From a virus (taxonomy: Duplodnaviria; Caudoviricetes): a DNA stretch of 64,000 nucleotides. The stretch spans positions 1 to 64,000 of the IMG/VR virus record IMGVR_UViG_2706795976_000001. One strand, 5' to 3'. This document shows positions 1-64,000 of the stretch, one piece after another. Position 1 is the stretch's first letter; each line of letters opens with the position of its first letter. The translations under genes and the position numbers were made by a program. The notes beneath the pieces were generated by a model. It saw only the letters and a program-made list of their open reading frames with translations. It was not told where the DNA came from and made no database searches.

Positions 1-51
1 GTGTGCTCGCAAAATGTACGGGTTCCAAGGGTCTTTTTTGGGCACAAAGGA

Positions 52-89
52 GCCCCGGCTCGCATGCAATGGCAGAGGCGCACCGGGGC
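52..89 (-). terminator. Probable terminator hairpin ending the leftward operon
   Basis: GCCCCGG (52-58) pairs with CCGGGGC (83-89), just past the stop of the 103..360 minus-strand gene; a short U-rich run follows on the minus strand. Confidence 0.5.
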
Positions 90-102
90 GTTCTTGTTCA
101 GT

Positions 103-360
103 CTAGCACGGTCTCCCCATGATGATATCCACCGAGGTGCCGCATCCCGAGCAGGTGGTGTAGAAGGTCACGCCCCCTCGCTCGATCTTCCCGGCGATCG
201 GCCCGTACCAGCGCTCCTTGCCGATGCGGGCCTGTTCGTACAGGTCCCGTGGCGTGAGGTCGTCGAGGCAGCATCCAGCGTCCTTCGATTGCCAGTCGGT
301 CAAGTTTTTCCCGCACCATGGGCAGTACGCTTGGTACACCACATCATCAAACATCCCCAT
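103..360 (-). CDS. Small hypothetical protein with two CxxC motifs (possible Zn ribbon)
   Basis: CPWC...CSGC; last gene of a tightly overlapping minus-strand operon. Confidence 0.7.
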   Translation of the reverse strand: MGMFDDVVYQAYCPWCGKNLTDWQSKDAGCCLDDLTPRDLYEQARIGKERWYGPIAGKIERGGVTFYTTCSGCGTSVDIIMGRPC

Positions 361-814
361 CGGTCACGCCCCCTGTCCGTAGTGCTTCGAACCAGTCCCA
401 GTCCACTCGCTTCCAGGGCACCGAATCGAACTCCTTGGTGCCGAAGTTGTACTGATCATTCGGCAGGGCCCAGACAAAGTCGGAGTAGTCGGAGAAGGGG
501 TCCTCCTCGGGGAACCACTCCTCCTCGTGCACATCCAACCAATCGTCGGAGAGTCGCCCGATAAACTCGAGCTCACTGAGCAGCCCCTCGTCCCCGTACA
601 GCCACGACGGCCGGACAAGCTGCACCTGGTACCCTGTGGGGTCGTCCATCTGGTAGAAGTTGTCCGGAGCCACGATATGCAGAACGACGCGACCGATCCC
701 TGGGCCTCCACGGTAGACCACGTCGTCCAGGCCGACCATGGTGTAGTCGCGAGCTAGGGAATCTTCGTACGCTTCCCGGTGGGTGATCATCCTATAGTTT
801 CCATGCCTACCCAT
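347..814 (-). CDS. Hypothetical acidic protein
   Basis: ORF 347..886, start trimmed to ATG 814 (MGRHGNY), which overlaps the upstream stop. Confidence 0.65.
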   Translation of the reverse strand: MGRHGNYRMITHREAYEDSLARDYTMVGLDDVVYRGGPGIGRVVLHIVAPDNFYQMDDPTGYQVQLVRPSWLYGDEGLLSELEFIGRLSDDWLDVHEEEWFPEEDPFSDYSDFVWALPNDQYNFGTKEFDSVPWKRVDWDWFEALRTGGVTDGDV

Positions 815-1130
815 CGTACGTTCCCTCCTTCCACGGACGCTTGCCGTCCTCGAGCCCCCGCAGGTATGCACGACGGCCGACCTCATTGAACGCGGGAGGT
901 TCGTATCCGTTGGACTCGAGCTCCTTGACCTGGTCGTAGGTCAACATCGCCCGGAATGTCCTCTCCACGACCCCGGACAGGATTCGGATCTTCCCCTGCT
1001 CCTCGAGACCCTTAGCGGCCCGGCGAGTTGTGGCGTTGCTACTGAACGTCCACAGTTCCTCACCGAGCCGCCATCGAGCCCACAAGGTGTCCATCATCAG
1101 CTCTTGCGATGGTGTCACAGATTGTCCCAT
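807..1130 (-). CDS. Hypothetical protein
   Basis: ORF 807..1271 trimmed to ATG 1130 (MGQSVTP); tiles the operon. Confidence 0.6.
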   Translation of the reverse strand: MGQSVTPSQELMMDTLWARWRLGEELWTFSSNATTRRAAKGLEEQGKIRILSGVVERTFRAMLTYDQVKELESNGYEPPAFNEVGRRAYLRGLEDGKRPWKEGTYDG

Positions 1131-1294
1131 TTCTCGCTCGGCCAGGAGATCCCGTGAGCTCGATGCTCCTGGAAGTGTCCTTCCGGTAACCAGCATCGGT
1201 GGATGAAGTAAGGGTAGATTGCCTCGGCACCCTCTCCGTCCTGGGTGTGAACCATAGCCCAACCCGGACACGTGTCACTCGGGGAGGTCGTCAT
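1115..1294 (-). CDS. Small hypothetical protein (C/H-rich)
   Basis: HRCWLPEGHFQEHRAH motif; fills the gap in the operon; start uncertain. Confidence 0.45.
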   Translation of the reverse strand: MTTSPSDTCPGWAMVHTQDGEGAEAIYPYFIHRCWLPEGHFQEHRAHGISWPSEKWDNL

Positions 1295-1532
1295 ACCAGT
1301 CGACCACCCGTCGCACCCCATAGTAAGCGGCGATGAGAACCAGAGCTCCCACGCTGGCCCACCCGACGATCAAAGCGAAGGTGATGATGTTTCCAATGAT
1401 GAGTACTCCCGTGCTCACCCCTTCGGTGTCGGGGTACGCCTCGTAGAATGTGGAGAACGCCAGCCAAGTCAGGAGGATGAGGAACAGTGGCCACGCGACC
1501 AGGCCAAGGGCCCGGGCCTTCTTCCGCGTCAT
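1275..1532 (-). CDS. Membrane protein (2 TM)
   Basis: Two hydrophobic segments; ATGA overlap with the upstream gene. Confidence 0.7.
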   Translation of the reverse strand: MTRKKARALGLVAWPLFLILLTWLAFSTFYEAYPDTEGVSTGVLIIGNIITFALIVGWASVGALVLIAAYYGVRRVVDWYDDLPE

Positions 1533-1942
1533 TCCCACTCCCCCTGCCATCCGGGGTTCAGGACCGTGTCGACGTAGTCCGCATACGATCGGCCGTGCCG
1601 CCAGTATCCGGAGTCCTTCTCCCGGCCCTGGCTCGCGAAGTAGACCTTCTCGTCGTACAAGTCCACGATGATGATGTTGTGTTCGTTGTCGCAGATACGC
1701 GTGCTGAGACCGCCCCCCGTGGCCGAGTTGACCAGGTCGGCGAACACGTACTGCGTGACGATCCGTGCCAGGTACTCAGGGTCGTCCCACCGATCTCGAG
1801 CCGGGGCGGAATCGAGGGCATGCCCCAACGTCTCCGGCCACAGATCCCCGCGCCAGTGCGTGTACAGGTATATGCCTCCCAGCACCTTCCCGGTCCCCCG
1901 GTCGATGTTGTCCACCAGGTAGATGTTCGCTCGATCACCCAT
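1529..1942 (-). CDS. Hypothetical phage protein
   Basis: MGDRANIYL...YLYTHW; tiles the operon with high GC3. Confidence 0.75.
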   Translation of the reverse strand: MGDRANIYLVDNIDRGTGKVLGGIYLYTHWRGDLWPETLGHALDSAPARDRWDDPEYLARIVTQYVFADLVNSATGGGLSTRICDNEHNIIIVDLYDEKVYFASQGREKDSGYWRHGRSYADYVDTVLNPGWQGEWE

Positions 1943-2123
1943 ATGCGCTCCAATCCTTGATGAGTTCTGCCGCGTGTGCGTACGCGTCAGCCTTCCCTTG
2001 CCAGTATTCTTTATCCCCGAACCCCGTGAAGTAGGTCACCTCACCAAGAGCCTCGATTTGCTGCTCCAGCATCTTGTTGACGAGGTTTGCTCTGATACCT
2101 GGAGGTAGCAGCGGATCAGTCAC
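1935..2123 (-). CDS. Hypothetical protein
   Basis: Overlapping start and stop with both neighbours. Confidence 0.6.
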   Translation of the reverse strand: MTDPLLPPGIRANLVNKMLEQQIEALGEVTYFTGFGDKEYWQGKADAYAHAAELIKDWSAYG

Positions 2124-2335
2124 TCGATGACCACCAGCTCATCGGTCTCGAACGCCTTCAGCAGGTCCCAGGCGATCAGGTGGAACCGGTCCTTGTCACC
2201 GTGGACCTCGGTGAGCTCATCCAGGTAGTCCTCGGGTACGGTCCCGCCGATTCGCTGCAGGGCGATCAGGTCGTAGATCCGATCTCCCCACTCGTCCTTG
2301 TCGTTGAACTCAAAGCGGATATCGATATGTGCCAT
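2120..2335 (-). CDS. Hypothetical protein
   Basis: SD-like GAGGGGAA upstream; tiles the operon. Confidence 0.65.
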   Translation of the reverse strand: MAHIDIRFEFNDKDEWGDRIYDLIALQRIGGTVPEDYLDELTEVHGDKDRFHLIAWDLLKAFETDELVVIE

Positions 2336-2501
2336 CTTGTATTCCCCTCTCGATGTCTTGCTTACATGGTCCGCAGTACACGATGTAGTTGTACGGATCC
2401 ATCGCCACCATGTCTGCTTCGGAGGACGATAGCACCCGGACCACCTGACCGCAATCCTGGCAGTCGAGGGTCCTTGTGAACCGGTCAGCAGGCCTTCTCA
2501 C
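2310..2501 (-). CDS. Small Zn-finger-like protein
   Basis: CQDC...CGPC. Confidence 0.6.
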   Translation of the reverse strand: MRRPADRFTRTLDCQDCGQVVRVLSSSEADMVAMDPYNYIVYCGPCKQDIERGIQDGTYRYPL

Positions 2502-2722
2502 TCACCCAGTCCTTCCAGGTGGATCTTCTTCCCGTTCACGATGCATACCGTCTCGCCGTGCTCGTAGGCCGAGATCCCTCCGGCCGACCGGCACTCGCGC
2601 TCGAAGCGTAGTGCCTCCTCTCGCCATGACATGCATGACCACACAACGGTAGCCATCAGTCCGATGAGGAGGATCCACACCAGAAGCCGACTCGTGTCGG
2701 CGTTGGTCTTGTTCAGTCCCAT
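2498..2722 (-). CDS. Small membrane protein
   Basis: Single TM followed by C-x3-GG...C; start trimmed to ATG 2722. Confidence 0.6.
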   Translation of the reverse strand: MGLNKTNADTSRLLVWILLIGLMATVVWSCMSWREEALRFERECRSAGGISAYEHGETVCIVNGKKIHLEGLGE

Positions 2723-2997
2723 AGTCGTATCAACCACTTCGTGAGCAACTCGGCATACCTGCCGGTGTCTCTGTCCGCCCACCCAATGTCTGTCGCGCCG
2801 TACTCTCCGGCGATCCTGCCGAGCTCCGCTAGCTCAGCTCGCTCTCCTTCGGTGTACTCTGTAGTTCCGCTAACCAGCATGTGGTTGCACGCAGCAGCCA
2901 CAGCGTCGGCGATGATCGTGTCCGCGTTCCACCACCAGAGGTAGCCTTCGACGTTGTACTTCTCGGCCGCGTACTCGTTGAGGTATCGATCTATCAC
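2713..2997 (-). CDS. Hypothetical protein
   Basis: GTGA overlap; tiles the operon. Confidence 0.65.
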   Translation of the reverse strand: MIDRYLNEYAAEKYNVEGYLWWWNADTIIADAVAAACNHMLVSGTTEYTEGERAELAELGRIAGEYGATDIGWADRDTGRYAELLTKWLIRLWD

Positions 2998-3290
2998 GTA
3001 TCGTCTCCGTAGAACTTCTCGCGGTGACTGAGGTAGATCGAGTGGAACAGGTCTCCGAGCACCGTCGTCCCGTCGAAGTCGTAGTGGACCTCTGCGGCGT
3101 TGTCCCAGCTGTCATAGTTGGTCGCCGCGCCCTCCTTGTGGAACACTACGACCAGCCTGGGGCCGATCCGTTCGTTCCACAGCATGAACATCCGGTCGTA
3201 GCGGAGGTAGATTGCCTTGTCGCAGCTGTGTCTGATAGCCTCTTCTGCGAAGCGAACGATCTCGTCCAGCTTGTCTTCTATGAGTGTCAT
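2994..3290 (-). CDS. Hypothetical protein, first gene of the leftward operon
   Basis: Purine-rich SD (GGAAGAAGGGCAGG) before the ATG. Confidence 0.7.
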   Translation of the reverse strand: MTLIEDKLDEIVRFAEEAIRHSCDKAIYLRYDRMFMLWNERIGPRLVVVFHKEGAATNYDSWDNAAEVHYDFDGTTVLGDLFHSIYLSHREKFYGDDT

Positions 3291-3313
3291 CCTGCCCTTC
3301 TTCCTTGACTTCC

Positions 3314-3322
3314 TGGTAGACT
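3314..3322 (+). promoter_or_regulatory. Extended -10 promoter (TGnTAGACT) for a probable leaderless transcript starting at ATG 3330
   Basis: TGGTAGACT lies 7 nt before ATG 3330; no SD upstream. Confidence 0.45.
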
Positions 3323-3329
3323 CTGTGGT

Positions 3330-3605
3330 ATGAGCCGCTCATTCCCCATCTACGAGGGCCTCACCACTGAGGGTGACGCCATCGTAGCATTCTACCCTGC
3401 GCTTGGCGAGGGTGGTCAGATCGACCCCACCGACAACAACGTGAAGATCCACGTCGCACCGATGGACGAGGGCCTGCACGTGGCCTCCGACGACTGCTGG
3501 TGTGTGCCGACGATCAAGCTCGAGCCTGCTGCGCCCGAGGGTGTGGTCTGCTGGATCCTCCGCCATGGTAAGGCTAAGGATCACGGCCCCCTGGATCGAT
3601 TGTGA
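3330..3605 (+). CDS. Hypothetical protein
   Basis: HxxSxxCWC motif; GTGA overlap with the next gene. Confidence 0.6.
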   Translation: MSRSFPIYEGLTTEGDAIVAFYPALGEGGQIDPTDNNVKIHVAPMDEGLHVASDDCWCVPTIKLEPAAPEGVVCWILRHGKAKDHGPLDRL

Positions 3606-3910
3606 CTTGGGGAGAGAGTCTATCCCCTGAGTGGCGCAGGAACAAGCCCCTGGTCCTGGCTCGTGACAACTACAGTTGCCAACTCAAGTGGTCCCAGTGT
3701 ACTGTCCGTGCCACGGAAGTAGACCACATCATCAACAGGGACGCCTGGCCGCACGACAAGCCCGGGCGTGACTCGATGGACAACGGACAGGCGGTGTGTC
3801 ACAGATGCCATGTAATGAAGACATCACGGGAGCAGCAGAAGAAGCGCAGGGAGAACAAGGCGAAGGCTCAGCACCCGTGGGCGAATCTGAAGCATCCTGG
3901 GATGAGGTAA
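3602..3910 (+). CDS. HNH endonuclease (small, terminase-associated type)
   Basis: RDNYSCQ...ATEVDHII...NGQAVCHRCHVMKT. Confidence 0.85.
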   Translation: MTWGESLSPEWRRNKPLVLARDNYSCQLKWSQCTVRATEVDHIINRDAWPHDKPGRDSMDNGQAVCHRCHVMKTSREQQKKRRENKAKAQHPWANLKHPGMR

Positions 3911-4080
3911 AGTCCCTCCAGGAGGCGCTTGAAGATCTCCGTATCGAGACGCTGCAAGCCGACGGCACCTACTCCTTTGACGAGGAAGCCACCGAGAGAA
4001 TGAAGCGGAACGCCCGTGCCAACCCCGAGAAGTACCAGTGGCTTGTTGAGAACGACTGCAGTATCTGGACTGTGTTGTGA
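3877..4080 (+). CDS. Hypothetical protein
   Basis: C-terminal part of ORF 3796..4080; GTGA overlap with the next gene; start uncertain. Confidence 0.45.
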   Translation: MGESEASWDEVKSLQEALEDLRIETLQADGTYSFDEEATERMKRNARANPEKYQWLVENDCSIWTVL

Positions 4081-4859
4081 GGGCCCTAGAGATCGGATCC
4101 TCGGCCGCGAGGTACCGCATCCCAACGTGGCGCGAACCGAAGGACATCGACTACTGGTGTGACGAGGACTTGCCCTCGGGGGTCAAGTCGCTGATCAGGT
4201 TCGATACTTTCTGGCACCCAAGACTGGCGGATCTCCTTGAGGACAACGTGGTTCGCACGGCGACCCTCGACGAGCTCTACACGATCAAGTTCAGCCATGC
4301 CTACTGGGAGCTGCGCAACGGTTCCTGGGAGAAGCACATGGCCGACCTCCTCTCCATGAGAGACCATGGCGCACAACTGATCCCGGAGTGGCATGACCAC
4401 CTGTACAGGGTGTGGGAGGATGTCCACGGCAAGAAGGTGGTCGACCTCACCCAGGAAGCCGAGGAGTTCTTCACCGATGCTGTGAAGCGAATCTATGTAC
4501 ATGATTCGATCCACGACTCTGTGGCATACCATGACCGGCCGATCTACGAGGAATGCCTCAAGGACGGCAAGTCGGTCCAAATGGACATGGAGAAGGTGTG
4601 GGCCATGCCGTTCGAGCGTCAGGTGCAGATGTTCCGCGAGGAGATCTACGTGACAGCCCTTGAGCGGCTTGTGATTCCGAGTGATTACAAGTGCTCACCC
4701 GGCCGCGCATACCGCTGGGCCCTTCGCCGAACCATCACCAGCCTTACCAAGGGGCGGAGTGCAAAGTTCCTTGTCGAGAACTTTGACATCTTCGCCAGAG
4801 CTGATGTAGACTACGTCGGTATCCATTTGGCGAACACCGACAAGTTAGTGAGGTTGTAA
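4077..4859 (+). CDS. Putative nucleotidyltransferase (Pol-beta superfamily-like)
   Basis: N-terminal IGS-x14-DID signature (IGSSAARYRIPTWREPKDIDYW); also HDSIH motif. Confidence 0.6.
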   Translation: MRALEIGSSAARYRIPTWREPKDIDYWCDEDLPSGVKSLIRFDTFWHPRLADLLEDNVVRTATLDELYTIKFSHAYWELRNGSWEKHMADLLSMRDHGAQLIPEWHDHLYRVWEDVHGKKVVDLTQEAEEFFTDAVKRIYVHDSIHDSVAYHDRPIYEECLKDGKSVQMDMEKVWAMPFERQVQMFREEIYVTALERLVIPSDYKCSPGRAYRWALRRTITSLTKGRSAKFLVENFDIFARADVDYVGIHLANTDKLVRL

Positions 4860-5221
4860 TGGGAGCGTTAGCACCGGAGCAGGTCGACGAAGCGGTACTG
4901 AAATGGTATCGGAATCTGGTCGACGAGGCCGACAAGAAGTACAACCGTCAACCCCGGCATGTCGACCTGGAGGATGCGTGGAGTTGCCTCAGCTACCAGA
5001 CAAACCCGGTCGAAATCGAGGGCCTGGGGGAGGTCTGTGTCGAGGAGGACTTCGACGAAGAGTTCCACACGAATCGATACCTCGTGGTACGGGTCGGGTC
5101 GTCTCTTCACTACAAGCGCTGCGGATGGCGTGCGTCACATGACGGATCCTATCTCGACGGACCCACGGTCCAAGTCCGACCCCTGACCAAGACAGTAACC
5201 TACTGGGAGACAAACAAGTGA
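4859..5221 (+). CDS. Hypothetical protein (paralog of the next gene)
   Basis: C-terminal YKRCGWRASHDGSYLDGPTVQV. Confidence 0.75.
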   Translation: MGALAPEQVDEAVLKWYRNLVDEADKKYNRQPRHVDLEDAWSCLSYQTNPVEIEGLGEVCVEEDFDEEFHTNRYLVVRVGSSLHYKRCGWRASHDGSYLDGPTVQVRPLTKTVTYWETNK

Positions 5222-5679
5222 CCTACACAGCAGCAGACCTCGACTCGTTTGTCGAGGATCGGTACAGCACCGACGACTGGTCGGAGTTCCGGGAGGACGC
5301 CGACAACACGCGCGAGGTCGTCAAGAACCCGGACGTCATCCCCCCGGACCACATCGTGGATGAAGACGGGTGGCTTCGCGGCCCGGAGGAAGAGACCAGC
5401 TACGGACGCCCCTACCGTCCGATCGTCTACCGCGATCTTGAGCACCCGGGTGTGGCGGTTCCCGGCATCGGCCAGGTGACCATGGAGGAAGCTCACGGTG
5501 GCGAGGGTCAGGGTGACGAGTACTGGGCCGTCTTCAAGGTCGCAGGCTTCGACGGCAGTGTTCGCTACTTCAAGCGTGACGGCTGGTACGCATCCTACGA
5601 AGGCGGATCACTCGACGGCCCCACCCTCGAGGTGGCCCCCGGCGAGAAGGTCATCCGGGTCTGGAACGGGATCAGCTAG
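5218..5679 (+). CDS. Hypothetical protein (paralog of the previous gene)
   Basis: C-terminal YFKRDGWYASYEGGSLDGPTLEV. Confidence 0.75.
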   Translation: MTYTAADLDSFVEDRYSTDDWSEFREDADNTREVVKNPDVIPPDHIVDEDGWLRGPEEETSYGRPYRPIVYRDLEHPGVAVPGIGQVTMEEAHGGEGQGDEYWAVFKVAGFDGSVRYFKRDGWYASYEGGSLDGPTLEVAPGEKVIRVWNGIS

Positions 5680-5683
5680 CCTC

Positions 5684-5713
5684 TTGCACTCCTCCTGGTG
5701 TATCAGGTATACT
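5684..5713 (+). promoter_or_regulatory. SigA-type promoter driving the RNA cluster
   Basis: TTGCAC-N18-TATACT; predicted +1 near 5720, immediately before the first hairpin. Confidence 0.7.
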
Positions 5714-5720
5714 AGGAGGC

Positions 5721-6352
5721 GTGAGAGGGACTACAATCCCATTCCATGGGCCGGTGAAGGCTAGTCCCTCTCACTACAACTGAATAGCCCGTGTGGAACA
5801 TCATCCAACTACAAGTCCGGCATGATGCTCGCGCCACACACGGGCACAATCCTCGACATCAGGCGGCGTCTCGACGGTTTTCGCGAGCCGGGACACGGAG
5901 ACGGTAGGTTCAATTCCTACTCGAGGAGCTCGGGCTATCTGGAAAAGCTGGCTGGGGGGTGTTGTCCGCCCAGCAGCAGTCGACGGACACCAGATAGACC
6001 AGGCGGTGACCGAGTGTGTGTGTACTGGTCTGCACACAAGGTGATCTCGGCGAGTGGTAAGGAGTGCGCCCCTGGCAATGGTGGAGCTCCGAGAAGGTCC
6101 TAGCGGATCGGAAACTCTTGCGGCTTAGCGGCCTAACGAGATGCTCAGCTCGTGAGACGGTGGATCCAAATTGACGATTAGGACCACCACCCCTCATGCC
6201 CTGTCGGAGGACTTATCATCCTCCCCGCCACCTAAAATTGTTGCCGGTCCGTCTCGCCAAGGAGACGGCCACTCCGAGGGGGACCGGTAACTTCAAACGT
6301 AGGCTGACCCCATGTGAAAACCCGCCAGTGCCGTGGGGTCAGCCTACCACCA
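5721..6352 (+). ncRNA. Array of structured non-tRNA RNA modules (or one large ncRNA)
   Basis: No credible ORF. Consecutive long stems: 5721-5774 (13 bp perfect), 5787-5845, 5850-5927, 5936-5997, 6096-6185, 6206-6224, 6240-6291 (11 bp) and 6299-6347 (16 bp), separated by short A/C-rich linkers. Confidence 0.7.
5850..5928 (+). ncRNA. tRNA-like RNA without a canonical D stem or anticodon arm
   Basis: Acceptor stem TCCTCGA/TCGAGGA+G, T arm GTAGG-TTCAATT-CCTAC, long interrupted helix CGTCTC...GAGACG in place of the anticodon arm. Confidence 0.6.
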
Positions 6353-6353
6353 A

Positions 6354-6429
6354 CGGCGTGTAGCTCAGTTAGGTAAGAGCGCCCGGTTGAAACCCGGGAG
6401 GTTCGTAGGTTCGATCCCTACCGCGTCGG
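6354..6429 (+). tRNA. tRNA-Phe(GAA)
   Basis: Cloverleaf; CCCGG-TTGAAAC-CCGGG; T arm GTAGG-TTCGATC-CCTAC. Confidence 0.9.
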
Positions 6430-6432
6430 CAA

Positions 6433-6500
6433 TGTGCCTGGGTTGAAATACTACTCAGGAGGGCCCCGTCGAAAGGGCATGGGTTCGATTCCCAACACAG
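6433..6500 (+). ncRNA. Degenerate tRNA-like element
   Basis: T arm TGGG-TTCGATT-CCCA, closing stem TGTG/CACA, hairpins CCTGGGT/ACTCAGG and GCCC/GGGC; non-canonical geometry. Confidence 0.45.
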
Positions 6501-6540
6501 AGCCCGAAAGGGTGCCAGGACTTCCGGGGTTCTGGTCCAT

Positions 6541-6615
6541 TCCGGAGTAGCTTAATTGGCAGAGCTCCAGGTTGTTACCCTGATGTAGATATAGGTTCAA
6601 GTCCTATCTCCGGAG
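6541..6615 (+). tRNA. tRNA-Asn(GTT)
   Basis: Acceptor TCCGGAG/CTCCGGA, anticodon loop TTGTTAC, T arm ATAGG-TTCAAGT-CCTAT. Confidence 0.9.
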
Positions 6616-6628
6616 CGCAGTACAACAA

Positions 6629-6700
6629 TAGGATCTAGCTCAACTGGTAGAGCGGTGGTCTCCAAAGCCACTGGTAGGGGTTCAAGTCCTCTGGTCCTAG
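6629..6700 (+). tRNA. tRNA-Trp(CCA)
   Basis: GTGGT-CTCCAAA-GCCAC; canonical D and T arms. Confidence 0.9.
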
Positions 6701-6703
6701 CAT

Positions 6704-6777
6704 GCTTCCGTAGCTCAGCGGTTTAGAGCAGCTGATTCTTAATCAGCGGGTCGAAGGTTCAAATCCTTCCGGGGGCA
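6704..6777 (+). tRNA. tRNA-Lys(CTT)
   Basis: GCTGA-TTCTTAA-TCAGC; T arm GAAGG-TTCAAAT-CCTTC. Confidence 0.92.
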
Positions 6778-6822
6778 CGATGTTCGGCCAGCGCATCCCA
6801 CCACCACTGGCCGAGCACACAA

Positions 6823-6895
6823 CCTTCCGTAGCTTAGTGGTTAAAGCACTCGCCTGTCGAGCGAGGGGACGCGCGTTCGAATTGCGTCGGAGGGA
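6823..6895 (+). tRNA. tRNA-Asp(GTC)
   Basis: CTCGC-CTGTCGA-GCGAG; acceptor CCTTCCG/CGGAGGG. Confidence 0.85.
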
Positions 6896-7053
6896 CGAGC
6901 AGGTTCGCCACCGAACTACCTGCCTAAACAAAACCAGCCGTGTGCGCGCGCACTATGCAAGGGGGAAGCCCCGCTGGCACTCGAGTTCGTCGGGACATTG
7001 CCTGAGCTAGCTACTCAGCCGACCACCGGGCTCTCGAGTGAAGGGTGGCTCCA

Positions 7054-7132
7054 TCGGGTGACCTCATGGCGAGGACTCTGGCTGTAACCCAGACGCGTTT
7101 ACGCACAGGGAGTTCGATTCTCTCCGCCCGAA
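7054..7132 (+). tRNA. tRNA-Tyr(GTA)
   Basis: TCTGG-CTGTAAC-CCAGA, variable hairpin GCG-TTTA-CGC, T arm GGGAG-TTCGATT-CTCTC; compact D arm. Confidence 0.8.
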
Positions 7133-7224
7133 CAAACCCCGGAGGCAAGTGACAGCCTCTTCTGCCTCTGCAGATCTGATCGAATCTGTATGCGGACACA
7201 GAACCTAGGCTGTGGGGGCTTTTT

Positions 7225-7310
7225 GGAGAGTATGCCCACGGTGGGCGCGCGGTGTCGAATACCGCTATACGGTAAACATTCCGGGGGTTCAACTCCTCTG
7301 CTCTCCGCCA
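7225..7310 (+). tRNA. tRNA-Ser(CGA), CCA encoded
   Basis: Acceptor GGAGAGT/GCTCTCC + G + CCA, GCGGT-GTCGAAT-ACCGC, long variable arm. Confidence 0.8.
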
Positions 7311-7311
7311 A

Positions 7312-7394
7312 GGCGAGATATCCAGACTGGGTCTGGTCCCCGTTGCTAGCGGGAGGGCACCTACGGGTGTGGGATTCGATTTCTCATCTCGCCG
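7312..7394 (+). tRNA. tRNA-Ser(GCT)
   Basis: Acceptor GGCGAGA/TCTCGCC + G, anticodon loop TTGCTAG, variable arm GCACC-TACG-GGTGT. Confidence 0.8.
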
Positions 7395-7395
7395 C

Positions 7396-8121
7396 GTGAC
7401 TCCCAACATCGGCGTGGCTATCACGCACAAGGACCGGCCGCGCACCATGATGACCAATTACGTCAAGTGGTCTCTGGAAACCCCTGATGACGCACCCATC
7501 GTGGTAGTCGACGACGGTTCTGAGTACTGGGATGAGAAGTGGCCAGGACCTAAGCCGGACTTCATCAGCCCTAAGTCACCTAAGCAGTCTCGCGGTGTCG
7601 CTCGAGCCAAGAACATCTGTCTTGAGATTCTCATGGACCTCGACGTTGAGCACCTGTTCCTCGTGGATGACGACTGCTATCCAATCACCCCATACTGGTG
7701 GCACCCGTACGTAGAGTCGCCCCACCCGCACCTACAGGCCATCTTCCCGAAGCCGGGAGGCACGAGCGTCAAGAAGCTGGTCCCGGCGCGCCTGGATGAG
7801 AACCACATCTCCTACGACGGCGGACGCGGGTACTTCCTCTACTTTCATCGATCGGCAATCGAGAAGGTCGGCGGTTTCGACCCGACTTTCTCTCCCGGTG
7901 GCTGGGAGCATGTCAACATGTCCGATCGGATCTTCACTTCCGGACTCACCCCGAGTCGGTTCATCGACGTCTCCACGAAAACCATCCAGGCTATGGATGA
8001 GGTGCGTTCGATTGAGTCTTCAATAGGACCGCGCTCACGAGCGGACAGGGCCCGTGCGCGGGGGTATCGTTTGAAGATGATGGATGTACCGTACTACGTC
8101 GACTATAGGAGCGCTCAGTGA
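7396..8121 (+). CDS. Glycosyltransferase family 2
   Basis: IVVVDDGS, GVARAKN, LFLVDDD (DxD), GGFDPTFSPGGWEH; start set to GTG 7396 because the longer ORF overlaps tRNA-Ser. Confidence 0.88.
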   Translation: MTPNIGVAITHKDRPRTMMTNYVKWSLETPDDAPIVVVDDGSEYWDEKWPGPKPDFISPKSPKQSRGVARAKNICLEILMDLDVEHLFLVDDDCYPITPYWWHPYVESPHPHLQAIFPKPGGTSVKKLVPARLDENHISYDGGRGYFLYFHRSAIEKVGGFDPTFSPGGWEHVNMSDRIFTSGLTPSRFIDVSTKTIQAMDEVRSIESSIGPRSRADRARARGYRLKMMDVPYYVDYRSAQ

Positions 8122-9461
8122 TCGAGCTGTCCATTCTGGTGTGCTCTACCCACACCAGGTACAACACGTTCGCTCCCAAGATCCAGGAGCAGCTCTACGG
8201 GCAGCTCAACGAGTCCAACCAGGACCGAGTCGAGATCCTGATGCTGACCGACAACAAGCAGATCATGCTCGGCGAGAAGCGGAACATGATGGTCGAGATG
8301 GCCCAGGGCGAGTGGGTTGTTTTCGTGGACGACGACGACCGGGTCGCCCCGGACTACATCGATCAGCTCCTCGCAGGCATCACAGAGGCTCGCAAGGCGG
8401 ACGTCCTCGTAAATGTGATCACCTTTAACGCCTCGGTCTCGATCAACGGCAAGCCTCCGAAGCTATGCCGTTACTCACACCTCTACACCGAAGATCACGA
8501 TACTGCCGATGAGTACCACCGGCTGCCCAATCACATCTGCTGTGTGCGACGAGACACAGCCCTGAGGGTGCCCTTCCCGAGCATCCCGTACGGCGAGGAC
8601 TCGGGCTATTCCAAGCAGCTCATCGAGCTCCTCATCCATGGCCTCCACATCGACAAGGTCCTGTACTACTACGACTACAACTCGTCCACCTCCGAGACTC
8701 AGCAGCAGAAGCCTGCCAGCCAGCGGAAGAAGCCCAAGGTACGCGAGCAGCCGATCGTCGACGTCGTGTTCTTGTCAAATGCCAAGTCCGAGAGCATGTA
8801 CCAGATGACCAAGGCGGCAATCCAAACGTGTCGAGACGGCGCTAGGGGTCACCGGGTCAACGTCATCGTGTTGGAGCAGTCGTCCAGGTACTGCACCTAC
8901 CTACAGGCCGACCGTGTGGTGCGAATGCCAAAAGAGTTCCACTACAACAAGTTTGCCAACAAGGGCGCTCAATTGGGAACTGCCCCTTGGCTTATAATCG
9001 CGAACAACGACCTCGTGTTCTCCTCAGGATGGCTGGAGGCTCTCCTCGACGCCACCGCCAATGGTCATACGATCGTGTCTCCACGGTGCCCGGTTCGGCA
9101 TCCCGTCAACTCCCTAGTGGTCGACCCTGGCTGGGTAAATGGGGTTCACTTCGCGGGGTGGTGCTTCATGATGTCGCGTCGGGTGTACGAACTCATCGGT
9201 GGCTTCGATGAGTGCGTGAGCTTCTGGTGCTCCGACGATGTCGTGCTTGAGCAGCTGAAAGAGGCCGCGCAGGGACCGCCTGCACTGGTGGGCAACTCGA
9301 TCGTAACCCATCTCGGGTCCGAGACGTTGAAGTCGGCCGACAACTACGACGACATGACGTGGGCTCAGGTTCACGCCTTCAATGAACACCACGGTCAGAA
9401 CAAGTTCTCTGACCACCCCAAGTACACAAGGTGGAAGGCACGAAATGGAATCCGAACCTGA
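8118..9461 (+). CDS. Double-domain glycosyltransferase family 2
   Basis: Domain 1: LSILVCS, GEKRN, VFVDDDD, GEDS. Domain 2: VDVVFLS, NNDLVF, GGFDE, SDD. Confidence 0.88.
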   Translation: MIELSILVCSTHTRYNTFAPKIQEQLYGQLNESNQDRVEILMLTDNKQIMLGEKRNMMVEMAQGEWVVFVDDDDRVAPDYIDQLLAGITEARKADVLVNVITFNASVSINGKPPKLCRYSHLYTEDHDTADEYHRLPNHICCVRRDTALRVPFPSIPYGEDSGYSKQLIELLIHGLHIDKVLYYYDYNSSTSETQQQKPASQRKKPKVREQPIVDVVFLSNAKSESMYQMTKAAIQTCRDGARGHRVNVIVLEQSSRYCTYLQADRVVRMPKEFHYNKFANKGAQLGTAPWLIIANNDLVFSSGWLEALLDATANGHTIVSPRCPVRHPVNSLVVDPGWVNGVHFAGWCFMMSRRVYELIGGFDECVSFWCSDDVVLEQLKEAAQGPPALVGNSIVTHLGSETLKSADNYDDMTWAQVHAFNEHHGQNKFSDHPKYTRWKARNGIRT

Positions 9462-9702
9462 CCAAGACACCCCGCCCCCGTTTGACGACGACGGTGTATA
9501 TGAGCTGTCCAGACTGACCGCGATCCGGCTGATTGGTGCCGACGGTGAGATCTGGTACGAGGTCTACTGGGAGGACTACCGAGGCTTCGAGGAGCCCACA
9601 TGGGATGAGAAGCAGCTCATCATTGCTCGAGTCCAGCGGAACCTGATGTTCTCTGAGCTCGAGTTCGAAGTGGTGGGCGAAGATGACGACGACGACCAAT
9701 AG
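9445..9702 (+). CDS. Small acidic hypothetical protein
   Basis: MESEPDQD...GEDDDDDQ; GGAAGG SD upstream. Confidence 0.6.
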   Translation: MESEPDQDTPPPFDDDGVYELSRLTAIRLIGADGEIWYEVYWEDYRGFEEPTWDEKQLIIARVQRNLMFSELEFEVVGEDDDDDQ

Positions 9703-9703
9703 C

Positions 9704-9732
9704 TTGCCTCTCCTGAATACCGTTCCTACAAT
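9704..9732 (+). promoter_or_regulatory. SigA-type promoter upstream of the terminase/virion operon
   Basis: TTGCCT-N17-TACAAT; shares CTTGC..TCCTG context with the 5684 promoter. Confidence 0.65.
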
Positions 9733-9975
9733 ATAGACATAGGGCTACCCCCGGACGACGCCCTCGACTCTCGAATCTCACGCATGCAGTCTCAAACCTG
9801 CCCGGGGCTAAAAGGAAGTTGACCCACTCGATGAGCGACAGGCTCCGGGAAGTGGTCCTCCTGAGTTGTCCGTCATGGACCTCTCATCACAATCGCGCTC
9901 CGCAAGGGAGTCAATCATGCCTCGAAATACAAGCGTGCCTACGGCTCGCTATTTTGTCATGTCTGGGGGTGACCG

Positions 9976-10458
9976 ATGAGTACGCCCGGACCCGCACCCC
10001 AGGAAGACCGCGCGCGCCGGAATAAGGATCCCCGGCTGCAGCAGGAGGACTGGACCGCGCTCGATCCGTCTCCCCATGAGGATTGGGACATCCCCGAGAT
10101 CCCCGATTGGGTTCCGATCACCGACCGCACACAGCAGGTCTACGACTTCCTCATGCGGCTGCCTCAGAGTCGGCTGTGGAACCAGGGCGAGTGGTTCTGG
10201 ATCTGGATGTCGCTGCCGACGATCGAGAAGTACTTCGAGAAGCCCGGCGGTGAAGGACTCAAGGCCCTGACCGGCGTGCTGAACAGCAATCTCCGACTCA
10301 CCCAGGACGAGCTCTCCAAGGCCCGCGTCAAGTGGCAGAAGGCTGAGACGAACGAAGTTGACTCGGAATTGGACGAAGAGGCAGCCGCCCTCGTTACTAA
10401 GCTCGCCGACCGACGTAGTCGTCTCACGGTAGCACCGCCGCCTGCTTCATCGGAGTAG
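9976..10458 (+). CDS. Terminase small subunit
   Basis: N-terminal GPAP..RARRNK typical of actinophage TerS; directly upstream of TerL. Confidence 0.8.
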   Translation: MSTPGPAPQEDRARRNKDPRLQQEDWTALDPSPHEDWDIPEIPDWVPITDRTQQVYDFLMRLPQSRLWNQGEWFWIWMSLPTIEKYFEKPGGEGLKALTGVLNSNLRLTQDELSKARVKWQKAETNEVDSELDEEAAALVTKLADRRSRLTVAPPPASSE

Positions 10459-10461
10459 GCC

Positions 10462-12180
10462 ATGCCTCACGAGGTATTCCACAGCCCCGATGTAGTCATG
10501 GACCGGTCGCTGGGGTGGCTTGCGGCCGACTGGATTGAGCGCCAGTGCATTCGCGGCAACGGTCCCATCATCGGTGAGCCGGTTAAGCACCTTGTGGATG
10601 ACTACGTACGGTTCGTCGTTCTTACCTACGCCATCTCAGAGGAGGGTCGGCTACTCCACACCTCCTCGTTTCTCAGCCGAGCAAAGGGGTGGGCCAAGTC
10701 GGAGCTCGCGGCCTTCATCGGCCTGTTTGACGCTCTAGGGCCATCCAGGTTCGATCACTACGCTGAGCCGGGGGAGAAGTACGTCTGCCCCCACGGTACA
10801 GGCTACGTGTACTACTACCAGCCCGGCGAACCCGTGGGCAAGCACATGGCGACTCCCATCGTCCAGTGTGTGGCCACCGAAGAGGGGCAGGCGGGTGAGG
10901 TCTACTCGACCATCTACCTAAACTGTTCCGAGGGCCCTCTCCGTGTTGCGTTTGATGGCAATGCTGTTGGCCTGACCCGCATCATGATCCCGGGCGGGGG
11001 GTTCATCAAGCCCATCTCAGCTAAGGGTGACTCCAAGGACGGCGGTAAGGCCACACTAGTCCTCGCCGACGAGACCCACCTCTGGAAGACCAACGAGCTC
11101 CACAACCTGTACAAGACACTCGGTCGAAACCTGCTGAAGCGTCGGCGAGAGGGCACGTTCTTCCTCGAGACCTCGACCATGTTCGGAATCGGCGAGGGGT
11201 CGGTTGCTGAGCAGGCCTACGAGGCTGTGAAGACGATCCGAGAGGGCAAGTTCAAGGGCCGCATCTCTCAGCTGTTTGATCACCGCTACGGACAGATTGA
11301 CGCCGAGGACCTGGACGACCCGGAGAAGGTGCGTGCAGCGCTCACCGAGTCGTACGCGGAGGCTCTTGAGTGGAATGACCTCGAGTCCATGGTCGACTCT
11401 GCCATGGACCTCCGACTTGGTGCCGACATCACCTCGACCTTCCGGTACTTCTTCAACGACGCCTGGGGTGCAATCGACTCCTGGCTGGCTTCGTATCAGT
11501 GGAGCCAGTGTGGCTCAGAGGGTTACGACGACGACTACATCGAGCCGGAGCCCATCCAGAAGGGCGATGTAATCACCCTCGGGTTCGACGGCTCGAGGAA
11601 GCGCGAACGCGGCATCACCGACTCCACGGCACTGATCGCATGCCGGGTGCGCGATGGACTCATCTTCCCGATCGAGATCTGGGAGCAGCCGCTGGGGTGG
11701 AACAAGGACTACGGCTGGGAAGCTCCCATGGCTGAGGTCCAGGCGAAGGTGAAGCAGGCCTTCGCAACCTTCCGAGTGGTCGCCTTCTACGCTGACCCCG
11801 CGTACTGGGTCGATACCGTCTCCGGATGGGAAGCCAAGTACGGAAGTAGCTTGAAGGTCAAGGCATCTCAGAAGCACCCGTGTGAATACTGGATGACCGG
11901 TGGCGTCGCCAAGCGAACCGTCGCCACCATCGACAAGGCTGAGGAAGCGATCCTCAACCGTGAACTAAAGCACTTCGACGACCCCCGACTGACCACCCAC
12001 GTACTCAATTGTCGCCGTAAGGAAACCACGGCGGGAAGGCAGCTAGGCAAGGAAACACCCAACAGCCCCAAGAAGATTGACGCTGCCATAGCGATGATCC
12101 TTGCGTGGCAGGCCCGGCTGGATGCTGTGGCCGCAGGTGTCGCCATACAGAAGAAGCGCGTCGCCTACAGACTTCGCTAG
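10462..12180 (+). CDS. Terminase large subunit
   Basis: Walker A-like SRAKGWAKS, Walker B VLADETH, nuclease LGFDGS...DSTAL, KIDAAIA. Confidence 0.95.
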   Translation: MPHEVFHSPDVVMDRSLGWLAADWIERQCIRGNGPIIGEPVKHLVDDYVRFVVLTYAISEEGRLLHTSSFLSRAKGWAKSELAAFIGLFDALGPSRFDHYAEPGEKYVCPHGTGYVYYYQPGEPVGKHMATPIVQCVATEEGQAGEVYSTIYLNCSEGPLRVAFDGNAVGLTRIMIPGGGFIKPISAKGDSKDGGKATLVLADETHLWKTNELHNLYKTLGRNLLKRRREGTFFLETSTMFGIGEGSVAEQAYEAVKTIREGKFKGRISQLFDHRYGQIDAEDLDDPEKVRAALTESYAEALEWNDLESMVDSAMDLRLGADITSTFRYFFNDAWGAIDSWLASYQWSQCGSEGYDDDYIEPEPIQKGDVITLGFDGSRKRERGITDSTALIACRVRDGLIFPIEIWEQPLGWNKDYGWEAPMAEVQAKVKQAFATFRVVAFYADPAYWVDTVSGWEAKYGSSLKVKASQKHPCEYWMTGGVAKRTVATIDKAEEAILNRELKHFDDPRLTTHVLNCRRKETTAGRQLGKETPNSPKKIDAAIAMILAWQARLDAVAAGVAIQKKRVAYRLR

Positions 12181-12188
12181 GAGCCCCT

Positions 12189-13751
12189 ATGAATCCGGAA
12201 TCCAAGCCGGGAACCCCCGAGTTCGTCTTCATCCACCTCATGGAGAAGATGGACGAGGACCTTCCCGAGAACCCGGTTGTCAAGAACCCCAACGCCCCCA
12301 AGACCCGACTGGAGCGATTCGACCTCCTCTGGCGATACCTGGAGGGTAACGCACCACTACCTCGAGTGGCCGACGACTACCGCAGCGCCTTCGAGCAGGT
12401 GCTCCGCAAGGCTCGAGCCAACTACCAGCTCCTGATCGTCGAGTCCATGGTGGACCGCTCCAAGGTGGGCAACGTGTCCACGGCGGCAGACGCCGACTTC
12501 GACGGCGACGAGGCTGCTGCTCAGATCCATGACATGTCGTCGTTCCCCGCGTTCATGTCGGACCTGCAGACCCACCTCTACACCTTCGGGGAGTCCTACG
12601 CGCGCATCCTAATGCCCGAGGAACTACTCGGCGAGGGCGAGAGTGAAGCGCCTGTCTACACCGACGGCACCCCGCCCATGTTCGTGGCGGAGGACCCCCG
12701 GAACTGTGTGGGGTGGGACAATCCTCGACGGCCGGGGCAGATGCAGGCGTGGGTCAAGATCTGGGATGACGAGCTCTACGACCAGCAGGTCGCGGTGATG
12801 TATTGGGACTCACAGCAGTTCATTGCCCGTCGCGAAGAGGGTACCTACACCGACAACTTCGACCCGGAGGAGTGGGAATGGTCGAAGGGCATCCCCGGCG
12901 AGAAGCCCAAGACTCCCATGCCGCAGCTGAAGCCGTTTGGCGGTGTCCCAGTTGTCAAGTTCCGCAACAAGATGGACATGGGTGAGTTCGAGCCCCACAT
13001 CGACATCCTCGACAGGATCATCGACTCCACGCTCCTCATCATGGTCATCGGCTGGTACCAGTCGTTCCGTCAGCGCGCGATCAAGGGCAACCTCGACTCG
13101 GGTGAGAACCTGGTAGATGCTGACCAGATCAACTCGATCATCAAGGACGTGCGTGACGGCGAGACCGGCGAGCTCAAGGACCTCTTCCAGGCCGACCCGG
13201 GTGCCCTGTGGCTAGTCCCTGGCGATGTAGACTTCTGGGAGTCTCAGGTCACCGATCTCCAGCCGCTGTCTGGCACCCGCAATGACCACATCCGCGAGCT
13301 GTCGGCCGTGTCCCGTACCCCCCTGGCCATGTTCGCCCACGACGACGCCAACCAGACGTCCCAGGGCTCGGAGATGCAGCAGAAGTACCACGTGGACAAG
13401 ATCAAGGATCGCCAGGCTCGCATCACCCCGGGTCTGATTCTGCTCCACCAGATGGCTTTTGCCATGATGGGAGACCTGCAGCGCGCGGTCGGCGTCCAGG
13501 TCAAGTGGAGCAATGCTACCCACGTCGCACTCGCAGACAAGGCCTCCGCCACCCAGCAGACCTCGGGTGTCCTGTCCCGCAAGCGCCAGCTCGTCGAGAT
13601 CTGGGGCTGGGACGCCGCTACCATCAAGCTCAACGAGACCGAGCTCATGCAGGAGGCTCTCATGGCTCAGTCCCTGATGGCCGAGGCCCCCGAGGACAAC
13701 CCCGACGAGGGTGGCGGAAGCTCGGAGCCATCCGATGACGGAGGTAGTTGA
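12189..13751 (+). CDS. Portal protein (SPP1 gp6-like)
   Basis: Follows TerL; VPVVKFRN..GEFEPHIDILDRI motif; ATG 12189 has AGGAG SD. Confidence 0.9.
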   Translation: MNPESKPGTPEFVFIHLMEKMDEDLPENPVVKNPNAPKTRLERFDLLWRYLEGNAPLPRVADDYRSAFEQVLRKARANYQLLIVESMVDRSKVGNVSTAADADFDGDEAAAQIHDMSSFPAFMSDLQTHLYTFGESYARILMPEELLGEGESEAPVYTDGTPPMFVAEDPRNCVGWDNPRRPGQMQAWVKIWDDELYDQQVAVMYWDSQQFIARREEGTYTDNFDPEEWEWSKGIPGEKPKTPMPQLKPFGGVPVVKFRNKMDMGEFEPHIDILDRIIDSTLLIMVIGWYQSFRQRAIKGNLDSGENLVDADQINSIIKDVRDGETGELKDLFQADPGALWLVPGDVDFWESQVTDLQPLSGTRNDHIRELSAVSRTPLAMFAHDDANQTSQGSEMQQKYHVDKIKDRQARITPGLILLHQMAFAMMGDLQRAVGVQVKWSNATHVALADKASATQQTSGVLSRKRQLVEIWGWDAATIKLNETELMQEALMAQSLMAEAPEDNPDEGGGSSEPSDDGGS

Positions 13752-14671
13752 TGGCCGACTCCCGGTTCCTCCGGCTCGTTAAGAACTACTCCGCCCAGCG
13801 GGGTGCTGTGTCGGATCGTGTTGAGCTCCAGGTGAATAGTGCCTGGGCTCGCACTGACCCATACAACGGTCAGTCGGTGAAGGACTTCGTGGAGCAGGCC
13901 TCGCTGTTCATGACTGCCGGTCAGCAGCAGGTGGCCTTCCAGATCGCAGCCGTCCAGCGCACAGCGTTCGACCTCCTCGGCGTCGAGGGTATGGAGGACT
14001 ACATCCCGAATGTCCCCGACGAGGTTCGACTCTACTCCGATGAGGGATACGAGTTCGCAGATCCCGTTTCTGTCAGGACGGATCTAGGATTCTCTCAGCG
14101 ACTTCCTGCAGACGAAGTCTTCAACCGACCGGTGCGAAAGTACCGATATCTGCGCTCGGTTGGCAAGTCGCATAGTGAATCGCTTGACGAATCCAATAAT
14201 CGTGTGAAGATTATTGTAGAGACAAATCTGGCACTGGCTCAGCGAGAAGCTGAGACTCAGATCATCCAGGCGACCAAGAAGCGCGGCAAGGGCGAGAAGG
14301 TCACCGGATACCGCCGGATCATTCACCCAGAGCGTTCACGCACAGGAGTCTGCGGCCTGTGCATCGCCGCCGCCGACCGCATCTACCAGGTTGAGCAGCT
14401 CAAGGATCTCCACACCTACTGCCAGTGCACTGTGTTGCCTGTCACAGCGGCCAACGATCCGGGGCTCGACCTCAACCAGGAAGACCTCGAGCAGCTGTAC
14501 GGACCAGACGGCCGGACAGCCAGCGAATACCTGAGGCAGCTCAGCTTCAAGGTCGAACAACACGGCGAGCTCGGACCGATCCTGGTTCCCACGGCGTCCT
14601 CCAAGGGCGGTGGGGTAATCACGTTCAACCAGCAGCAAAATGATACCCGGACCCAGACCAGGGCCGCGTAA
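13751..14671 (+). CDS. MuF-like minor capsid / capsid maturation protein
   Basis: GYRRIIHPE..CGLC..A.DRIY...HTYCQCTVLP. Confidence 0.75.
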   Translation: MADSRFLRLVKNYSAQRGAVSDRVELQVNSAWARTDPYNGQSVKDFVEQASLFMTAGQQQVAFQIAAVQRTAFDLLGVEGMEDYIPNVPDEVRLYSDEGYEFADPVSVRTDLGFSQRLPADEVFNRPVRKYRYLRSVGKSHSESLDESNNRVKIIVETNLALAQREAETQIIQATKKRGKGEKVTGYRRIIHPERSRTGVCGLCIAAADRIYQVEQLKDLHTYCQCTVLPVTAANDPGLDLNQEDLEQLYGPDGRTASEYLRQLSFKVEQHGELGPILVPTASSKGGGVITFNQQQNDTRTQTRAA

Positions 14672-14731
14672 TCTCCGCCTCCGTCACGGGGGCACATCCA
14701 CAATCCATCCCGACAGGGGAGCAATACTCGC

Positions 14732-15601
14732 ATGAACATCTCGGCTTTTCAACTGCCCGTTCATCCCGTTACCGGCCTTCGGGCCCTTGGCTACACCAGC
14801 CGAGGACCGATTTGGCCACAGCTTGGCGGATCGCCTGAAAACGATCCGGAGCCAGGTGGTGGGGATCCGAATAAGGATCCCGATTCCGCACCGCCCGGAG
14901 ATCCGGAGTCGAAGGAAGTAGATCCGGACCCGGGCAAGGAAACGGAGCCCACGGAAACTTCCAACGGCAAGCCATGGGCGGTGAACAAGAACACCGGAGA
15001 GAAGCTCGGCTTCCCAGCCGATACTCCGTCCGCCGATATGAGTCTTGACGAGCAGGTGGCGTACTGGAAGCACAACTCCCGCAAGTGGGAGGCTCGGGCA
15101 GGCAAGCCCGCGAACGGCGAAGAGAGCGAAGAGGTTCAGACCCTCCGAGCTAGGGTCGGCGAACTCGAGGGCAAGCTGCGTACCACGGATGAGCAGGCTC
15201 AGCACGAGGCAATTGAGTCGGCGCGCACAGAGGGTTACGCAACCGCACGAGCGGAACTGCTTCCCCAGCTTCGCGACTCGCAGCTGCAGACCTACGCCAC
15301 GCCGTACTTCCATGGCGAAAAGGCCACCGAACGACTTACTACTTTCCTCCAGGGCATCAACACCGAGCACTTCCTCGCAGAGGGTGAAGACCACCTCATC
15401 GACGGCGCGAAGGTGATCAAGCACCTGGAAGGTCTCGGACTCACCCGAGGCGACAGCATCGACGGCACCCCCGGTCTCTATCCGAATGTTGGTCAAGGCC
15501 AACAGCGTCGGACCAAGAAGACCAACTGGGGCGAGGTTGGCCGAGCTGAGGCTAAGCGCCGCCAAGAAGCCAGTGCCCCCACCGGCTACCAATTCTCCTA
15601 A
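14732..15601 (+). CDS. Scaffolding protein
   Basis: Acidic, Pro-rich N-terminus, QVAYWKHNSRKWE motif, coiled coil; synteny. Confidence 0.8.
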   Translation: MNISAFQLPVHPVTGLRALGYTSRGPIWPQLGGSPENDPEPGGGDPNKDPDSAPPGDPESKEVDPDPGKETEPTETSNGKPWAVNKNTGEKLGFPADTPSADMSLDEQVAYWKHNSRKWEARAGKPANGEESEEVQTLRARVGELEGKLRTTDEQAQHEAIESARTEGYATARAELLPQLRDSQLQTYATPYFHGEKATERLTTFLQGINTEHFLAEGEDHLIDGAKVIKHLEGLGLTRGDSIDGTPGLYPNVGQGQQRRTKKTNWGEVGRAEAKRRQEASAPTGYQFS

Positions 15602-15610
15602 GGACACATC

Positions 15611-16012
15611 ATGACCGACATTGCACCTTTCGTGGTCAAGGAAGTCTACTCGGACCACCAGCGGTGGATCTACCAGGACATCTCCCATCAGGAGGGTCGC
15701 ATCAACGTGACCCTTGACCTGAGCAAGTTCACCGCGAACACGCACTACCCCAAGGGCTTCCTGCCCTCGGGCATCCCGCTCGGCAAGGTCACCGCGACCG
15801 GACTGTACGGGCCCTACGACAACGGTGCCAGCGATGGCCGCGAGAAGTGCGAAGGCTTCCTGTACGCCTTCCGCCCGGTCCGTCAGGGCCAGGAGCGCAC
15901 TTCGGTTGCCCTCTGGGTCGGCCCGGGAATCATCAAGGAGGGCGAGCTTCCCCTCGGCGCACTCGATAGCGCTGGGAAGACCGACCTCAACTGGTTCAAG
16001 TTCGTCGCCTGA
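15611..16012 (+). CDS. Capsid decoration protein (lambda gpD-like)
   Basis: GFLPSGIPLGKVTATGLYGPYD..A.DGRE; between scaffold and major capsid protein. Confidence 0.75.
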   Translation: MTDIAPFVVKEVYSDHQRWIYQDISHQEGRINVTLDLSKFTANTHYPKGFLPSGIPLGKVTATGLYGPYDNGASDGREKCEGFLYAFRPVRQGQERTSVALWVGPGIIKEGELPLGALDSAGKTDLNWFKFVA

Positions 16013-16044
16013 TTCCGGACCAAGAGACTTAGAAAGGGCCTCCA

Positions 16045-17094
16045 ATGGCTAACGAAAACATCCTCATGGATCCGGTGCATCCTGACGCCGCGATTGCCTT
16101 TGCGCGCGAGGTTCCGGATCAGGCACAGAATGTGCTGAACCAGTACCTCCCGGACAAGACCATTCAGGACACCCGCGTCGAGGTGACCGAAGTCGAAATG
16201 ACTTCGCACGTCGCCGAGTACCGCTCGTTCGACGGCTCGATCCCGCGCCTGAAGCGAGACGGCTACCGGGTCAGCCAGGTCAGCCTGCAGCCCCTGTCGC
16301 AGCGCGGTGGCTACGGTGAGTACGAGCGCCTCCAGCTCGAGAAGCTCCGCCAGAACGGCGGCAGCGAGGCGGCTCTCGCCGACGCGATCTACAACGACAT
16401 CGAGCGGTCTGTCAAGTACATCCGCAACCGTGTCGAGATCGCTCGCGGCCAGCTCCTGAGCACCGGCCAGCAGGTCATCAACGAGAACGGCGTCAACCTC
16501 TCGGCTGACTACGGCGTTCCGGACGAGCACTTCGTCTCCCCCGAGGTCGAGTGGACTGACGTCGACGACGCCAAGCCGATCGAAGACCTCCTGAAGTGGG
16601 TCGAGGTCTACGCCGACTCCTACGGCGCGGTCCCGGCGGGCATGCTGATGTCCCGCAAGACCAAGGGCCTCCTGCGTGCCTCTGCGGAGATCCGCAACTT
16701 CGCGAACATGAACGTCGTCGGCGGGCCCCGGTTCGTCAATGACGCCGTGGTCGCCTCGGCTCTCGACAACTTCGACCTCCCGGGCATTCTCCCGACCTAC
16801 GATCAGAAGATCGCCGGTAACCGGGTTATCCCCGAGGGCAAGATCATCTTCCTTCCTCCGAACCCGGCCGATCTGGGCAACACCTACTGGGGTATCACCG
16901 CCACGGCGATGGAGCTCCTGAACGCCGCTCAGACCGATCTGTCCTTCGCGGACGCCCCCGGTCTCGTCGGCATCGTCACCAAGACCGGCCCGCCCTTCCT
17001 CCAGGAAGTCATCGTCGACTCGCTGGTCCTCCCGGTTCTCAACAACCCGAAGGCCCTGTTCGTCGCTGACATCTCGGTGGGCACTGCGTCCTGA
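16045..17094 (+). CDS. Major capsid protein (lambda gpE-like family)
   Basis: 349 aa with strongly biased codon usage; RVEIARGQLLSTG, DYGVP and PVLNNP motifs; synteny. Confidence 0.88.
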   Translation: MANENILMDPVHPDAAIAFAREVPDQAQNVLNQYLPDKTIQDTRVEVTEVEMTSHVAEYRSFDGSIPRLKRDGYRVSQVSLQPLSQRGGYGEYERLQLEKLRQNGGSEAALADAIYNDIERSVKYIRNRVEIARGQLLSTGQQVINENGVNLSADYGVPDEHFVSPEVEWTDVDDAKPIEDLLKWVEVYADSYGAVPAGMLMSRKTKGLLRASAEIRNFANMNVVGGPRFVNDAVVASALDNFDLPGILPTYDQKIAGNRVIPEGKIIFLPPNPADLGNTYWGITATAMELLNAAQTDLSFADAPGLVGIVTKTGPPFLQEVIVDSLVLPVLNNPKALFVADISVGTAS

Positions 17095-17102
17095 TCCTTC
17101 TA

Positions 17103-17139
17103 CCCTGCCTCCGCTGACTTCTGGTTGGCGGAGGCAGGG
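17103..17139 (+). terminator. Strong hairpin after the major capsid gene
   Basis: CCCTGCCTCCGC...GCGGAGGCAGGG 12-bp stem; no U-tract. Confidence 0.6.
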
Positions 17140-17156
17140 GACCTCAGGAGGTCATA

Positions 17157-17543
17157 ATGGGCAAGTACGTCGAACCCGATGACGTACAGGATCGGTACCA
17201 GGGTGGAACGCTCAACACCGATTGGCTCGAGCGGCAGATCCTGGATGCAGAGATGCTCCTGTTTGATCTGATCCCGCGCCTGGAGGACAACGCCTCTGAC
17301 CGGGACATCGAGCGCATCAAGTACGTCGTGTCCCGGGCCGTCATCCGGTTCCACGACAACCCCCGAGGCATCATCTCCGAGACGGTGCAGGATCAGTCCT
17401 ACCGACTCAGTGATCCGAAGACCGACGACGCAAGTGGTCTGTACTTCTACGCCTCCGAACTGACCCGGTTCCGCACTGTCCCGGTGCAGCGGATCGGCAC
17501 ACTCAAGATTTCCCCCAGTTGGATGTCAGGACGAGATGCCTAG
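17157..17543 (+). CDS. Head-to-tail adaptor
   Basis: VVSRAVIRFHDNPRGIISET motif; synteny. Confidence 0.75.
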   Translation: MGKYVEPDDVQDRYQGGTLNTDWLERQILDAEMLLFDLIPRLEDNASDRDIERIKYVVSRAVIRFHDNPRGIISETVQDQSYRLSDPKTDDASGLYFYASELTRFRTVPVQRIGTLKISPSWMSGRDA

Positions 17544-17886
17544 CGATTTCATGGTGATTCACCGTCCCAGCACGGACCGGACCACCCGCCAGAAGCATGG
17601 CAACGCCGGAAAGTCGCGCAGGAGTCTGGAGCCCTCTCACGAGGTGCCCTGCATCATCTCCTACACCGACACAGACAGCTTCGATGACCCGGAGTACCAA
17701 CGAGACGGCCGTACGGTCGATGCCAAGGCTTGGTACGACGCTCCCGAGGACGTCATGGCATCGGACCTCATCGAACTTCCCGATGGCCTGCTCTACAGGA
17801 TCATTGGCAAGCCCCTTCCTCGGAAGTCCGGTCTCACCGGCCGGGTCATGCGAACCCTCGTGGAGCTCACTCGAACGGAGGGGTGA
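17536..17886 (+). CDS. Head-to-tail stopper (probable)
   Basis: DVMASDLIELPDG..YRIIGKP; synteny. Confidence 0.65.
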   Translation: MPSDFMVIHRPSTDRTTRQKHGNAGKSRRSLEPSHEVPCIISYTDTDSFDDPEYQRDGRTVDAKAWYDAPEDVMASDLIELPDGLLYRIIGKPLPRKSGLTGRVMRTLVELTRTEG

Positions 17887-18314
17887 TGGCCGTCCAGCGC
17901 GTCAGGTACGAGCCCAACAAGCCCTACGTTTCCAATGCCTTGATAAGTACCCAAATGCGGGGCATGCTTAGAGAGAAGACAACACTAGGCAAGAATCTCT
18001 ATGCCCGGCGAGTGGTCATCGGCAAGAGGCCACACAAGGGTCCGAAGAACTTCCAGTCCGTCGGGGCCCGTGTTCGCAGGCTAGGAGATCGCCTGGTTGG
18101 GGAGCTGTACACTACAGCACGCCACGGCATCGTCCGAGAGTTCGGTAGGCAGAGGGATATCCAGCGAGGCGCGTACTACACCAAGTTCGTCGCCGCGAAG
18201 TATAAGCGAAGCATCAGGGGTCGAGCAAAAAGCCGAGGCAAGGACGCAGAACACGTCCTGGGCGGAGACAACCGTCGCCGCCAGAGCATCATTGCAACCC
18301 TGGAGAATCGCTAA
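17886..18314 (+). CDS. Basic neck / tail-completion protein
   Basis: Arg/Lys-rich, VREFG motif; synteny. Confidence 0.6.
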   Translation: MAVQRVRYEPNKPYVSNALISTQMRGMLREKTTLGKNLYARRVVIGKRPHKGPKNFQSVGARVRRLGDRLVGELYTTARHGIVREFGRQRDIQRGAYYTKFVAAKYKRSIRGRAKSRGKDAEHVLGGDNRRRQSIIATLENR

Positions 18315-18316
18315 CC

Positions 18317-18787
18317 ATGGATGTCGAAGACATCGACCCCGAGCTCATGCTCATGGCCCTGCTCGACGACCTGGGTTACACCGACACGGTCATTCCCGAG
18401 TACAAGGACTTCCTCGAGGCTGAGGCCGAGGGTTCGGACAAGTACTGGGCCGGTTGGGACGACATCCTTCCGATCATCGTAGTCAACCGACTACCGGCTG
18501 GTGGCGTTACTCCAGACGAACTCCAGGACCGCGCGCTCATGGCCGTGGTCGTTGTGGGAGAGTCTCGGAAGCACGCCCATGAAGTCGCCAAGAAGGTCCG
18601 CAAGAGGATCCTAAACGGCGGTCACCCCTTCGAGATAACCTACACCGATGAAGACGGCAACCAGCTAGGGCCCTTCCTCATCGAACCAACTTCCGAGGTT
18701 GAACCGGCTTCACTCGAGCCGGACATCGACCCAGACAACCGATTTGTAGAAGCGAATTACTGGATGCCGATTTCGCTTCGATTCTGA
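18317..18787 (+). CDS. Tail terminator (probable)
   Basis: Acidic; LPIIVVNRLPAGG; position before the major tail gene. Confidence 0.65.
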   Translation: MDVEDIDPELMLMALLDDLGYTDTVIPEYKDFLEAEAEGSDKYWAGWDDILPIIVVNRLPAGGVTPDELQDRALMAVVVVGESRKHAHEVAKKVRKRILNGGHPFEITYTDEDGNQLGPFLIEPTSEVEPASLEPDIDPDNRFVEANYWMPISLRF

Positions 18788-19239
18788 TGGCATCAAGAAT
18801 GAAGTCCTGTGAGCACTGCTCCGCGCAGTTCACGGGCAGCAGGCGAGCCTTCTGCGCAGACTGCTTCACCTCAGTGGCCAAGTGCTACACATGTGAAAAG
18901 GTCAAATCCCTTGGGGAGTTCAACCGACATCGTGGACGCCCGAACGGTTACGACAGCAAGTGCCGATCCTGTGCGGCGGGGTTGAAACTCAAACTGCGGT
19001 ACGGAATCACCCAGTCAGAGTATGACGCCAAGGCCGAAGCCCAGCAGTTCGAGTGTGCTATATGCCACAAGACTCGACCGCTGGTCCTCGATCACTGCCA
19101 CGAGACGGGCAACAACCGGGGCCTCCTTTGCTCGCCTTGCAATTCCGCAATCGGCCTACTCGGTGAGGATGAAAACGTCCTCCTCTCCGCAGTCCAATAT
19201 CTCGAGTCTCACAGGCTCGTACACACTTCCAAAACATAG
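18787..19239 (+). CDS. Endonuclease VII-like (HNH) freestanding endonuclease
   Basis: RYGIT...CAIC...LDHCHETGNNRGLLCSPCNSAIG. Confidence 0.9.
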   Translation: MASRMKSCEHCSAQFTGSRRAFCADCFTSVAKCYTCEKVKSLGEFNRHRGRPNGYDSKCRSCAAGLKLKLRYGITQSEYDAKAEAQQFECAICHKTRPLVLDHCHETGNNRGLLCSPCNSAIGLLGEDENVLLSAVQYLESHRLVHTSKT

Positions 19240-19248
19240 GAGAGCATA

Positions 19249-19914
19249 ATGGCTTCTCTCAGTGACATCCAGGGCGTCCGGAAGAGCCTCATTCGCAAGC
19301 CGCTTGCGGGTGGCGTTCTGTTCGCGCCGATCTCGGCCACCGTGCCGGTCAACTGGACCACCGAATCCGGTGGGATCATCACCTTCAACATCCCGGCCGG
19401 GCACGAGCCGGTGGGTGCCATCTCCAAGGAGAACCCGCCCACCTTCACGCCCGAGACCGAGACCTCCGACGTCGAGACCTGGGGCTTCCTCGAGGCCACT
19501 CGTACCGACATCATCTCGCGTAACACCACGGTCAACTTCGTTGCGCAGGAGACCAACCGCAAGACCCTCGAGCTCTACCACAACGTCGACCTGAGCGGCG
19601 TGGAGGCTGATGCCGATACCGGTGAGGTGCAGTTCGCTGACCCGACCGCTCCCGACATCATCTACCACCGCGCAGCTTTCGTCTCGGTCGACGGCCAGAA
19701 CGAGCGCGCGATCTACATCATCAAGTACTGCCCCAACTTCGTCATCACCGAGGTCGGCGAGCAGAGCTGGAGCTCGGAAGGCGCACTCGAGTACAACATC
19801 ACCGGCCGCGCCAAGGTGGATGAGACTGTCGGCTACGCCGTCAAGACCATCATCTGCGGCCCGGGCTGGCTTGACCAGGGAGACGACCACGGCTTCACCG
19901 CCGCTTCGTCCTGA
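19249..19914 (+). CDS. Major tail protein
   Basis: TSDVETWGFLEATRTDI, AQETNR; highly biased codons; synteny. Confidence 0.85.
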   Translation: MASLSDIQGVRKSLIRKPLAGGVLFAPISATVPVNWTTESGGIITFNIPAGHEPVGAISKENPPTFTPETETSDVETWGFLEATRTDIISRNTTVNFVAQETNRKTLELYHNVDLSGVEADADTGEVQFADPTAPDIIYHRAAFVSVDGQNERAIYIIKYCPNFVITEVGEQSWSSEGALEYNITGRAKVDETVGYAVKTIICGPGWLDQGDDHGFTAASS

Positions 19915-19943
19915 TCCTCGGGCCTTCGGGCCCTAATGACACT

Positions 19944-19981
19944 GCCCCGCTGCTGAATACACTCCCCGGCAGCAGCGGGGC
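19944..19981 (+). terminator. Hairpin after the major tail gene
   Basis: GCCCCGCTGCTG/CAGCAGCGGGGC 12-bp stem. Confidence 0.55.
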
Positions 19982-20024
19982 GGAGTCCAAACCACATACT
20001 TAACCGGGGCGACAGAAGGAAGAG

Positions 20025-20288
20025 ATGAGCGACTTCACCAAGAAGACGGTTATGGCCCGTGAAGACGGTGCCAAGGTCGTGGCTGAGAACGCCCTCGACT
20101 ACCACAACTATGTCGCACGGGGCTTCCGCGCCACCGACGAAGAGCTGCCTGCGGCCTACCAGGACGACGAGCCTGAGGCTGAGCAGAAGGACGAAGAGAA
20201 GCCTGCTGGCACCTCCTCGGTCCCTGCCGTGAGCACGGGCGCAGTTGTGAGCAAGCCGGACGCTAAGGCTGCTGACTCCAAGAAGTAA
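20025..20288 (+). CDS. Hypothetical protein
   Basis: AGAAGGAAGAG SD; 87 aa. Confidence 0.7.
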   Translation: MSDFTKKTVMAREDGAKVVAENALDYHNYVARGFRATDEELPAAYQDDEPEAEQKDEEKPAGTSSVPAVSTGAVVSKPDAKAADSKK

Positions 20289-20318
20289 CCCACCCACAAC
20301 AACACTAGGGGAGTGTAA

Positions 20319-20795
20319 ATGTCCAAGAAGGACACCGCCAAGGTCGCAGAGGACAAGTCGGAAGACGCCCTCGACGAAAGCGTCCTGACCGAAGAGGATT
20401 TCGACCTCGAAGCTGCTCCGGACTCGCGCTGGCTGAGCATCCTCGAGGACGCCCTCGAGGACTATAAGCGTGGCGATTCGTACTTCTTCGACGGCTTCGG
20501 CCCGAAGAACATCATCGAGATCACGCCTCCGGACACCGCTGAGCGGGCCCTGGCGATCATCAACCTGAACGACCTCAAGGGGTCGGTCGAACTTCGAGAT
20601 GTGAAGCCCTACCTCCAGGCCCTCCTGGGTGACAGCTTCGAAATCATCTGGAAGTACAAGCTGAGCCGCCTGCCAGTCGAGGTTTCGATCGCGTTCGCGC
20701 TCGAGCTCCAGGAGCACTTCTTCGGTGCCGGTACGATCGACAAGATCAAGGCCAACGGCGCGGACAAGCTGCCGGGGGGCTCCCAGGGCTCGTAG
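20319..20795 (+). CDS. Tail assembly chaperone (G)
   Basis: Upstream of the tape measure gene; ends CCG GGG GGC ... TAG. Confidence 0.8.
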   Translation: MSKKDTAKVAEDKSEDALDESVLTEEDFDLEAAPDSRWLSILEDALEDYKRGDSYFFDGFGPKNIIEITPPDTAERALAIINLNDLKGSVELRDVKPYLQALLGDSFEIIWKYKLSRLPVEVSIAFALELQEHFFGAGTIDKIKANGADKLPGGSQGS

Positions 20796-21307
20796 AGCTA
20801 CTGGAGGCTTACTACGAGCCCCTGACGCAGGACCTGGCCGATCGAGGAATAGACCTCCTCGATTGGGTCAGGGGCAAGCGTCCGTGGCCTCAGTTGTATG
20901 TGATCATCAAGGGATTCCGGCAGGGGCATTCCCGCTACCTTGATGTCATCAACCGCGATATGAAGTTCGCGGAGGGAATCGTCGCGGCCCAGAAGATGAT
21001 GGAAGAGGCCCAACGAGACGAGATGATCCGAACGGGTGTAGCACCGCCCGAGGATCCCGAAGAGGAACCCCGAGACACTCCTACTTCAAACTTTGGCTGG
21101 GACACAAATGCCGAGCTGCAGGCCCAGACCATCGACGCCATCAAGGTGCTCAACGCCACACTCATCGCAGTGAATACGGCGAAGGGCAAGAAGCCCCCCA
21201 AGGTTCGGCCGACATCCAGGCCCGTCTCCGCGATGGAGGCTGTCCGCCGTCGGATGGATCGCGAGGAAGCTCAGTCCGCCCTAAAGCAGCTTGGATTCAA
21301 TCTATAA
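20319..21307 (+). CDS. Tail assembly chaperone (G-T fusion via -1 frameshift at 20774-20780)
   Basis: The -1 frame is open from the GGGGGGC run (GLPGLVELLEAYYEPLTQDLADRGIDLLDW...) into ORF 20894..21307. Confidence 0.75.
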
Positions 21308-21319
21308 AGGGAGGGCCTG

Positions 21320-24300
21320 ATGGCTGACAAGCGTTATCAGGCCGGTACCGCTTGGATCAAGGTATCCCCCGACTTCCGTGGCTGGACCAAGGAAGTCAAG
21401 GATCAGGTCAACGACAGTCTCAATAATCTTCAAGCCCGTGCATCGCTCGATAAGAGCAGTGCACGGGCTACACGTCGTGATCTGGACAAGGCCCTCGAGG
21501 GCGTGGAGGCCAATGTTGGTGTCGCGCTGTCGAAGCGTGAGCTGAAGGCTGCCAAGAAGGACCTCGACGGCATCGCAGGCAAGCACCGTCGCATCGCCAT
21601 CGTGCAGGCCGAGCTCGATGACGCCCGCGCCCGTAAGCAGCTGCGCGAGATGGGCAACGACTTCGGCAAGATGGTGCTGTCGCCCAAGGTTCAGCTCGAT
21701 CCGAAGTCCATCTCCAAGGAGTTCGACCGGCTTCAGAACCAGATCGCCAAGCGTGCCAACGCTGGTATGGTGCTACCTCCCAAGGTGACCCGAGACGTTC
21801 TCGACTCCGCCCTGCGTGCCGACCTCCTGAACAAGAAGCTCGCCGACGCCCGCAAGGAAGTCGAGAAGATCGAGAAGGGCCGCGACAAGATCCGCAAGGC
21901 CCTCAACGCCGACCGCGATCAGGGCAAGTACTCCTTCGGCGAAGTCCGCCGCATGATCGAGGACGAGCTCAAGCTCGAGCGCGCCCTGAAGAAGGCTCGC
22001 CTGGAGTTCGACCGCGCGATCAAGTCTCAAGTGGCAGCGAACAATACGCTGGCTCGCTCTGAGGCCAAGATGATTCGCAGCCTCAAGAATGAATCGGCGA
22101 GGGTGCGTAAGCCTAAGCGGGCGGACTCGATCATCGCCCAGCCGGGGGATCAGGCCAACTTCTCCGATCGTGTTCGTCAGCGTCGAGAATCCAGCGCCGG
22201 AAAGAGCTCACTCAAGGAAGATGTCGTTGCGTTCAAGAACGCGGCCGACTTTGCCCAGAAGCTAGACCGCGAGATCGCCAAGCTCGAGGCCTCGGAAGTA
22301 TCTCTGGCACATGCCAATCGGACTGTAATTGAGACCCAGAACCGTCTCAACGAAGTGATCGAAAAGGGAATCTCCACCTCGAAGCAGGGTGTCGCGGCGA
22401 ACATCGCACATACCCGGGCCGTGCAGCAGCTCGAACGTGCGGCCGTGGCCAAGGACAACCAGGAGCTCGTCACCACCCGAATGCGGGAGGACTACAACGA
22501 GACCGCCAAGGTTCTCCAGGAGCGCCTCGACACCAACCCCATCAGCCGCTGGACTCAGCAGCTCGAGCTCGCCTCCTCGCGCAGCATTACCGCGTTCACC
22601 AACCGACTGGTGTACGCGGGTCGAGTCGTGTCTTCGTTCGTGGTCCTCAGCTCAGCCGCAGGCGCTGCACTCGGCACCCTCGGCCTCATCAACCTCGGGC
22701 CCCTGGTGGGCACCCTGGGGCAGGTCGCTGGCGCGCTCGGCATCCTACCCGGCCTCGCCGTAGCAGCCGGTACCGCCATCGGTGCCATCGCGCTCGGCGT
22801 CTCCGGCATTGGTGGCGCATTCAAGTCGGCTACGAAGCTCTCAGACGCCATGGCAGCCGCTGGTGGACCCGGACAGTCGTCCGACAACTCCAAGGCTGTC
22901 CGTAACGCCCAGAGGGGTGTCGCGCAGGCCAACAAGGCTGCCGCCCGCACCGCCGCCAACGGTGCCAAGCAGATCGCTGATGCTGAGCGAGGCGTACAGG
23001 ATGCCCAGAAGTCGTCCCAGCGCGCACAGAAGGACCTTACCCAGGCTCGCAAGGATGCCGCTGAGCAGAATGAGGAGCTCAAGGAATCCATCCGCGACAT
23101 GGCCCTCGAGGAGGAGGACGCGGCGCTCTCGGTCCAGGAGGCCCGCGAGCGACTTGGCGAAGTACTGCGTGACCCGGACTCGACCGGCACGCAGCGTCGT
23201 CGTGCCAACCTGTCGTACCGGCAGGCCCTGGAGGCTCAGCGCGATCTTCGCCGCGAGCACCAGAAGACCAAGACCGAATTCGCCGATGCTCAGAAGAAGG
23301 GTATCGAAGGCTCCGATGTTGTTGTGGCAGCACAGGAGCGAGTGGCAGAAGCCGCCGAGGGTGTCGCCGAGGCCCAGCGTGGCGTTGCTGAGGCCCAGCA
23401 GAACGCCGCCGAGTCTAACGCCGATGCGCAGGAACGTGTCGCCGAGGCTCAGGAGGCGCTGTCTGAGGCTATGACCACCTCTGCGGCTGGCGGTAGCGCC
23501 GCGCAGAAGGCCCTGGAGGAGTACGAGCGCGAGCTCGCCAAGCTGCACCCGCAGGCGCGTGCGCTGGTTAAGCAGGTCCTGGGCATGAAGGATGCCTGGA
23601 TGGACGTCCGTAACTCCGTGCAGGGCAGGCTGTTTGGTGGAGTGGCCACTGACATCCAGGAGCTGGCGACTAAGCAGCTTCCTCTCCTGCAGAAGGGCCT
23701 CGGGGAGACTGCCGAGGGGATCAACGTCGGGCTCCGCGCGGCACTCGACTACCTTAAGGGAAGCAAGGCCACTGCCGACTTCACCTCGATCTTCGACAAC
23801 TCGGCCGAAGGGGTCGAACACTTCTCGGTTGGTCTGACCAACCTTCTCCGAGCTCTCGTCCCGGTCGCCGAGGTCGGCACCCGATTCATGCCATGGTTTG
23901 GCCGCAGCATTCGCGACACCACGAATGACTGGCGCATCATGGCCGAGGCTGCGCAGGCTGATGGATCGATGGAGGACTACTTCATCAAGGCGATCACCCG
24001 CGCACAGCAGTATGGTCGAATCCTTCGGGATCTCGGCGGTGGTGCTGTGGCTATCTTCGCCTCGGTCACCGGACTGGGAGAGGACACCCTTAACCGTACA
24101 GAGGTTCGGATCGCAGCCTGGCGTGAGCGACTTGAGACCGAGCTCGGTGGCGAGGGAGTTGTCAACTGGTTCACCAAGGTTCGAGATCTGTTCTCGACTA
24201 TCCTGGAAATTACGGGCGACGTAGCAGCATTCATCATTGCCCATGTTGTTCCCGCGTTCTCCGCCATCACCGACGTGGTGGCACCGATCGTGGGGGGTGT

Positions 24301-27300
24301 CGTCCACCTGACAACTGCGTTCGCAGACATGTTCCCGATCGTTCAGCATCTGCTGACCCTGTTCCTGGCGCTGCGCATCGTTGACACAGTCATCGGCGTG
24401 GGCCGTGGGGCAGTCGTGCGGATGAACGCCGCTCTGGCTACCCAGACCACGGCCATGACGACGATGCGGACTGCGTGGAATCAGGCCACCGTCGGAGTGA
24501 ACGGATACACTGGGGCCCTGGCGCGCGCGCATATCATGCAGCAGCGACTTGCCATGAGCCCCAACCCCATGCTGCGCCAGGTCGGTCAGTACGGGGCGAT
24601 GACGAGGGCCGTCGGCGGTGCTACTGCCGCCCTCGGTGGACTGCGTGCGGCCGGATCGTCCCTGGTCGGGTTCCTCGGTGGCCCTTGGGGTGTGGCAATC
24701 CTCGCGGTCATCGCCGGGCTCGGTATGTGGTACAGCGCTACCCAGAAGACCAAGCAGGAGACCCAGGAGCTCGAGGAGCGCACAAAGCGACTCACCAAGG
24801 CGCACAAGGACTACAACCGTGCAGTCGTGGAGTCGCGCGGGCGGCGGGATCCTCAGGTCATGTCCGCCGCTGAGGCTATTGCTACCGAGCGCATCGACCA
24901 GGTGGACAGCGACGCCGATGACAAGGTTGGATTCACTGACCGATTCGGCGACCTGTTCACCAAGGAATACTGGTCGACCGACACCTTCTTCGGCGACGAC
25001 ATGCAGTCGAAGAACATCGAGAAGAAGGAGCAGGAGCACGCCCTCGCCGAGAAGCAGAAGCAGCTCCTCAAGGACCTCAAGATCGATGCAGCGGAGGTTG
25101 GCCGGGCGCTCGCCGGGACGGACGAGGACTGGGTCACCTTCCGCAACCGTCTGACGGCATCGGGTGAAGCTGGCCGAGACCTCGCCGCGACCCTGGACGC
25201 CGATCGTGTCGCCATGAGCGAACAGGCTCGAGTTATCGAACAGCTCGACGCCGGGTACCTCGATCTCCACGACGCCCTCAGTGTCCTCCGGGATACGCAG
25301 GCGGATGCCACCGACAAGGCAACGGCGCTTCGCCAGGCCTTCGACGCCCTCATTCCCGGCAACGAGAAGATGGAGGCTCTCTCCAAGTTCGGCGAGACCA
25401 TGAAGTCCCTTCGGGATGCCATCGCCTCAGTTGACCCCGAAGGTGGCTTCGGTGATGAGCTGATCGGTGCGGGCGGCCAGCTGCGAACCACGTTCGCCAA
25501 CGCCAACACGCTGCTCCAGCTGATCAAGGATGGTCAGCAGAGCATCGCAGAGGCCCAGATGGCCGGTGCCACAACCGAAGAGGTCACCCAGATGTGGGAT
25601 GACTGGCGTGGTTCGGTGCTCCAGTTCGCGGACGCAGTGCAGATCCCTCGGGACCGGATGGAGCTGCTGCTCAAGCAGTTTGCGGCCACTCCGGAAGCTG
25701 TGTCTACCGTCATCAACATCGAGGGTGCCGGTAACGCCGCCGCAACCCTCGACGAGATCAAGCTGAAGATGGACACCCTCTTCGCCCAGGGCAAGGAGGG
25801 CAAGGGAACCTTCGCCATCGATGAGCGCATGCGCAACACGCTGCGCGAGATGGGCGCAGGCGTACGCGACATCAACGATGTGTACGCTGAGGTTACCTTC
25901 ACCAACGATGGTGTGTACCAGAGCTTCCTGAAGCTGCAGCAAGCGGTGCAGGGCACCAACACCGACCTCGACTGGCTCGCCAGCAAGGTCCAGGGCATGC
26001 CCGCTGGCAAGAAGATCATCATCGAGGACAACAGCCCGGCCACCGTCGCCCGGCTCGACGCCCTCGGATTCAAGGTCAAGACGCTCCCCGATGGTCGGAT
26101 CGTGGCAATTGCCGAGACGGAGACGGCTCAGACCGCCCTTCGGGCCCTGGAGGTTTCCCGGTCAACCACCATCACCGCCAACGTGGTGAAGGGTAGCGGC
26201 TGGGAGCACATCCACGACATGATGCTCCTCACCGAGAACCCGGAGGAGTGGAAGCGCCGTCACCAGCAGCGTCAGCAGAACCAGCAAATGCCCGGCTGGG
26301 GTGGCCCCTGGTTCAACAACAAGCCTCCCGGTGGCTACCGAGGCATGCGACTTCCCGGGTTCGCCAATGGTTCCCGCATGCCCGGAACCGGACCCGGCAC
26401 CGAGAAGCGAGACGGTATCTACGCCGTGCTCCCCGGCGGTATGCCCATCGCCATGGTCAACGGCAGCGAGTGGGTCATCAACGATAAGTCGTCGGAGAAG
26501 TACGACTGGCTGCTCAACCTCATCAACCAAGACCGCCTGCCCGGATTCGCCGTAGGTGGTCCGATGGGTGGTGGGCCCAAGAAGAAGCAGCCCGGACTCG
26601 GTGCCATCGGAGACCCGTTCTCCGCCATGGCCGGTGGGGTAATGGGCCTCGGCGACGCGTTCGGCACAGCCATCGGTACAGCAATCCCGCAGTGGCAGCA
26701 GTTCGGTACCACGCTGGCTTCGACCACCTCCAACTTCATTACCCCCGCCCTGACCGGTGTGCACTCGCAGATCAGCACACTGGGCTCTCTGCTGCCCACG
26801 ATCACGCAGTCGCAGATCCTGCCGCCGTGGATGAACATGGCCACTCAGATGGCAAATGCGAAGGCCACCTACATCGACCCGGCATTCCAGGGCATCACCT
26901 CGAACCTGACCAACCTCAGCGCTCGGGTTCCCGCTACGGCCGGAATCGTCAGCCCCACTTGGCAGTCCATGGCCACCCAGATCATGGGGGCCAAGACCGG
27001 CACTATTGACCCGGCCTTCCAGGGCATCCAGGGTGGCCTGGGTAACGTACAAAGCTCCTTCGCCACAGCGGTTCCCAACATCGCCAGCCAGTGGAATGGC
27101 ATGCGCGAGGCTACTGCAGCCCCCGTGCGGTTCACCATCAACACCGTCTTCAACGACGGCCTCGTTGGCATGTGGAACTCCGTCGCCGACATCATCGGCG
27201 GCAAGAAGATGAACCCCTACGCCGCCAAGTTCGCGCGAGGTGGCGTGCTTCCGGGCTACACCCCCGGCCGGGACGTGCACAAGTTCATCTCCCCGACCGG

Positions 27301-29617
27301 CGGCGAACTCCACCTGTCCGGTGGCGAGGCCATCATGCGGCCGGAGTGGACTCGGGCCGTGGGCGGTCCCGCTGCCGTGGACCGAATGAACCGAGAGGCT
27401 CGCGGCGGCAAGGGCCCTGGCAGCACCAAGCCCGGTGAGATGCACCGTGCCAACGGCGGTGCGGTCTCCGTGGGCTACGGCATGCCTGCCGGGACGAACA
27501 TCTCCTACGGTGGCCCCGGGTTCCCGATGTGGGTCTACAAGCTGGCGCAGAGCTACGGCGTTCAGGCGTCCACCTACGCCGGTCACCAGGAAGACAATCG
27601 TGGAGAGGCTGGGTACGCTCCGAACCCCCAAGGCCTCAACCGAGGCATCGACTGGTCGGGCCCTGTTCCTGCCATGCAGGGCTTCGCTCAGTACCTCCTG
27701 GGCATCGCTCCCCGAACCCCCGCGCTCGAGCAGATCATCTGGATGAACCCGTCGACTGGCCAGCGCATCGGCTGGGCGGGTCGTAGCCCCGACATCAGCG
27801 GCGCGTACTACGCCTCCGACTACGGTGGCCACCAGGACCACGTGCACACCCGTCAGAGCGGACCGCTGCTCCCGGGCATGGCAGGCATGGCCGGTGCCCT
27901 CATGGGCATGGCTGGCATGGGAGCTATGGACATCGGCGCGATGGTTCGCGGTCAGATGGACCCCAAGGCTGAAGAGATCCGTAAGAAGATCAAGGGCACC
28001 CCGTTCGCCGGTATGGTCGGACAGCTCCCCAGCCAGGTCTTCGAGTCGGCATACAAGTCGATGTCGAAGAAGGCTGTCGACATGGCCGAGAAGTCGGGCC
28101 TCTTCAGTGGCACCGTCGCCCCGGGTGGCGGTGTCGAGCGCTGGCGTCCGATGGTCATCGCAGCCCTGAAGCGTCAGGGATTCGACCCCAGCCGCCGCAA
28201 CCAGGATCTGATGCTCGCGCAGATCCAGTCGGAGTCGGGCGGCAACCCCACCGCTATCAACCTGGTTGACTCGAACGCCATGGCGGGCATGCCGTCTCAG
28301 GGCCTCCTGCAGACCATTCCGCCGACGTTCCAGACGCACCGCGACCCGCTGATTCCTGGCGGCATCACTGACCCGTGGGCGAATATGAACGCCGCCCTGC
28401 GGTACTACAAGGCTACCTACGGTAACGACCTCGGCGCGCGCTGGGGTAAGGGCATGGGCTACGACCAGGGTGGCATCTTCCCGCACAAGACCCTCGGCTT
28501 CAACATGTCCGGCAAGCCCGAGGCGGTCTTCACCAACCGTCAGTGGAAGCTCCTCGATCAACTCGTGGGAGCCCTACTCAAGCCGAAGATGTTCGACAAC
28601 CTCACCAACGAGGCGGCGCTTGGTGTCCAGCCGAAGCAGGCCCCGGACACCAAGGTCATCACCATGCCTGAGGAGCCGAAGGACGAGGAGAAGAAGGACG
28701 ACGAGGCAGGCACGGACGATCCGACGTCTGCCGCTGGCGCGCCCGCACGGGAGTACACTCCGGCCAAGCTGAACCCCGAGACCGGCAGTCCCTACGAGAC
28801 CGATCCTGAGACGGGCGTACCGATCGACCCGGCCACCAAGAAGCCGTTCACCGTGGACCCGGTTACCAAGAAGCCGATCACTGCAGGTGACGACGGTCTC
28901 TTCATCGACCCCGAAACCGGGAAGCCCTTCTACGGCTCCAAGGCCGAGATCCTCGACCAGAGGGCGACCACGACATCGCCTGAGGACACCTTTACATTTG
29001 ACAATCCAGCTGATGAACTGGGAGTACCGGAAGGTGACTGGGTCGACGAGTATAGTGGCCCGCTCTCTGACGTGTTCAAGAAGGGCAAGCTGCTCGGTCA
29101 GCTCGGAACAGCCCTAGCGCAGCCTGGCGCGATCCAGCGCATCGGCAACGACAAGCTCATGAACGAGCAGATTGCCGCCGCCCGTAAGCGCGAAGACGAC
29201 CTCGCCAACTACAAGACGGACACCGCTGCCAAGATCAACGAGCTGCGTGCTACCGGCAAGACCGCCGAGGCTGCCGCGCTCGAGAAGGAAGCCCGCAACA
29301 AGATCGCGGGCATGTCGGAGATGCCGGGGACCGCCAAGGGCACCCAGGCCATGCTCGCCACCATGACTGACAACCCAGGCGAGGACTTCCGGCGCAAGTC
29401 GGCCGACGAGTGGAAGAAGTGGCTCGGCGAGAACTGGGCCGGTATCGCAGAGTCCGCCGTTGCAGGCGGCATGGGCGTGGCTCAGCAGGGAGCTGGCCAG
29501 GCTCAGGTCATCGTCCAGGGTGGCATCCACACCACCAACTGGACTGCAGCTCGCCGCGATCTTGAGCGTCGTACCGCCCGCCAGTCCCGTGCCAATGCCC
29601 GAGTAGGAAGGCGCTGA
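21320..29617 (+). CDS. Tape measure protein with a C-terminal lytic transglycosylase-like domain
   Basis: 2765 aa, Ala-rich helical and coiled-coil; SLT motif QIQSESGGNPTAIN..D.N...G.PSQGLLQTIPPTF. Confidence 0.95.
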   Translation: MADKRYQAGTAWIKVSPDFRGWTKEVKDQVNDSLNNLQARASLDKSSARATRRDLDKALEGVEANVGVALSKRELKAAKKDLDGIAGKHRRIAIVQAELDDARARKQLREMGNDFGKMVLSPKVQLDPKSISKEFDRLQNQIAKRANAGMVLPPKVTRDVLDSALRADLLNKKLADARKEVEKIEKGRDKIRKALNADRDQGKYSFGEVRRMIEDELKLERALKKARLEFDRAIKSQVAANNTLARSEAKMIRSLKNESARVRKPKRADSIIAQPGDQANFSDRVRQRRESSAGKSSLKEDVVAFKNAADFAQKLDREIAKLEASEVSLAHANRTVIETQNRLNEVIEKGISTSKQGVAANIAHTRAVQQLERAAVAKDNQELVTTRMREDYNETAKVLQERLDTNPISRWTQQLELASSRSITAFTNRLVYAGRVVSSFVVLSSAAGAALGTLGLINLGPLVGTLGQVAGALGILPGLAVAAGTAIGAIALGVSGIGGAFKSATKLSDAMAAAGGPGQSSDNSKAVRNAQRGVAQANKAAARTAANGAKQIADAERGVQDAQKSSQRAQKDLTQARKDAAEQNEELKESIRDMALEEEDAALSVQEARERLGEVLRDPDSTGTQRRRANLSYRQALEAQRDLRREHQKTKTEFADAQKKGIEGSDVVVAAQERVAEAAEGVAEAQRGVAEAQQNAAESNADAQERVAEAQEALSEAMTTSAAGGSAAQKALEEYERELAKLHPQARALVKQVLGMKDAWMDVRNSVQGRLFGGVATDIQELATKQLPLLQKGLGETAEGINVGLRAALDYLKGSKATADFTSIFDNSAEGVEHFSVGLTNLLRALVPVAEVGTRFMPWFGRSIRDTTNDWRIMAEAAQADGSMEDYFIKAITRAQQYGRILRDLGGGAVAIFASVTGLGEDTLNRTEVRIAAWRERLETELGGEGVVNWFTKVRDLFSTILEITGDVAAFIIAHVVPAFSAITDVVAPIVGGVVHLTTAFADMFPIVQHLLTLFLALRIVDTVIGVGRGAVVRMNAALATQTTAMTTMRTAWNQATVGVNGYTGALARAHIMQQRLAMSPNPMLRQVGQYGAMTRAVGGATAALGGLRAAGSSLVGFLGGPWGVAILAVIAGLGMWYSATQKTKQETQELEERTKRLTKAHKDYNRAVVESRGRRDPQVMSAAEAIATERIDQVDSDADDKVGFTDRFGDLFTKEYWSTDTFFGDDMQSKNIEKKEQEHALAEKQKQLLKDLKIDAAEVGRALAGTDEDWVTFRNRLTASGEAGRDLAATLDADRVAMSEQARVIEQLDAGYLDLHDALSVLRDTQADATDKATALRQAFDALIPGNEKMEALSKFGETMKSLRDAIASVDPEGGFGDELIGAGGQLRTTFANANTLLQLIKDGQQSIAEAQMAGATTEEVTQMWDDWRGSVLQFADAVQIPRDRMELLLKQFAATPEAVSTVINIEGAGNAAATLDEIKLKMDTLFAQGKEGKGTFAIDERMRNTLREMGAGVRDINDVYAEVTFTNDGVYQSFLKLQQAVQGTNTDLDWLASKVQGMPAGKKIIIEDNSPATVARLDALGFKVKTLPDGRIVAIAETETAQTALRALEVSRSTTITANVVKGSGWEHIHDMMLLTENPEEWKRRHQQRQQNQQMPGWGGPWFNNKPPGGYRGMRLPGFANGSRMPGTGPGTEKRDGIYAVLPGGMPIAMVNGSEWVINDKSSEKYDWLLNLINQDRLPGFAVGGPMGGGPKKKQPGLGAIGDPFSAMAGGVMGLGDAFGTAIGTAIPQWQQFGTTLASTTSNFITPALTGVHSQISTLGSLLPTITQSQILPPWMNMATQMANAKATYIDPAFQGITSNLTNLSARVPATAGIVSPTWQSMATQIMGAKTGTIDPAFQGIQGGLGNVQSSFATAVPNIASQWNGMREATAAPVRFTINTVFNDGLVGMWNSVADIIGGKKMNPYAAKFARGGVLPGYTPGRDVHKFISPTGGELHLSGGEAIMRPEWTRAVGGPAAVDRMNREARGGKGPGSTKPGEMHRANGGAVSVGYGMPAGTNISYGGPGFPMWVYKLAQSYGVQASTYAGHQEDNRGEAGYAPNPQGLNRGIDWSGPVPAMQGFAQYLLGIAPRTPALEQIIWMNPSTGQRIGWAGRSPDISGAYYASDYGGHQDHVHTRQSGPLLPGMAGMAGALMGMAGMGAMDIGAMVRGQMDPKAEEIRKKIKGTPFAGMVGQLPSQVFESAYKSMSKKAVDMAEKSGLFSGTVAPGGGVERWRPMVIAALKRQGFDPSRRNQDLMLAQIQSESGGNPTAINLVDSNAMAGMPSQGLLQTIPPTFQTHRDPLIPGGITDPWANMNAALRYYKATYGNDLGARWGKGMGYDQGGIFPHKTLGFNMSGKPEAVFTNRQWKLLDQLVGALLKPKMFDNLTNEAALGVQPKQAPDTKVITMPEEPKDEEKKDDEAGTDDPTSAAGAPAREYTPAKLNPETGSPYETDPETGVPIDPATKKPFTVDPVTKKPITAGDDGLFIDPETGKPFYGSKAEILDQRATTTSPEDTFTFDNPADELGVPEGDWVDEYSGPLSDVFKKGKLLGQLGTALAQPGAIQRIGNDKLMNEQIAAARKREDDLANYKTDTAAKINELRATGKTAEAAALEKEARNKIAGMSEMPGTAKGTQAMLATMTDNPGEDFRRKSADEWKKWLGENWAGIAESAVAGGMGVAQQGAGQAQVIVQGGIHTTNWTAARRDLERRTARQSRANARVGRR

Positions 29618-29618
29618 A

Positions 29619-30515
29619 ATGCCCCGGAACCGTTGGGAATTCAACCCCGAGGCGTTCTTCAGTGATCGTAGGACCAAGATCATCTGGAAGGACGCCAACG
29701 GTCGCGTGTGGCACCTTTCGGGTTACGGACAGGGGCGCGAGGGTGCTGAGCTCTCTCCGGAACCGAGTGGTATGTATCAGCTCGACATGGAGATGCTGTG
29801 GACTGAGAGCGCGCGCCAGGATGGTGCCAGCTACGAGGGCCACGTCATCCAGCGCCGTGAGATCGACTGGGGCATCTCGATTGCGGGCAGTAACATTCGC
29901 GACTACCACCTGATCAACAACAAGTGGTGGGACGGTTGGGATCCCGACAATCCTGGGGTCCTCATGTTCTTCACTCCGGAGACCGGCTGGCGGTGGGCTG
30001 AGGCCCGGTACGTCGGCAACGTGGAGCCCAAGTGGGGCAAGGACCCTGCCCTGATCAAGGCGTGCGACTACGACATGACCCTGTCCATCGACGGGTCTGT
30101 GTACACCTCGGCCAAGGAGTTTGGTCACTGGAGGAACACTGCAGGCGGGGCCTCGGGGTCTGGCCACCTCATCATCCAGAACCCGGGTCATCAGACGGTG
30201 TTCCCCACCTACACGATGCCGGGCCCTGGTACCTACTCGATCTCGGACGGGGAAGGGGGAGAGATGATCCCGCTACCCAAGGTGAAGGCTGGACAGACAC
30301 TCAAGGTGTACACCCACAACAAGAACCTCGTCTGCCGAATCTACGACCCCACCACCGGGCTCGACGGCCGAACCGCGTGGACTGGCTTCGGCACCAAGCG
30401 ATTCCGCACCGGACTCGGCAAGGGTATTCACAAGATCAAGGTCTCCGTCACTGGAGGCAACGTCAACTCCCAAGTGTTCGCCGAACTCAAGCCCCGATAC
30501 TTTAGGCCCTTCTGA
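29619..30515 (+). CDS. Minor tail protein (distal tail-like)
   Basis: First gene after the tape measure gene; QNPGHQTVFPTY motif. Confidence 0.75.
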   Translation: MPRNRWEFNPEAFFSDRRTKIIWKDANGRVWHLSGYGQGREGAELSPEPSGMYQLDMEMLWTESARQDGASYEGHVIQRREIDWGISIAGSNIRDYHLINNKWWDGWDPDNPGVLMFFTPETGWRWAEARYVGNVEPKWGKDPALIKACDYDMTLSIDGSVYTSAKEFGHWRNTAGGASGSGHLIIQNPGHQTVFPTYTMPGPGTYSISDGEGGEMIPLPKVKAGQTLKVYTHNKNLVCRIYDPTTGLDGRTAWTGFGTKRFRTGLGKGIHKIKVSVTGGNVNSQVFAELKPRYFRPF

Positions 30516-32209
30516 TGGTTACCCTCGCACCCCCGTCTCCGAATGCGGCTACATGGAACCCGTTTACCTCCTCGGGCTACATGGAAATGGCTCAGCAGAA
30601 GGAACTCGACGAGCTCAATGAGAACTCGTGCACGGTTCGCATCATGGACAAGTACTGCAACCTTGCTGAGTTCGCCAACGACTACCTCGAGCTCGAGTTC
30701 GACGTCAAGCGCAATGCAGCAGGCGCGATCTCGATCATCCTGCCTGGTGACACAGCCTGCCGGGATCACATCTTCCGCAACCCCGACGGTGCCGACGCCA
30801 TCGTGCCCATCATCGTGGACACGGCGCAGTTCCAGTGGACGGGACAGGTCGACGTAGCTTCGATCATCCTGGACGAGAACGGCGTCGAGACCATTGAGCT
30901 CACCGGCATCCACGACTGGGACTGGTGCGCCTCGGTTGCCATGTGGCCCAGCCCGTTTGCGCCACTCATCGCACAGTTCCCCAAGCGGATGTTCGGCATC
31001 GGTCCCACCCGCAGCGTCATCCACACCTTCTACAAGGCCAACCTTCTCCGCCAGCAGCTGCCTCTCTGGCGGATCCCCAACCTGTCGGACCTGTTCAACC
31101 CCGACGGATGGCACAACCTGTTCGACGCCCACTTCCCCGTGGCTGTCGCACCCCTCAACGCCCTCACAGATGGCTCGAAGTGGTGTGCGGTGTCGGCGCG
31201 CATGCAGATGGGGTCGGAGCTGTTTGAGCAGGCGCTCAAGGACTCGGGCATCTCGCTCGAGGCCAAGCTGTTCATCCCCGGTGAGCACCCGCAGCCGTTC
31301 CCGAGGTTCTTCGGTAACTGGGACCGACCAGTCATCGTCCTCGACACGGTGGACCACTCCGGTGTGACGGGCCCCACAGGTACCGTTATCGACGGCCTCA
31401 TCTGGTGGCTGGCCGAACTCTTCGACGACGGCCTGCGCGCGATCCTGCAGTCCGGAAACAAGACGATCGTACAGGATGGCGGTTTCGTCCGCGACGACGC
31501 CCTGGGCAACATCGCCCGGCTGGTGGGTCTGCGTCAGGCTGTCCCTCGAGCGATCTGGCTAGACGGGCAGTACTCCGCCATCGACGACGGTCGGGTAGAC
31601 CTGCACAAGCCGCTGTGTCGCGATATCATTATGGGAGGACGCAGCCCCGGCTGGGTCAACTCGGGTATCGAGATCGCGATCTCGCAGCTCCTGAACTTCG
31701 TCGGCACCTACCTCGGCGTCGGCGGGCTGTCGGCGCTCTACCAGGGCCAGCTGGCTGACGTGTTCATGGCATGGATGCGGTTCAGTGACCCTCAGCGCAC
31801 CAAGCGCGCGGGGCCCTACCTCAAGCACGAACGCGTCGTGGCCAACGGCTCGGCCGCGTACACCATCTCCGGCGTCATGGAGGGCATGGAGGGACTCTGG
31901 GACACCCGAGCCTACATCTCCAAGAAGATCTCGGTGCGCGATGGCTCGCCGTTCTTCTTCGGCCGCGACATCGTCATCGGGGAGCTGGTCGGATTCGAGC
32001 TCGATCAGGTGATCTGGACTGACTATATCACCCAGGCCACGTTCCGAGACTCTCGCAGCGAACGTGCTGTGTGGGAGCTACAGATCGGCGACGGCGATGC
32101 AGAGGAAGCTGACGGCGTGAAGGCACACCGCAAGATCGCCCAGGTGTTTGGTATGATGAAAGATCTGGCGACGGACGTCGGGGCCGACCTCGGATTAGAA
32201 GTTTTCTGA
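30515..32209 (+). CDS. Minor tail protein (baseplate hub-like, D29 gp28-type)
   Basis: GGRSPGWVN, DVFMAW and D...GE.VGF motifs typical of actinophage minor tail proteins. Confidence 0.8.
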   Translation: MVTLAPPSPNAATWNPFTSSGYMEMAQQKELDELNENSCTVRIMDKYCNLAEFANDYLELEFDVKRNAAGAISIILPGDTACRDHIFRNPDGADAIVPIIVDTAQFQWTGQVDVASIILDENGVETIELTGIHDWDWCASVAMWPSPFAPLIAQFPKRMFGIGPTRSVIHTFYKANLLRQQLPLWRIPNLSDLFNPDGWHNLFDAHFPVAVAPLNALTDGSKWCAVSARMQMGSELFEQALKDSGISLEAKLFIPGEHPQPFPRFFGNWDRPVIVLDTVDHSGVTGPTGTVIDGLIWWLAELFDDGLRAILQSGNKTIVQDGGFVRDDALGNIARLVGLRQAVPRAIWLDGQYSAIDDGRVDLHKPLCRDIIMGGRSPGWVNSGIEIAISQLLNFVGTYLGVGGLSALYQGQLADVFMAWMRFSDPQRTKRAGPYLKHERVVANGSAAYTISGVMEGMEGLWDTRAYISKKISVRDGSPFFFGRDIVIGELVGFELDQVIWTDYITQATFRDSRSERAVWELQIGDGDAEEADGVKAHRKIAQVFGMMKDLATDVGADLGLEVF

Positions 32210-32243
32210 CCCCAATTGCATTGACTAACAAGGGATTTCAAGA

Positions 32244-33146
32244 GTGAAAACTTGCAAAGCATGCAAGTACTGCGGAGCGGATCGACTAGATGCCGAAGCC
32301 TTAGAACGGGCGGCGAGAGAGTGCAAGAGATGCGACGGTGCCCTCAGGTACAAGAAGCGTTCCCAAGACCCTTGCTCGGTGGATGGATGCACCCGGAAGA
32401 CTAACAAGCTAGGTCTGTGCTACCTGCACGCCAAAGACCCCGACGCTCCCCCAAGTAGAGTCTGTGGAAACTGCGGCAAGTCGGTGCCCAAGGAACGACA
32501 CGGACCCAGGGCAGCCTGCTCTGACGGATGTTCTCGAGAGTTAGATCTAGCCAGAAGGTCCGCCCTAGGGTGTGCCGTTCCGGGCTGCACAAGCCCATTA
32601 GCTAGCGTCGGATACTGTAAGTTGCATCTTCATAGATATAATAAATGGGGAGACGTCAACCAGACCGGACCCGAATGCACATGCGTTGAATGTGGATCTC
32701 AATTCTTCGGTCGACAAAAGTCCAATAAGGTTTGTTCTAGTAAATGCCGTTCGGCTCGTCGGTCCAGAACTGCCGATGTGGAAAAGATACGGCAGCAAAA
32801 CCGGGACCTGAGGAAGAAGAACCCGGACAGGTATCGGGAGAATGTACGACACTACAGAGCACAGCGCAGAGCACTCGAGGTTAAGGTCGTCACCGACAAG
32901 GATGTCGCTCGGCAACGCAACCGCCAACGCGGCCTCTGCTTCCACTGTGGCGAACCCATCCAGCAGGGCCCTCGGCAGGAACACCTAGACCACATCGTCC
33001 CTCAGAACCGGGGTGGCAGACATTCAATCGGCAACCTGGTCATTGCCTGCCTCCGTTGCAACGTCTCGAAGTCAGACCACCTCCTCTACGAGTGGAAACT
33101 CAACCAGTCCACCGGGAGACCTCTCAAGCGCAAGGAATTGAACTAA
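32244..33146 (+). CDS. HNH homing endonuclease with multiple Cys-rich Zn motifs
   Basis: CFHCG...HLDHIVPQNRGGRHSIGNLVIACLRCNVSK; many CxxC; lower GC than the flanks. Confidence 0.9.
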   Translation: MKTCKACKYCGADRLDAEALERAARECKRCDGALRYKKRSQDPCSVDGCTRKTNKLGLCYLHAKDPDAPPSRVCGNCGKSVPKERHGPRAACSDGCSRELDLARRSALGCAVPGCTSPLASVGYCKLHLHRYNKWGDVNQTGPECTCVECGSQFFGRQKSNKVCSSKCRSARRSRTADVEKIRQQNRDLRKKNPDRYRENVRHYRAQRRALEVKVVTDKDVARQRNRQRGLCFHCGEPIQQGPRQEHLDHIVPQNRGGRHSIGNLVIACLRCNVSKSDHLLYEWKLNQSTGRPLKRKELN

Positions 33147-33718
33147 TGAGTTTCAGAACGGCGTATGGCTACAAGTACTCCGAAAACGGTTGGCGAATGT
33201 GCAACCGCGACGAGTGCGTCACGGTCACCGTCGCCGGAATGGGCCTGCATGTTCGGTCCGGATATGCAGCAGAAGTGATTGGCGCTTGGGCCCGCTGGTA
33301 CCACGAGAACGTTGAGCGGATCGATCTGTACAAGCCCCTCGATGACTGGGGATGGTCGAACACTAACGACGTCGCCACATCCAATCACCTCTCAGGCACA
33401 GCGGTTGACCTCAATGCCACCCAGTATCCGTGGGGCCGCAGGGTGATGCCCTCAGCCCGGATTGCAAAGGTACGCCGAGGGCTCGCACTGTTCGAGGGGA
33501 ACATTTTCTGGGGTGCTGACTGGTCCAGGGCTGATGAGATGCACTATCAACTCGGGGCGGGAACGGCTGCGGGAGATGGGGCATCCACGAAGTTGATCGA
33601 CTTCGCCCGCCGGAAGATCTCCAACGGTCGGCTGATCGATGGAGTGCCCGCCACCGAGGACATGGACGGACCGGCCTACGGGTTCATCGTCCATCAACTT
33701 ATGGGCCCGGGTCGGTAG
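33146..33718 (+). CDS. Lysin A, M15-family (L-Ala-D-Glu) peptidase part
   Basis: SENGW, SNHLSGTAVDLNA, WGADWSRADEMHYQ. Confidence 0.88.
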   Translation: MSFRTAYGYKYSENGWRMCNRDECVTVTVAGMGLHVRSGYAAEVIGAWARWYHENVERIDLYKPLDDWGWSNTNDVATSNHLSGTAVDLNATQYPWGRRVMPSARIAKVRRGLALFEGNIFWGADWSRADEMHYQLGAGTAAGDGASTKLIDFARRKISNGRLIDGVPATEDMDGPAYGFIVHQLMGPGR

Positions 33719-33724
33719 GGTATA

Positions 33725-34624
33725 ATGAACCTAGGAACGCTTCGTAGGGCAATGACTCCTACATACGTCTCCGACCTAAAGCTGTCCGAGTATCTGCCGC
33801 ACTTCAACGAGGCCATGGTTGCGGCCGGGATTACCACGCCCCGTCGTGCTGCAGCCTGGTGTAGTCAGATTGGCCATGAATCCTCCGGGCTTCGATATAT
33901 GGCTGAGATCGAGACCTCAAATCCAAGCTGGTCTTGGGATCGCACGAGGTATCGTGGACGCGGCCCAATACAGCTGACCCACTCCTACAACTACCGCAGA
34001 TTTGGACAGTGGTGCGAGTCCCGTGGTTACGTTGAGGACCCCGAGTTGTTCGTCAATAAACCCGAGCTGGTGGAGCAACCGAAATGGGGGTTCCTGGCAG
34101 CAGCGTGGTATTGGACGAGCGCCGGACCTCGCCCCGGCGAGACAAACAAGTTCGCGGACGAGGGAAACATCCTCAACGTCTCGAGAAACATCAACGGATG
34201 GGTAACGACACCCAACGGAATGCCAGACAGAATCAAACGATGGAACAATTGCCTCAATATCGGGGCAGCATTACTACCCGAAGGAGATGACGGCATGGCA
34301 ACTGCCGGAGATTACATCAAGGGACAATTCATGGGCCCCAAGGACGCCGGGTGGGATCAACTCGCCCCGCAGCCGGACGAGAATGGCGTCCGGTGGAGCG
34401 CATTCCTGCGCAAGGCAGTCACTAAGCTCACCCTCGTCGAGGCCATCGGACAGCTGGTGTGGGAGGCAACCCTCCGAATTGCACCGTACCGAAACGGAGC
34501 CCGTGCGAACGGCAAGGAAACCGTCCTCGGTCACGCCGCTGCAGCCCACGGTGGCACCCTCGACATCCTAGACAAGCTCTCCCAGATCGAAGCCCGTCTC
34601 ATCGAGCTCGAAAACGACAAGTAA
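33725..34624 (+). CDS. Lysin A, GH19 glycoside hydrolase part
   Basis: AAWCSQIGHES, YRGRGPIQLT..YNY, AAWYW, RNING. Confidence 0.9.
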   Translation: MNLGTLRRAMTPTYVSDLKLSEYLPHFNEAMVAAGITTPRRAAAWCSQIGHESSGLRYMAEIETSNPSWSWDRTRYRGRGPIQLTHSYNYRRFGQWCESRGYVEDPELFVNKPELVEQPKWGFLAAAWYWTSAGPRPGETNKFADEGNILNVSRNINGWVTTPNGMPDRIKRWNNCLNIGAALLPEGDDGMATAGDYIKGQFMGPKDAGWDQLAPQPDENGVRWSAFLRKAVTKLTLVEAIGQLVWEATLRIAPYRNGARANGKETVLGHAAAAHGGTLDILDKLSQIEARLIELENDK

Positions 34625-34633
34625 GGAACCACC

Positions 34634-35044
34634 ATGGCCAAGCACAGTGTTCCCGGCTCGCATGCCGGTGCCCTCGACGGAGCTCTCGAGTGGCTGCGTA
34701 ACGTAGCCACCCCCGAGGCCCGCGCCAAGCTCTACCGCCTCCAGATGGCGATCACCCTCCTGCTCGTCGGTCTCGGCGTGCTTACCACGTCCTCGGCTGC
34801 GGTGTGGGTTGGTCTCGTCTCCGGCGTCATCACCTTCCTGTTCGCGGCTGTACAGAAGAGCCCGGCGTGGCGTACGCTCCTGTACGCAGTCCTTGCTCCA
34901 GCGCAGGCCTTTGCTCAGTACTACGGCTACCACAATGACCAGCTCTGGCTGAACGTCGGAGCGGCTGTGGCAACCGTCCTGGGTCTCGAGCTTGCGGCTG
35001 AGAAGGCCAAGACGTACCCGGTCGACCCCCCGGCGGCGGCTTAG
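34634..35044 (+). CDS. Holin
   Basis: About 4 TM segments, directly after the lysin genes. Confidence 0.75.
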   Translation: MAKHSVPGSHAGALDGALEWLRNVATPEARAKLYRLQMAITLLLVGLGVLTTSSAAVWVGLVSGVITFLFAAVQKSPAWRTLLYAVLAPAQAFAQYYGYHNDQLWLNVGAAVATVLGLELAAEKAKTYPVDPPAAA

Positions 35045-35047
35045 ACC

Positions 35048-35479
35048 ATGTCCATCTTCGGGCGGATCCGAGAATCCCTGGAGACGGGCCAACCGGCCGA
35101 GCGCTGGTTCCGAGTTGTCTCATACCTGATGATCTTCCTCGCGGGAATCATTGCGGGGATTCGTGAGCCGGAGACGTTCGAGAACGCACTGAACCCGCTC
35201 TCCCTGTGGGCGTGCTCGGTATTCCTCCTCGTGGGAGGCCTGCTGGGATCGTGGGCGGTGCTGACCCAGAGATACATGTTCGAGAGGGTGGCAATCCCGT
35301 TTAGCGTTACGGGTCTACTGATCTTCCTTCTCGCGATCTGGACCCTCGAGCTCCCGGCGACATGGACCAGGTACCTGATCACCGCAGTCTTCATCGCGCT
35401 CTGCTCCAAGCTGTTTGCTCGATGGTTCTTCACTACCGCGCTGGTTCAGGAACAGCTAGATCGGCCGGAGAGGATCTAA
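35048..35479 (+). CDS. Membrane protein (lysis cassette)
   Basis: About 4 TM segments. Confidence 0.75.
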   Translation: MSIFGRIRESLETGQPAERWFRVVSYLMIFLAGIIAGIREPETFENALNPLSLWACSVFLLVGGLLGSWAVLTQRYMFERVAIPFSVTGLLIFLLAIWTLELPATWTRYLITAVFIALCSKLFARWFFTTALVQEQLDRPERI

Positions 35480-35483
35480 GCCA

Positions 35484-35837
35484 ATGACAGCTGCCGAGAT
35501 CGCCATCATCCTGACGGCGATCGGCGGCGGAGCAGGTTTCAAGGCAGTTATTGACGCTATCCGTACGGGAGTACCACACAAGCGTGCCGGTGTGGAATCG
35601 GAAGCAATCCAGTCGATCATCGCCGATCGGAATAGGGCCATCGAAGAACGAAATAGGGCCGTGGAATCCGAGCGTGAAGCCTGGTCACGCGCCGACCAAA
35701 TGGAGAGCCGGTACGACAAGATGGCCATGTCACGCAACAAGTGGCGAGACCGATCGTATCGAGTTGATGCCTGGGTTACCAAGCACCTCAGCACCTCTCC
35801 GGAGACCTACCCCGACCAGATCAAGGATGACGACTGA
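35484..35837 (+). CDS. Membrane-anchored coiled-coil protein (lysis cassette)
   Basis: N-terminal TM followed by a coiled coil. Confidence 0.7.
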   Translation: MTAAEIAIILTAIGGGAGFKAVIDAIRTGVPHKRAGVESEAIQSIIADRNRAIEERNRAVESEREAWSRADQMESRYDKMAMSRNKWRDRSYRVDAWVTKHLSTSPETYPDQIKDDD

Positions 35838-36913
35838 TGCCAACCTACGGTGAACTCTTTGGTGAGCCGACAGACGTCCTGCACCCCGAGTTCCGCATCT
35901 ACGCCATTGACGAGAGCGAAGCCGGGGTGCCGATTCGGCATCTGTCCATCTCCCTCACCCCCACGCAGGCCACCATGGAGATCCCCCGGGGAGCCCCGGG
36001 AGAAACGGGTCCACAGGGCCCTCCTGGTGACCCCTGGATTCACATGGGGGACCGGACCACTGCCCAGATCGCGGCGCTGTCCCTAGGCACCGCAGACAAG
36101 GCTAAGGCGTACCGGAACAGCGACACCAACGCCCTGCACTACTGGACCGGCACGGCGTGGATTGTCTACAACAACGCATTCGGCATGCAGGGGCCCCAGG
36201 GTCCACAGGGTGGTCTCTCTGATGTCACCATCGAGATGCTGCCCGAAGGCGAGGACCCGGTGGCATCGGTCACTGGAGCCCCTGGTAGTCAGGTACTCAA
36301 CCTCGAGATCCCCGAGAAGCCCGGGCCGCAAGGCGCTACGGGCCCGGCCTCGAGTATTGTCCTGGCCGAGGACTTCGACGACGCAGTCACCCCGTTCAAC
36401 GGTGCGGTGCTGCGCTACAACGACACCACAGACAAGTGGTATGCCGGTTCGCCTATCAGCCTCCGTCAGTACTCGATTCCCACATCGGCGTTTGTGGACG
36501 TCAACACCTCCTTCACGGACAGCTACAAGCTGATCGGAACCTTCCCGCTCGACGCACTCGACCACGCCACCACGCTCCACGTCACCGGCCGGTTCATTGT
36601 GAGCCAGAGCAACACCTCCCGCATCGCGATTGAGGTGCGCCTAGGTGCCCCGGGCCCAGCCGACGGTACGCTCATCGCCAAGGGTATCGCACTCTCCGGT
36701 ACGGGCGAGCAGATCGTCAACATCATGCCTCACTATTCAACCCCTGCGTCACCGGCTACCGCAACAGCACCCGGTGGATACATAGGAGTAATCCCCGCCA
36801 CCCACACGGGCAACACGGGGACTATCTATGTCTCGGTCATCCGCCTCGGTGGTGTCGGCTCCTGGCAGGTCAAGTCCGACTACGCGCAGGTGTCCGTACT
36901 TCGCCACTCGTAA
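35837..36913 (+). CDS. Minor tail protein with collagen-like G-X-Y repeats
   Basis: GETGPQGPPG, GPQGPQG, GPQGATGP. Confidence 0.8.
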   Translation: MPTYGELFGEPTDVLHPEFRIYAIDESEAGVPIRHLSISLTPTQATMEIPRGAPGETGPQGPPGDPWIHMGDRTTAQIAALSLGTADKAKAYRNSDTNALHYWTGTAWIVYNNAFGMQGPQGPQGGLSDVTIEMLPEGEDPVASVTGAPGSQVLNLEIPEKPGPQGATGPASSIVLAEDFDDAVTPFNGAVLRYNDTTDKWYAGSPISLRQYSIPTSAFVDVNTSFTDSYKLIGTFPLDALDHATTLHVTGRFIVSQSNTSRIAIEVRLGAPGPADGTLIAKGIALSGTGEQIVNIMPHYSTPASPATATAPGGYIGVIPATHTGNTGTIYVSVIRLGGVGSWQVKSDYAQVSVLRHS

Positions 36914-36926
36914 CATCTAGGGAGCC

Positions 36927-38693
36927 ATGAACGAGACTAACAAGCTCATGGCCACTCAGATCTTTGAGTGGCTGGACTTCACTGTAGACATCATTGAGAT
37001 TCTGCAGTTCATCGGAGACCTCCGTGAGCTTGTCGACGCCATCATGCAGGCATTCGGTGGTAATTTTGAACCACTCACAGACTGGGTTGAGGCGTTTGTC
37101 GCGGATCCATGGCCAGGGTTCGAATGGCTATCCGGGCTTGGCGACTGGTCGTCGCTAGACACCATCTTTGCCCCATTTAGTGCCATTGGTGATGCAGTTG
37201 AGGGTGTCCAAGGAATCATCCTGAATGTCATCAACGCCATCATGTCCGCGATCCGTAAGGTGCCTGTCGTGGGCGGCGAGATCGCCGACCGTATCGGGGA
37301 GATGAAGACCGACGTTGGGGGTGTCGCTGACACAGCCCAGGAGGCATCCCAGCAAGCAGAGAGTATCAGTAACCAAGTTCATTATGTGCGAGAGGTCATC
37401 TCGCTACGAGCGGGCCGAAGTGTTTGGGAGACCGGACCCGACCGCACGGGAACGGTCAGCTTCCCATTTGGCCTACTGAACATCATGGGTGGATCCTTCA
37501 CCACCTCCAGCGAATCTCACACTCACACCATTAACGGCAGTACCGCCAACGCGACTGCCGGTGGAACATCCCACTCGCACAGCAATGGCGGACTGAACAA
37601 CACCAGTAATAGCCATAGCCACACGGGAACTGTGGGTGGCTCCGTCCCCACTGTGAACGTCACCGCCACGTATGCTCCTTGGGGAAACCTGATTTTCGAC
37701 TCGAATGCCGAGCGAAGGGTGCTCACCTTCATCGGCATGAGAACCGGAACAGTAACCTCCTTCAACCTCGATCTATACAAGATGGAAGAAGACGGATCCA
37801 GCACTCTGGTTTACTCGAGTCCGGACCTGGCACCCGGGCTAGGTGCAACCCTTCAATGGCAGCAACATCTCCTGCCCAACAAGGTACTTACCGACATTGG
37901 AGACATATACGACGTCCAGTTCCGAATGGTTGGGTCGGGGACAGTTACGGTTGCCGGTGTCAATATGCCATACCCGACACCCATTCCAGGGCTCAGGCCC
38001 TACTCGTCGGGATCGGCGAGAAACCCATCCTCCAGCCCAGCTCCAACAACGATCAGCACCGCCACCAGGGATTCGATGTACGTAGGACCTACACCGTGGA
38101 TCTCCTTCGGAATTGATGTTGGGCAGACCGCAATCCCGCGTTACTTCTACGACGATCTCAATCGTACTTCCTGGGGGTCCAGCTGGGTCATCGCCCAGGA
38201 TATGGGCCTCAGCAGTGGTCGGGCCTATCACCCAGGAGGGTTCCTCACTGGAGGGGACGGCCGATCGATATGGCAGCAGCAGACCCTCACCGACACCGTG
38301 GAATCTACATTCACGATCACGACCGCCAATTCTGGATTCATGGGCGTGGGTATCTGCCTGAATTCCAGCGGTACGGCCGGGGCCTGGGTGATGGTCAACA
38401 ATGAGGAAACCAACCTATGTACCGGTTCGTATGAAATAGCCAATCGAACCGAAAGATCCACCGCCCCAATCGGTGGGGCGGGATCGTATAAGGTCAGGTA
38501 CACTGCCGTCGATAACACTTACCGGGTTTACAAGGACGGCTCAACCACGCCCATAATTTCATGGGTTGACTCGTCTAATGTTGTCACTCACGGACTGGGG
38601 CGAAGGTGGGTCGGAATCATCGCCGCCAAGGGCTCCTTCCAGGACTCTTCCTATCTGGACAACTGGTCGGCCTACGACTACTCAGCTGCATAA
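36927..38693 (+). CDS. Minor tail protein / probable receptor-binding protein
   Basis: Helical N-terminus, HxH-rich middle, C-terminal concanavalin-like YDDLNR...HGLGRRWVG...DNWSAYD. Confidence 0.75.
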   Translation: MNETNKLMATQIFEWLDFTVDIIEILQFIGDLRELVDAIMQAFGGNFEPLTDWVEAFVADPWPGFEWLSGLGDWSSLDTIFAPFSAIGDAVEGVQGIILNVINAIMSAIRKVPVVGGEIADRIGEMKTDVGGVADTAQEASQQAESISNQVHYVREVISLRAGRSVWETGPDRTGTVSFPFGLLNIMGGSFTTSSESHTHTINGSTANATAGGTSHSHSNGGLNNTSNSHSHTGTVGGSVPTVNVTATYAPWGNLIFDSNAERRVLTFIGMRTGTVTSFNLDLYKMEEDGSSTLVYSSPDLAPGLGATLQWQQHLLPNKVLTDIGDIYDVQFRMVGSGTVTVAGVNMPYPTPIPGLRPYSSGSARNPSSSPAPTTISTATRDSMYVGPTPWISFGIDVGQTAIPRYFYDDLNRTSWGSSWVIAQDMGLSSGRAYHPGGFLTGGDGRSIWQQQTLTDTVESTFTITTANSGFMGVGICLNSSGTAGAWVMVNNEETNLCTGSYEIANRTERSTAPIGGAGSYKVRYTAVDNTYRVYKDGSTTPIISWVDSSNVVTHGLGRRWVGIIAAKGSFQDSSYLDNWSAYDYSAA

Positions 38694-38702
38694 GGACACA
38701 TC

Positions 38703-39056
38703 ATGGCTGTAGGAAACCTCTTCCCCCCTCCACCGACGAAGTACCTGCCGGTGTCGAAGGGTGCCGACCTGTCGTTCACGGTCACCTACAAGCCTGGTGG
38801 TGTGGAGGCCAGTTGGCCCGTCGGGTGCACGGTCATCCTCGAGGTGGATGTGGTCAAGGGTGGTGAACCCTTCCGACAGCCCTACGTCCCGGGGGACAAT
38901 GCCAAGTGCCCCATCCGTGTGGAGTCCGGCGTGACTGACACCTGGAAGGATGGAATGCTCTGGCGCATCCTGCTTTCCAAGCCGGACAACCCTTCGCTTG
39001 AGATCCCTGTGGTCAACGGAGAGGTCAAGCGGTTCGACGGGAAGATGGGCCGATGA
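38703..39056 (+). CDS. Minor tail / baseplate accessory protein
   Basis: LPVSKGADL...GEVKRFD; synteny. Confidence 0.6.
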   Translation: MAVGNLFPPPPTKYLPVSKGADLSFTVTYKPGGVEASWPVGCTVILEVDVVKGGEPFRQPYVPGDNAKCPIRVESGVTDTWKDGMLWRILLSKPDNPSLEIPVVNGEVKRFDGKMGR

Positions 39057-39406
39057 GTACCGAGTTTAGTGTTGAGTCGGACCTCAACTTCGACTTCACT
39101 ACTGACGCACCAGGTTTCGTGTATGACCCGGAGCCCGGAGAGACTGTGGTCGTCGTCGCTACCGGTGGCACACCGGGGCCTCCCGGGCCACCCGGAGCAG
39201 ACGGCGAGAACTGTGCACACTACAAGCACATCCAGAACAACCCCGCCAATCCGTGGATCATCGAACACGGCATGGTCAACGAGGTGGCAGCAGTCCACAT
39301 CGTGGCAAACGGGGAGCCCATCATGGCTTCCTGGATCGAAAACCCAATCGGCACAGTGACTATCAGCTTTGGTGGACCCTGTTCCGGACACGCAATTCTT
39401 ACCTAG
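39053..39406 (+). CDS. Minor tail protein (short collagen repeat)
   Basis: GTPGPPGPPGADG; WIIEHGM. Confidence 0.65.
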   Translation: MSTEFSVESDLNFDFTTDAPGFVYDPEPGETVVVVATGGTPGPPGPPGADGENCAHYKHIQNNPANPWIIEHGMVNEVAAVHIVANGEPIMASWIENPIGTVTISFGGPCSGHAILT

Positions 39407-39415
39407 GAGCCGACT

Positions 39416-40522
39416 ATGGCACTCATGAAGCTGGGCAACCATCTGGATGCCAATGGCTACGAAATCCGCAACATCCTCGTCGAGGTGGTTGGCACGCTGC
39501 CGACCCCGACCACCGCTATGGAAGGCCGCATCGTCTGGCTCTCCACCACGGATCGGTTCTACGCCTGCAACGGCCCGGCGTGGGTCAACCCCGCTACCGA
39601 CTCGGACGCCCTGGCCGGGCAGACCTCGGCATGGCACCGGGACCGCACCAACCACACTGGATCCCAGGCAGCCTCAACCATTTCCGATCTCGCTGCGGTG
39701 GTCAAGGCCTACCGCCACGACGAGTTCGCCGCTCCCACTGCTGATGTGTCGTGGGGCTCGCGGAAGCTCACCAACCTCGCGAACGGTACGGCCAACAACG
39801 ACGCCGTCAACAAGAGCCAGCTGGATGCCGTCTCGGCCGTCGCTAACTCGGCCGCGCTGGGCGTCTCCATCAAGGAGCCGGTGCGCGTAGTTTCCAAGAC
39901 CAACATCACCCTGTCCGGCACGCAGACCATCGACGGTGTGGCTCTCGCTGCTGGCAACCGCGTGCTCGTTGCCGGTCAGACCACTGCAGCGAACAACGGC
40001 ATCTATGTCGTGGCTGCCGGGGCCTGGGCGCGCGCAACCGACATGGACGCCACGGGTGAAGTCAAGCCGGGTACCATGGTCGCCGTCACCGAAGGCACCA
40101 CGGACGCCGACTCGATCTGGATCCTGACCTCGGACGCGGCCGTCACCATCGGCACCACGGCTCAGACCTGGACCAAGTTCATCAGTGGCGGCGGCACGAC
40201 TTACACCGCTGGCAACGGCATCACCATCTCGACTGGTGTCATCTCCGTTCAGGCGCACACCGGCATCTCGGTCACCGGGTCGGGTGTGGCCATCGACACC
40301 GCCGTCGTGGCCCGCAAGGTCGTCATGGACGTCCCCTCGGGTAGCGCGGAGACCTCGATCTCCCACAACCTGAACAACCAGTACCCCCAGTGGCAGGTCT
40401 ACGAGGTCTCCACGAACATCCCCGTCCTGGTACCCTTCACCCCCTCCGGCGTCAACGGTGGTACACTGTCCTTTGCGAGTGCTCCATCGACCAACCAGTA
40501 CAAGGTCATCTTCATCGGTTAG
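39416..40522 (+). CDS. Tail fibre-like protein
   Basis: DRTNHTGSQ, KLTNLANGT..NDAVNKSQL, LSGTQTIDGV..GNRVLV..QT....NGIYV. Confidence 0.8.
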   Translation: MALMKLGNHLDANGYEIRNILVEVVGTLPTPTTAMEGRIVWLSTTDRFYACNGPAWVNPATDSDALAGQTSAWHRDRTNHTGSQAASTISDLAAVVKAYRHDEFAAPTADVSWGSRKLTNLANGTANNDAVNKSQLDAVSAVANSAALGVSIKEPVRVVSKTNITLSGTQTIDGVALAAGNRVLVAGQTTAANNGIYVVAAGAWARATDMDATGEVKPGTMVAVTEGTTDADSIWILTSDAAVTIGTTAQTWTKFISGGGTTYTAGNGITISTGVISVQAHTGISVTGSGVAIDTAVVARKVVMDVPSGSAETSISHNLNNQYPQWQVYEVSTNIPVLVPFTPSGVNGGTLSFASAPSTNQYKVIFIG

Positions 40523-40531
40523 GACTAGACC

Positions 40532-40963
40532 ATGCCCGACGTCGAATACCGGGGCCCGGGGTCTTCCTCGAGCTCGGTTGTCAAAAGGTCCTACGTGGAC
40601 GGCAAGATTGAGCCGTATGACATGACCATCGTTGCCTTCGGTAAGGACACTACTCGAGCGACGGGCACGGGAGACAACCCCTTCGGTATCCGCCTCCGCC
40701 GTGCGGTGCAGCTCAAGGCCGTCCACTACCGGTGCAACACCGCATCAGGGTCGGGCACCCTCTCGGTGGAGCTCCGGCAGAATGGTGTGGCCATCGCAGG
40801 CACTGCAGCGGCCATCGCTGTAGCCAACCAGGTGACTGGTGCTACCGTGTCGGGTCTATCTGTTAACCTGGCAGCCGGAGACATCCTCACCGTCCAGATC
40901 ACTGCTGTCGGGGGCACCCCTGGTAAAGGCTTGGTCGCAGACATCGAGGCTGTCGCGATCTGA
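40532..40963 (+). CDS. Minor tail protein
   Basis: Beta-rich; LAAGDILTVQIT.VG..PGKGL. Confidence 0.65.
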   Translation: MPDVEYRGPGSSSSSVVKRSYVDGKIEPYDMTIVAFGKDTTRATGTGDNPFGIRLRRAVQLKAVHYRCNTASGSGTLSVELRQNGVAIAGTAAAIAVANQVTGATVSGLSVNLAAGDILTVQITAVGGTPGKGLVADIEAVAI

Positions 40964-41823
40964 TGCACGTCTACTCGTTCCCGCCACCGGCAGCCCCGTT
41001 CGTTAAGCAGCAGATCAACAAGGTCGGCCGGTTCTCCTTCTCCAACCTGTCTCCTGCTGTACCGGTGACTGGTTGGTCTTCTGACGGAACCTCACCCGGC
41101 ACTCTGGTTAGCGACAGCATCCTCGACGTTGTCGGCTCGAGCGGTCTGGTTACTGTGCACGCCCTCGTTCGCCTCGGCCGCAACTCCACGTCCGGCATCC
41201 CCACCGTCCAGCTCGTTGTAAACGGCGCGGTGGTCGACTCAGTGGAGGCACAGCCCAACTCCACGCAGTTCGGCAACACAGACCCACTGCGCGGCAGGCC
41301 CTCCTGGCTGCAGTGGACTGGGTCCATCAACGCGGGCGACGACATCATGCTCTCCGCGCTACGCACAACCTCCACCACGGGGTATGTGAACGATGGATCC
41401 TACCTGCTGATCGAGCCTGGGAATACCACCTACACGATGCAGCGAATGTACAAGAACACCTCGACGTTCAGCGTGCCTAACAGCCGAGCGATCGTCACTG
41501 GGTGGACTGCAGATGCGAAGTACCCCGGAAGCACGGTAAGCAGCAATCAGCTCGCCACTACGCTCAGCGGTACGGGTACTGCACGGGCGTACATCGTCAG
41601 CACTGGAAATAACTCCCCCGTTGAGGCATACCTCATGATGGACGGAGTGGACATCGGCAGCGTTACCATCCCCGGCAGCGACGCGACCGGGTACTGGATC
41701 ACCGTACCCAACGTCACATTCACCGGATCAAACCTACTGAAGCTCGAAGCCCGGCGCACGAACACCTCGTTTACCCGGGCTATAGAGGACAACTCACCCG
41801 TCATCGAAGCATCCATCCCCTGA
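40963..41823 (+). CDS. Minor tail protein (two repeated beta domains)
   Basis: VTGWSSDGTSPGT and VTGWTADAKYPGS repeats. Confidence 0.65.
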   Translation: MHVYSFPPPAAPFVKQQINKVGRFSFSNLSPAVPVTGWSSDGTSPGTLVSDSILDVVGSSGLVTVHALVRLGRNSTSGIPTVQLVVNGAVVDSVEAQPNSTQFGNTDPLRGRPSWLQWTGSINAGDDIMLSALRTTSTTGYVNDGSYLLIEPGNTTYTMQRMYKNTSTFSVPNSRAIVTGWTADAKYPGSTVSSNQLATTLSGTGTARAYIVSTGNNSPVEAYLMMDGVDIGSVTIPGSDATGYWITVPNVTFTGSNLLKLEARRTNTSFTRAIEDNSPVIEASIP

Positions 41824-41833
41824 TAAGGAAACC

Positions 41834-42421
41834 ATGATCAACCGGGCCCTCGCGATCGTCACCTCTGTGGTCGCAGCACTCTTCCTCCTCGCCGCACCGG
41901 CCAACGCGGAACCCGTCACCGTCAATGGCGGTGATCAATTCTCTGTCGTTGGGGGACAGTTCTCCCCCACCCTCGCAGCTGTCGGGTACTGGCAGGGTCA
42001 GCGTGTCGCAATGACTGCCTCTCACAACGGATCCAAGGGTACGGTGGCACTCAAGAACGGTGTGCGGTTCGGTGAGTTCATCACCAACCCGAACGAGCTC
42101 GGCCGCGACGTCGGTTTCATCAAGCTCGATGACGACGTCGCATTCGGGCACAACCGTGGACTTTCGGTGGTCGCTGATCCCAAGCCGGTCTACGTGGTCT
42201 GCAAGTACGGCTACGGCATTGCCAACTCGGGTGAACGCTGCGGCCTCAACATCTCCGCATCAGCCACCAAGATGTGCTCCCTGTACCTCACCACGCCCCA
42301 GGACTCTGGTGGCCCGGTGTACTGGGGCAATCGCCTCTTTGGCGTCAGTAGCCAAGTCCTGGCCGGTGGATGTCCCTCCACTGCAGCCAAGGTCAACGGT
42401 GTAGGCTTCACCTTCCCCTGA
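41834..42421 (+). CDS. Secreted trypsin-like (S1) serine protease homolog
   Basis: Signal peptide ending APANA; TASH (His), RDVGFIKL (Asp), QDSGGPVY (Ser); VCKYG. Confidence 0.7.
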   Translation: MINRALAIVTSVVAALFLLAAPANAEPVTVNGGDQFSVVGGQFSPTLAAVGYWQGQRVAMTASHNGSKGTVALKNGVRFGEFITNPNELGRDVGFIKLDDDVAFGHNRGLSVVADPKPVYVVCKYGYGIANSGERCGLNISASATKMCSLYLTTPQDSGGPVYWGNRLFGVSSQVLAGGCPSTAAKVNGVGFTFP

Positions 42422-42429
42422 TCTAGACC

Positions 42430-42470
42430 AAGAAGCCCCCCTCGGAACTCCGGTACGAGGGGGGCTTCTT
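42430..42470. terminator. Intrinsic (bidirectional-type) terminator closing the virion operon
   Basis: AAGAAGCCCCCCTCG/CGAGGGGGGCTTCTT perfect 15-bp inverted repeat followed by T-rich sequence. Confidence 0.85.
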
Positions 42471-42666
42471 TGTGTCTCGAGGCGCTGCGATCAGAAAGGA
42501 AGGAAAGGTGCGACCCTCATCCACGCTCTCGATCAGCGACCCTGTTCCGGGTGTGCAAGGACACCTCTAGACACGGCCTAATGTACCCCGGTCTGCCATG
42601 GTGCGCAACCCCCTCCTCGCAGAAAGTTTCTTGGTGTACACTGAGCTGCGACGAAGGGAGAAGTGC

Positions 42667-42993
42667 ATGCCACATGGAGAAGATGGACACGGGGATCGCC
42701 CCGGGGAGCAGGAGGGGAAGGTGCCGCCTGCAGACCAGAGACTGTGGGTCCTGCCACCGGGATTCGACGAGCTGGACACCCAGGAGGCTTGGGACCTCGG
42801 GATCCGGGACGATCCGATCGACTACAAGGCACTGCTCTACAGCTTCCAGGAGCATATCGACGGCTGGATCGACAACATGTGGACAGTCCTCGACACTTCC
42901 CAGCAGTTCGGCTACGAGAAGGAGTTCGAGCCCACCCGCAAGGTTGTGGAGAACCTCGAGCGACACGTTCGCGACTGGCACAGGGGGAACTGA
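42667..42993 (+). CDS. Hypothetical protein
   Basis: GAAGGGAG SD before ATG 42667; stop overlaps the xseA start. Confidence 0.6.
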   Translation: MPHGEDGHGDRPGEQEGKVPPADQRLWVLPPGFDELDTQEAWDLGIRDDPIDYKALLYSFQEHIDGWIDNMWTVLDTSQQFGYEKEFEPTRKVVENLERHVRDWHRGN

Positions 42994-44186
42994 TGTCACC
43001 CACTTCTGAAGATGCACCATGGAGTGTCAACAAGCTCTCCACCGAGGTGTACGAGTATGTCCGCAAGCTCGGTGAGGTCTGGGTTGAGGGTGAGGTCACC
43101 AAAGCTCAGATCCGTGGTGGACGTCGCCTGTCGTTCCTGAACGTCCGGGACCTCCACCGCAAGGAGAGCATCCAGGTCACGGCCGACGGCGGTGTCATCC
43201 CCGACACGCTGCAGGTGGGTACCTCCGTGCTCATGCTCGGCAAGCCGCAGTACTGGAAGTCCAACGGCAATATGTCTCTGCGCATCACGAAGATCCGCGA
43301 GATTGGTGCCGGTACCCTGGCTGCCGAGCTCGCCGCACTCGAGCAGAAGATGGACCGCGAGGGACTGTTCCACCCACGGCACAAGATCCCCTTGCCCCAC
43401 ATCCCCAGGCGCATCGGGCTCATCACTGCCAAGAACTCTGATGCCGAGCGCGACGTGATCAACGTGGCACGGGACCGGTGGCCGGGGGTGTCGTTCAAGA
43501 CCTTTGCCGTTCCCGTCCAGGGCAAGTCCACGGTGCGCGAGGTGAAGAAGGGTCTCGAGGAGCTCGACCAGGACCCGGGCGTCGACGTCATCATCTGCAC
43601 CCGAGGCGGTGGATCCAAGGAGGACCTGCTGCCGTGGTCTGATGAGGGCTTGGTGCGTGCGGCGTTCGCTTGCAACACCCCCATTGTCTCCGCGATCGGT
43701 CACGAGAACGACTGTCCACTCCTTGACCGTGTGGCGGACCTGCGTGCCTCGACGCCCACCGACGCTGCGAAGAGGGTTGTGCCAGACCTCAAGTCTGAGA
43801 TAGCCTCCATCGAGCGGATGGTGAAACACCTCGAGGACACGGCGTTATGGCGCATCGAGGCTCAGGTAGGGATGGTCAACAACCTAGCGAGTAATGGTGC
43901 GGCACTTGCGTATCGGGACATCGACAATCATGTCAACGGCGTTACGCGCCTAGCCAAAGATCTAGAGGTGGGTGCCCTTCTGCAGCTCGAGACCGCCGAG
44001 TCTGAGCTGAACTACCTCGAGGAGATCCAGAACGCGGTTGACCACACGAAGACACTGAGGCGCGGATACGCCATTCTGGTGGACTCGGCTGGCAATATCG
44101 TTAGCCACCCCGGTGACGGCGAATTGCTGCAAGTGATAACACACGATGACGAATACCTTGTCGTCGTTCAGAGAGGAGATGCATAG
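42993..44186 (+). CDS. xseA: Exodeoxyribonuclease VII large subunit
   Basis: VWVEGEV OB fold, RIGLITA, VQG, DVIICTRGGGSKEDL, SAIGHEND, ADLRASTPTDAAK, TLRRGYAI. Confidence 0.92.
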   Translation: MSPTSEDAPWSVNKLSTEVYEYVRKLGEVWVEGEVTKAQIRGGRRLSFLNVRDLHRKESIQVTADGGVIPDTLQVGTSVLMLGKPQYWKSNGNMSLRITKIREIGAGTLAAELAALEQKMDREGLFHPRHKIPLPHIPRRIGLITAKNSDAERDVINVARDRWPGVSFKTFAVPVQGKSTVREVKKGLEELDQDPGVDVIICTRGGGSKEDLLPWSDEGLVRAAFACNTPIVSAIGHENDCPLLDRVADLRASTPTDAAKRVVPDLKSEIASIERMVKHLEDTALWRIEAQVGMVNNLASNGAALAYRDIDNHVNGVTRLAKDLEVGALLQLETAESELNYLEEIQNAVDHTKTLRRGYAILVDSAGNIVSHPGDGELLQVITHDDEYLVVVQRGDA

Positions 44187-44383
44187 TGACACAGCCCATT
44201 CCGGAATCCTACGAGGCCGCATACAAAGAGCTCGAGGAGATCACGAAGAAGCAGCAGGTCGGGGGGGTTGCACTCGACGAGTTGGCCGCGTATGTTGAAC
44301 GAGGAAGGGAGCTCAGAGAGTATTGCCTGTCGCAACTCCGAGCCACCCGTGAGCAGATCGAAACCAAGGAGGACACCGAATGA
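44186..44383 (+). CDS. xseB: Exodeoxyribonuclease VII small subunit
   Basis: SYEAAYKELEEI...LDE.....ERG.EL..YC...L; directly after xseA. Confidence 0.85.
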   Translation: MTQPIPESYEAAYKELEEITKKQQVGGVALDELAAYVERGRELREYCLSQLRATREQIETKEDTE

Positions 44384-44465
44384 CCGTGGACATCATCGGA
44401 ATCACCCCGGAAGAGCTCGTAAGCAAGACTGTCGAGATCATCGAGCGTGATCCGGCGGTACACCA

Positions 44466-44780
44466 GTGAGTGACCAGTGGGTCGTCGTCGACCGAAACCA
44501 CAAGGTGTGGTTTCCATATATCTACACGCCCCGAGACGAAAACCTCGCGCCGGAGCTGCTTCTCCACCACGAAGAGGCCGATACCGACATGGGCGACCTG
44601 GCTATGCCGGAGCTTGTCGAGGTGCTGAGCCCGGTTCGGGTGGTTCTCTACGACGACGTCAAGAGGGTTCGAGCAGAAGCCGAACTCAAGCGGGCCCAGG
44701 CTGAGTACGACGAGGCTGTCGCACGATCGCCCGAACGGATCAAGAAGTTGAGGGAGGAACTCAATGCAGAAGGACGCTAG
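44466..44780 (+). CDS. Hypothetical protein
   Basis: Tiles the operon; C-terminal coiled coil. Confidence 0.6.
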   Translation: MSDQWVVVDRNHKVWFPYIYTPRDENLAPELLLHHEEADTDMGDLAMPELVEVLSPVRVVLYDDVKRVRAEAELKRAQAEYDEAVARSPERIKKLREELNAEGR

Positions 44781-44952
44781 GTACTACGCCGCGCTGGCAT
44801 TGGCGGGATGGGCTTCGTCGCTTGCTCAGTCCAAGTCGTTGAGGGATTTGGACAAGGAGCCCTGGAAGTGGGATGAGATCGTCGAGTTCGCCGAGGAGCA
44901 GGTCGATAACCTGATTGAGGAAGTTGGGCAGTTCCGCAGTGACATTGCCTGA
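44764..44952 (+). CDS. Hypothetical protein
   Basis: GGGAGG SD. Confidence 0.55.
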   Translation: MQKDARYYAALALAGWASSLAQSKSLRDLDKEPWKWDEIVEFAEEQVDNLIEEVGQFRSDIA

Positions 44953-45087
44953 CTCCAAGTTCATGGTCATCCAGAAGCCGAACTCACCGTACAAGTACTT
45001 CGGTCCGTTCGACACCCATGACGAAGCCGAGAAGTACATCGAGACAAAGGAGCTCAAGATGTCGTATGTCGCAGAGCTGAGGAAGCC

Positions 45088-45339
45088 ATGATAGAACCCG
45101 TGAGCCCCGTCAAGGTCGACCCGGGTGGCATCGGGGGTGTTTGGCCGATCGTGGAAGCCTATGTGCTACAGGATGACTCCCGGGCTGACGGCGGTGGGTA
45201 CGGAGTCCTCCTGTATAACATCAGGGACCAGTTCTACATCACCTCCCTGGTTGGCGGGACGGCGAAGGTGTTCCTGCGTGGGGAGATCGAGATCATGCGC
45301 AATGTGTGGTCTCCCGATCGACAGCAGATGCCGTTTTGA
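45088..45339 (+). CDS. Hypothetical protein
   Basis: GAGGA SD; ATGA overlap with a short upstream ORF. Confidence 0.55.
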   Translation: MIEPVSPVKVDPGGIGGVWPIVEAYVLQDDSRADGGGYGVLLYNIRDQFYITSLVGGTAKVFLRGEIEIMRNVWSPDRQQMPF

Positions 45340-45506
45340 TCAACTACGTACTCGTCGACCACGAGAATTCCAAGGCGGTGGCGTTGTTCATCTCTGAGGA
45401 GCGCGCAATGGAGTACTACTACGTGCATGGTGGGCTGAACAAACCGTGGGCCGTGTACCAGATGGAAGGAGTGGGCGGTGAAGCTGAGGATTCACAAGGA
45501 AATTAA
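45336..45506 (+). CDS. Hypothetical protein
   Basis: TTGA overlap; VALFISEERAMEY. Confidence 0.45.
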   Translation: MINYVLVDHENSKAVALFISEERAMEYYYVHGGLNKPWAVYQMEGVGGEAEDSQGN

Positions 45507-46161
45507 CTTCGGCATAGAGCCGATGGATGATGGTGCATCTTCAACCTACATGGGCATCAAGGGTACTCGGATCACTTTAGGAAAGTATGCCTTGGAGATC
45601 CGCCGGAAGCTCGACCACGAAAAGTCTTGGGGTGTACAGCCAGCCACCCCAACCCACTGGTGGAGACCGGGATGGGGTGGCGAACGTGGCAAGCTCTACG
45701 ACGAAGCGTTTCTATCCCTGCGGAATTGGTGTGTCGAAGTGGTCCGCCACAACATCTCATTCGCTGAGTACTGTGGCGTAGATGATCTGCATCTGGACTG
45801 GATCCTGGATGAGTTCGACAGCTCATTCAATGAGCTCGCCGCCGCCAGCCTGAAGTTCCATCTCGAGCTCTCGATCTGCGACAACGAACCTCGCCGGGAG
45901 TTGTATGAGGACCTCATCGCCCGGCTGACCGAAGAGCCACCGGATTTCACCGACGAGGAGATGGCAATCCTCGAGCCCGAAGGCTGGAAGTGGTCGGATG
46001 ACTTTGAGGACCTTCCGGAAGGCGGGGCCCGTCTGCGTAAGTCCCCGCCGGAGAAGAAGGCTGTGTACGAAGCCCACTGGAAGCGGAAGGCCGAGTACGA
46101 CGCCCGCGTCAAGCAAGCCCGACACGACTTTGTGGACATCATGCCACACCTCTGGAGCTGA
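45478..46161 (+). CDS. Hypothetical protein
   Basis: 227-aa ORF with GAAGGAG SD. Confidence 0.75.
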   Translation: MKLRIHKEINFGIEPMDDGASSTYMGIKGTRITLGKYALEIRRKLDHEKSWGVQPATPTHWWRPGWGGERGKLYDEAFLSLRNWCVEVVRHNISFAEYCGVDDLHLDWILDEFDSSFNELAAASLKFHLELSICDNEPRRELYEDLIARLTEEPPDFTDEEMAILEPEGWKWSDDFEDLPEGGARLRKSPPEKKAVYEAHWKRKAEYDARVKQARHDFVDIMPHLWS

Positions 46162-46218
46162 CATGAAACCCATTGACTGGTACCTGATGAGACGCTACAC
46201 CTAGAAGAAGGAGAACAC

Positions 46219-47442
46219 ATGCCCGAGATGATTGCCCCCGGAGTACTGAACTATGCATCAGTTCTCGACGAGACCACGCGCAAGCAGGCCGAGGAGATCG
46301 CCAGTCTGCCATTCATCTACCCCCACGTTGCGCTGATGCCAGATGCTCACGCAGGCAAGGGGTCTGCCGTGGGCACGGTGATCCCCACCAAGGACGCCGT
46401 CATCCCAGCGGCCGTGGGTGTCGACATCGGTTGCGGGATGATCGGCGTGGAGACCTGGGTCCAGAAGTCCGACATCGCCGGGATGGACCTAGCCCTCCTC
46501 CGTGAGTGCATCGAGAAGGAGATTCCACTCTCCCCCGGAAACTACAACAAGAACCCACGTTGGGCACCGCATACCACGGAACGTATCGAGTTGCTCGAGA
46601 GGCTCGCCGAGGACACAGGTGTGGACCTCTCACATTCGCCGAAGTGGCGGGAACAGCTCGGGTCGCTCGGCGGCGGCAACCACTTCATCGAGCTGTGCCA
46701 GTCGGTGATTGCGGAATACGACGACGGTGAGCTGTGGCTGTTCCTCCATTCGGGTTCGCGTGGTGTCGGCAACAAGATCGCCCAGAAGCACATCAAGATC
46801 GCCCAGAAGCTGTGCAAGCGATGGCATGTCCCGCTGGCGAATCCTGACCTGGCCTACCTACCCTCCGGCACGCAGGAATTCACCACCTACCTACGAGAGC
46901 TGCGGTGGGCCCAGCGATTCGCACTCGAGAACCGCGCCGAGATGATGGATCGGTTCGTCGCGGTTTTCCAGTGGTGGCTCGAGGATCAGGGGTACGACTT
47001 CCATAACGACGAGATGCCTGATGAGGTCGAGGTCCGGCGCATCAACTGCCACCACAACTACACCGAGAACGTCACGATCAACGGCGAGAGGGTGTGGCTG
47101 ACGCGCAAGGGTGCGATCGACGCCAGCGAGGGCAAGTACGGACTCATCCCCGGCTCCATGGGCACCAAGTCGTACGTCGTTGTGGGGCAGGGGAATTCGT
47201 CTGGCCTATACTCGGCACCACATGGGGCTGGCCGGAACTTCTCTCGCACCGAGGCTCGCAAGCGGTTCACTGCGGACGACCTCGCGAAGGCCATGGAGGG
47301 CATCGAGTACCGCCACGGTGAGGAGTGGATCGACGAGATCCCCGCAGCGTACAAGGACATCGACCAGGTCATCGAGGACGCGAAAGACCTTGTGACAGTG
47401 GAGACCACGCTCAAGCAGCTGGTAAACATCAAAGGGGTGTAG
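46219..47442 (+). CDS. rtcB: RtcB RNA ligase
   Basis: MPDAHAGKG, VGVDIGCG, LGSLGGGNHFIE, HSGSRGVG, HHNY, TRKGA, PGSMG, SAPHGAGR, DEIPAAYKDI. Confidence 0.97.
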   Translation: MPEMIAPGVLNYASVLDETTRKQAEEIASLPFIYPHVALMPDAHAGKGSAVGTVIPTKDAVIPAAVGVDIGCGMIGVETWVQKSDIAGMDLALLRECIEKEIPLSPGNYNKNPRWAPHTTERIELLERLAEDTGVDLSHSPKWREQLGSLGGGNHFIELCQSVIAEYDDGELWLFLHSGSRGVGNKIAQKHIKIAQKLCKRWHVPLANPDLAYLPSGTQEFTTYLRELRWAQRFALENRAEMMDRFVAVFQWWLEDQGYDFHNDEMPDEVEVRRINCHHNYTENVTINGERVWLTRKGAIDASEGKYGLIPGSMGTKSYVVVGQGNSSGLYSAPHGAGRNFSRTEARKRFTADDLAKAMEGIEYRHGEEWIDEIPAAYKDIDQVIEDAKDLVTVETTLKQLVNIKGV

Positions 47443-47445
47443 CAG

Positions 47446-47946
47446 TTGCTGGAGGGTAGATCACGCACGCTGGAATCCCGCTACTGGAGCCGTGTTGAGG
47501 TAAAGGGTCGAGATGAGTGCTGGCCATGGACTGGAGGAGTGGAGCCTTTCGGCCATGGGGTGATCTACCTCGGAAGATTTTCGGGCACGCCCCGGAATGA
47601 GAAAGCCCACCGTTTGGCCTACGAATTCCATCACGGTAAACCGCCGGGGGACTTGGTCGTACGGCACACCTGTGACAATCCCCCTTGTCAGAATCCGAGG
47701 CATCTAATATTGGGCACCCAGGCGGACAACATCCGAGATATGTACTCCCGATCCCGGAACGTCAATGACGGCAGGCCTGGAACATCTCACCCCATGCACA
47801 AGATATCGGATGCGGACGTTAGGGACATGAGGGATAGGTACTCGTCGGGTGGAGTAAGATACAAGGATCTGGCCCTGGAGTATGACCTAAGCGAAGCTCA
47901 GGTGGGCCGCATTATCAAAAGAGAAAGATGGAAGCATCTCCCATGA
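47446..47946 (+). CDS. HNH homing endonuclease (HNH_3 with C-terminal HTH)
   Basis: CWPWTG, AHRLAY, VRHTCDNPPCQNPRHL..GT..DN. Confidence 0.9.
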   Translation: MLEGRSRTLESRYWSRVEVKGRDECWPWTGGVEPFGHGVIYLGRFSGTPRNEKAHRLAYEFHHGKPPGDLVVRHTCDNPPCQNPRHLILGTQADNIRDMYSRSRNVNDGRPGTSHPMHKISDADVRDMRDRYSSGGVRYKDLALEYDLSEAQVGRIIKRERWKHLP

Positions 47947-48401
47947 CCACCGACGAACAAGTCACCCCGGGATATGAAGTTCCGAGCAAACTCACCGAGA
48001 CCGCCATCCACGGTCGATGTCAGCACCGCATCAAAGACGAGCGCGGTCTCATGTCCCAGTGTGACCTGATCCACAAGCACAAGGGTCGACATGCTGACGT
48101 CCTGCCCTCGGGTATGCCCCGGATCGTATGGGAAGACCATGAGTCGTTCTCCGTGGATGACCTGGAGCGCAAGGCTTTTGAGAAGCTCAAGAGGGCTCGC
48201 GATGATGTCTACAACTCCTTCGACGATGCCGAGTGGGCGGTCAGTGAACTCCGCAAAGCCGCTGCGGAGTGTGGCAACGAGCGCCTCGTCAGGCTCCTAG
48301 ACGAATGCAAAGTGAAGGACTACTATGTCGAAGACGGGATCGAATTCCCCTTCGATGACACCATCGAGGACTTCATGAACAGCCTAGGAGGAACCAGGTG
48401 A
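47943..48401 (+). CDS. Hypothetical protein
   Basis: ATGA overlap; C...C...H.GRH motif. Confidence 0.65.
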   Translation: MTTDEQVTPGYEVPSKLTETAIHGRCQHRIKDERGLMSQCDLIHKHKGRHADVLPSGMPRIVWEDHESFSVDDLERKAFEKLKRARDDVYNSFDDAEWAVSELRKAAAECGNERLVRLLDECKVKDYYVEDGIEFPFDDTIEDFMNSLGGTR

Positions 48402-49078
48402 CAGCATACACGTTCAATTCGGCAGGCCTGAAACATCAAGAGCCGGTTGACATCCACATCCCGAACACGTGGATCGAGGGTAGCCCTAACCTTCGACGCG
48501 CATCCCTCAAGGACGCCGTGTTGTTCGGCGGTCCGGCGATCCAGCAGCTGCTCACCTACGCACCCATTGTCGGCGACCGCAAGCACATCTTCGTGGACAC
48601 CAAGGTGTCGATGCTGATGCCCGGCTGGATGCCCGCAATCCCCGGGTGGCACACAGACGGGGTGCCGCGCGGAGACGAGAATGACCCGGCAGGAACCGGT
48701 GACCCTAACCTAGCTCGGCAACTCGAGGAGCGCTCCCCTCAGTTCCACACCATCATCGCCGGAATTCCCTGTCTCACAGAGTTTCTCGGCGGAATGCACA
48801 TCCTGGACCTCAAGCACGACCGATCCTCGAAGCTCTACACGGAGATGAACAACCTCGTAGAGAAGTTCCTGAGCGAAGGGGTTTGGGAGACAGTCAAGCC
48901 CCACCCTCTCGTTTGGTCCTCCTGGGACTGGTGGCAGATCCATCGAGCCACTCCATCCACAGTTCGTGGCTGGCGGCTCTTGATTCGCATCACCGAGTCC
49001 GATACGGTACCACCAGCGGACACGAACTTCATCCGGACACAGAATCAGGTGTACGTACCAGCGGATACAGGATGGTGA
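48398..49078 (+). CDS. 2OG-Fe(II) dioxygenase-like protein
   Basis: GWHTDG (HxD), distal IHRA and RLLIR motifs consistent with a DSBH fold. Confidence 0.6.
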   Translation: MTAYTFNSAGLKHQEPVDIHIPNTWIEGSPNLRRASLKDAVLFGGPAIQQLLTYAPIVGDRKHIFVDTKVSMLMPGWMPAIPGWHTDGVPRGDENDPAGTGDPNLARQLEERSPQFHTIIAGIPCLTEFLGGMHILDLKHDRSSKLYTEMNNLVEKFLSEGVWETVKPHPLVWSSWDWWQIHRATPSTVRGWRLLIRITESDTVPPADTNFIRTQNQVYVPADTGW

Positions 49079-49082
49079 TTCC

Positions 49083-49625
49083 TTGCCTAGGCCCAGGAAG
49101 ACTCGTCTGACCTGCCCGGTCTGCAGTGAAGACTTCCTAGGCCTGTCGGACCAGATCTTCTGCGGCAATAGGTGCCGTAACAAGAGGACTGGTCGGTCTC
49201 TGAAGACCGAACTTAGTCGGCTAGTGGACACAGGACAGTACAGCACCGCCCTGGAGAAGCTCAGGGATATGTGTGAAGTCACCAGCGATGGGTGCTGGCT
49301 GTTTCCTACTACCAACAAATATGGCTATGGTCAAATGATGGTCGCCAGGTCTCGCACGACCGTTCACAGGCACTCCTACGAATGGTCTACCGGAGTGCAG
49401 CTGGACCCCTCCATGCCGGTTCACCACTCGTGCTCACAGAAGGCTTGTTGCAATCCAGAGCACTTGCAGTGCGTCACTCCTCAAGAGAATCTGGCAGAGA
49501 TGCTCGAAAGACGATACTATCTATCGAAGATATCCAAGCTGGAGTCCAGGATCAAAGAATTGGAGGCTGAGAATGAACGTCTACTTCACCTCGGACACCC
49601 ACCACGGTCACCAGATGGTGGCTGA
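49083..49625 (+). CDS. HNH endonuclease
   Basis: CPVC..FCGNRC, GCWLF, VHRHSY, HHSCSQKACCNPEHL..VT..EN. Confidence 0.88.
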   Translation: MPRPRKTRLTCPVCSEDFLGLSDQIFCGNRCRNKRTGRSLKTELSRLVDTGQYSTALEKLRDMCEVTSDGCWLFPTTNKYGYGQMMVARSRTTVHRHSYEWSTGVQLDPSMPVHHSCSQKACCNPEHLQCVTPQENLAEMLERRYYLSKISKLESRIKELEAENERLLHLGHPPRSPDGG

Positions 49626-50220
49626 GACCAGGTTCCCTGAGTTGGATCCATCAACGGTGGTTGAGGTGCATGACGAAGTCATCACCAACAACCTTCTCAA
49701 GTTGCTAACCAAGCGTGATGTTCTGTGGCATCTGGGGGACATCTCGGCGGGTGGGTCGGCAGCCCAGCGAGCAGCCCTGGCGACCTGGGATAGGATCGCG
49801 TCGGAAACCGGGTGCAAAATTCACCTAGTCGTTGGAAACCATGATGGTCCGTTTCCCGGGAACCACGATGCCCACAAGTGGTTTCCGGAGTATGCCGCAG
49901 TCTTCGATTCGGTTTCCTCGTCGGCGTCCCGCAAGATTGCCGGTCACCGGGTGTGCTTAAATCACATGCCATACGAGGGTGACCATACCGACGAGGACAG
50001 ACATGTTCAGTGGCGACTACGAGACACTGGTCGCTGGGCACTTTCGGGACACACCCATCAGTCACACCCCCTGTCCCTCCATGCTCGCCAGATCAACGTG
50101 GGGGTAGACGCCTGGGGTCTCTGGCCTGTATCGTTGGACGTCATCGCCCGGATCATCCAAGGTGCCGAAGATGGCACCCTGGCTCCCGAGGACTTCACAT
50201 GGATCGGAGGTAGAGGATGA
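49573..50220 (+). CDS. Metallophosphoesterase (calcineurin-like)
   Basis: FTSDTHHGH, LGDI, GNHD, NHMP, GHTH, NVGVD. Confidence 0.92.
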   Translation: MNVYFTSDTHHGHQMVAETRFPELDPSTVVEVHDEVITNNLLKLLTKRDVLWHLGDISAGGSAAQRAALATWDRIASETGCKIHLVVGNHDGPFPGNHDAHKWFPEYAAVFDSVSSSASRKIAGHRVCLNHMPYEGDHTDEDRHVQWRLRDTGRWALSGHTHQSHPLSLHARQINVGVDAWGLWPVSLDVIARIIQGAEDGTLAPEDFTWIGGRG

Positions 50221-52576
50221 GTGTCGTGGCGGCAGCCGCATGGGGTGGCCTCCGGATTATTCACCACAAGCATCTGATATACGGGGACATCTGGCAGATA
50301 GAGGTCAAGGACTCCTACTCCTCAGACGGCTGGTCTCATGTCCGAGTGTTCCATGACTGGAGTGTGGTCCGGGACTGGTGGCACAACAACAACGGCCGAG
50401 ACCTCGGGGTGAAGCCAAAGGTGAGCGAATGAGCGGCAACTACGGTGACTGGAACCACGACATCAAGATGGTCATCAGCGACAGGTGGAACTGTTCCTGT
50501 GGCAAGTGGAGCATCCCGTGGAGCACCAAGGGTGTGACCGAGGCGTTCTCCCGGCACCTCCTCAAGAAGATGCGTGAGCAGAACATCATGGCCATGCATC
50601 GGGGGACAGCCGACGAGGCACCAATCCGGCTGGTGGCTTCAGATCCCGCCGATCACCTCGTCACAGGATTCATCATCCAGATGTGGAAAGACGACGAGTG
50701 GAAGTTCGTTGAAGGTGCCTACGACTGGGAGCAGGCCCGGGAGAAATGGGCCAGCTGGGGCGGTCAGCCCCTCCGCGACAAGCCTCCCTATCCACCCACC
50801 ACCCGGAGAGAGAAGTGAAAAGCGCCGAGCGGTCTGTCAACGAGGCCCTCGTCGGCATCCGGAGCCACCACACGCACATCATTTGTCAGCTGTGCACCGG
50901 ACCATACTGGTCTGCTCCGGTTGGTGATCGGACGAGGCTGATCGATGAGCTCACCGAGCACCTGTGCACGGTACATGGAGACGAGTTCGAGGAGGAGTCC
51001 TGATGGCCGTACGAGAGAAGAAGACCATCACCCACATCTGTGACAGGTGCGGTGCTGAAGTGGTCGCCCTCTGGCAGCCGGGCGATTGGCGCAGGATCCA
51101 TCTGCTTGAGGGTCGCGCGGACATCGGCAAGAAGGACATCTGCAAGGAGTGCGGTGACAGCCTCGATCAGTGGTTCTACCAACTATGAGCAACGCCTACG
51201 TTTGGATCGTCTACCAGCGAGCGTGGTGCGACGACGACGACTGCATGGCTGGCGGTGCCGGTGACTGGACCACTGCGGTGTTCTCCACCGAGCAGACGGC
51301 CAAGCAATTCGTCGAGCAGCGTAACTCTGAGAGCATCTTCACCCCATACCACATGCGCCGCGAGACGGTTCGAACATCACTAAAGGACGCTAGGGGGTTG
51401 TACTGATGAGCAAGATCGACCGCGATGAGCTGGAGGAGAGGATCGATCGTGCCATCCGGGCCCTGTACTCTATTAGGTTGTCATATGATGTCGACACCCC
51501 TCCATATGACCGCATCAACGGAAAGATCGAGGGCCTGAAGGTCGCCCAAGACTATGTGAGAACGGAGCCCGAGTGTGAGTGAAGTGGACCACCTGCGCGA
51601 AGAGGTTGCCAAGCTCCGGCGACATGCAGACCGGCTTGCGTTGACCCTGGACCTGGTCTTGCACGACGCCCACCCCGTGTATGCAAACACGTCGGGTTGG
51701 CGCGGAGGAATCGGCGGGTCTGCCTTGACCCCCGGGTGCTCGATCATCGACCCACCCCCGGATTCGGATTGGACCCAGTACGACCTACCGTCCAAGCCGC
51801 TTCGTGAGTACCTGGCTGAGTATGGCGTCAGTGCCAAGGATTGGGCCAGAGGCAAGGCGATAATCAAGCACGAACTGGAGGGAGAGCTGAAATGAGTGAA
51901 CTAGACGACGCCGAGGTGGACTACGGACTATCGCTGGCCATCCCCTACTTCGACCCCACGGACTGTTACCCCGAGTGGAGCACCGACACCCTGCGTGATG
52001 CATACCGCGCCGGTTGGGAAGACCGTGAGCTCGAGTACGAACGATGCAGAGAGGAAGGGCGACGATGAGCCTAGCAAAGCGACAGTGGGATCACGACTTC
52101 TGGGTAGAGGACCGAGATGCCCGCGCCGGGGCATTCAACCCCTGCCCACTGTCTGATGGATTCACACTCTACGAGCACTGGAATGTCACAGAGCTCGGCC
52201 CGTTCCTGGTGCTGATCACCTCATCGCCGTACGACATCGGCGCGCTCGAGGAGGGGGACTTCATCCTGAAGCGGCAGTACGCACCGGCCGGTGCACCCGA
52301 AGTGTACAACTGCGTCCGCCCGAGGACGCCATGACTGATCTACCCCCGAGTCTGGGCACCTCCTCCGACGACTACTGCTGCGTCTGCTGGGGATGTAAGT
52401 GGGAGGACCACGAGCACACCTGCAGCCTGACCAAGGAGCAGCGGTGGGCGAACGAGCAGTACTGGCAGGATTCCATCGAGGATCTCACGAACGGCACGGG
52501 AGAACCGTGTCTGACCTGCGGTTTAACCGGTGGGTGGCACACTGGAGAGTGCGCTGATCGCCGCGAAAATCTATAG
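50217..52576 (+). other. Run of about 10 small overlapping hypothetical genes (50217-50432, 50429-50818, 50815-51003, 51003-51188, 51185-51406, 51406-~51582, 51575-51895, 51892-52068, 52065-52334, 52331-52576), several with CxxC motifs
   Basis: Consecutive start/stop overlaps on the + strand; no recognisable families. Confidence 0.65.
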
Positions 52577-52802
52577 TAGGGAAACGGTAGGCAGTCGTCG
52601 ACCGAAAACCTCCGACCAGCGTGCTATGGTGTCACTTATGAGATTACCCCAGTCTCATAAGTAACCCACCTGACTACCACTTTCAGACTATCGATGCAGG
52701 TAAAACCTGTACACATTTACACACGGGTGTTTTTGGTACCACTTGATACTTGTTGGTAGTAGGTGATACTGTAGGCAGGCAGGAACAACAGAAGGAGGAG
52801 TC
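52577..52802. promoter_or_regulatory. AT-richer intergenic region: candidate attP and promoter
   Basis: Inverted repeat ACTTATGAGA-N9-TCTCATAAGT (52634-52662), repeated GTAGG motifs on both sides; largest non-coding gap in the right arm. Confidence 0.45.
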
Positions 52803-53183
52803 ATGACACCGAAGCCACCGTTGCTCACTGAGGTCGTCACAACCATCGTCGTCAAGCAGCGCCCAGGCGTCCCTGGGCAGGCGCAGCCACGCATCACCTC
52901 GACCCGCCTGGAGGCCACGTGGGAAGTGGATCCGGCGGCGAGATGGATCGAGCCGGTGCAATCCCTTTCCGAGGACGGGTTGGAGTTCGATGTGGATTCA
53001 ATCATGGCGACCTACCTCGACGGTGAACCGGACTACGTGGAACTCAGCGGGCGACGCGCTGGGGACGACTGGAGGCGCGGGTCATGGTACGGCCCCCGCT
53101 CCGACTGGAAGGGCTGCCCACCCAAGGTGCTCGTCCTGCTCGGGATGTTCCGGACAGACGGCTGGCGGGAGGCGATCAAGTGA
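52803..53183 (+). CDS. Hypothetical protein
   Basis: Strong SD AAGGAGGAG. Confidence 0.75.
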   Translation: MTPKPPLLTEVVTTIVVKQRPGVPGQAQPRITSTRLEATWEVDPAARWIEPVQSLSEDGLEFDVDSIMATYLDGEPDYVELSGRRAGDDWRRGSWYGPRSDWKGCPPKVLVLLGMFRTDGWREAIK

Positions 53184-53482
53184 ACGGACTCGAGTTCATC
53201 GCCACGATCACCGGCCTCTGCTTGGCGGCGATCACGATCCAGGCCGGTCTCTACTACCACCACGTCCGCAAGGAGAACGCCGCTCAGCGCGAATCGCTTG
53301 GTAAGTGTGATCACGCCCTGACATCCAAATGGGAAGATGTCGGCAGGGTCAACTACTACAAATCCACCAGCCCGAGCCCGCTCGAGATCCCCTACAAGAC
53401 CACAAGGAAGCAGCGGCGCGAGTGCGGTCAGTGTGGACTGGTTGAATACCATGAAGCTGTGGAGTCGGAGGCGAGGTCATGA
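53180..53482 (+). CDS. Membrane-anchored protein with C/H motifs
   Basis: N-terminal TM; CDH...CGQCG. Confidence 0.6.
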   Translation: MNGLEFIATITGLCLAAITIQAGLYYHHVRKENAAQRESLGKCDHALTSKWEDVGRVNYYKSTSPSPLEIPYKTTRKQRRECGQCGLVEYHEAVESEARS

Positions 53483-53814
53483 GCGCCGACAATTGGACCA
53501 CGTGCGAGAACTGCTTCGAGGAAGCAGAGCAGGCGCACCAACGATTTCTCCAGAACGAAGACAAACGACTCCGGGAGTTGTACGGGAAGGTCGCCCCGGA
53601 GGAGTACCTCCGTGCAGTAGCCGACTCCAAGCAAACCGAGCTCGAGTCTCAAGCTGTAGTAGCCGACGCGGCGGTGGACAATACCTTCCGCGAGGACTAT
53701 GAGTTCTACGGGGCGAGCGAGGGGTACGTCCACATCTCCTACTGCGGCCGGTGCACCGTGTGTGGATACGGTCTGGAGTTCAACGACACCCGGGATCTGG
53801 AGAAGCCGAAGTGA
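53479..53814 (+). CDS. Hypothetical Zn-binding protein
   Basis: MSADNWTTCENC...FREDYEF...CTVCG. Confidence 0.7.
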   Translation: MSADNWTTCENCFEEAEQAHQRFLQNEDKRLRELYGKVAPEEYLRAVADSKQTELESQAVVADAAVDNTFREDYEFYGASEGYVHISYCGRCTVCGYGLEFNDTRDLEKPK

Positions 53815-54167
53815 GCAACGAGCACGAGGCAGCGGACGCGATCGACGAGTTGGTCGAGCAGGCCCTCGAGAAGAGGTCCGAGAGCCGCGAAGCGGTTACT
53901 GCGTCCAGCTCCTACATGGAGGAGGTTGGTCAGACCGTCAACCCAGAATTCTCCCAGGTCTACGACGCCCTCGAGAAGAGGTCCGAGCGGCGCGAAGCGC
54001 TCAAGGACCGTCCCGACATCCGCGAACTCGAGAAGTGGGTCCAGAACCTCGAGGGCACAGCGTTCATCCTGCAGCACCTCGGAGCCGACAAGTCCACTCG
54101 CAAGGGTGTGCAAAAACAGATCAAGAAACTCAACAAGAGGATCAACGAACTCCGGTTCGATTTCTGA
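53811..54167 (+). CDS. Hypothetical protein with an internal repeat
   Basis: ALEKRSE.REA occurs twice; 21-bp identical DNA at 53862-53882 and 53967-53987. Confidence 0.65.
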   Translation: MSNEHEAADAIDELVEQALEKRSESREAVTASSSYMEEVGQTVNPEFSQVYDALEKRSERREALKDRPDIRELEKWVQNLEGTAFILQHLGADKSTRKGVQKQIKKLNKRINELRFDF

Positions 54168-54177
54168 AGGAGGAGAC

Positions 54178-54519
54178 ATGGCACTGAATGTGGAGCTCGC
54201 GGAGAGGATCCTCGAGCAGGTAACCAAACACCCGGAACACCACGACCAAGGCATCTGGGGGACTAAGGACGATTGCGGGACCAATCTCTGTATCGCCGGT
54301 TGGGCACTCGTACTGTCCGGCCAGGACGCCTGGGATCCCGCAGGTATTACAGGAGCCCTCATCTTGAGGCCCAAGGGCGGAGGATCGGTGCGACAAACGG
54401 CCCAGGAGCTTCTAGGCCTCGGTTACTACGCTGCAAACCGACTTTTCCTCGAGTCGACGGAGGTTGAGGCAGTGGACTACCTCGAGCGGCTGATCGACTA
54501 CGAAAGGCGGAATTCATGA
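54178..54519 (+). CDS. Hypothetical protein, paralog 1 of a tandem triplet
   Basis: AAGGAGGAG SD; HPEHHDQGIWG..CGTNLCIAGWA. Confidence 0.75.
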   Translation: MALNVELAERILEQVTKHPEHHDQGIWGTKDDCGTNLCIAGWALVLSGQDAWDPAGITGALILRPKGGGSVRQTAQELLGLGYYAANRLFLESTEVEAVDYLERLIDYERRNS

Positions 54520-54887
54520 AGCTCAACATCGAGCTCGCGGAGAGGATCCTCGAGCAGATCACCGAACACCCCGAGACACACGACCAGTCGCACTGGGGTG
54601 AGGTCAGGGAGTGTGGAACCGTGTGCTGCATCGCCGGGTGGGCGATCTTGCTCAGCGATGACCATAGGGTCAGGTTCAGCGAAGGTGGAGTCAGGTCGCC
54701 AGCACTGGAAATCCTGGTCGGGGAGAACTATTGGACCGGTTACGACGACGACGTGTCTCGCCGTGCGGCGCATCTTCTCGGACTAGACAACTACTCGAGT
54801 CTCTTCTATGAAGGTGATGAGAACTATGCCCGAGAGAAACTCGCATGGCTGATCGAACGAGCCAAGAAGGACAAGGAGGAAGCATGA
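54516..54887 (+). CDS. Hypothetical protein, paralog 2
   Basis: HPETHDQSHWG..CGTVCCIAGWA. Confidence 0.75.
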   Translation: MKLNIELAERILEQITEHPETHDQSHWGEVRECGTVCCIAGWAILLSDDHRVRFSEGGVRSPALEILVGENYWTGYDDDVSRRAAHLLGLDNYSSLFYEGDENYAREKLAWLIERAKKDKEEA

Positions 54888-55351
54888 CTGAAGTGAACGT
54901 CGAGCTCATCGACAAGGTTCTGGAGGCCGTCGAGAAGCACCCGGAGCAACACGACCAGGGAAGCTGGGGGTTCAAGGAGGAGGGCTGCGGAACCACCATG
55001 TGCGTCGCTGGGTGGGCTGTGGTTCTCAGTGGTCACCCACACACGTGGGAGCGTAGTGGGTGTCAGTGCTGCGGAAACTACTACCATCTCACCATCCCCG
55101 AGCGTGATCAGTATGGTGTCCAGGAGTGGGAGCGGGTGGGGGCCGAGCTACTCGGAATTCCTCACATCCACACCGAACTCGACCCGGAAACAGACTCGAG
55201 CGAATATCATGAGTGGATCGCGGAAGGCAACGTTGACTGGGCGTACCGACTGTTCAACCAGGCCGACGAGGAAGAGGCCAAGCAGATCCTCGTCGGACTC
55301 CGGGATGGTACCATTGTTCCATGTCCGATGAACTCGAGTCCCGAAGAGTAG
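54884..55351 (+). CDS. Hypothetical protein, paralog 3
   Basis: HPEQHDQGSWG..CGTTMCVAGWA. Confidence 0.75.
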   Translation: MTEVNVELIDKVLEAVEKHPEQHDQGSWGFKEEGCGTTMCVAGWAVVLSGHPHTWERSGCQCCGNYYHLTIPERDQYGVQEWERVGAELLGIPHIHTELDPETDSSEYHEWIAEGNVDWAYRLFNQADEEEAKQILVGLRDGTIVPCPMNSSPEE

Positions 55352-55593
55352 CAGCCTACGCCAAGCTAGAGCAGGTGGTGCAGGAGCTCAGTGATATCTC
55401 AGACGAGGAAGCGGATGGTGAGTTGGAGCCCAACGTACCCACCGCCTGGGCCCTGGTGATCGGGTTCGACTACGTGAGCGACGACGGGGGTAGTGGTGGA
55501 TACACTGGCATCTACCCCCGCGATGGTCAGCAGGCCGGTTGGAAGACAACCGGGATACTTAGTCAGGCTTTGGCCTACCTCTCGGGGAAGTGA
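55321..55593 (+). CDS. Hypothetical protein
   Basis: Tiles the operon. Confidence 0.65.
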   Translation: MSDELESRRVAAYAKLEQVVQELSDISDEEADGELEPNVPTAWALVIGFDYVSDDGGSGGYTGIYPRDGQQAGWKTTGILSQALAYLSGK

Positions 55594-55844
55594 TGGCCAC
55601 CGTCACTGAGTACAGGTGTCTCGAGTGTGGTATGACATGGATCTGGCGGAATACCACGGAGGGGCTGAGAGGATACGATCGAGTGAACAAAGCACACGAC
55701 GACAATGTGCGCCCCACCTACCCATGTCGCGGCAAGAGGAAGTGGGGATGTACCAAGACCTTCTGGGCGCGAGGCTGGAAGTGCGGGGGCTGTCAGACCA
55801 AGTATCACGAATTCTGGGAGGCTCAGCGGGATGGCAAGGCGTGA
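55590..55844 (+). CDS. Small Cys-rich (Zn-finger-like) protein
   Basis: CLECG...C...C...CGGC. Confidence 0.6.
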
Positions 55845-57078
55845 CAAAGCATCGGGTGGCATCCGGCAACGAGACGGGAAGTGGATCGCCTCAGTAGAGG
55901 GCAACCCCGACCCGGTCACCGGCAAGCGAAGACGGATACAGCGGTCGGCACCAACCAAGTCGGCAGCGCAGATCGAACTACAAAAGCTGTTCACGATGGT
56001 CCGCACCAGACAGGACCGAATCGTAGCAGGCAATATGAAACTCGGTGACTGGCTTGACCAGTGGCTCGAGGATCGCGAACACCGGATGAGGCCGAGCTCC
56101 ATCCGGCGTTACCGCGTTGACGTGGAGCACATCCAGAACGTGATCGGCAACATCCGACTGGATAAGCTGACCAAGAACCACGTCAAGAGGATGTCTCAGG
56201 AGCTGCAGGCCACACAGTCGGCGGGGGTGGCGCGCTCCTGTCATGAGCTGCTCCACAATGCACTGGCTGACGCTATTCGGGTGGATCTCCTGCAGGACAA
56301 CGTGGCTGGGGAGAAGGGGCCGAACAAGGCTGTAGCCAAGAAGAAGAAGCGAGACCGGCTCTCCGCACAGCAGGCTGCGTGGCTGATCACCTATCATCGG
56401 TCGAATCCGTATGTGTCCCGATGGATCGTCGCGCTCATGACTGGCATGAGGCAGGGCGAGGTGCTCGGACTACGGTGGTCTGACATCGATTTCGACACCG
56501 GCATCATCCACGTGCGTAAGCAGCTCATCCGAGTACCAACCGAGCATGGTTGCGAGACCCCATGCGGGCGTACGAGGTCCGGGGATTGTCCTGATGTGAA
56601 GTACATACTAGGGCCCGACAAGGATGAGTACGAACACCTCGAGGGCACAGCATTCCTGGGGCCAGTGAAGTCTGACGGATCTTTCCGAACCTTCCCGATC
56701 CCGAGGTTTCTACTTCAGGTCCTGCTCGAGTACAGAGAGCAAACGGAGTGGGGCCGCAATCCGCACAACCTGGTGTGGCGGTACCTGTCTGTCGGTGATC
56801 CGATCGCGGCATCCATGGACTACAAGTGGTGGAAGCAGGCCCTAGCCGAGGCGGGGCTTCCGGAGGTGACACTACACTCCGCACGCCAAACGGCCGCAAG
56901 CGTTCTCGTATCCATGGGACTCGAGATCAGTCAGGTGCAGCGAATCCTTGGACACAGCAACATCTCCATGACCGAGGTCTACTCAGACGTGGACATCGAA
57001 GCCATCCGCGAGAGCATGAACCGGTTCGGCGTCACGCTGGAGGCGGGTGTGGAGGATCCTCCTCAGCTTGAGCAATAG
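55831..57078 (+). CDS. int: Tyrosine integrase
   Basis: N-terminal arm-binding-like G.IRQRDGKW...DPVTGKRR; catalytic R (GMRQGE), K, HSAR, LGHS and Y (TEVY). Confidence 0.95.
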
Positions 57079-57367
57079 CGGGCCACTCGCCGAAGTAGTC
57101 CGCCCAGATCTCCTCCCACTCATTGACGGTGGTCTTTATCTGAACCCAGGCATCACCCATCTTCTTCTGCATCTTCACCTGCTCCGCCCGGGAGAGATAC
57201 AGCACGGGCCCCTCCGCCCACGCACCGGGGCAATCCCCCTGCTTGGGCAGTCCGTGCCAGGCGTTCCTACATCCACGTGGGCACCACTCAGCCTGAGTCC
57301 GGCCTTCGCCGCCGCGCATCAACTCATCGATCGTGGCATCCAGCTCAGCGAAATCGGTAATTGTCAC
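57032..57367 (-). CDS. Hypothetical protein, the only minus-strand gene in the right arm
   Basis: GAGGGGG SD; [16 protein letters not shown] motif; fills the gap after int. Confidence 0.6.
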
Positions 57368-57414
57368 ACCCCCTCGATAGACTTACAACAACACATACAG
57401 AGAGGCTACACCCA

Positions 57415-57681
57415 ATGAGCAAGCAAGCCAAGTCCGCTAAGCCACCGAAGATTCGAGTGGGTGATCAGGTTCTGATCGGCCGATACGGATTCTACTGGAC
57501 CGTCACCGGATTCACTCTGGGGATGAACCCTCGAGTCACCATCACCCGACCCGCGCGCTTCGATCAGGCGCACATCGGCAACGTCTACCCGAGCACGTGG
57601 GGTGATGAGGACTTCCGGCGCAAGGGGTACGGCAGCGTCACCACCAAGGTTGCGAAGTCTCTTGTGCAGGTGCAGGCATGA
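57415..57681 (+). CDS. Hypothetical protein
   Basis: AGAGG SD; ATGA overlap with the next gene. Confidence 0.65.
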   Translation: MSKQAKSAKPPKIRVGDQVLIGRYGFYWTVTGFTLGMNPRVTITRPARFDQAHIGNVYPSTWGDEDFRRKGYGSVTTKVAKSLVQVQA

Positions 57682-58697
57682 CCGACATCAATGACCTCCT
57701 CGTCCCCGGGTATGAGATCAACGGCCGTGCAGTGGTGCTGGGTAAGTACAAGGCCGGTTCGGCGGAGTGGCATGCTGCACGCGCGAACCGACTCGGCGGG
57801 TCTGAGGCTGCGGTGGCTTGCGGTCTCTCACCGTGGGAGTCACGCTTCTCCCTGTTCTACCGCAAGAAGGGTAAGCTCGACGACATCGAGATCACCCCGG
57901 CCATCGAGTGGGGCAACCGACTTGAGTCAGTGGTCTACGACAAGTACTCCGAGAGCCTGGGCCCGGGCGAGGTCATCACCACCGGCCACACCTACCGATC
58001 GCTGGTCCCCGGCTACGGCTGGGTGAACGCGAACCCTGATGGCGTGGTGTGGAAACGAGACGAGTTCGGTGAGTGGCAGCCGATCCGCATCCTCGAGATC
58101 AAGACCAGCGCCCGAGGTGAGGGGTTCGGCACACAGGAGTCCGGCGTCATCCCTATCTACTACCGGATCCAGGTTCTGTACTACGCCTGGTGTTTCGGCA
58201 TCGGCAACATCGAGCTCGCTGCACTGATCAGTGGTGTCGACTACCGGGTGTATAAGGTGGACTACGACTCCGCCGACGTGGACTACATCCTAAAGCAGTG
58301 CCAGGACTTCATCCACAAGCTCGAGAACGACATCAAGCCGGACCTGAGCACCGACACCGCAACGTACGAGGCGGTGCGCCAGCTGAACCCGGAGCTCGAT
58401 CCCGACATGTCGTGGGAGCTCGAGGAGGACCTGGCGGTGAAGTACCTCGCGATCGAGGAAGCCTACCGGAGGCTCAAGGTGCTGCGCGATGGAGTGCACG
58501 CTCAGGTCATCGACGAGGTGGCTCCTGCGCGGCTGGTGAAGTTCAACGATCGCATCATCGCTCGTCGACAGATGCCCGGCCGAGGAGACAACCCATACCT
58601 GCGCTACGTGGCCCCGGCTCCCGACTACGGAACCAGCGTCATCGCCTACGCCAGAGCACACGGCCTCCTGGTTGACTACGACACCTCAGACGTATAG
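57678..58697 (+). CDS. RecE-like (YqaJ / lambda-exo family) exonuclease
   Basis: W..AR..RLGGSE, GLSPWES, EWGNRLE, ANPDG, LEIKT, YYRIQV. Confidence 0.9.
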   Translation: MTDINDLLVPGYEINGRAVVLGKYKAGSAEWHAARANRLGGSEAAVACGLSPWESRFSLFYRKKGKLDDIEITPAIEWGNRLESVVYDKYSESLGPGEVITTGHTYRSLVPGYGWVNANPDGVVWKRDEFGEWQPIRILEIKTSARGEGFGTQESGVIPIYYRIQVLYYAWCFGIGNIELAALISGVDYRVYKVDYDSADVDYILKQCQDFIHKLENDIKPDLSTDTATYEAVRQLNPELDPDMSWELEEDLAVKYLAIEEAYRRLKVLRDGVHAQVIDEVAPARLVKFNDRIIARRQMPGRGDNPYLRYVAPAPDYGTSVIAYARAHGLLVDYDTSDV

Positions 58698-58737
58698 CCT
58701 GATACGTGTACGCATCAAAACCAACCAAAGGAGCGCT

Positions 58738-59247
58738 ATGAGAGACATCCAAGACGCGCCAATGATCCTCGAGGTCGGCGATCACATCAACCCCGTCGAA
58801 AAAGGCTTGGGCTGCATCATGGAGATGGTGTCGTGGCTCAACGGTGACGAGGTGGTCACCGACAAACCCAACTGTGTCGAGGAACAGGTCGCAATGTTCA
58901 TGTGGAACATCAACGACAAGGGGCTCCTCAAGTACGGCATCCCGGCGCGGGGTGGCGACGGAAGTCCTCGATCCTATCGCGCGGCCGATGCACACCAAGT
59001 CGCGGAGCTCACCCGCCTGGGTCTGAAGGTGATGGGCAAATCCGGTCCGTACACAGTATCCGATGGGATCAAACTCTATCACCACATCTCGGCCACGGCA
59101 CGGACGATCGTCAAAACCAGCAAGACCTTCGACGAGATGATTGCGCTGGCCGACAGGTACCTCGACAACATTCTGATCGACTACAGCCCGCACGGAGAAG
59201 AGGTCCGAGAGCCGCGCAGCGGTCAACTAGAAGGGGAGAAGGTATGA
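58738..59247 (+). CDS. Hypothetical protein
   Basis: AAGGAG SD; GDH.NP...GCIME..SWL.G....D.P.CV....ND motif. Confidence 0.7.
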   Translation: MRDIQDAPMILEVGDHINPVEKGLGCIMEMVSWLNGDEVVTDKPNCVEEQVAMFMWNINDKGLLKYGIPARGGDGSPRSYRAADAHQVAELTRLGLKVMGKSGPYTVSDGIKLYHHISATARTIVKTSKTFDEMIALADRYLDNILIDYSPHGEEVREPRSGQLEGEKV

Positions 59248-59708
59248 CCAGCAACAAGAACGAAGCCTCAGAACTGATCGGGCCCGCACTCAGCTTCATC
59301 GCAGGGATGGCGACCGGCGTGCTCGAGGATCTGCTCACGACGAAGGCCGAGACCCCTGACGAGACCCCCAGGGAGACGTCTGATGATGTGCGGCGGCTCG
59401 AGGGCCAGATCGCGGAGCTGAAGACGATCAACGAAAGGCAGTACCAGTCGATTGGGACACTGTCTAAGATCGTCGGACTGGATCCGGATTCCACCCTCGA
59501 GGATCTCGAAAACATAGTTCGAGCAATCGTTCGAAACGCCACCCGACCATCGGCACCCGGTTCGGTAGACCCAGAGATCCTCGCGCAGATGATCTTCGAC
59601 GAGGTGACCCCGGACTACATCTCCTGGCAGCGCATCTCCGCCGAGGGACAGGACCTCTACCGTGAGGCCGCGCGCAAGGTCCAGAACTACATCCGGGCGG
59701 AGCGCTGA
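59244..59708 (+). CDS. Hypothetical coiled-coil protein
   Basis: ATGA overlap. Confidence 0.65.
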   Translation: MTSNKNEASELIGPALSFIAGMATGVLEDLLTTKAETPDETPRETSDDVRRLEGQIAELKTINERQYQSIGTLSKIVGLDPDSTLEDLENIVRAIVRNATRPSAPGSVDPEILAQMIFDEVTPDYISWQRISAEGQDLYREAARKVQNYIRAER

Positions 59709-60010
59709 TGAGCCACCCGGACAAGTATGGCATCACGGCCGAGGAGTACGAAGCGGCGGCCGAGATGCTGGTGAAGATCGCCATGGGCAGACACCCTCAT
59801 GACACCTCCCCAGCGGCCATTGGGTGGAATCCAATGGAGCTGCAGTCGTATGGCCGGGCAGCCAAATCCCGAAGCGCAGCCGCCGACAAGCTGATCGACG
59901 CCGTGACCGCCTCCCTCGCCATGTCCGAGTCGCAAGAACCGTGCGAGCTTTATCGCCGCCACGCCTTGTCCCTATACGAGGCGGGGCTGCTGAAGGATCC
60001 CGAGAAATGA
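59708..60010 (+). CDS. Hypothetical protein
   Basis: Tiles the operon. Confidence 0.6.
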   Translation: MSHPDKYGITAEEYEAAAEMLVKIAMGRHPHDTSPAAIGWNPMELQSYGRAAKSRSAAADKLIDAVTASLAMSESQEPCELYRRHALSLYEAGLLKDPEK

Positions 60011-60357
60011 CGTTCAGTCAGCTCGAATACGTACGCCTGCAGGACAATCTGGAAGACGACAAGAGGATAGCCCGGCGATTCCGGGTGGCATTCATCGCGC
60101 TCGTCCTCTTGTCGGTTGGTTTGTGGTTCCTGACGGGGTACGGAATCTACACCAACGTGAATGACCTCATCCGACAGGAAGACTCCGAAGGGATGACTAC
60201 CACGGGCGCTCTGTTCGGCTTCATGGCCACCTTCGGAGCCGCAGGCGTGTGGACCGAACTGAACAAGAGGAACGAGCAAGTGCGGCGGCGCAACCGGAGA
60301 ATCCGAGACTACCTGATCGAGAACCCACGTCCGGACAAGGAGAAGGAATACCTGTGA
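60007..60357 (+). CDS. Membrane protein (2 TM)
   Basis: Two hydrophobic segments; ATGA overlap. Confidence 0.65.
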   Translation: MTFSQLEYVRLQDNLEDDKRIARRFRVAFIALVLLSVGLWFLTGYGIYTNVNDLIRQEDSEGMTTTGALFGFMATFGAAGVWTELNKRNEQVRRRNRRIRDYLIENPRPDKEKEYL

Positions 60358-60623
60358 AAGAGATCTGGCCTCCGGACGGGATGGATCCTGCGTGCTGGGA
60401 CATCCTCATCGGTGCACAGTGGCGATGGAAGAAGCTGGATGATCCAGACCAGTTCGAGTTGATCGTGCACGAAGACGGCAGCGGAGTTTCATTCAACTCG
60501 GGCACTGGGTGGACCAGTCAGCACACAGGAGTCCTCAGCTATGAACAGCTGAAGTGGCTGTCGGACAAGTGGTTCGACATCTTCTATGCCATAGAGAAGT
60601 ATCGAGCCAGGGAGGGCAAGTGA
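60354..60623 (+). CDS. Hypothetical protein
   Basis: GTGA overlap. Confidence 0.55.
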   Translation: MKEIWPPDGMDPACWDILIGAQWRWKKLDDPDQFELIVHEDGSGVSFNSGTGWTSQHTGVLSYEQLKWLSDKWFDIFYAIEKYRAREGK

Positions 60624-60862
60624 CCCAGAAGCCAGACCTCGATCGCGACATCGAGGAGATCAAGAAGGACCTCGTCGAGCTGTACGGTAAGTACCGATTC
60701 ATCGTCGAGGTGGGTGCGGAAGAGGGTGCCTACTGCGAGGGGTGGGCGGATGGTTGGAACGGTGCATACCACCGCATCATCAAGTTCATCAAAGATCGGG
60801 GCGCGCCGTCGTTGATGGCCGTGCTCGAGGACATTGAGCGGCGGGAAGCCGCGCTCGAATGA
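60620..60862 (+). CDS. Hypothetical protein
   Basis: GTGA overlap. Confidence 0.55.
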   Translation: MTQKPDLDRDIEEIKKDLVELYGKYRFIVEVGAEEGAYCEGWADGWNGAYHRIIKFIKDRGAPSLMAVLEDIERREAALE

Positions 60863-61143
60863 CCGCAACAGACCTCGAGACAGTCTCCGTTACCGAGCTC
60901 GAGGAGATGGTCAACAACCAACTCCAATGCGAGGTCCGGCACTACATAGGAGACTATGGATACACGCAGTGCGAGCAACCGGCCGCGTGGTCTGTCACCA
61001 AGAGCTGCTGCAGGAAACGGGTCTACCTATGCAACAACGACTATCAGTACGTGAGCTACAGCGATGGCTCATTTGACTGCCTGCGTTGTGATATTTCGCA
61101 CGATCCAGCTCGACGAATCATCGCCTCATCCAGAAAGATATAG
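60859..61143 (+). CDS. Cys-rich hypothetical protein
   Basis: Multiple Cys; ATGA overlap. Confidence 0.6.
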   Translation: MTATDLETVSVTELEEMVNNQLQCEVRHYIGDYGYTQCEQPAAWSVTKSCCRKRVYLCNNDYQYVSYSDGSFDCLRCDISHDPARRIIASSRKI

Positions 61144-61146
61144 GAC

Positions 61147-61839
61147 ATGTCAGAAATCCAGCAGCAGGCCGAAGCTCAAACCCAGGCGCACCCCACCGCA
61201 GTGCTCGACGACTACCGTGGCGCTATCGCATCGGTGGCACCTCCGGGGACGAACATCGACCTGTTCATCCGTATGACCAAGTCCAACGTCAACCGCAGCG
61301 ACGAGATTGTGGCAGCGGTGAAGCGAAACCCTGGGCTGTTCATGCAGGCCGTGATGGACTCCGCCGCACTGGGTCACATCCCCGGTAGCGAGTACTACTA
61401 CCTCACCCCACGTCGAGACGGCATCAGTGGCATCGAGTCGTGGAAGGGTGTGGCCAAGCGCATCTTCAACACCGGCCGGTACCAGCGCATTGTCTGTGAG
61501 GTCGTGTACGAGGGTGAGCAGTGGGAGTTCCAGCCCGGTGAGGACCTCAAGCCCAAGCATGTGATCGACTGGGACGCACGTCAAGTCGGCAGCAAGGTGC
61601 GATTCACCTACGCCTACGCCGTGGACTTCGAAGGCAACCCATCCACCGTGGCAGTGTGCACCAAGCTCGACCTGGACAAGGCGCAGAAGCAGTCCCGTGG
61701 CAAGGTCTGGGATCAATGGTACGAGCAGATGGCGAAGAAGACTGCCATCAAGCGGCTCGAGGACTTCGTGGACACCAGCGCAGTGGACTTGCGCGCGGAT
61801 GGGTCCAGCCGACGTCACTCCGCTGAGGTCGCTGAGTAA
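61147..61839 (+). CDS. recT: RecT-like ssDNA annealing protein
   Basis: AALGH.PG...YYLTP, VYEGEQWE, W..WYEQMAKKTAIKRL. Confidence 0.88.
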   Translation: MSEIQQQAEAQTQAHPTAVLDDYRGAIASVAPPGTNIDLFIRMTKSNVNRSDEIVAAVKRNPGLFMQAVMDSAALGHIPGSEYYYLTPRRDGISGIESWKGVAKRIFNTGRYQRIVCEVVYEGEQWEFQPGEDLKPKHVIDWDARQVGSKVRFTYAYAVDFEGNPSTVAVCTKLDLDKAQKQSRGKVWDQWYEQMAKKTAIKRLEDFVDTSAVDLRADGSSRRHSAEVAE

Positions 61840-61841
61840 CC

Positions 61842-62078
61842 ATGGCCACCTTCTTGCGGTGGCCGTCGAACGTCCCCTACCTGTGGAATGACGGCCCCCG
61901 ACAAGGCATCCCATTCGAGTGGCTCGTAGGATTCGAGACCATCTCCGAGCTCTCGGTCGGTCAGGTCATCGAATGCCGGGAGCGTTTGGCAAAGGTCAAG
62001 GGAACGATTACCATCAGTCTAGTTGACTACACCGGGGGCGTGTTCTCCGGTGACGTGAGATGGGAGTTCAAGACGTGA
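61842..62078 (+). CDS. Hypothetical protein
   Basis: Tiles the operon. Confidence 0.5.
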   Translation: MATFLRWPSNVPYLWNDGPRQGIPFEWLVGFETISELSVGQVIECRERLAKVKGTITISLVDYTGGVFSGDVRWEFKT

Positions 62079-62365
62079 CCACCGCTGCAGACATCGAATG
62101 GGATGCGGTGAGGCTGTTCAACAGCATCCCGCGCGAGAAGAAGTACCACCCCGTGTGGAGCAAGGCCCCCGAGGAGTACCGCGCCAGCTTCCGTGAGCTG
62201 GTTGAGGATGCTGATGTGCTCAATGAGCATTACAGGCTACCCCAAGGCGACATGTCGGGGTCTGCATACCCAAACGGATTTTGCAAATGCGGCAGCCCGC
62301 TAGAGAAATGCAAGATACGAAAGTTCCTACTAACGCCCCCAAAAGGAGTGCGTCCCAGTGAATAA
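62075..62365 (+). CDS. Hypothetical protein
   Basis: GTGA overlap; CKCG...C. Confidence 0.55.
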   Translation: MTTAADIEWDAVRLFNSIPREKKYHPVWSKAPEEYRASFRELVEDADVLNEHYRLPQGDMSGSAYPNGFCKCGSPLEKCKIRKFLLTPPKGVRPSE

Positions 62366-62561
62366 CACAGACGAGATCGCCGTCAGCATCAAGCGCGCGG
62401 CCGAGCTCCTAGGCGTCAGCCAGTCCCACATCCGGGACGAGATCCGAGCGGGCAGGATCGTGGCACGACGCATCGGCACCAAGATGATTCGCATCAAGGT
62501 GTCCGAACTCGAGCAGTATATCGACGCCCGCCCCCTAGTAGGAGATGAGGAGGACCTATGA
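62358..62561 (+). CDS. Excisionase-like HTH DNA-binding protein (HTH_17)
   Basis: SIKRAAELLGVSQSHIRDEIRAGRIVARRIG..IRI...ELEQYI. Confidence 0.85.
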   Translation: MNNTDEIAVSIKRAAELLGVSQSHIRDEIRAGRIVARRIGTKMIRIKVSELEQYIDARPLVGDEEDL

Positions 62562-63304
62562 GCGTGAAGTTTGTATTGCCCAGCGTGGAAGTGGCTGGCA
62601 TAACCCACCCCTCCGATCATGTCTTGGATGCACTGGATTGGTTCCGGGATGAGAACAGCGGGGATTGGGATGACTTGGAGCAGGCACTGCCAGAGTACGG
62701 CGGGCGGATGTGCTACCAGTCGTGGGACCGGCCTAACCCGGCCACCGCTACCAATAGCGGGTACCTGCACAACATTCAGAAGCAGAGTCACTACAGCGTC
62801 CTCGAGCACACCTCAGTCAGCTTCGCGATCGAAGGCGTGTCCCGCACACTGAGTCATGAGTTCGTGCGGCACAGGCACTTCAGCTACTCACAGCTGTCAC
62901 AGCGCTACGTGGACTCGAGTGATGTGGCATTCGTGCTACCCCCGGCGTTCGAGGGTGATGAGCTCGCCGAGAGGATGTTTGAGATAGATGCCGAACACTC
63001 GCTGCGGGCCTACGAGTTCTACCAGAATCACCAGATGGCCAAGGGTTTGACCAAGAAGCAGGCCCGAGAGAGTGCGCGCGCTGCACTGCTCAACGCGGCC
63101 GAGACCAAGTTTCTAGTGAGTGGAAACCTGCGGGCGTGGATGGAATTCCTTGTCAAGCGCGACAATCCGGCGGCGGATGCTGAGATCCAAAGGCTGGCAA
63201 GGATGATCTCGGATGAGCTGGCCTACATCGCACCGGCAGTGTTCAGTGAGGAGTCCCGAAAGACTTGGGACACATCGTATGCGCAGAGGGTGGCCCGGCA
63301 GTGA
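62558..63304 (+). CDS. thyX: Flavin-dependent thymidylate synthase
   Basis: GRMCYQS, HYSVLEH, SRTLSHEFVRHRHFSYSQLSQRYV, QARESAR, NLRAW, A.AEI. Confidence 0.97.
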   Translation: MSVKFVLPSVEVAGITHPSDHVLDALDWFRDENSGDWDDLEQALPEYGGRMCYQSWDRPNPATATNSGYLHNIQKQSHYSVLEHTSVSFAIEGVSRTLSHEFVRHRHFSYSQLSQRYVDSSDVAFVLPPAFEGDELAERMFEIDAEHSLRAYEFYQNHQMAKGLTKKQARESARAALLNAAETKFLVSGNLRAWMEFLVKRDNPAADAEIQRLARMISDELAYIAPAVFSEESRKTWDTSYAQRVARQ

Positions 63305-63534
63305 TCACTGTACCCATCTACGTCAACTCGAGAACCATTGGGCAGCTGTACATCACTCGGATCACCAACGTCGATGAGGTTGGTGACGATGACCAGGTAA
63401 GCACCTACCAGGTTGAGCTGTGGACCGCCGAGGAGAAGGCTACCTTCAACCTCGACCACCGATACGGCGACGGCGCTTGGCTATTGATCTCCAAGGCGCT
63501 GGCAGAGTACCATAAGATCCGTGGAGAATCATAA
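63301..63534 (+). CDS. Hypothetical protein
   Basis: GTGA overlap; HRYGDGAW.L..KAL. Confidence 0.65.
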   Translation: MITVPIYVNSRTIGQLYITRITNVDEVGDDDQVSTYQVELWTAEEKATFNLDHRYGDGAWLLISKALAEYHKIRGES

Positions 63535-64000
63535 CCGAAGCTGCGCCTGGGCCACCCTATTCGAGGTGTGCGACGAGGTCCCCACCCACGAGATCGACTT
63601 CAAGTGGTGGGGGCCTCGTTTGTATTGTCAGGCGCACTGTGATGAGATGCTGGGAGATGGGAAGAGTAAGACCGTGAAGAGAGTGAGAGAGCTATGAGTG
63701 GACGACAGCAGACGGCGCACGAGGCGGTACGTCAGGGCCGGTGGAGGACGCTGCGCGAGGACAGTGGGTGGGAGACTTACGCAGAGGCCGACTCGGCGAT
63801 GAACCTCAATCCCGGAGCCTGGGAGATCCTGGAGAACCAGACCGGTTGGAAGGTGCCACTCAACCAGCTGCAGGCTGCACGAGACATCGAGAAGGCTCTG
63901 AACCTAGTGCCCGACTGGTTGCAGGGGTACAGCCAGTTCAGCAAGGTGGTGAAGCCTGGATCTACCCGACGCGGCCGCGCGTCAGGACGAACGTATGTCG

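Follow-up and report, generated by a model that had tools for sequence, protein, structure and literature searches.

Clusters of tRNA genes in phages have come to be seen as counter-defence loci, with attention so far on the tRNAs themselves. The locus described here raises the question of what the rest of such a cluster encodes: spacers, one large RNA, or many small ones. It lies in a window of 64,000 nucleotides (positions 1 to 64,000 of IMG/VR record IMGVR_UViG_2706795976_000001) from the 98-kb genome of a Gordonia-type phage represented solely by a metagenomic record, in which a 1.7-kb operon interleaves 8 tRNA genes with ~15 other folded RNA units. The original prediction had listed a dozen or more non-tRNA structured modules at this site. 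We found ~15 self-closed units, but several of these are tRNA-derived and three of the listed modules are a single RNA. We favor the reading, as reasonably probable, that positions 5684-7395 form a plus-strand phage RNA operon of 8 tRNAs and ~15 separate self-closed units that is processed and whose conserved units act in trans.

Layout of the array and its tRNA genes

The non-coding stretch is bounded by a coding sequence ending at 5679 and the next one at about 7396. The interval 5680-7400 contains no conserved ORF and consists almost entirely of self-closed helices. The only long ORFs in it, 5822-6103 (+) and 5910-6197 (-), are missing from the homologous stretch of Smoothie. We rejected their coding potential since neither is conserved there, and the absence of genuine ORFs predicted for the ~630 nt after the promoter held. 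Closed modules cover 93% of 5715-7394, and non-tRNA RNA makes up more than half of the operon. Units lie head to tail, and the linkers between them are 0-13 nt long and total 124 nt (42% A, 14.5% G); the short linkers expected to resemble those flanking the tRNAs thus proved A-rich and G-poor.

The promoter claimed for the array, TTGCAC-N18-TATACT, was confirmed as a sequence element (5684-5714, + strand, read from the sequence) 6 nt 5' of the first hairpin. The motif TTGnnn-N18-TAyAmT follows the upstream stop codon directly in the window and in four of seven relatives (L205, OneUp, BrutonGaster, and WilliamBoone), making five lineages in all, and the -10 alone is retained in Smoothie, PhinkBoden, and Miskis. 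A generic promoter scan gave the element no score because its -35 agrees at only 3/6 positions. Comparison with the relatives nonetheless indicates that a conserved promoter-like element precedes the array.

All eight tRNA genes are on the plus strand. Standard tRNA calls placed tRNA-Phe(GAA) at 6354-6430, tRNA-Asn(GTT), tRNA-Trp(CCA), and tRNA-Lys(CTT) at 6541-6778, and tRNA-Asp(GTC) at 6823-6896. A low-scoring tRNA-Tyr(GTA) at 7054-7133 was called by ARAGORN at a relaxed threshold and is annotated as tRNA-Tyr(gta) in relatives' arrays. ARAGORN also called tRNA-Ser(CGA) and tRNA-Ser(GCT) at 7225-7395, both atypical, with only sub-threshold tRNA-Sec-like matches in Rfam (32 bits); two atypical tRNA-Ser genes are always present in these arrays. 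The lysine, asparagine, aspartate, and tyrosine tRNAs, all represented here, are typical targets of anticodon nucleases.

Several other modules are tRNA derivatives. Those at 5850-5928, 6433-6500, and probably 7137-7218 had been predicted as non-tRNA RNAs and are instead tRNA-derived or cloverleaf-like. tRNA-like 1 (5850-5929, +) has a 7-bp acceptor stem (TCCTCGA/TCGAGGA) and a canonical T arm (GGTAGG-TTCAATT-CCTAC); its D region is unpaired, and a long hairpin stands where the anticodon arm would be. ARAGORN called it at a relaxed threshold only, as 'tRNA-???' with a 2-base 'anticodon'. It has its acceptor stem and a UCGCGAG motif in common with 'tRNA-Undet (gacg)', the first gene of the relatives' array, and by these shared sequences we assign the two as orthologs. 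tRNA-like 2 (6433-6500, +), found by a T-loop motif scan and folding, has a 4-bp closing stem, a 7-bp arm, a 4-bp arm, and a canonical T arm (GGGTTCGATTCCC); it received no tRNA call at default settings and no homolog was found. Measured against the tRNA family (RF00005), both have a T arm with a TTCRANY loop, and the 7-bp acceptor stem is present in tRNA-like 1, with only 4 bp in the closing stem of tRNA-like 2. Both lack a D arm, a 7-nt anticodon loop, and a family-threshold score, and RF00005 matched neither at E up to 10.

Conserved RNAs with compensatory changes

E230 is a conserved structured RNA of ~230 nt (6002-6232, +) defined by homology and a consensus fold. This segment had been divided into separate modules at 6010-6050, 6096-6185, and 6206-6224, which are parts of one RNA. 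Its ends pair as a 5-bp closing stem, stacked on a terminal hairpin of 6 bp whose loop has 7 nt, with ACC following. Enclosed between them are long hairpins on the 5' and 3' sides and, in the middle, a branched core that carries two UAGC tetraloops. E230 is 85% identical over 149 nt to unannotated DNA of Smoothie-group Gordonia phages, a value equal to that of the tRNAs, while the flanking protein is only 46% identical. In the consensus fold 98% of cells are paired, 12 pairs are changed on both sides compared to 0-2 in slid controls, and 11 G-U pairs fix the plus strand. Tested alone against shuffles, E230 had a z of only -0.8. It has no conserved ORF and no Rfam match. Scans of viral, metagenome, and genome collections with 16- to 20-mers from E230 recovered a single Smoothie-type phage, Cucurbita; by nhmmer, the 195 loci obtained from metagenomes and genomes were chance word matches.

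A second conserved element consists of hp8 (6899-6923) and, beyond the linker CUAAACAAAA, the three-way junction hp9 (6934-6977), both on the plus strand. Positions 6899-6977 share 86% identity with 7424-7509 of L205, a metagenomic relative and the only contig matched in a sequence scan with hp9. Eight of the 11 differences make four compensatory pairs (P about 5e-5) and none breaks a consensus pair, with the change at column 11 opening one extra inner hp8 pair. Covariation therefore backs hp9 despite its z of -0.6. The element is located between tRNA-Asp and tRNA-Tyr in the window and just before tRNA-Ser in L205. L205, Smoothie, and OneUp lack some array units or have them in another order. 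Since related phages gain, lose, and rearrange them, the units behave as separate genes. These comparisons indicate a modular region and not one RNA.

The third element is a cloverleaf-like four-way junction without linkers at 7137-7218 (+), with a CCCC/GGGG closing stem, the middle-arm loop CUGAUCGA, and a z of -2.4. Six relatives conserve a covarying four-way junction of ~110 nt before tRNA-Ser(cga) that folds no better than shuffles. The window element is probably its ortholog. A covariance model built from the relatives' element (R1) did not detect 7137-7218, so the assignment depends on its position and architecture, its CUGAUC loop, and a BLAST alignment that continues across 7212-7308. 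HDV-like theta ribozymes sit 3' of phage tRNAs (PMC10879173), and 7137-7218 likewise begins 4 nt after tRNA-Tyr. It matched no Rfam HDV-type model, the 4-nt gap between the proposed P2 and P1 strands appears to leave no room for P3/L3, and the fold supported here and, with covariation, in the relatives is a plain four-way junction; an HDV-like ribozyme would need a nested double pseudoknot (P1-P2-P3-P1'-P4-P2') with L3 and a catalytic C.

A check for covariation had been proposed with the original prediction. It returned compensatory pairs in E230, hp8/hp9, and the pre-Ser junction, whereas the other hairpins are lineage-specific, and ten of the ~15 non-tRNA units had no homolog that we could find. 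The covariation comes from two to six sequences, with structures taken from those very alignments, and argues for selection on structure in three or more of the non-tRNA units.

Lineage-specific hairpins

We cut the spacer segments for shuffle tests at tRNA or conserved-element borders and not at stems. These independently bounded spacers had plus-strand z values of -4.4, -4.4, -7.0, -4.5, and -1.7; minus-strand values were weaker for 4/5 segments and about equal for 5715-5849. G+C-rich DNA readily forms stems, and a fixed-window fold scan of the stretch against the remainder of the window gave weak enrichment (P = 0.08).

Folding supported the predicted 13-bp and 16-bp stems along with other stems on the plus strand. 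The first hairpin, hp1 (5721-5774, z -4.9; segment 5715-5849, z -4.4), has a perfect 13-bp closing stem with two small inner hairpins and no homolog in sequence comparisons with relatives. hp2 (5787-5845, z -3.3) has a closing stem of 9-11 bp. WilliamBoone shares its linker ACAACTGAATAG, which is followed there by a different 8-bp hairpin just 5' of the first tRNA-like gene, the positional analogue of hp2. hp3 (5935-5998, z -4.7; bounded segment z -4.4) is a lineage-specific three-way junction with an 8-bp closing stem. An 11-bp closing stem defines hp4 (6240-6291, z -3.5), and hp5 (6299-6347, z -6.4) is a 16-bp stem with a perfect 14-bp core; the segment 6233-6353 had z values of -7.0 on the plus and -2.6 on the minus strand. 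Two small hairpins 5' of tRNA-Asn constitute hp6 (6502-6536), with a z of -1.5 that is not significant. hp7 (6781-6817, z -4.4; bounded segment z -4.5) is an 11-bp stem, and hp10 (6978-7040, z -2.7), missing at the corresponding place in L205, has an 8-bp closing stem, an inner 5-bp stem, and a 7-nt loop. The modules claimed at 6433-6539 and 6934-6977 did not hold up on this measure, folding alone no better than shuffles (z -0.5 and -0.6).

Other origins for the folded DNA found little support. Dispersed repeats or MITEs were ruled out since a repeat search found no copy of any array module elsewhere in the 98-kb genome. A host-derived or antisense origin of 5715-6353 was rejected with only two marginal, chance-level matches in 401 genomes of the Mycobacteriaceae family group. 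We also considered a pac/cos site and a DNA cruciform and judged both unlikely, given the many G-U pairs among the conserved ones and an array position, 5-6 kb from the end of the genome, that relatives share.

Known RNA systems and possible roles

At gathering score, Rfam matched no non-tRNA family in the array. The search by cmscan that had been suggested, run over 5300-7700 at E up to 10, returned tRNA-type matches, the sub-threshold tRNA-Sec-like matches, and a few chance-level matches to unrelated families far below gathering scores, and so gave no credible match to an already described non-tRNA family. GOLLD and ROOL, offered earlier as alternatives, resemble the array in being long, highly structured non-coding sequence adjoining phage tRNA genes, but the array is made up of independent units that differ in order and presence from one relative to another. 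We discarded the single large RNA because there was no credible match to GOLLD, ROOL, or any other non-tRNA family and because module order changes between relatives.

The T4 RNAs RNAC and RNAD (species 1 and 2 RNAs) are small non-tRNA RNAs of unknown role amid tRNA genes (PMC3014915). They are likewise found on the same strand as the phage tRNA genes, but they are two RNAs compared to ~15 units, and have no sequence relation to the array, whose host, unlike theirs, is an actinobacterium; the array is known from sequence alone. YrlA RNAs have been found in mycobacteriophages (PMC4201824). Like tmRNA and YrlA, E230 and tRNA-like 1 stack an acceptor-like stem on a terminal hairpin and have a large insert in place of the anticodon arm, but E230 has no T loop at its terminal hairpin. 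No tmRNA was found in the array by ARAGORN at default settings, tag frame, or Rfam match, and relaxed ARAGORN calls of tmRNA were implausible, permuted, and overlapping tRNAs. Ro60/TROVE (PF05731) was absent from the 98-kb genome and present in control genomes. For an RNA anti-CRISPR (a solitary CRISPR-repeat mimic), the Rfam CRISPR-DR models had no match in 5300-7700.

The resemblance of several array units to tRNAs, and the retention of three or more in related phages, make it probable that the units are real small RNAs of unknown role and not junk spacers. Two or more of the conserved structured RNAs fall outside the RNA family databases searched. That the array is transcribed as a unit, that its RNAs are processed and stable, and that any of them acts in trans are inferences from the sequence. 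The operon would probably be driven by its own promoter plus read-through from upstream genes. Its units would fall into three classes. The first would be tRNA derivatives (5850-5929, 6433-6500, 7137-7218, and both ends of E230), in which an acceptor-like stem still stacks on a terminal hairpin but the decoding parts are gone. The second would be non-tRNA RNAs that are conserved and carry particular conserved loops (E230 and hp8/hp9), and the third the stable hairpins specific to the lineage. The derivatives appear to have shed what is needed for decoding and kept what processing and end-modifying enzymes see. Host RNase P, RNase Z, and RNase E/J may cut the precursor in single-stranded linkers and at tRNA-like ends, with closing helices shielding the products from exonucleases and preventing misfolding between neighbouring units. 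The conserved units would then persist as stable trans-acting small RNAs, like T4 RNAC and RNAD, and a cis role in insulating folds and blocking nucleases would be more likely for the plain hairpins. Should the array RNAs accumulate, they would make tractable candidates for interference, by RNA, with enzymes that act on tRNA in actinobacterial hosts.

It is improbable, in our estimate, that every non-tRNA unit is purely cis-acting, serving as RNase III/RNase E punctuation, exonuclease block, or insulator and discarded after tRNA maturation. The long perfect stems and short A-rich linkers would suit such a role, as would hairpins that are mostly lineage-specific in sequence yet persist in place, as for hp2 and WilliamBoone. 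However, E230 and the pre-Ser junction keep loop sequences (two UAGC, and CUGAUC) as conserved as the tRNAs, needless for a generic insulator; units move independently of particular tRNAs; and OneUp-like relatives space their tRNAs 1-3 nt apart, hairpin-free. If the hairpins do only insulate or punctuate the precursor, the array would be a natural case of dense, self-insulating RNA gene packing. That the array is a functionless graveyard of degenerating tRNA genes and chance stems in G+C-rich DNA we regard as very unlikely. tRNA-like 1 is degenerate compared to the gene in relatives, tRNA-like 2 has neither a homolog nor a strong fold (z -0.5), and phage tRNA arrays turn over fast, with homing endonuclease insertions present in those of the relatives. 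Set against this are the compensatory changes in three units, z values down to -7 for independently bounded spacers, the near absence of unpaired sequence, and spacers in the relatives' arrays that are more conserved than flanking coding DNA.

The one contextual hint of a counter-defence role is the gene at 4077-4859 (+), which encodes a DUF7277+DUF7275 protein by Pfam and is syntenic with the array in relatives. Its Pol-beta-type G-S...D-x-D motif is invariant in 40 homologs. Three close homologs passed the Pfam AbiEii cut-off, over only about 25 residues, and the window protein falls below it. The best solved matches of the AF2 model (pLDDT 90) were MenT1 (Z 7.5), MenT4 (Z 6.9), and TglT/MenT3 (Z 5.7), middling values that are common, and the Foldseek E was at least 0.2. 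The model is consistent with a MenT/AbiEii-like nucleotidyltransferase fold, which makes a conflict over tRNA ends plausible. A DUF7275 protein scan gave four loci, L205 alone being informative, and a scan of viral contigs with the flanking 153-aa protein gave no match.

Evasion of tRNA-targeting defences has been suggested as a role of phage tRNAs (van den Berg et al. 2023, PMC10264068). Those tRNAs also form an array in an actinophage-like genome, but they are functional tRNAs with altered anticodon loops, unlike anticodon-less mimics or non-tRNA RNAs. The tRNA-like or minihelix-like RNAs of the array could be decoys or sponges for anticodon nucleases or for MenT/AbiEii-type toxins that modify tRNA 3' ends, or substrates of the phage's own MenT-like enzyme. 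Several units do keep the acceptor-like stem stacked on a hairpin without an anticodon, ACC(A/U) directly follows E230 and hp3, and the constant pair of atypical tRNA-Ser genes recalls the preference of MenT3 for tRNA-Ser (PMC11541572). We hold this unlikely given the middling structural matches, ACCA-like tails that are inconsistent across modules, and DUF7275 genes that also occur without nearby tRNAs (L206, L208, L211, and L212).

Doubtful still is a dedicated tRNA 3'-end conflict module in Smoothie/OneUp-type Gordonia phages and the window phage, with the MenT/AbiEii-like enzyme beside atypical tRNA-Ser and anticodon-less mimics (tRNA-like 1, E230, and the pre-Ser junction). In such a module the mimics would soak up host toxins attacking tRNA 3' ends, or the phage enzyme would build and mark them, and E230 and the pre-Ser junction would then count as new RNA families whose protein partner is defined. 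Gordonia/Mycobacterium phages and MenT-type toxins are both workable in the laboratory.

Locus layout, coding potential and tRNA genes

The array lies in the first 64 kb, our window, of a 98,136-bp IMG/VR virus record. Of the phages with names, the closest are members of Smoothievirus and Oneupvirus, two genera of Gordonia terrae phages. Counterparts in these genera were 44–49% identical to the 153-aa protein ending at 5679. Identity to the DUF7275 protein (4077–4859) was as high as 74%, both for the named phage PhinkBoden and for L205, a metagenomic contig. All these genomes had a DUF7275 gene, two small paralogous genes and a same-strand tRNA array in that order, with the terminase genes after the array in the named phages. 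The window paralogs (4859–5221 and 5218–5679), flanked by the nucleotidyltransferase gene on one side and the RNA array on the other, both matched phrog_8206 and phrog_18295; Smoothie-type relatives had two small genes at the same place, and the 153-aa protein match overlapped both. Relatives' tRNA arrays also contained HNH endonuclease genes (L001:3477–3902, L201:4573–5070, L200:4978–5403), one overlapping a tRNA-Ser gene, consistent with rapid array rearrangement.

No credible ORF was found from the stop codon at 5679 up to the start of the following gene (~7396). The two longest, 5822–6103(+) and 5910–6197(-), overlap the stretch conserved in Smoothie and were not kept there, where only a 38-aa ORF occurs. 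The proposed promoter was confirmed as a sequence (TTGCAC-N18-TATACT, 5684–5714) but failed a generic promoter scan. Four relatives (L205, OneUp, BrutonGaster and WilliamBoone) likewise had the motif TTGnnn-N18-TAyAmT after the stop codon, and the other three relatives examined retained its -10 element. ARAGORN predicted seven tRNAs by default, and a relaxed threshold added tRNA-Tyr(gta) at 7054–7133 and an odd 'tRNA-???' at 5850–5929; no tRNA genes were found elsewhere in the 98-kb genome. Both tRNA-Ser genes in 7225–7395 were sub-threshold tRNA-Sec-like matches in Rfam (32 bits), and only tRNA-Ser(CGA) encoded CCA. For one of the two, the alignment showed an acceptor of 8 bp and a D stem of 6 bp, recalling the 8/4 'allo-tRNA' forms reported among bacterial and phage serine tRNAs (PMC5389517). 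Two glycosyltransferase-like genes (7396–9461) begin 1–2 nt past the final tRNA, and their mRNA would therefore be almost leaderless once the tRNA 3' end had been processed.

Folding and packing of the array

The stems listed in the original prediction folded as described, with z of -2 to -6.4 for most of them against 200 dinucleotide shuffles. Because those borders had been fitted to the stems, we refolded spacers bounded solely by tRNA or conserved-element borders, independent of the stems. The + and - strand z values were -4.4 and -4.3 for 5715–5849, -4.4 and -3.6 for 5930–6001, -7.0 and -2.6 for 6233–6353, -4.5 and -3.2 for 6779–6822, and -1.7 and -0.5 for 6897–7040. A cruder fixed-window comparison of the array with the rest of the window was suggestive at most (P = 0.08). 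Placed end to end, 23 closed units filled 93% of 5715–7394. The linkers between them (124 bases), described as A/C-rich, were indeed rich in A (42% vs 21% overall) and also poor in G (14.5% vs 30%).

Conserved and tRNA-derived units

Three proposed modules (6010–6050, 6096–6185 and 6206–6224) proved to be parts of one RNA, E230 (6002–6232). It matched an unannotated stretch in 16 Smoothie-group records at 84–85% identity over 149 nt, equal to the identity of the tRNAs themselves; the counterpart sits between two odd tRNAs, and the alignment extends to ~230 nt. In the consensus fold, a closing stem of 5 bp stacks directly on a 6-bp hairpin (7-nt loop) followed by ACC; it encloses long hairpins on the 5' and 3' sides and a branched core bearing two UAGC tetraloops. 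Pairing was possible in 98% of cells, with both-side changes in 12 pairs vs 0–2 when partners were slid, in a comparison of two real lineages with a structure derived from the same alignment. Eleven G-U pairs identify the + strand RNA as the folding strand. The window copy alone had z -0.8, and E230 was absent from OneUp, WilliamBoone and L205.

The region just before tRNA-Ser(cga), 7137–7218, folded as a linker-free four-way junction. In six relatives this position holds a conserved element of ~110 nt, and its consensus likewise forms a four-way junction free of linkers, with 6 covarying pairs vs 0 in slid controls. The two shared position, architecture, a CCCC/GGGG closing stem, the 5-nt distance to tRNA-Ser and the loop motif CUGAUC, although the stem that bears this motif differs entirely. 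In BLAST, OneUp and BrutonGaster aligned through the 3' end of 7137–7218. Counting against orthology, a model of the near-identical elements in relatives did not detect 7137–7218, and the relatives' element is not unusually stable. The window junction is probably orthologous to theirs.

The paired hairpins hp8 and hp9 (6899–6977) recurred in L205 at 86% identity. Eight of the 11 differences formed four compensatory double changes in two hp9 stems (P about 5e-5 under random placement); no consensus pair was broken, and the column 11 difference opens an extra inner hp8 pair. The hairpins lie between Asp and Tyr in the window and directly before tRNA-Ser(cga) in L205, which lacked the neighboring hp10 (6978–7040). 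The hairpins hp1–hp5 (5721–5774, 5787–5845, 5935–5998, 6240–6291 and 6299–6347), hp7 (6781–6817) and hp10 had no detectable homolog and no repeats elsewhere in the genome. At the position of hp2, 5' of the first tRNA-like gene, WilliamBoone had the linker ACAACTGAATAG and then an unrelated 8-bp hairpin. The relatives' Trp-to-Tyr spacer was nearly invariant between Smoothie and OneUp, with flanking coding DNA 66–80% identical, and had no clear counterpart in the window; it spans 65 nt (L001:2888–2952, with equivalents in L002, L201, L203 and L205) and forms a hairpin with two covarying pairs.

Two modules labeled non-tRNA are instead tRNA derivatives. The unit at 5850–5929 has a 7-bp acceptor stem and canonical T arm, lacks a D arm, and carries a long hairpin in place of the anticodon arm; 6433–6500 retains a perfect T arm, carried by a closing stem of 4 bp. 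The former aligned with the gene that opens the relatives' arrays, annotated there as 'tRNA Undet' or 'tRNA-?(gacg)'; the two have in common a UCGCGAG motif and the acceptor stem, in which there is one compensatory change. That gene (L001:2379–2466, L205:6931–7018, L200:3997–4084) is class-II-like with an 8-nt anticodon loop, read by ARAGORN as 'gacg', a loop that the window ortholog lacks entirely.

Identity and possible role

The suggested alternative of one ornate RNA such as GOLLD or ROOL did not hold. Rfam 15 at E up to 10 returned tRNA-type matches and a few chance-level ones far below gathering scores, and thus GOLLD, ROOL, tmRNA, Y RNA, HDV-type ribozymes and CRISPR repeats were not detected. 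Units are shuffled from one relative to another, which excludes one large RNA and upholds a modular array. The genome had no Ro60 gene, and 5715–6353 matched nothing beyond chance, sense or antisense, in 401 Mycobacteriaceae-group genomes. In our reading, the region is an RNA operon whose units are independent and self-closed; two or three of them (E230, the pre-Ser junction and hp8/hp9) are candidates for new RNA families. The original observation is partly confirmed and its interpretation partly supported. Host processing enzymes would cut the precursor in A-rich linkers and at tRNA-like ends, each closing helix would shield its unit, and conserved units might persist as small RNAs, by analogy with T4 RNAC and RNAD (PMC3014915). 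That these RNAs act as decoys is a minority reading.

The upstream DUF7277+DUF7275 protein (4077–4859) keeps an invariant G-S...D-x-D motif, and three close homologs passed the Pfam AbiEii cut-off. Its confident model (pLDDT 90) has a Pol-beta-type nucleotidyltransferase fold, with best solved matches to MenT1 (Z 7.5), MenT4 (6.9), an AbiEi chain (6.8) and TglT/MenT3 (5.7), as well as ANT and Lnu nucleotidyltransferases; Foldseek alone was not significant. MenT toxins add to the 3' ends of tRNAs, with a preference of MenT3 for tRNA-Ser (PMC11541572, PMC10435456). Because of these MenT-like matches to the predicted structure and this activity, a conflict over tRNA ends may be put forward as a concrete hypothesis. 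However, DUF7275 genes also occurred without nearby tRNAs. The DUF7277+DUF7275 family numbers >600 proteins across actinophages and prophages of actinobacteria. In a Mycolicibacterium prophage, a gene with a hairpin domain of the Acb2/Tad1 type (L212:6366–6605), an anti-CBASS/Thoeris sponge family, lies ~2.5 kb from the DUF7275 gene, suggesting a counter-defence neighborhood in that prophage.

What the first reader, a model, noticed from the sequence alone, without database searches (positions are those of the whole stretch)
5850..5928. tRNA mimic with intact acceptor and T arm but no D stem or anticodon
Seen: a 7-bp acceptor stem (TCCTCGA/TCGAGGA, discriminator G), a perfect T arm (GTAGG-TTCAATT-CCTAC), an unpaired GG-containing D-loop-like segment (CATCAGGCGG), and a long interrupted helix (CGTCTC..CGGTTT-TCGC-GAGCCG..GAGACG) replacing the anticodon arm. 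Established: this topology resembles the tRNA-like domain of tmRNA and the tRNA-like module of bacterial Y RNAs. It has no G3:U70 alanine determinant and no tag ORF, so it is not tmRNA. Inference: an elbow/acceptor mimic that cannot decode, acting as a decoy, a processing signal or a Y-RNA relative. RtcB, often linked to Ro60/Y RNA, is in this genome, but no Ro60 is in the window.
Basis: partly seen in the sequence, partly recalled or inferred. Interest (0 to 1): 0.72.

Follow-up and report, generated by a model that had tools for sequence, protein, structure and literature searches.

The report
Non-decoding tRNA-Asn-derived mimic in phage
A phage related to Gordonia phages keeps, as the first gene of its tRNA operon, a small RNA with the amino-acid-accepting half of an asparagine tRNA and a closed rod where the codon-reading arm should be, so it cannot read codons and its job is untested.

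Summary
Window 5850-5928 folds as described: a perfect 7-bp acceptor stem, a canonical T arm stacked on it, a 10-nt unpaired GG-containing segment and no D stem. A 6+6-bp interrupted helix capped by a tetraloop replaces the anticodon arm. ARAGORN and the Rfam tRNA, tmRNA and YrlA models do not call it.

It is not chance and not a decaying pseudogene. This top-half signature occurs only in the tRNA array (0.025 expected per shuffled window). An orthologue sits at the same place in 17 Gordonia Smoothievirus phages, annotated 'tRNA-OTHER/Undet'. That orthologue has the same acceptor stem with one compensated pair, and its anticodon loop is also closed.

The acceptor (U1:A72, C2, C3, U4, C5, G73) is that of tRNA-Asn. 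The family therefore derives from a phage tRNA-Asn, not from tmRNA or a Y RNA.

The window copy alone lost the D stem and gained a rod. Its topology and a GG...UCUCGAC/hairpin/GGAC core resemble the tmRNA tRNA-like domain. It lacks G3:U70 and A73, and a DS6A-type 'TLD-only' model does not separate it from true tRNAs.

The phage has no Ro60 and no SmpB gene. The function is inferred: most likely a tRNA-processed, uncharged top-half decoy, with a cis processing signal as the main rival.

This scan has already noted anticodon-less phage tRNA mimics, those shown being mostly alanine-type, in 40 or more other genomes.

The parts
5684..5713 (+). Putative promoter of the RNA operon: TTGCAC (5684-5689), 18-nt spacer, TATACT (5708-5713)
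   Evidence: Read from the sequence. It was not flagged by the strict consensus scan. No terminator-like site lies on the + strand between here and 7197. Inferred, not shown.
5850..5856 (+). Acceptor stem, 5' strand TCCTCGA (U1 C2 C3 U4 C5 G6 A7)
   Evidence: Identical at 6 of 7 positions to the Smoothie orthologue, and the seventh pair is compensated (A:U versus G:C). This is the tRNA-Asn-type acceptor.
5857..5866 (+). Unpaired D-loop remnant CATCAGGCGG, with GG doublets at 5862-5863 and 5865-5866 in the region where the orthologue's D loop carries its GG
   Evidence: Unpaired in the MFE fold. It aligns to the D loop and 3' D-stem strand (CAATAGGCAG) of the Smoothie orthologue. The 5' D-stem strand is missing.
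5867..5903 (+). Interrupted rod replacing the anticodon arm. Outer helix CGTCTC/GAGACG. Internal loop GA / GGACACG. Inner helix CGGTTT/GAGCCG. Tetraloop TCGC (5881-5884). Contains the motifs TCTCGAC (5869-5875) and GGAC (5891-5894).
   Evidence: MFE fold; opening the outer helix costs about 6 kcal/mol. The tip TCGCGAG is shared with the variable-arm hairpin of the Smoothie orthologue. The tmRNA-like motif was tested.
5904..5920 (+). T arm: GTAGG, TTCAATT, CCTAC, with a canonical T loop
5921..5928 (+). Acceptor stem 3' strand TCGAGGA plus discriminator G73. No encoded CCA; CTC follows.

Best explanation
The element is a real, selectively maintained gene for a non-decoding tRNA-like RNA that derives from a phage tRNA-Asn.

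It is the first RNA of the phage's long tRNA and small-RNA operon. It keeps what tRNA-maturation enzymes read: a 7-bp acceptor stem stacked on a canonical T arm, with a GG-containing loop opposite the T loop. RNase P should therefore cut at its 5' end, RNase Z or exonucleases at its 3' end, and the CCA-adding enzyme should finish it (inferred).

It has no anticodon loop, so it cannot be read on a codon. The anticodon-dependent Asp/Asn synthetases should not charge it (inferred). It also lacks the alanine mark.

The most likely role is a stable, uncharged 'top-half' tRNA decoy acting in trans. It would occupy a host factor that reads the acceptor, T arm and elbow without disturbing translation. 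The most specific candidate is SmpB and trans-translation, because this copy has been remodelled into a tmRNA-TLD-like shape and core. Alternatives are host toxins that modify uncharged tRNA 3' ends.

What is shown: the structure, its conservation, its tRNA-Asn ancestry and the loss of decoding. What is inferred: processing, stability and the target.
For: Structure and non-randomness.

Orthologue: it sits at the same position, first after the promoter, in 17 Gordonia Smoothievirus genomes and is annotated tRNA-OTHER/Undet. It shares the acceptor stem with one compensated pair and has a canonical T loop. Its anticodon arm folds as a 7-bp stem with a GACG tetraloop. Decoding was therefore lost before the two lineages split, and the gene was kept afterwards.

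Divergence: 70% identity between window and Smoothie copies, inside the 70-87% range of six orthologous true tRNAs.

Family: together with a paralogous type-B mimic in Smoothie, WilliamBoone and BrutonGaster, 3 of 7 acceptor pairs show two-sided changes and 94% of cells are paired.

tRNA-Asn ancestry: 90 of 119 IMG/VR matches to the acceptor plus T-loop pattern are tRNA-Asn(GUU). The first 27 nt of the Smoothie orthologue match a phage tRNA-Asn at 24 of 27.

Independence from neighbours: phage Miskis has the type-A gene without the 230-nt RNA that follows it here. It is therefore not merely a handle for that RNA.

Window-specific rod: its 3' strand lies in a stretch about 5 nt longer than in the orthologue. 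This points to selection for a compact body rather than decay.

tmRNA-like core: all 31 actinobacterial tmRNAs examined have GGT[C/T/A]TCGAC after the acceptor and GGAC before the T stem, flanking a covarying P2a helix. The element has CAGG..TCTCGAC, a hairpin, then GGAC, a combination seen in 26 of 200,000 composition shuffles.

Precedent: a TLD-only molecule, chargeable or not, strongly inhibits tmRNA in E. coli, perhaps by titrating SmpB (Mao et al. 2009, as cited in PMC4131195).
Against: Only two independent lineages carry this type, so the rod helix has no covariation support.

Fold energy is not better than shuffles (z = -1.1).

Against the SmpB reading in particular. The orthologue has a full D arm and lacks the TCGAC/GGAC core. 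The window's GAC aligns with the orthologue's former anticodon-loop GAC, so few substitutions could create the motif by chance. GGAC lies 9 nt from the T stem, not directly against it as in tmRNA. GTCTC is base-paired in the MFE fold. The TLD-only covariance model scores the element at 18.9 bits against 14-17 bits for true tRNAs of the same window, so it does not separate them.

A catalytic toxin is not easily neutralised by a stoichiometric decoy.
Confidence: 0.4

Rival explanations
1. It is a cis-acting processing or punctuation element. The tRNA-like top half only recruits RNase P and RNase Z to the head of the polycistronic transcript. This defines the ends of the downstream hairpins, the 230-nt structured RNA and the tRNAs, or protects the 5' end. 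The excised RNA itself has no role.
For: It is the first element after the promoter in every phage that has it. No terminator-like site lies within the array. Only the parts needed by processing enzymes are conserved, while the body differs strongly between the two lineages. In Smoothie the 230-nt RNA is bracketed by two such mimics.
Against: A true tRNA would do the same job and also decode, so the long retention of a non-decoding copy is unexplained. Miskis keeps it without the 230-nt RNA. A new, perfectly paired 6-bp helix evolved in the body, which a pure cleavage signal does not need.
Confidence: 0.27
2. It is a decaying tRNA-Asn pseudogene with no function, kept only because it lies between functional elements.
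For: It derives from tRNA-Asn. The D stem is lost and the anticodon loop is destroyed. The phage has a working tRNA-Asn(GUU) at 6541-6616. Fold energy is unremarkable.
Against: The acceptor stem is perfect in both lineages, with a compensated change. The T loop is canonical. Divergence is no greater than for true tRNAs. The gene is identical in 17 related genomes. The window copy gained a new 6-bp helix. Phage genomes usually purge dead DNA (established knowledge, not tested here).
Confidence: 0.1
3. It is a true member of the DS6A-type 'TLD-only' tmRNA family, descended from tmRNA.
For: It has the same topology. The covariance model built from DS6A and three bacterial copies aligns the whole element (18.9 bits; E = 8e-5 on the 221-nt stretch searched, and E = 0.028 on the 75-kb set searched). 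The TCTCGAC and GGAC motifs match the actinobacterial tmRNA consensus.
Against: It has no G3:U70 and no A73. It lacks the CCGCACGCGG hairpin that is invariant in DS6A and the three bacterial copies. Rfam tmRNA gives nothing at E<=10, while DS6A scores 43 bits and the bacterial copies 50-60 bits. The acceptor stem is of tRNA-Asn type, and the orthologue has a tRNA D arm.
Confidence: 0.05
4. It is a bacterial Y-RNA (YrlA) relative working with Ro60 and RtcB.
For: RtcB is encoded at 46285-47436. YrlA also carries a tRNA-like module (background knowledge).
Against: The complete phage record has no TROVE/Ro60 gene. The YrlA model gives only weak hits on true tRNAs and none on the element. The element has a free acceptor end where YrlA has a Ro-binding stem.
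Confidence: 0.02

Closest known systems
'tRNA-OTHER / tRNA Undet' genes of Gordonia Smoothievirus phages (for example Smoothie gene 20, NC_030696 5868-5955)
   Same: Positional orthologue: first RNA after the operon promoter. Same acceptor stem (6 of 7 pairs identical, the seventh compensated), same discriminator G, canonical T loop, shared TCGCGAG hairpin tip, and no usable anticodon loop.
   Different: The Gordonia-phage copy keeps a normal D arm, a 7-bp tetraloop-capped 'anticodon' stem and a separate variable-arm hairpin (88 nt). The window copy (79 nt) has no D stem and a single long interrupted rod.
'TLD only' (CDS-less) tmRNA of mycobacteriophage DS6A (JN698994 28478-28560; PMC4131195, PMC11915505; Mao et al. 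2009)
   Same: A phage of an actinobacterial host. Acceptor stem plus T arm, an unpaired D-loop analogue without a D stem, one closed helix in place of the anticodon arm, no message. A UCGAC...GGAC-type core is present.
   Different: DS6A has G3:U70 and A73 (alanine identity), GAC/CAC directly against the T stem, and a CCGCACGCGG hairpin shared with bacterial copies. It stands alone between protein genes. The window element has a tRNA-Asn acceptor, G73 and a displaced core, sits in a tRNA operon and descends from a tRNA.
Phage tRNA-Asn(GUU), including forms with an extra variable-arm hairpin
   Same: The acceptor stem UCCUCG/CGAGGA with G73 is the signature of these genes: 90 of 119 pattern matches. 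Some carry a GNRA-capped variable-arm hairpin like that of the Smoothie orthologue.
   Different: There is no GUU anticodon and no 7-nt loop. In the window copy there is also no D stem.
Phage T4 stable RNAs C and D (species 1 and 2) from the tRNA gene cluster
   Same: Small, stable, non-decoding RNAs co-transcribed and processed with phage tRNAs, of unknown function. This is from my own knowledge; it was also named as closest known by an earlier follow-up on this window.
   Different: No sequence or structural comparison was made here.

Membership tests
Canonical tRNA | Cloverleaf with a D stem | tested here: not met
   No D stem in the MFE fold or in the family alignment. The four relatives have GCTC/GAGC; the window copy does not.
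Canonical tRNA | 5-bp anticodon stem with a 7-nt loop, and a call by tRNA detectors | tested here: not met
   The loop is a TCGC tetraloop on a 6+6-bp rod. ARAGORN at default makes no call. Rfam RF00005 gives no match at E<=10.
Canonical tRNA | 7-bp acceptor stem stacked on a 5-bp T stem with a T54-T55-C56-R57-A58 loop | tested here: met
tRNA-Asn lineage (descent, not function) | Acceptor U1:A72, C2:G71, C3:G70, U4:A69, C5:G68 with G73 | tested here: met
   90 of 119 IMG/VR matches to this acceptor plus T-loop pattern are tRNA-Asn(GUU).
tRNA-Asn lineage (descent, not function) | GUU anticodon | tested here: not met
   No anticodon loop.
tmRNA | G3:U70 and A73 (alanine identity) | tested here: not met
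   C3:G70 and G73. All 31 actinobacterial tmRNAs examined start GGGG and end CTCCA.
tmRNA | Tag reading frame and pseudoknots between the two halves of the tRNA-like domain; match to the Rfam tmRNA model | tested here: not met
   The two halves are joined by a 37-nt rod. RF00023 gives no match at E<=10 in the whole phage. A tag-like NSCGLAA* in the downstream 230-nt RNA is better explained by two paired hairpins.
DS6A-type TLD-only tmRNA | Unpaired D-loop analogue, single closed helix, T arm | tested here: met
   (full-length alignment to model R1).
DS6A-type TLD-only tmRNA | GG..TCGAC, then the P2a helix, then G(G/C)AC directly before the T stem | tested here: inconclusive
   The motifs are present (26 of 200,000 shuffles). 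However, GGAC lies 9 nt from the T stem and GTCTC is paired in the MFE fold.
DS6A-type TLD-only tmRNA | Conserved CCGCACGCGG hairpin, and a family model score clearly above that of tRNAs | tested here: not met
   The hairpin is absent. R1 scores the element at 18.9 bits against 14-17 bits for true tRNAs.
YrlA / bacterial Y RNA | Ro60 (TROVE) partner gene in the genome | tested here: not met
   PF05731 has no match in the complete 98-kb record; the controls were found.
YrlA / bacterial Y RNA | Match to the Rfam YrlA model and a Ro-binding terminal stem | tested here: not met
   RF02553 hits only true tRNAs weakly. The element ends in a free acceptor stem.
Smoothievirus 'type A' tRNA-like gene | Same operon position, shared acceptor stem and discriminator, shared internal blocks, closed anticodon arm | tested here: met

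The most novel reading that the evidence does not exclude
A tRNA-Asn gene was converted, in this phage lineage, into a non-chargeable look-alike of the host's tmRNA tRNA-like domain. It lost the D stem and acquired the actinobacterial UCUCGAC/GGAC core. It now traps SmpB and shuts down host ribosome rescue during infection. This would be a second, convergent route to the 'TLD-only' inhibitor known from phage DS6A.
Probability: 0.1. Interest if true: 0.75.

Novelty: new variant of a known kind. Interest (0 to 1): 0.45.

Why it matters
Anticodon-less tRNA mimics are turning up in many phages, yet only one (DS6A) is in the literature and none has a proven role. This one shows that such mimics need not carry alanine identity and can arise from an ordinary tRNA-Asn. 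It also has culturable relatives (Gordonia phages on G. terrae 3612) whose annotated 'tRNA-OTHER' genes could be deleted and assayed. That makes the question of what these RNAs do directly testable in a laboratory system.

Tried and rejected
1. Split or tandem tmRNA. The element would be the tRNA-like domain and the downstream conserved 230-nt RNA the message domain. I noticed a tag-like AAC TCT TGC GGC TTA GCG GCC TAA (NSCGLAA*) with apparently synonymous changes. These bases lie in two similar YUAGCGG hairpins, and the 'synonymous' changes turn G:U pairs into G:C pairs. Neither ARAGORN nor Rfam finds a tmRNA, and the phage has no SmpB gene. Rejected.

2. Strand exchange between the CGTCTC/GAGACG stem and an identical stem at 6249-6272. 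The second stem is not conserved in Smoothie. Dropped.

3. More homologues.
   - A protein-anchored search in IMG/VR found none.
   - Relatives of the upstream protein have no tRNA array downstream.
   - The single metagenome scan and the single genome scan, with a 19-nt core of the 230-nt RNA, gave only chance matches.
   - blastn of the element alone found only T-arm fragments.

5. Serine charging (G73 with a long arm): unlikely. The acceptor starts U1, C2, whereas the phage's own tRNA-Ser genes start G1, G2. Not tested further.

6. K-turn in the internal loop: no fitting register by inspection.

7. Pfam and PHROGs on the three upstream genes: only DUF7275/DUF7277 and unnamed phrogs.

8. Context of the two Pseudonocardia TLD-only genes: no Pfam hits on flanking ORFs.

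Full report
WHAT IS THERE

The window is the first 64 kb of a complete 98,136-bp IMG/VR phage record. Its nearest named relatives are Gordonia terrae phages of the genus Smoothievirus, at 77-80% nucleotide identity in neighbouring genes.

It has a perfect 7-bp acceptor stem (TCCTCGA/TCGAGGA) with discriminator G. A T arm (GTAGG-TTCAATT-CCTAC) is stacked directly on it. Ten bases (CATCAGGCGG) are unpaired. A rod made of a 6-bp outer helix, an asymmetric internal loop and a 6-bp inner helix is capped by TCGC.

RNAfold returns this as both MFE and centroid. The energy is not better than shuffles (z = -1.1), so the case rests on the tRNA-specific architecture, not on stability.

That architecture is specific. 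A search for a 7-bp acceptor stem abutting a 5-bp T stem with a TTCRANN loop finds only this element and true tRNAs of the array in 64 kb on both strands. The expectation is 0.025 per shuffled window.

ARAGORN at default settings and the Rfam tRNA, tmRNA and YrlA models do not call it.

CONTEXT

The element lies about 130 nt downstream of a promoter-like TTGCAC-N18-TATACT (5684-5713). It sits at the head of an array without terminator-like sites. The array holds several hairpins, a conserved structured RNA of about 230 nt (6002-6231), tRNA-Phe, Asn, Trp, Lys and Asp, a Tyr that default ARAGORN misses, and two Ser.

HOMOLOGUES

In Gordonia phage Smoothie and 16 near-identical relatives, the first gene after the equivalent promoter is an 88-nt 'tRNA-OTHER / tRNA Undet'.

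It shares the acceptor stem with the window element: 6 of 7 pairs are identical, the seventh changes A:U to G:C on both sides, and the discriminator G and the next base are the same. It has a canonical T loop. It also shares internal blocks: GACG, TTT(A)TCGCGAG and CGG(G/A)A. I call this type A.

The Smoothie copy has a normal D arm. Its 'anticodon arm' folds as a 7-bp stem with a GACG tetraloop, followed by a variable-arm hairpin. It cannot decode either, so decoding was lost before the two lineages separated.

A paralogous type B mimic has the same 5' half, a short palindromic hairpin instead of an anticodon arm, and the T arm GTGGGTTCRAATCCCAC. It sits just before tRNA-Trp in Smoothie, WilliamBoone, Miskis and BrutonGaster, and is variously annotated Undet, tRNA-Ala or tRNA-Leu.

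Across the five distinct family members, the acceptor helix has 3 of 7 pairs with changes on both sides and 94% of cells paired. The D stem is present in four members and absent only in the window copy.

IS IT DECAY?

Six true tRNAs shared by the window phage and Smoothie are 70-87% identical. The tRNA-like gene is 70% identical, with the best-kept acceptor stem of the set.

The window copy is 8-9 nt shorter in the D region, having lost the 5' D-stem strand. It is about 5 nt longer just before the T arm, and that extra stretch supplies the 3' strand of the new, perfectly paired outer helix.

Loss of one helix together with the building of another, with the acceptor stem, T loop and a GG-containing loop kept, fits remodelling under selection better than decay. 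The limitation is that only two independent lineages carry type A, so the rod itself has no covariation support.

ANCESTRY

The acceptor stem explains the missing G3:U70. U1:A72, C2, C3, U4, C5 with G73 is the tRNA-Asn acceptor.

Of these, 90 are tRNA-Asn(GUU). Most of the others are tRNA-Arg genes matched one base out of register.

The first 27 nt of the Smoothie type A gene match a phage tRNA-Asn at 24 of 27. Some phage tRNA-Asn genes carry a GNRA-capped variable-arm hairpin like that of type A.

The family therefore descends from a tRNA-Asn, not from tmRNA or a Y RNA.

THE tmRNA RESEMBLANCE

The literature holds a direct precedent. Mycobacteriophage DS6A has a 'TLD only' tmRNA gene. [quoted passage not shown] 2009; PMC11915505).

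I located the DS6A gene. I also found three further 81-83-nt copies in two actinobacterial genomes. All have G3:U70, A73, GG..TCGAC, an invariant CCGCACGCGG hairpin, and G(G/C)AC against the T stem.

In 31 actinobacterial tmRNAs, the motif GGT[C/T/A]TCGAC after the acceptor stem and GGAC before the T stem are invariant. They flank a covarying P2a helix.

The window element contains CAGG..(5 nt)..TCTCGAC, then a 5-6-bp hairpin, then GGAC. Only 26 of 200,000 composition-matched shuffles of its interior show such a combination.

Five points weigh against membership or descent:
- There is no alanine identity.
- The shared DS6A hairpin is absent.
- GGAC lies 9 nt from the T stem, and GTCTC is paired in the MFE fold.
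- A covariance model of the TLD-only genes scores the element at 18.9 bits. That is the best hit in the window, but it is barely above true tRNAs at 14-17 bits.
- The Smoothie orthologue lacks the core. The window's GAC aligns with that orthologue's former anticodon-loop GAC, so few substitutions would create the motif.

I treat the resemblance as real at the level of shape. It may be convergent or coincidental at the level of sequence.

OTHER READINGS

The Y-RNA idea fails. The phage has no Ro60/TROVE gene, the YrlA model does not match the element, and the element has a free acceptor end. RtcB is present at 46285-47436, but that alone links nothing.

The idea that the element and the downstream 230-nt RNA form a split tmRNA was examined and rejected. 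The details are under Tried and rejected.

A pure role as a processing handle for the 230-nt RNA is weakened by phage Miskis. It keeps type A directly followed by type B, with no 230-nt RNA.

MECHANISM

Shown: a conserved, non-decoding, tRNA-Asn-derived RNA gene with an intact acceptor/T-arm top half, in promoter-proximal position.

Inferred: it is matured by RNase P, a 3' nuclease and the CCA-adding enzyme. It is not aminoacylated, because Asp/Asn enzymes need the anticodon and the alanine mark is absent. It acts as an uncharged top-half decoy.

I give this trans-acting decoy reading 0.4. Within it, SmpB titration accounts for about 0.1. Another candidate target is the host toxins that modify uncharged tRNA 3' ends.

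The rivals are a purely cis processing or punctuation role (about 0.27), decay (about 0.1), true TLD-only membership (about 0.05) and a Y-RNA relative (about 0.02).

PRIOR NOTES OF THIS SCAN

A word search returned 43 earlier findings in at least 40 other genomes. The eight shown are anticodon-less phage tRNA mimics, mostly alanine-type, usually with DS6A as the closest known. An earlier follow-up on this window independently described the unnamed 230-nt conserved RNA.

The present element differs in having a tRNA-Asn acceptor and no alanine identity.

No claim here rests on the unpublished genome G009. Its tmRNA locus was left out of the tally.

Noticed in passing
window 6002-6231: A conserved structured RNA of about 230 nt with no Rfam match. 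It is 84.6% identical to a stretch in the Smoothievirus records matched (16 rows, several of them two accessions of the same phage). It is closed by GGCGG/CCGCC. RNAalifold predicts 73 pairs, 12 of them with compensatory changes. It contains two similar YUAGCGG hairpins. It is absent from Miskis, WilliamBoone and BrutonGaster. An earlier follow-up on this window noted it too.
   Followed up: partly
L043:1501-1583, L045:1501-1583 (a Pseudonocardia genome) and L084:101-181 minus strand (another actinobacterial genome): Three chromosomal 81-83-nt 'TLD-only' tmRNA-like genes with G3:U70 and A73. They share an invariant CCGCACGCGG hairpin with the phage DS6A gene and score 50-60 bits on Rfam tmRNA. 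Found in 2 of 121 genomes sampled. The DS6A-type gene is therefore not confined to that phage. Flanking ORFs gave no Pfam hits.
   Followed up: partly
window 7054-7132: A tRNA-Tyr(GTA)-like gene that default ARAGORN and the Rfam gathering threshold miss. It is called only at lowered thresholds and scores 20 bits as tRNA-Sec.
   Followed up: no
L087:630-718 (Gordonia phage Miskis, PV251871 6205-6293): An annotated 'tRNA-OTHER (cgtg)': a long-variable-arm tRNA with an 8-nt anticodon loop on a GGAGG/CCTCC stem. It could be a four-base decoder.
   Followed up: no
window tRNA array, 6354-7395: Several of this phage's true tRNAs start with U or C instead of G (Asn TCCGGAG, Trp TAGGATC, Asp CCTTCCG, Tyr TCGGGTG, Phe CGGCGTG). 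Most lack an encoded CCA.
   Followed up: no
L014 (Logan contig SRR17386211_1364734): A distant relative of the gene upstream of the array (DUF7275) sits in a phage tRNA-repair cluster with an RNA ligase, a PNKP-like kinase/phosphatase, PTH2, RlaP and a CCA-adding enzyme. This suggests the DUF7275 gene at window 4077-4859 is RNA-related.
   Followed up: no
L001:2340-2365, L005:290-315, L006:1238-1260: A conserved inverted repeat, TGTCTA-N9-TAGACA, overlaps the -10 region (TACAAT) of the tRNA-operon promoter in the Gordonia phages. It looks like an operator. The window phage has a different repeat (CCTCCT..AGGAGG) at its promoter.
   Followed up: no
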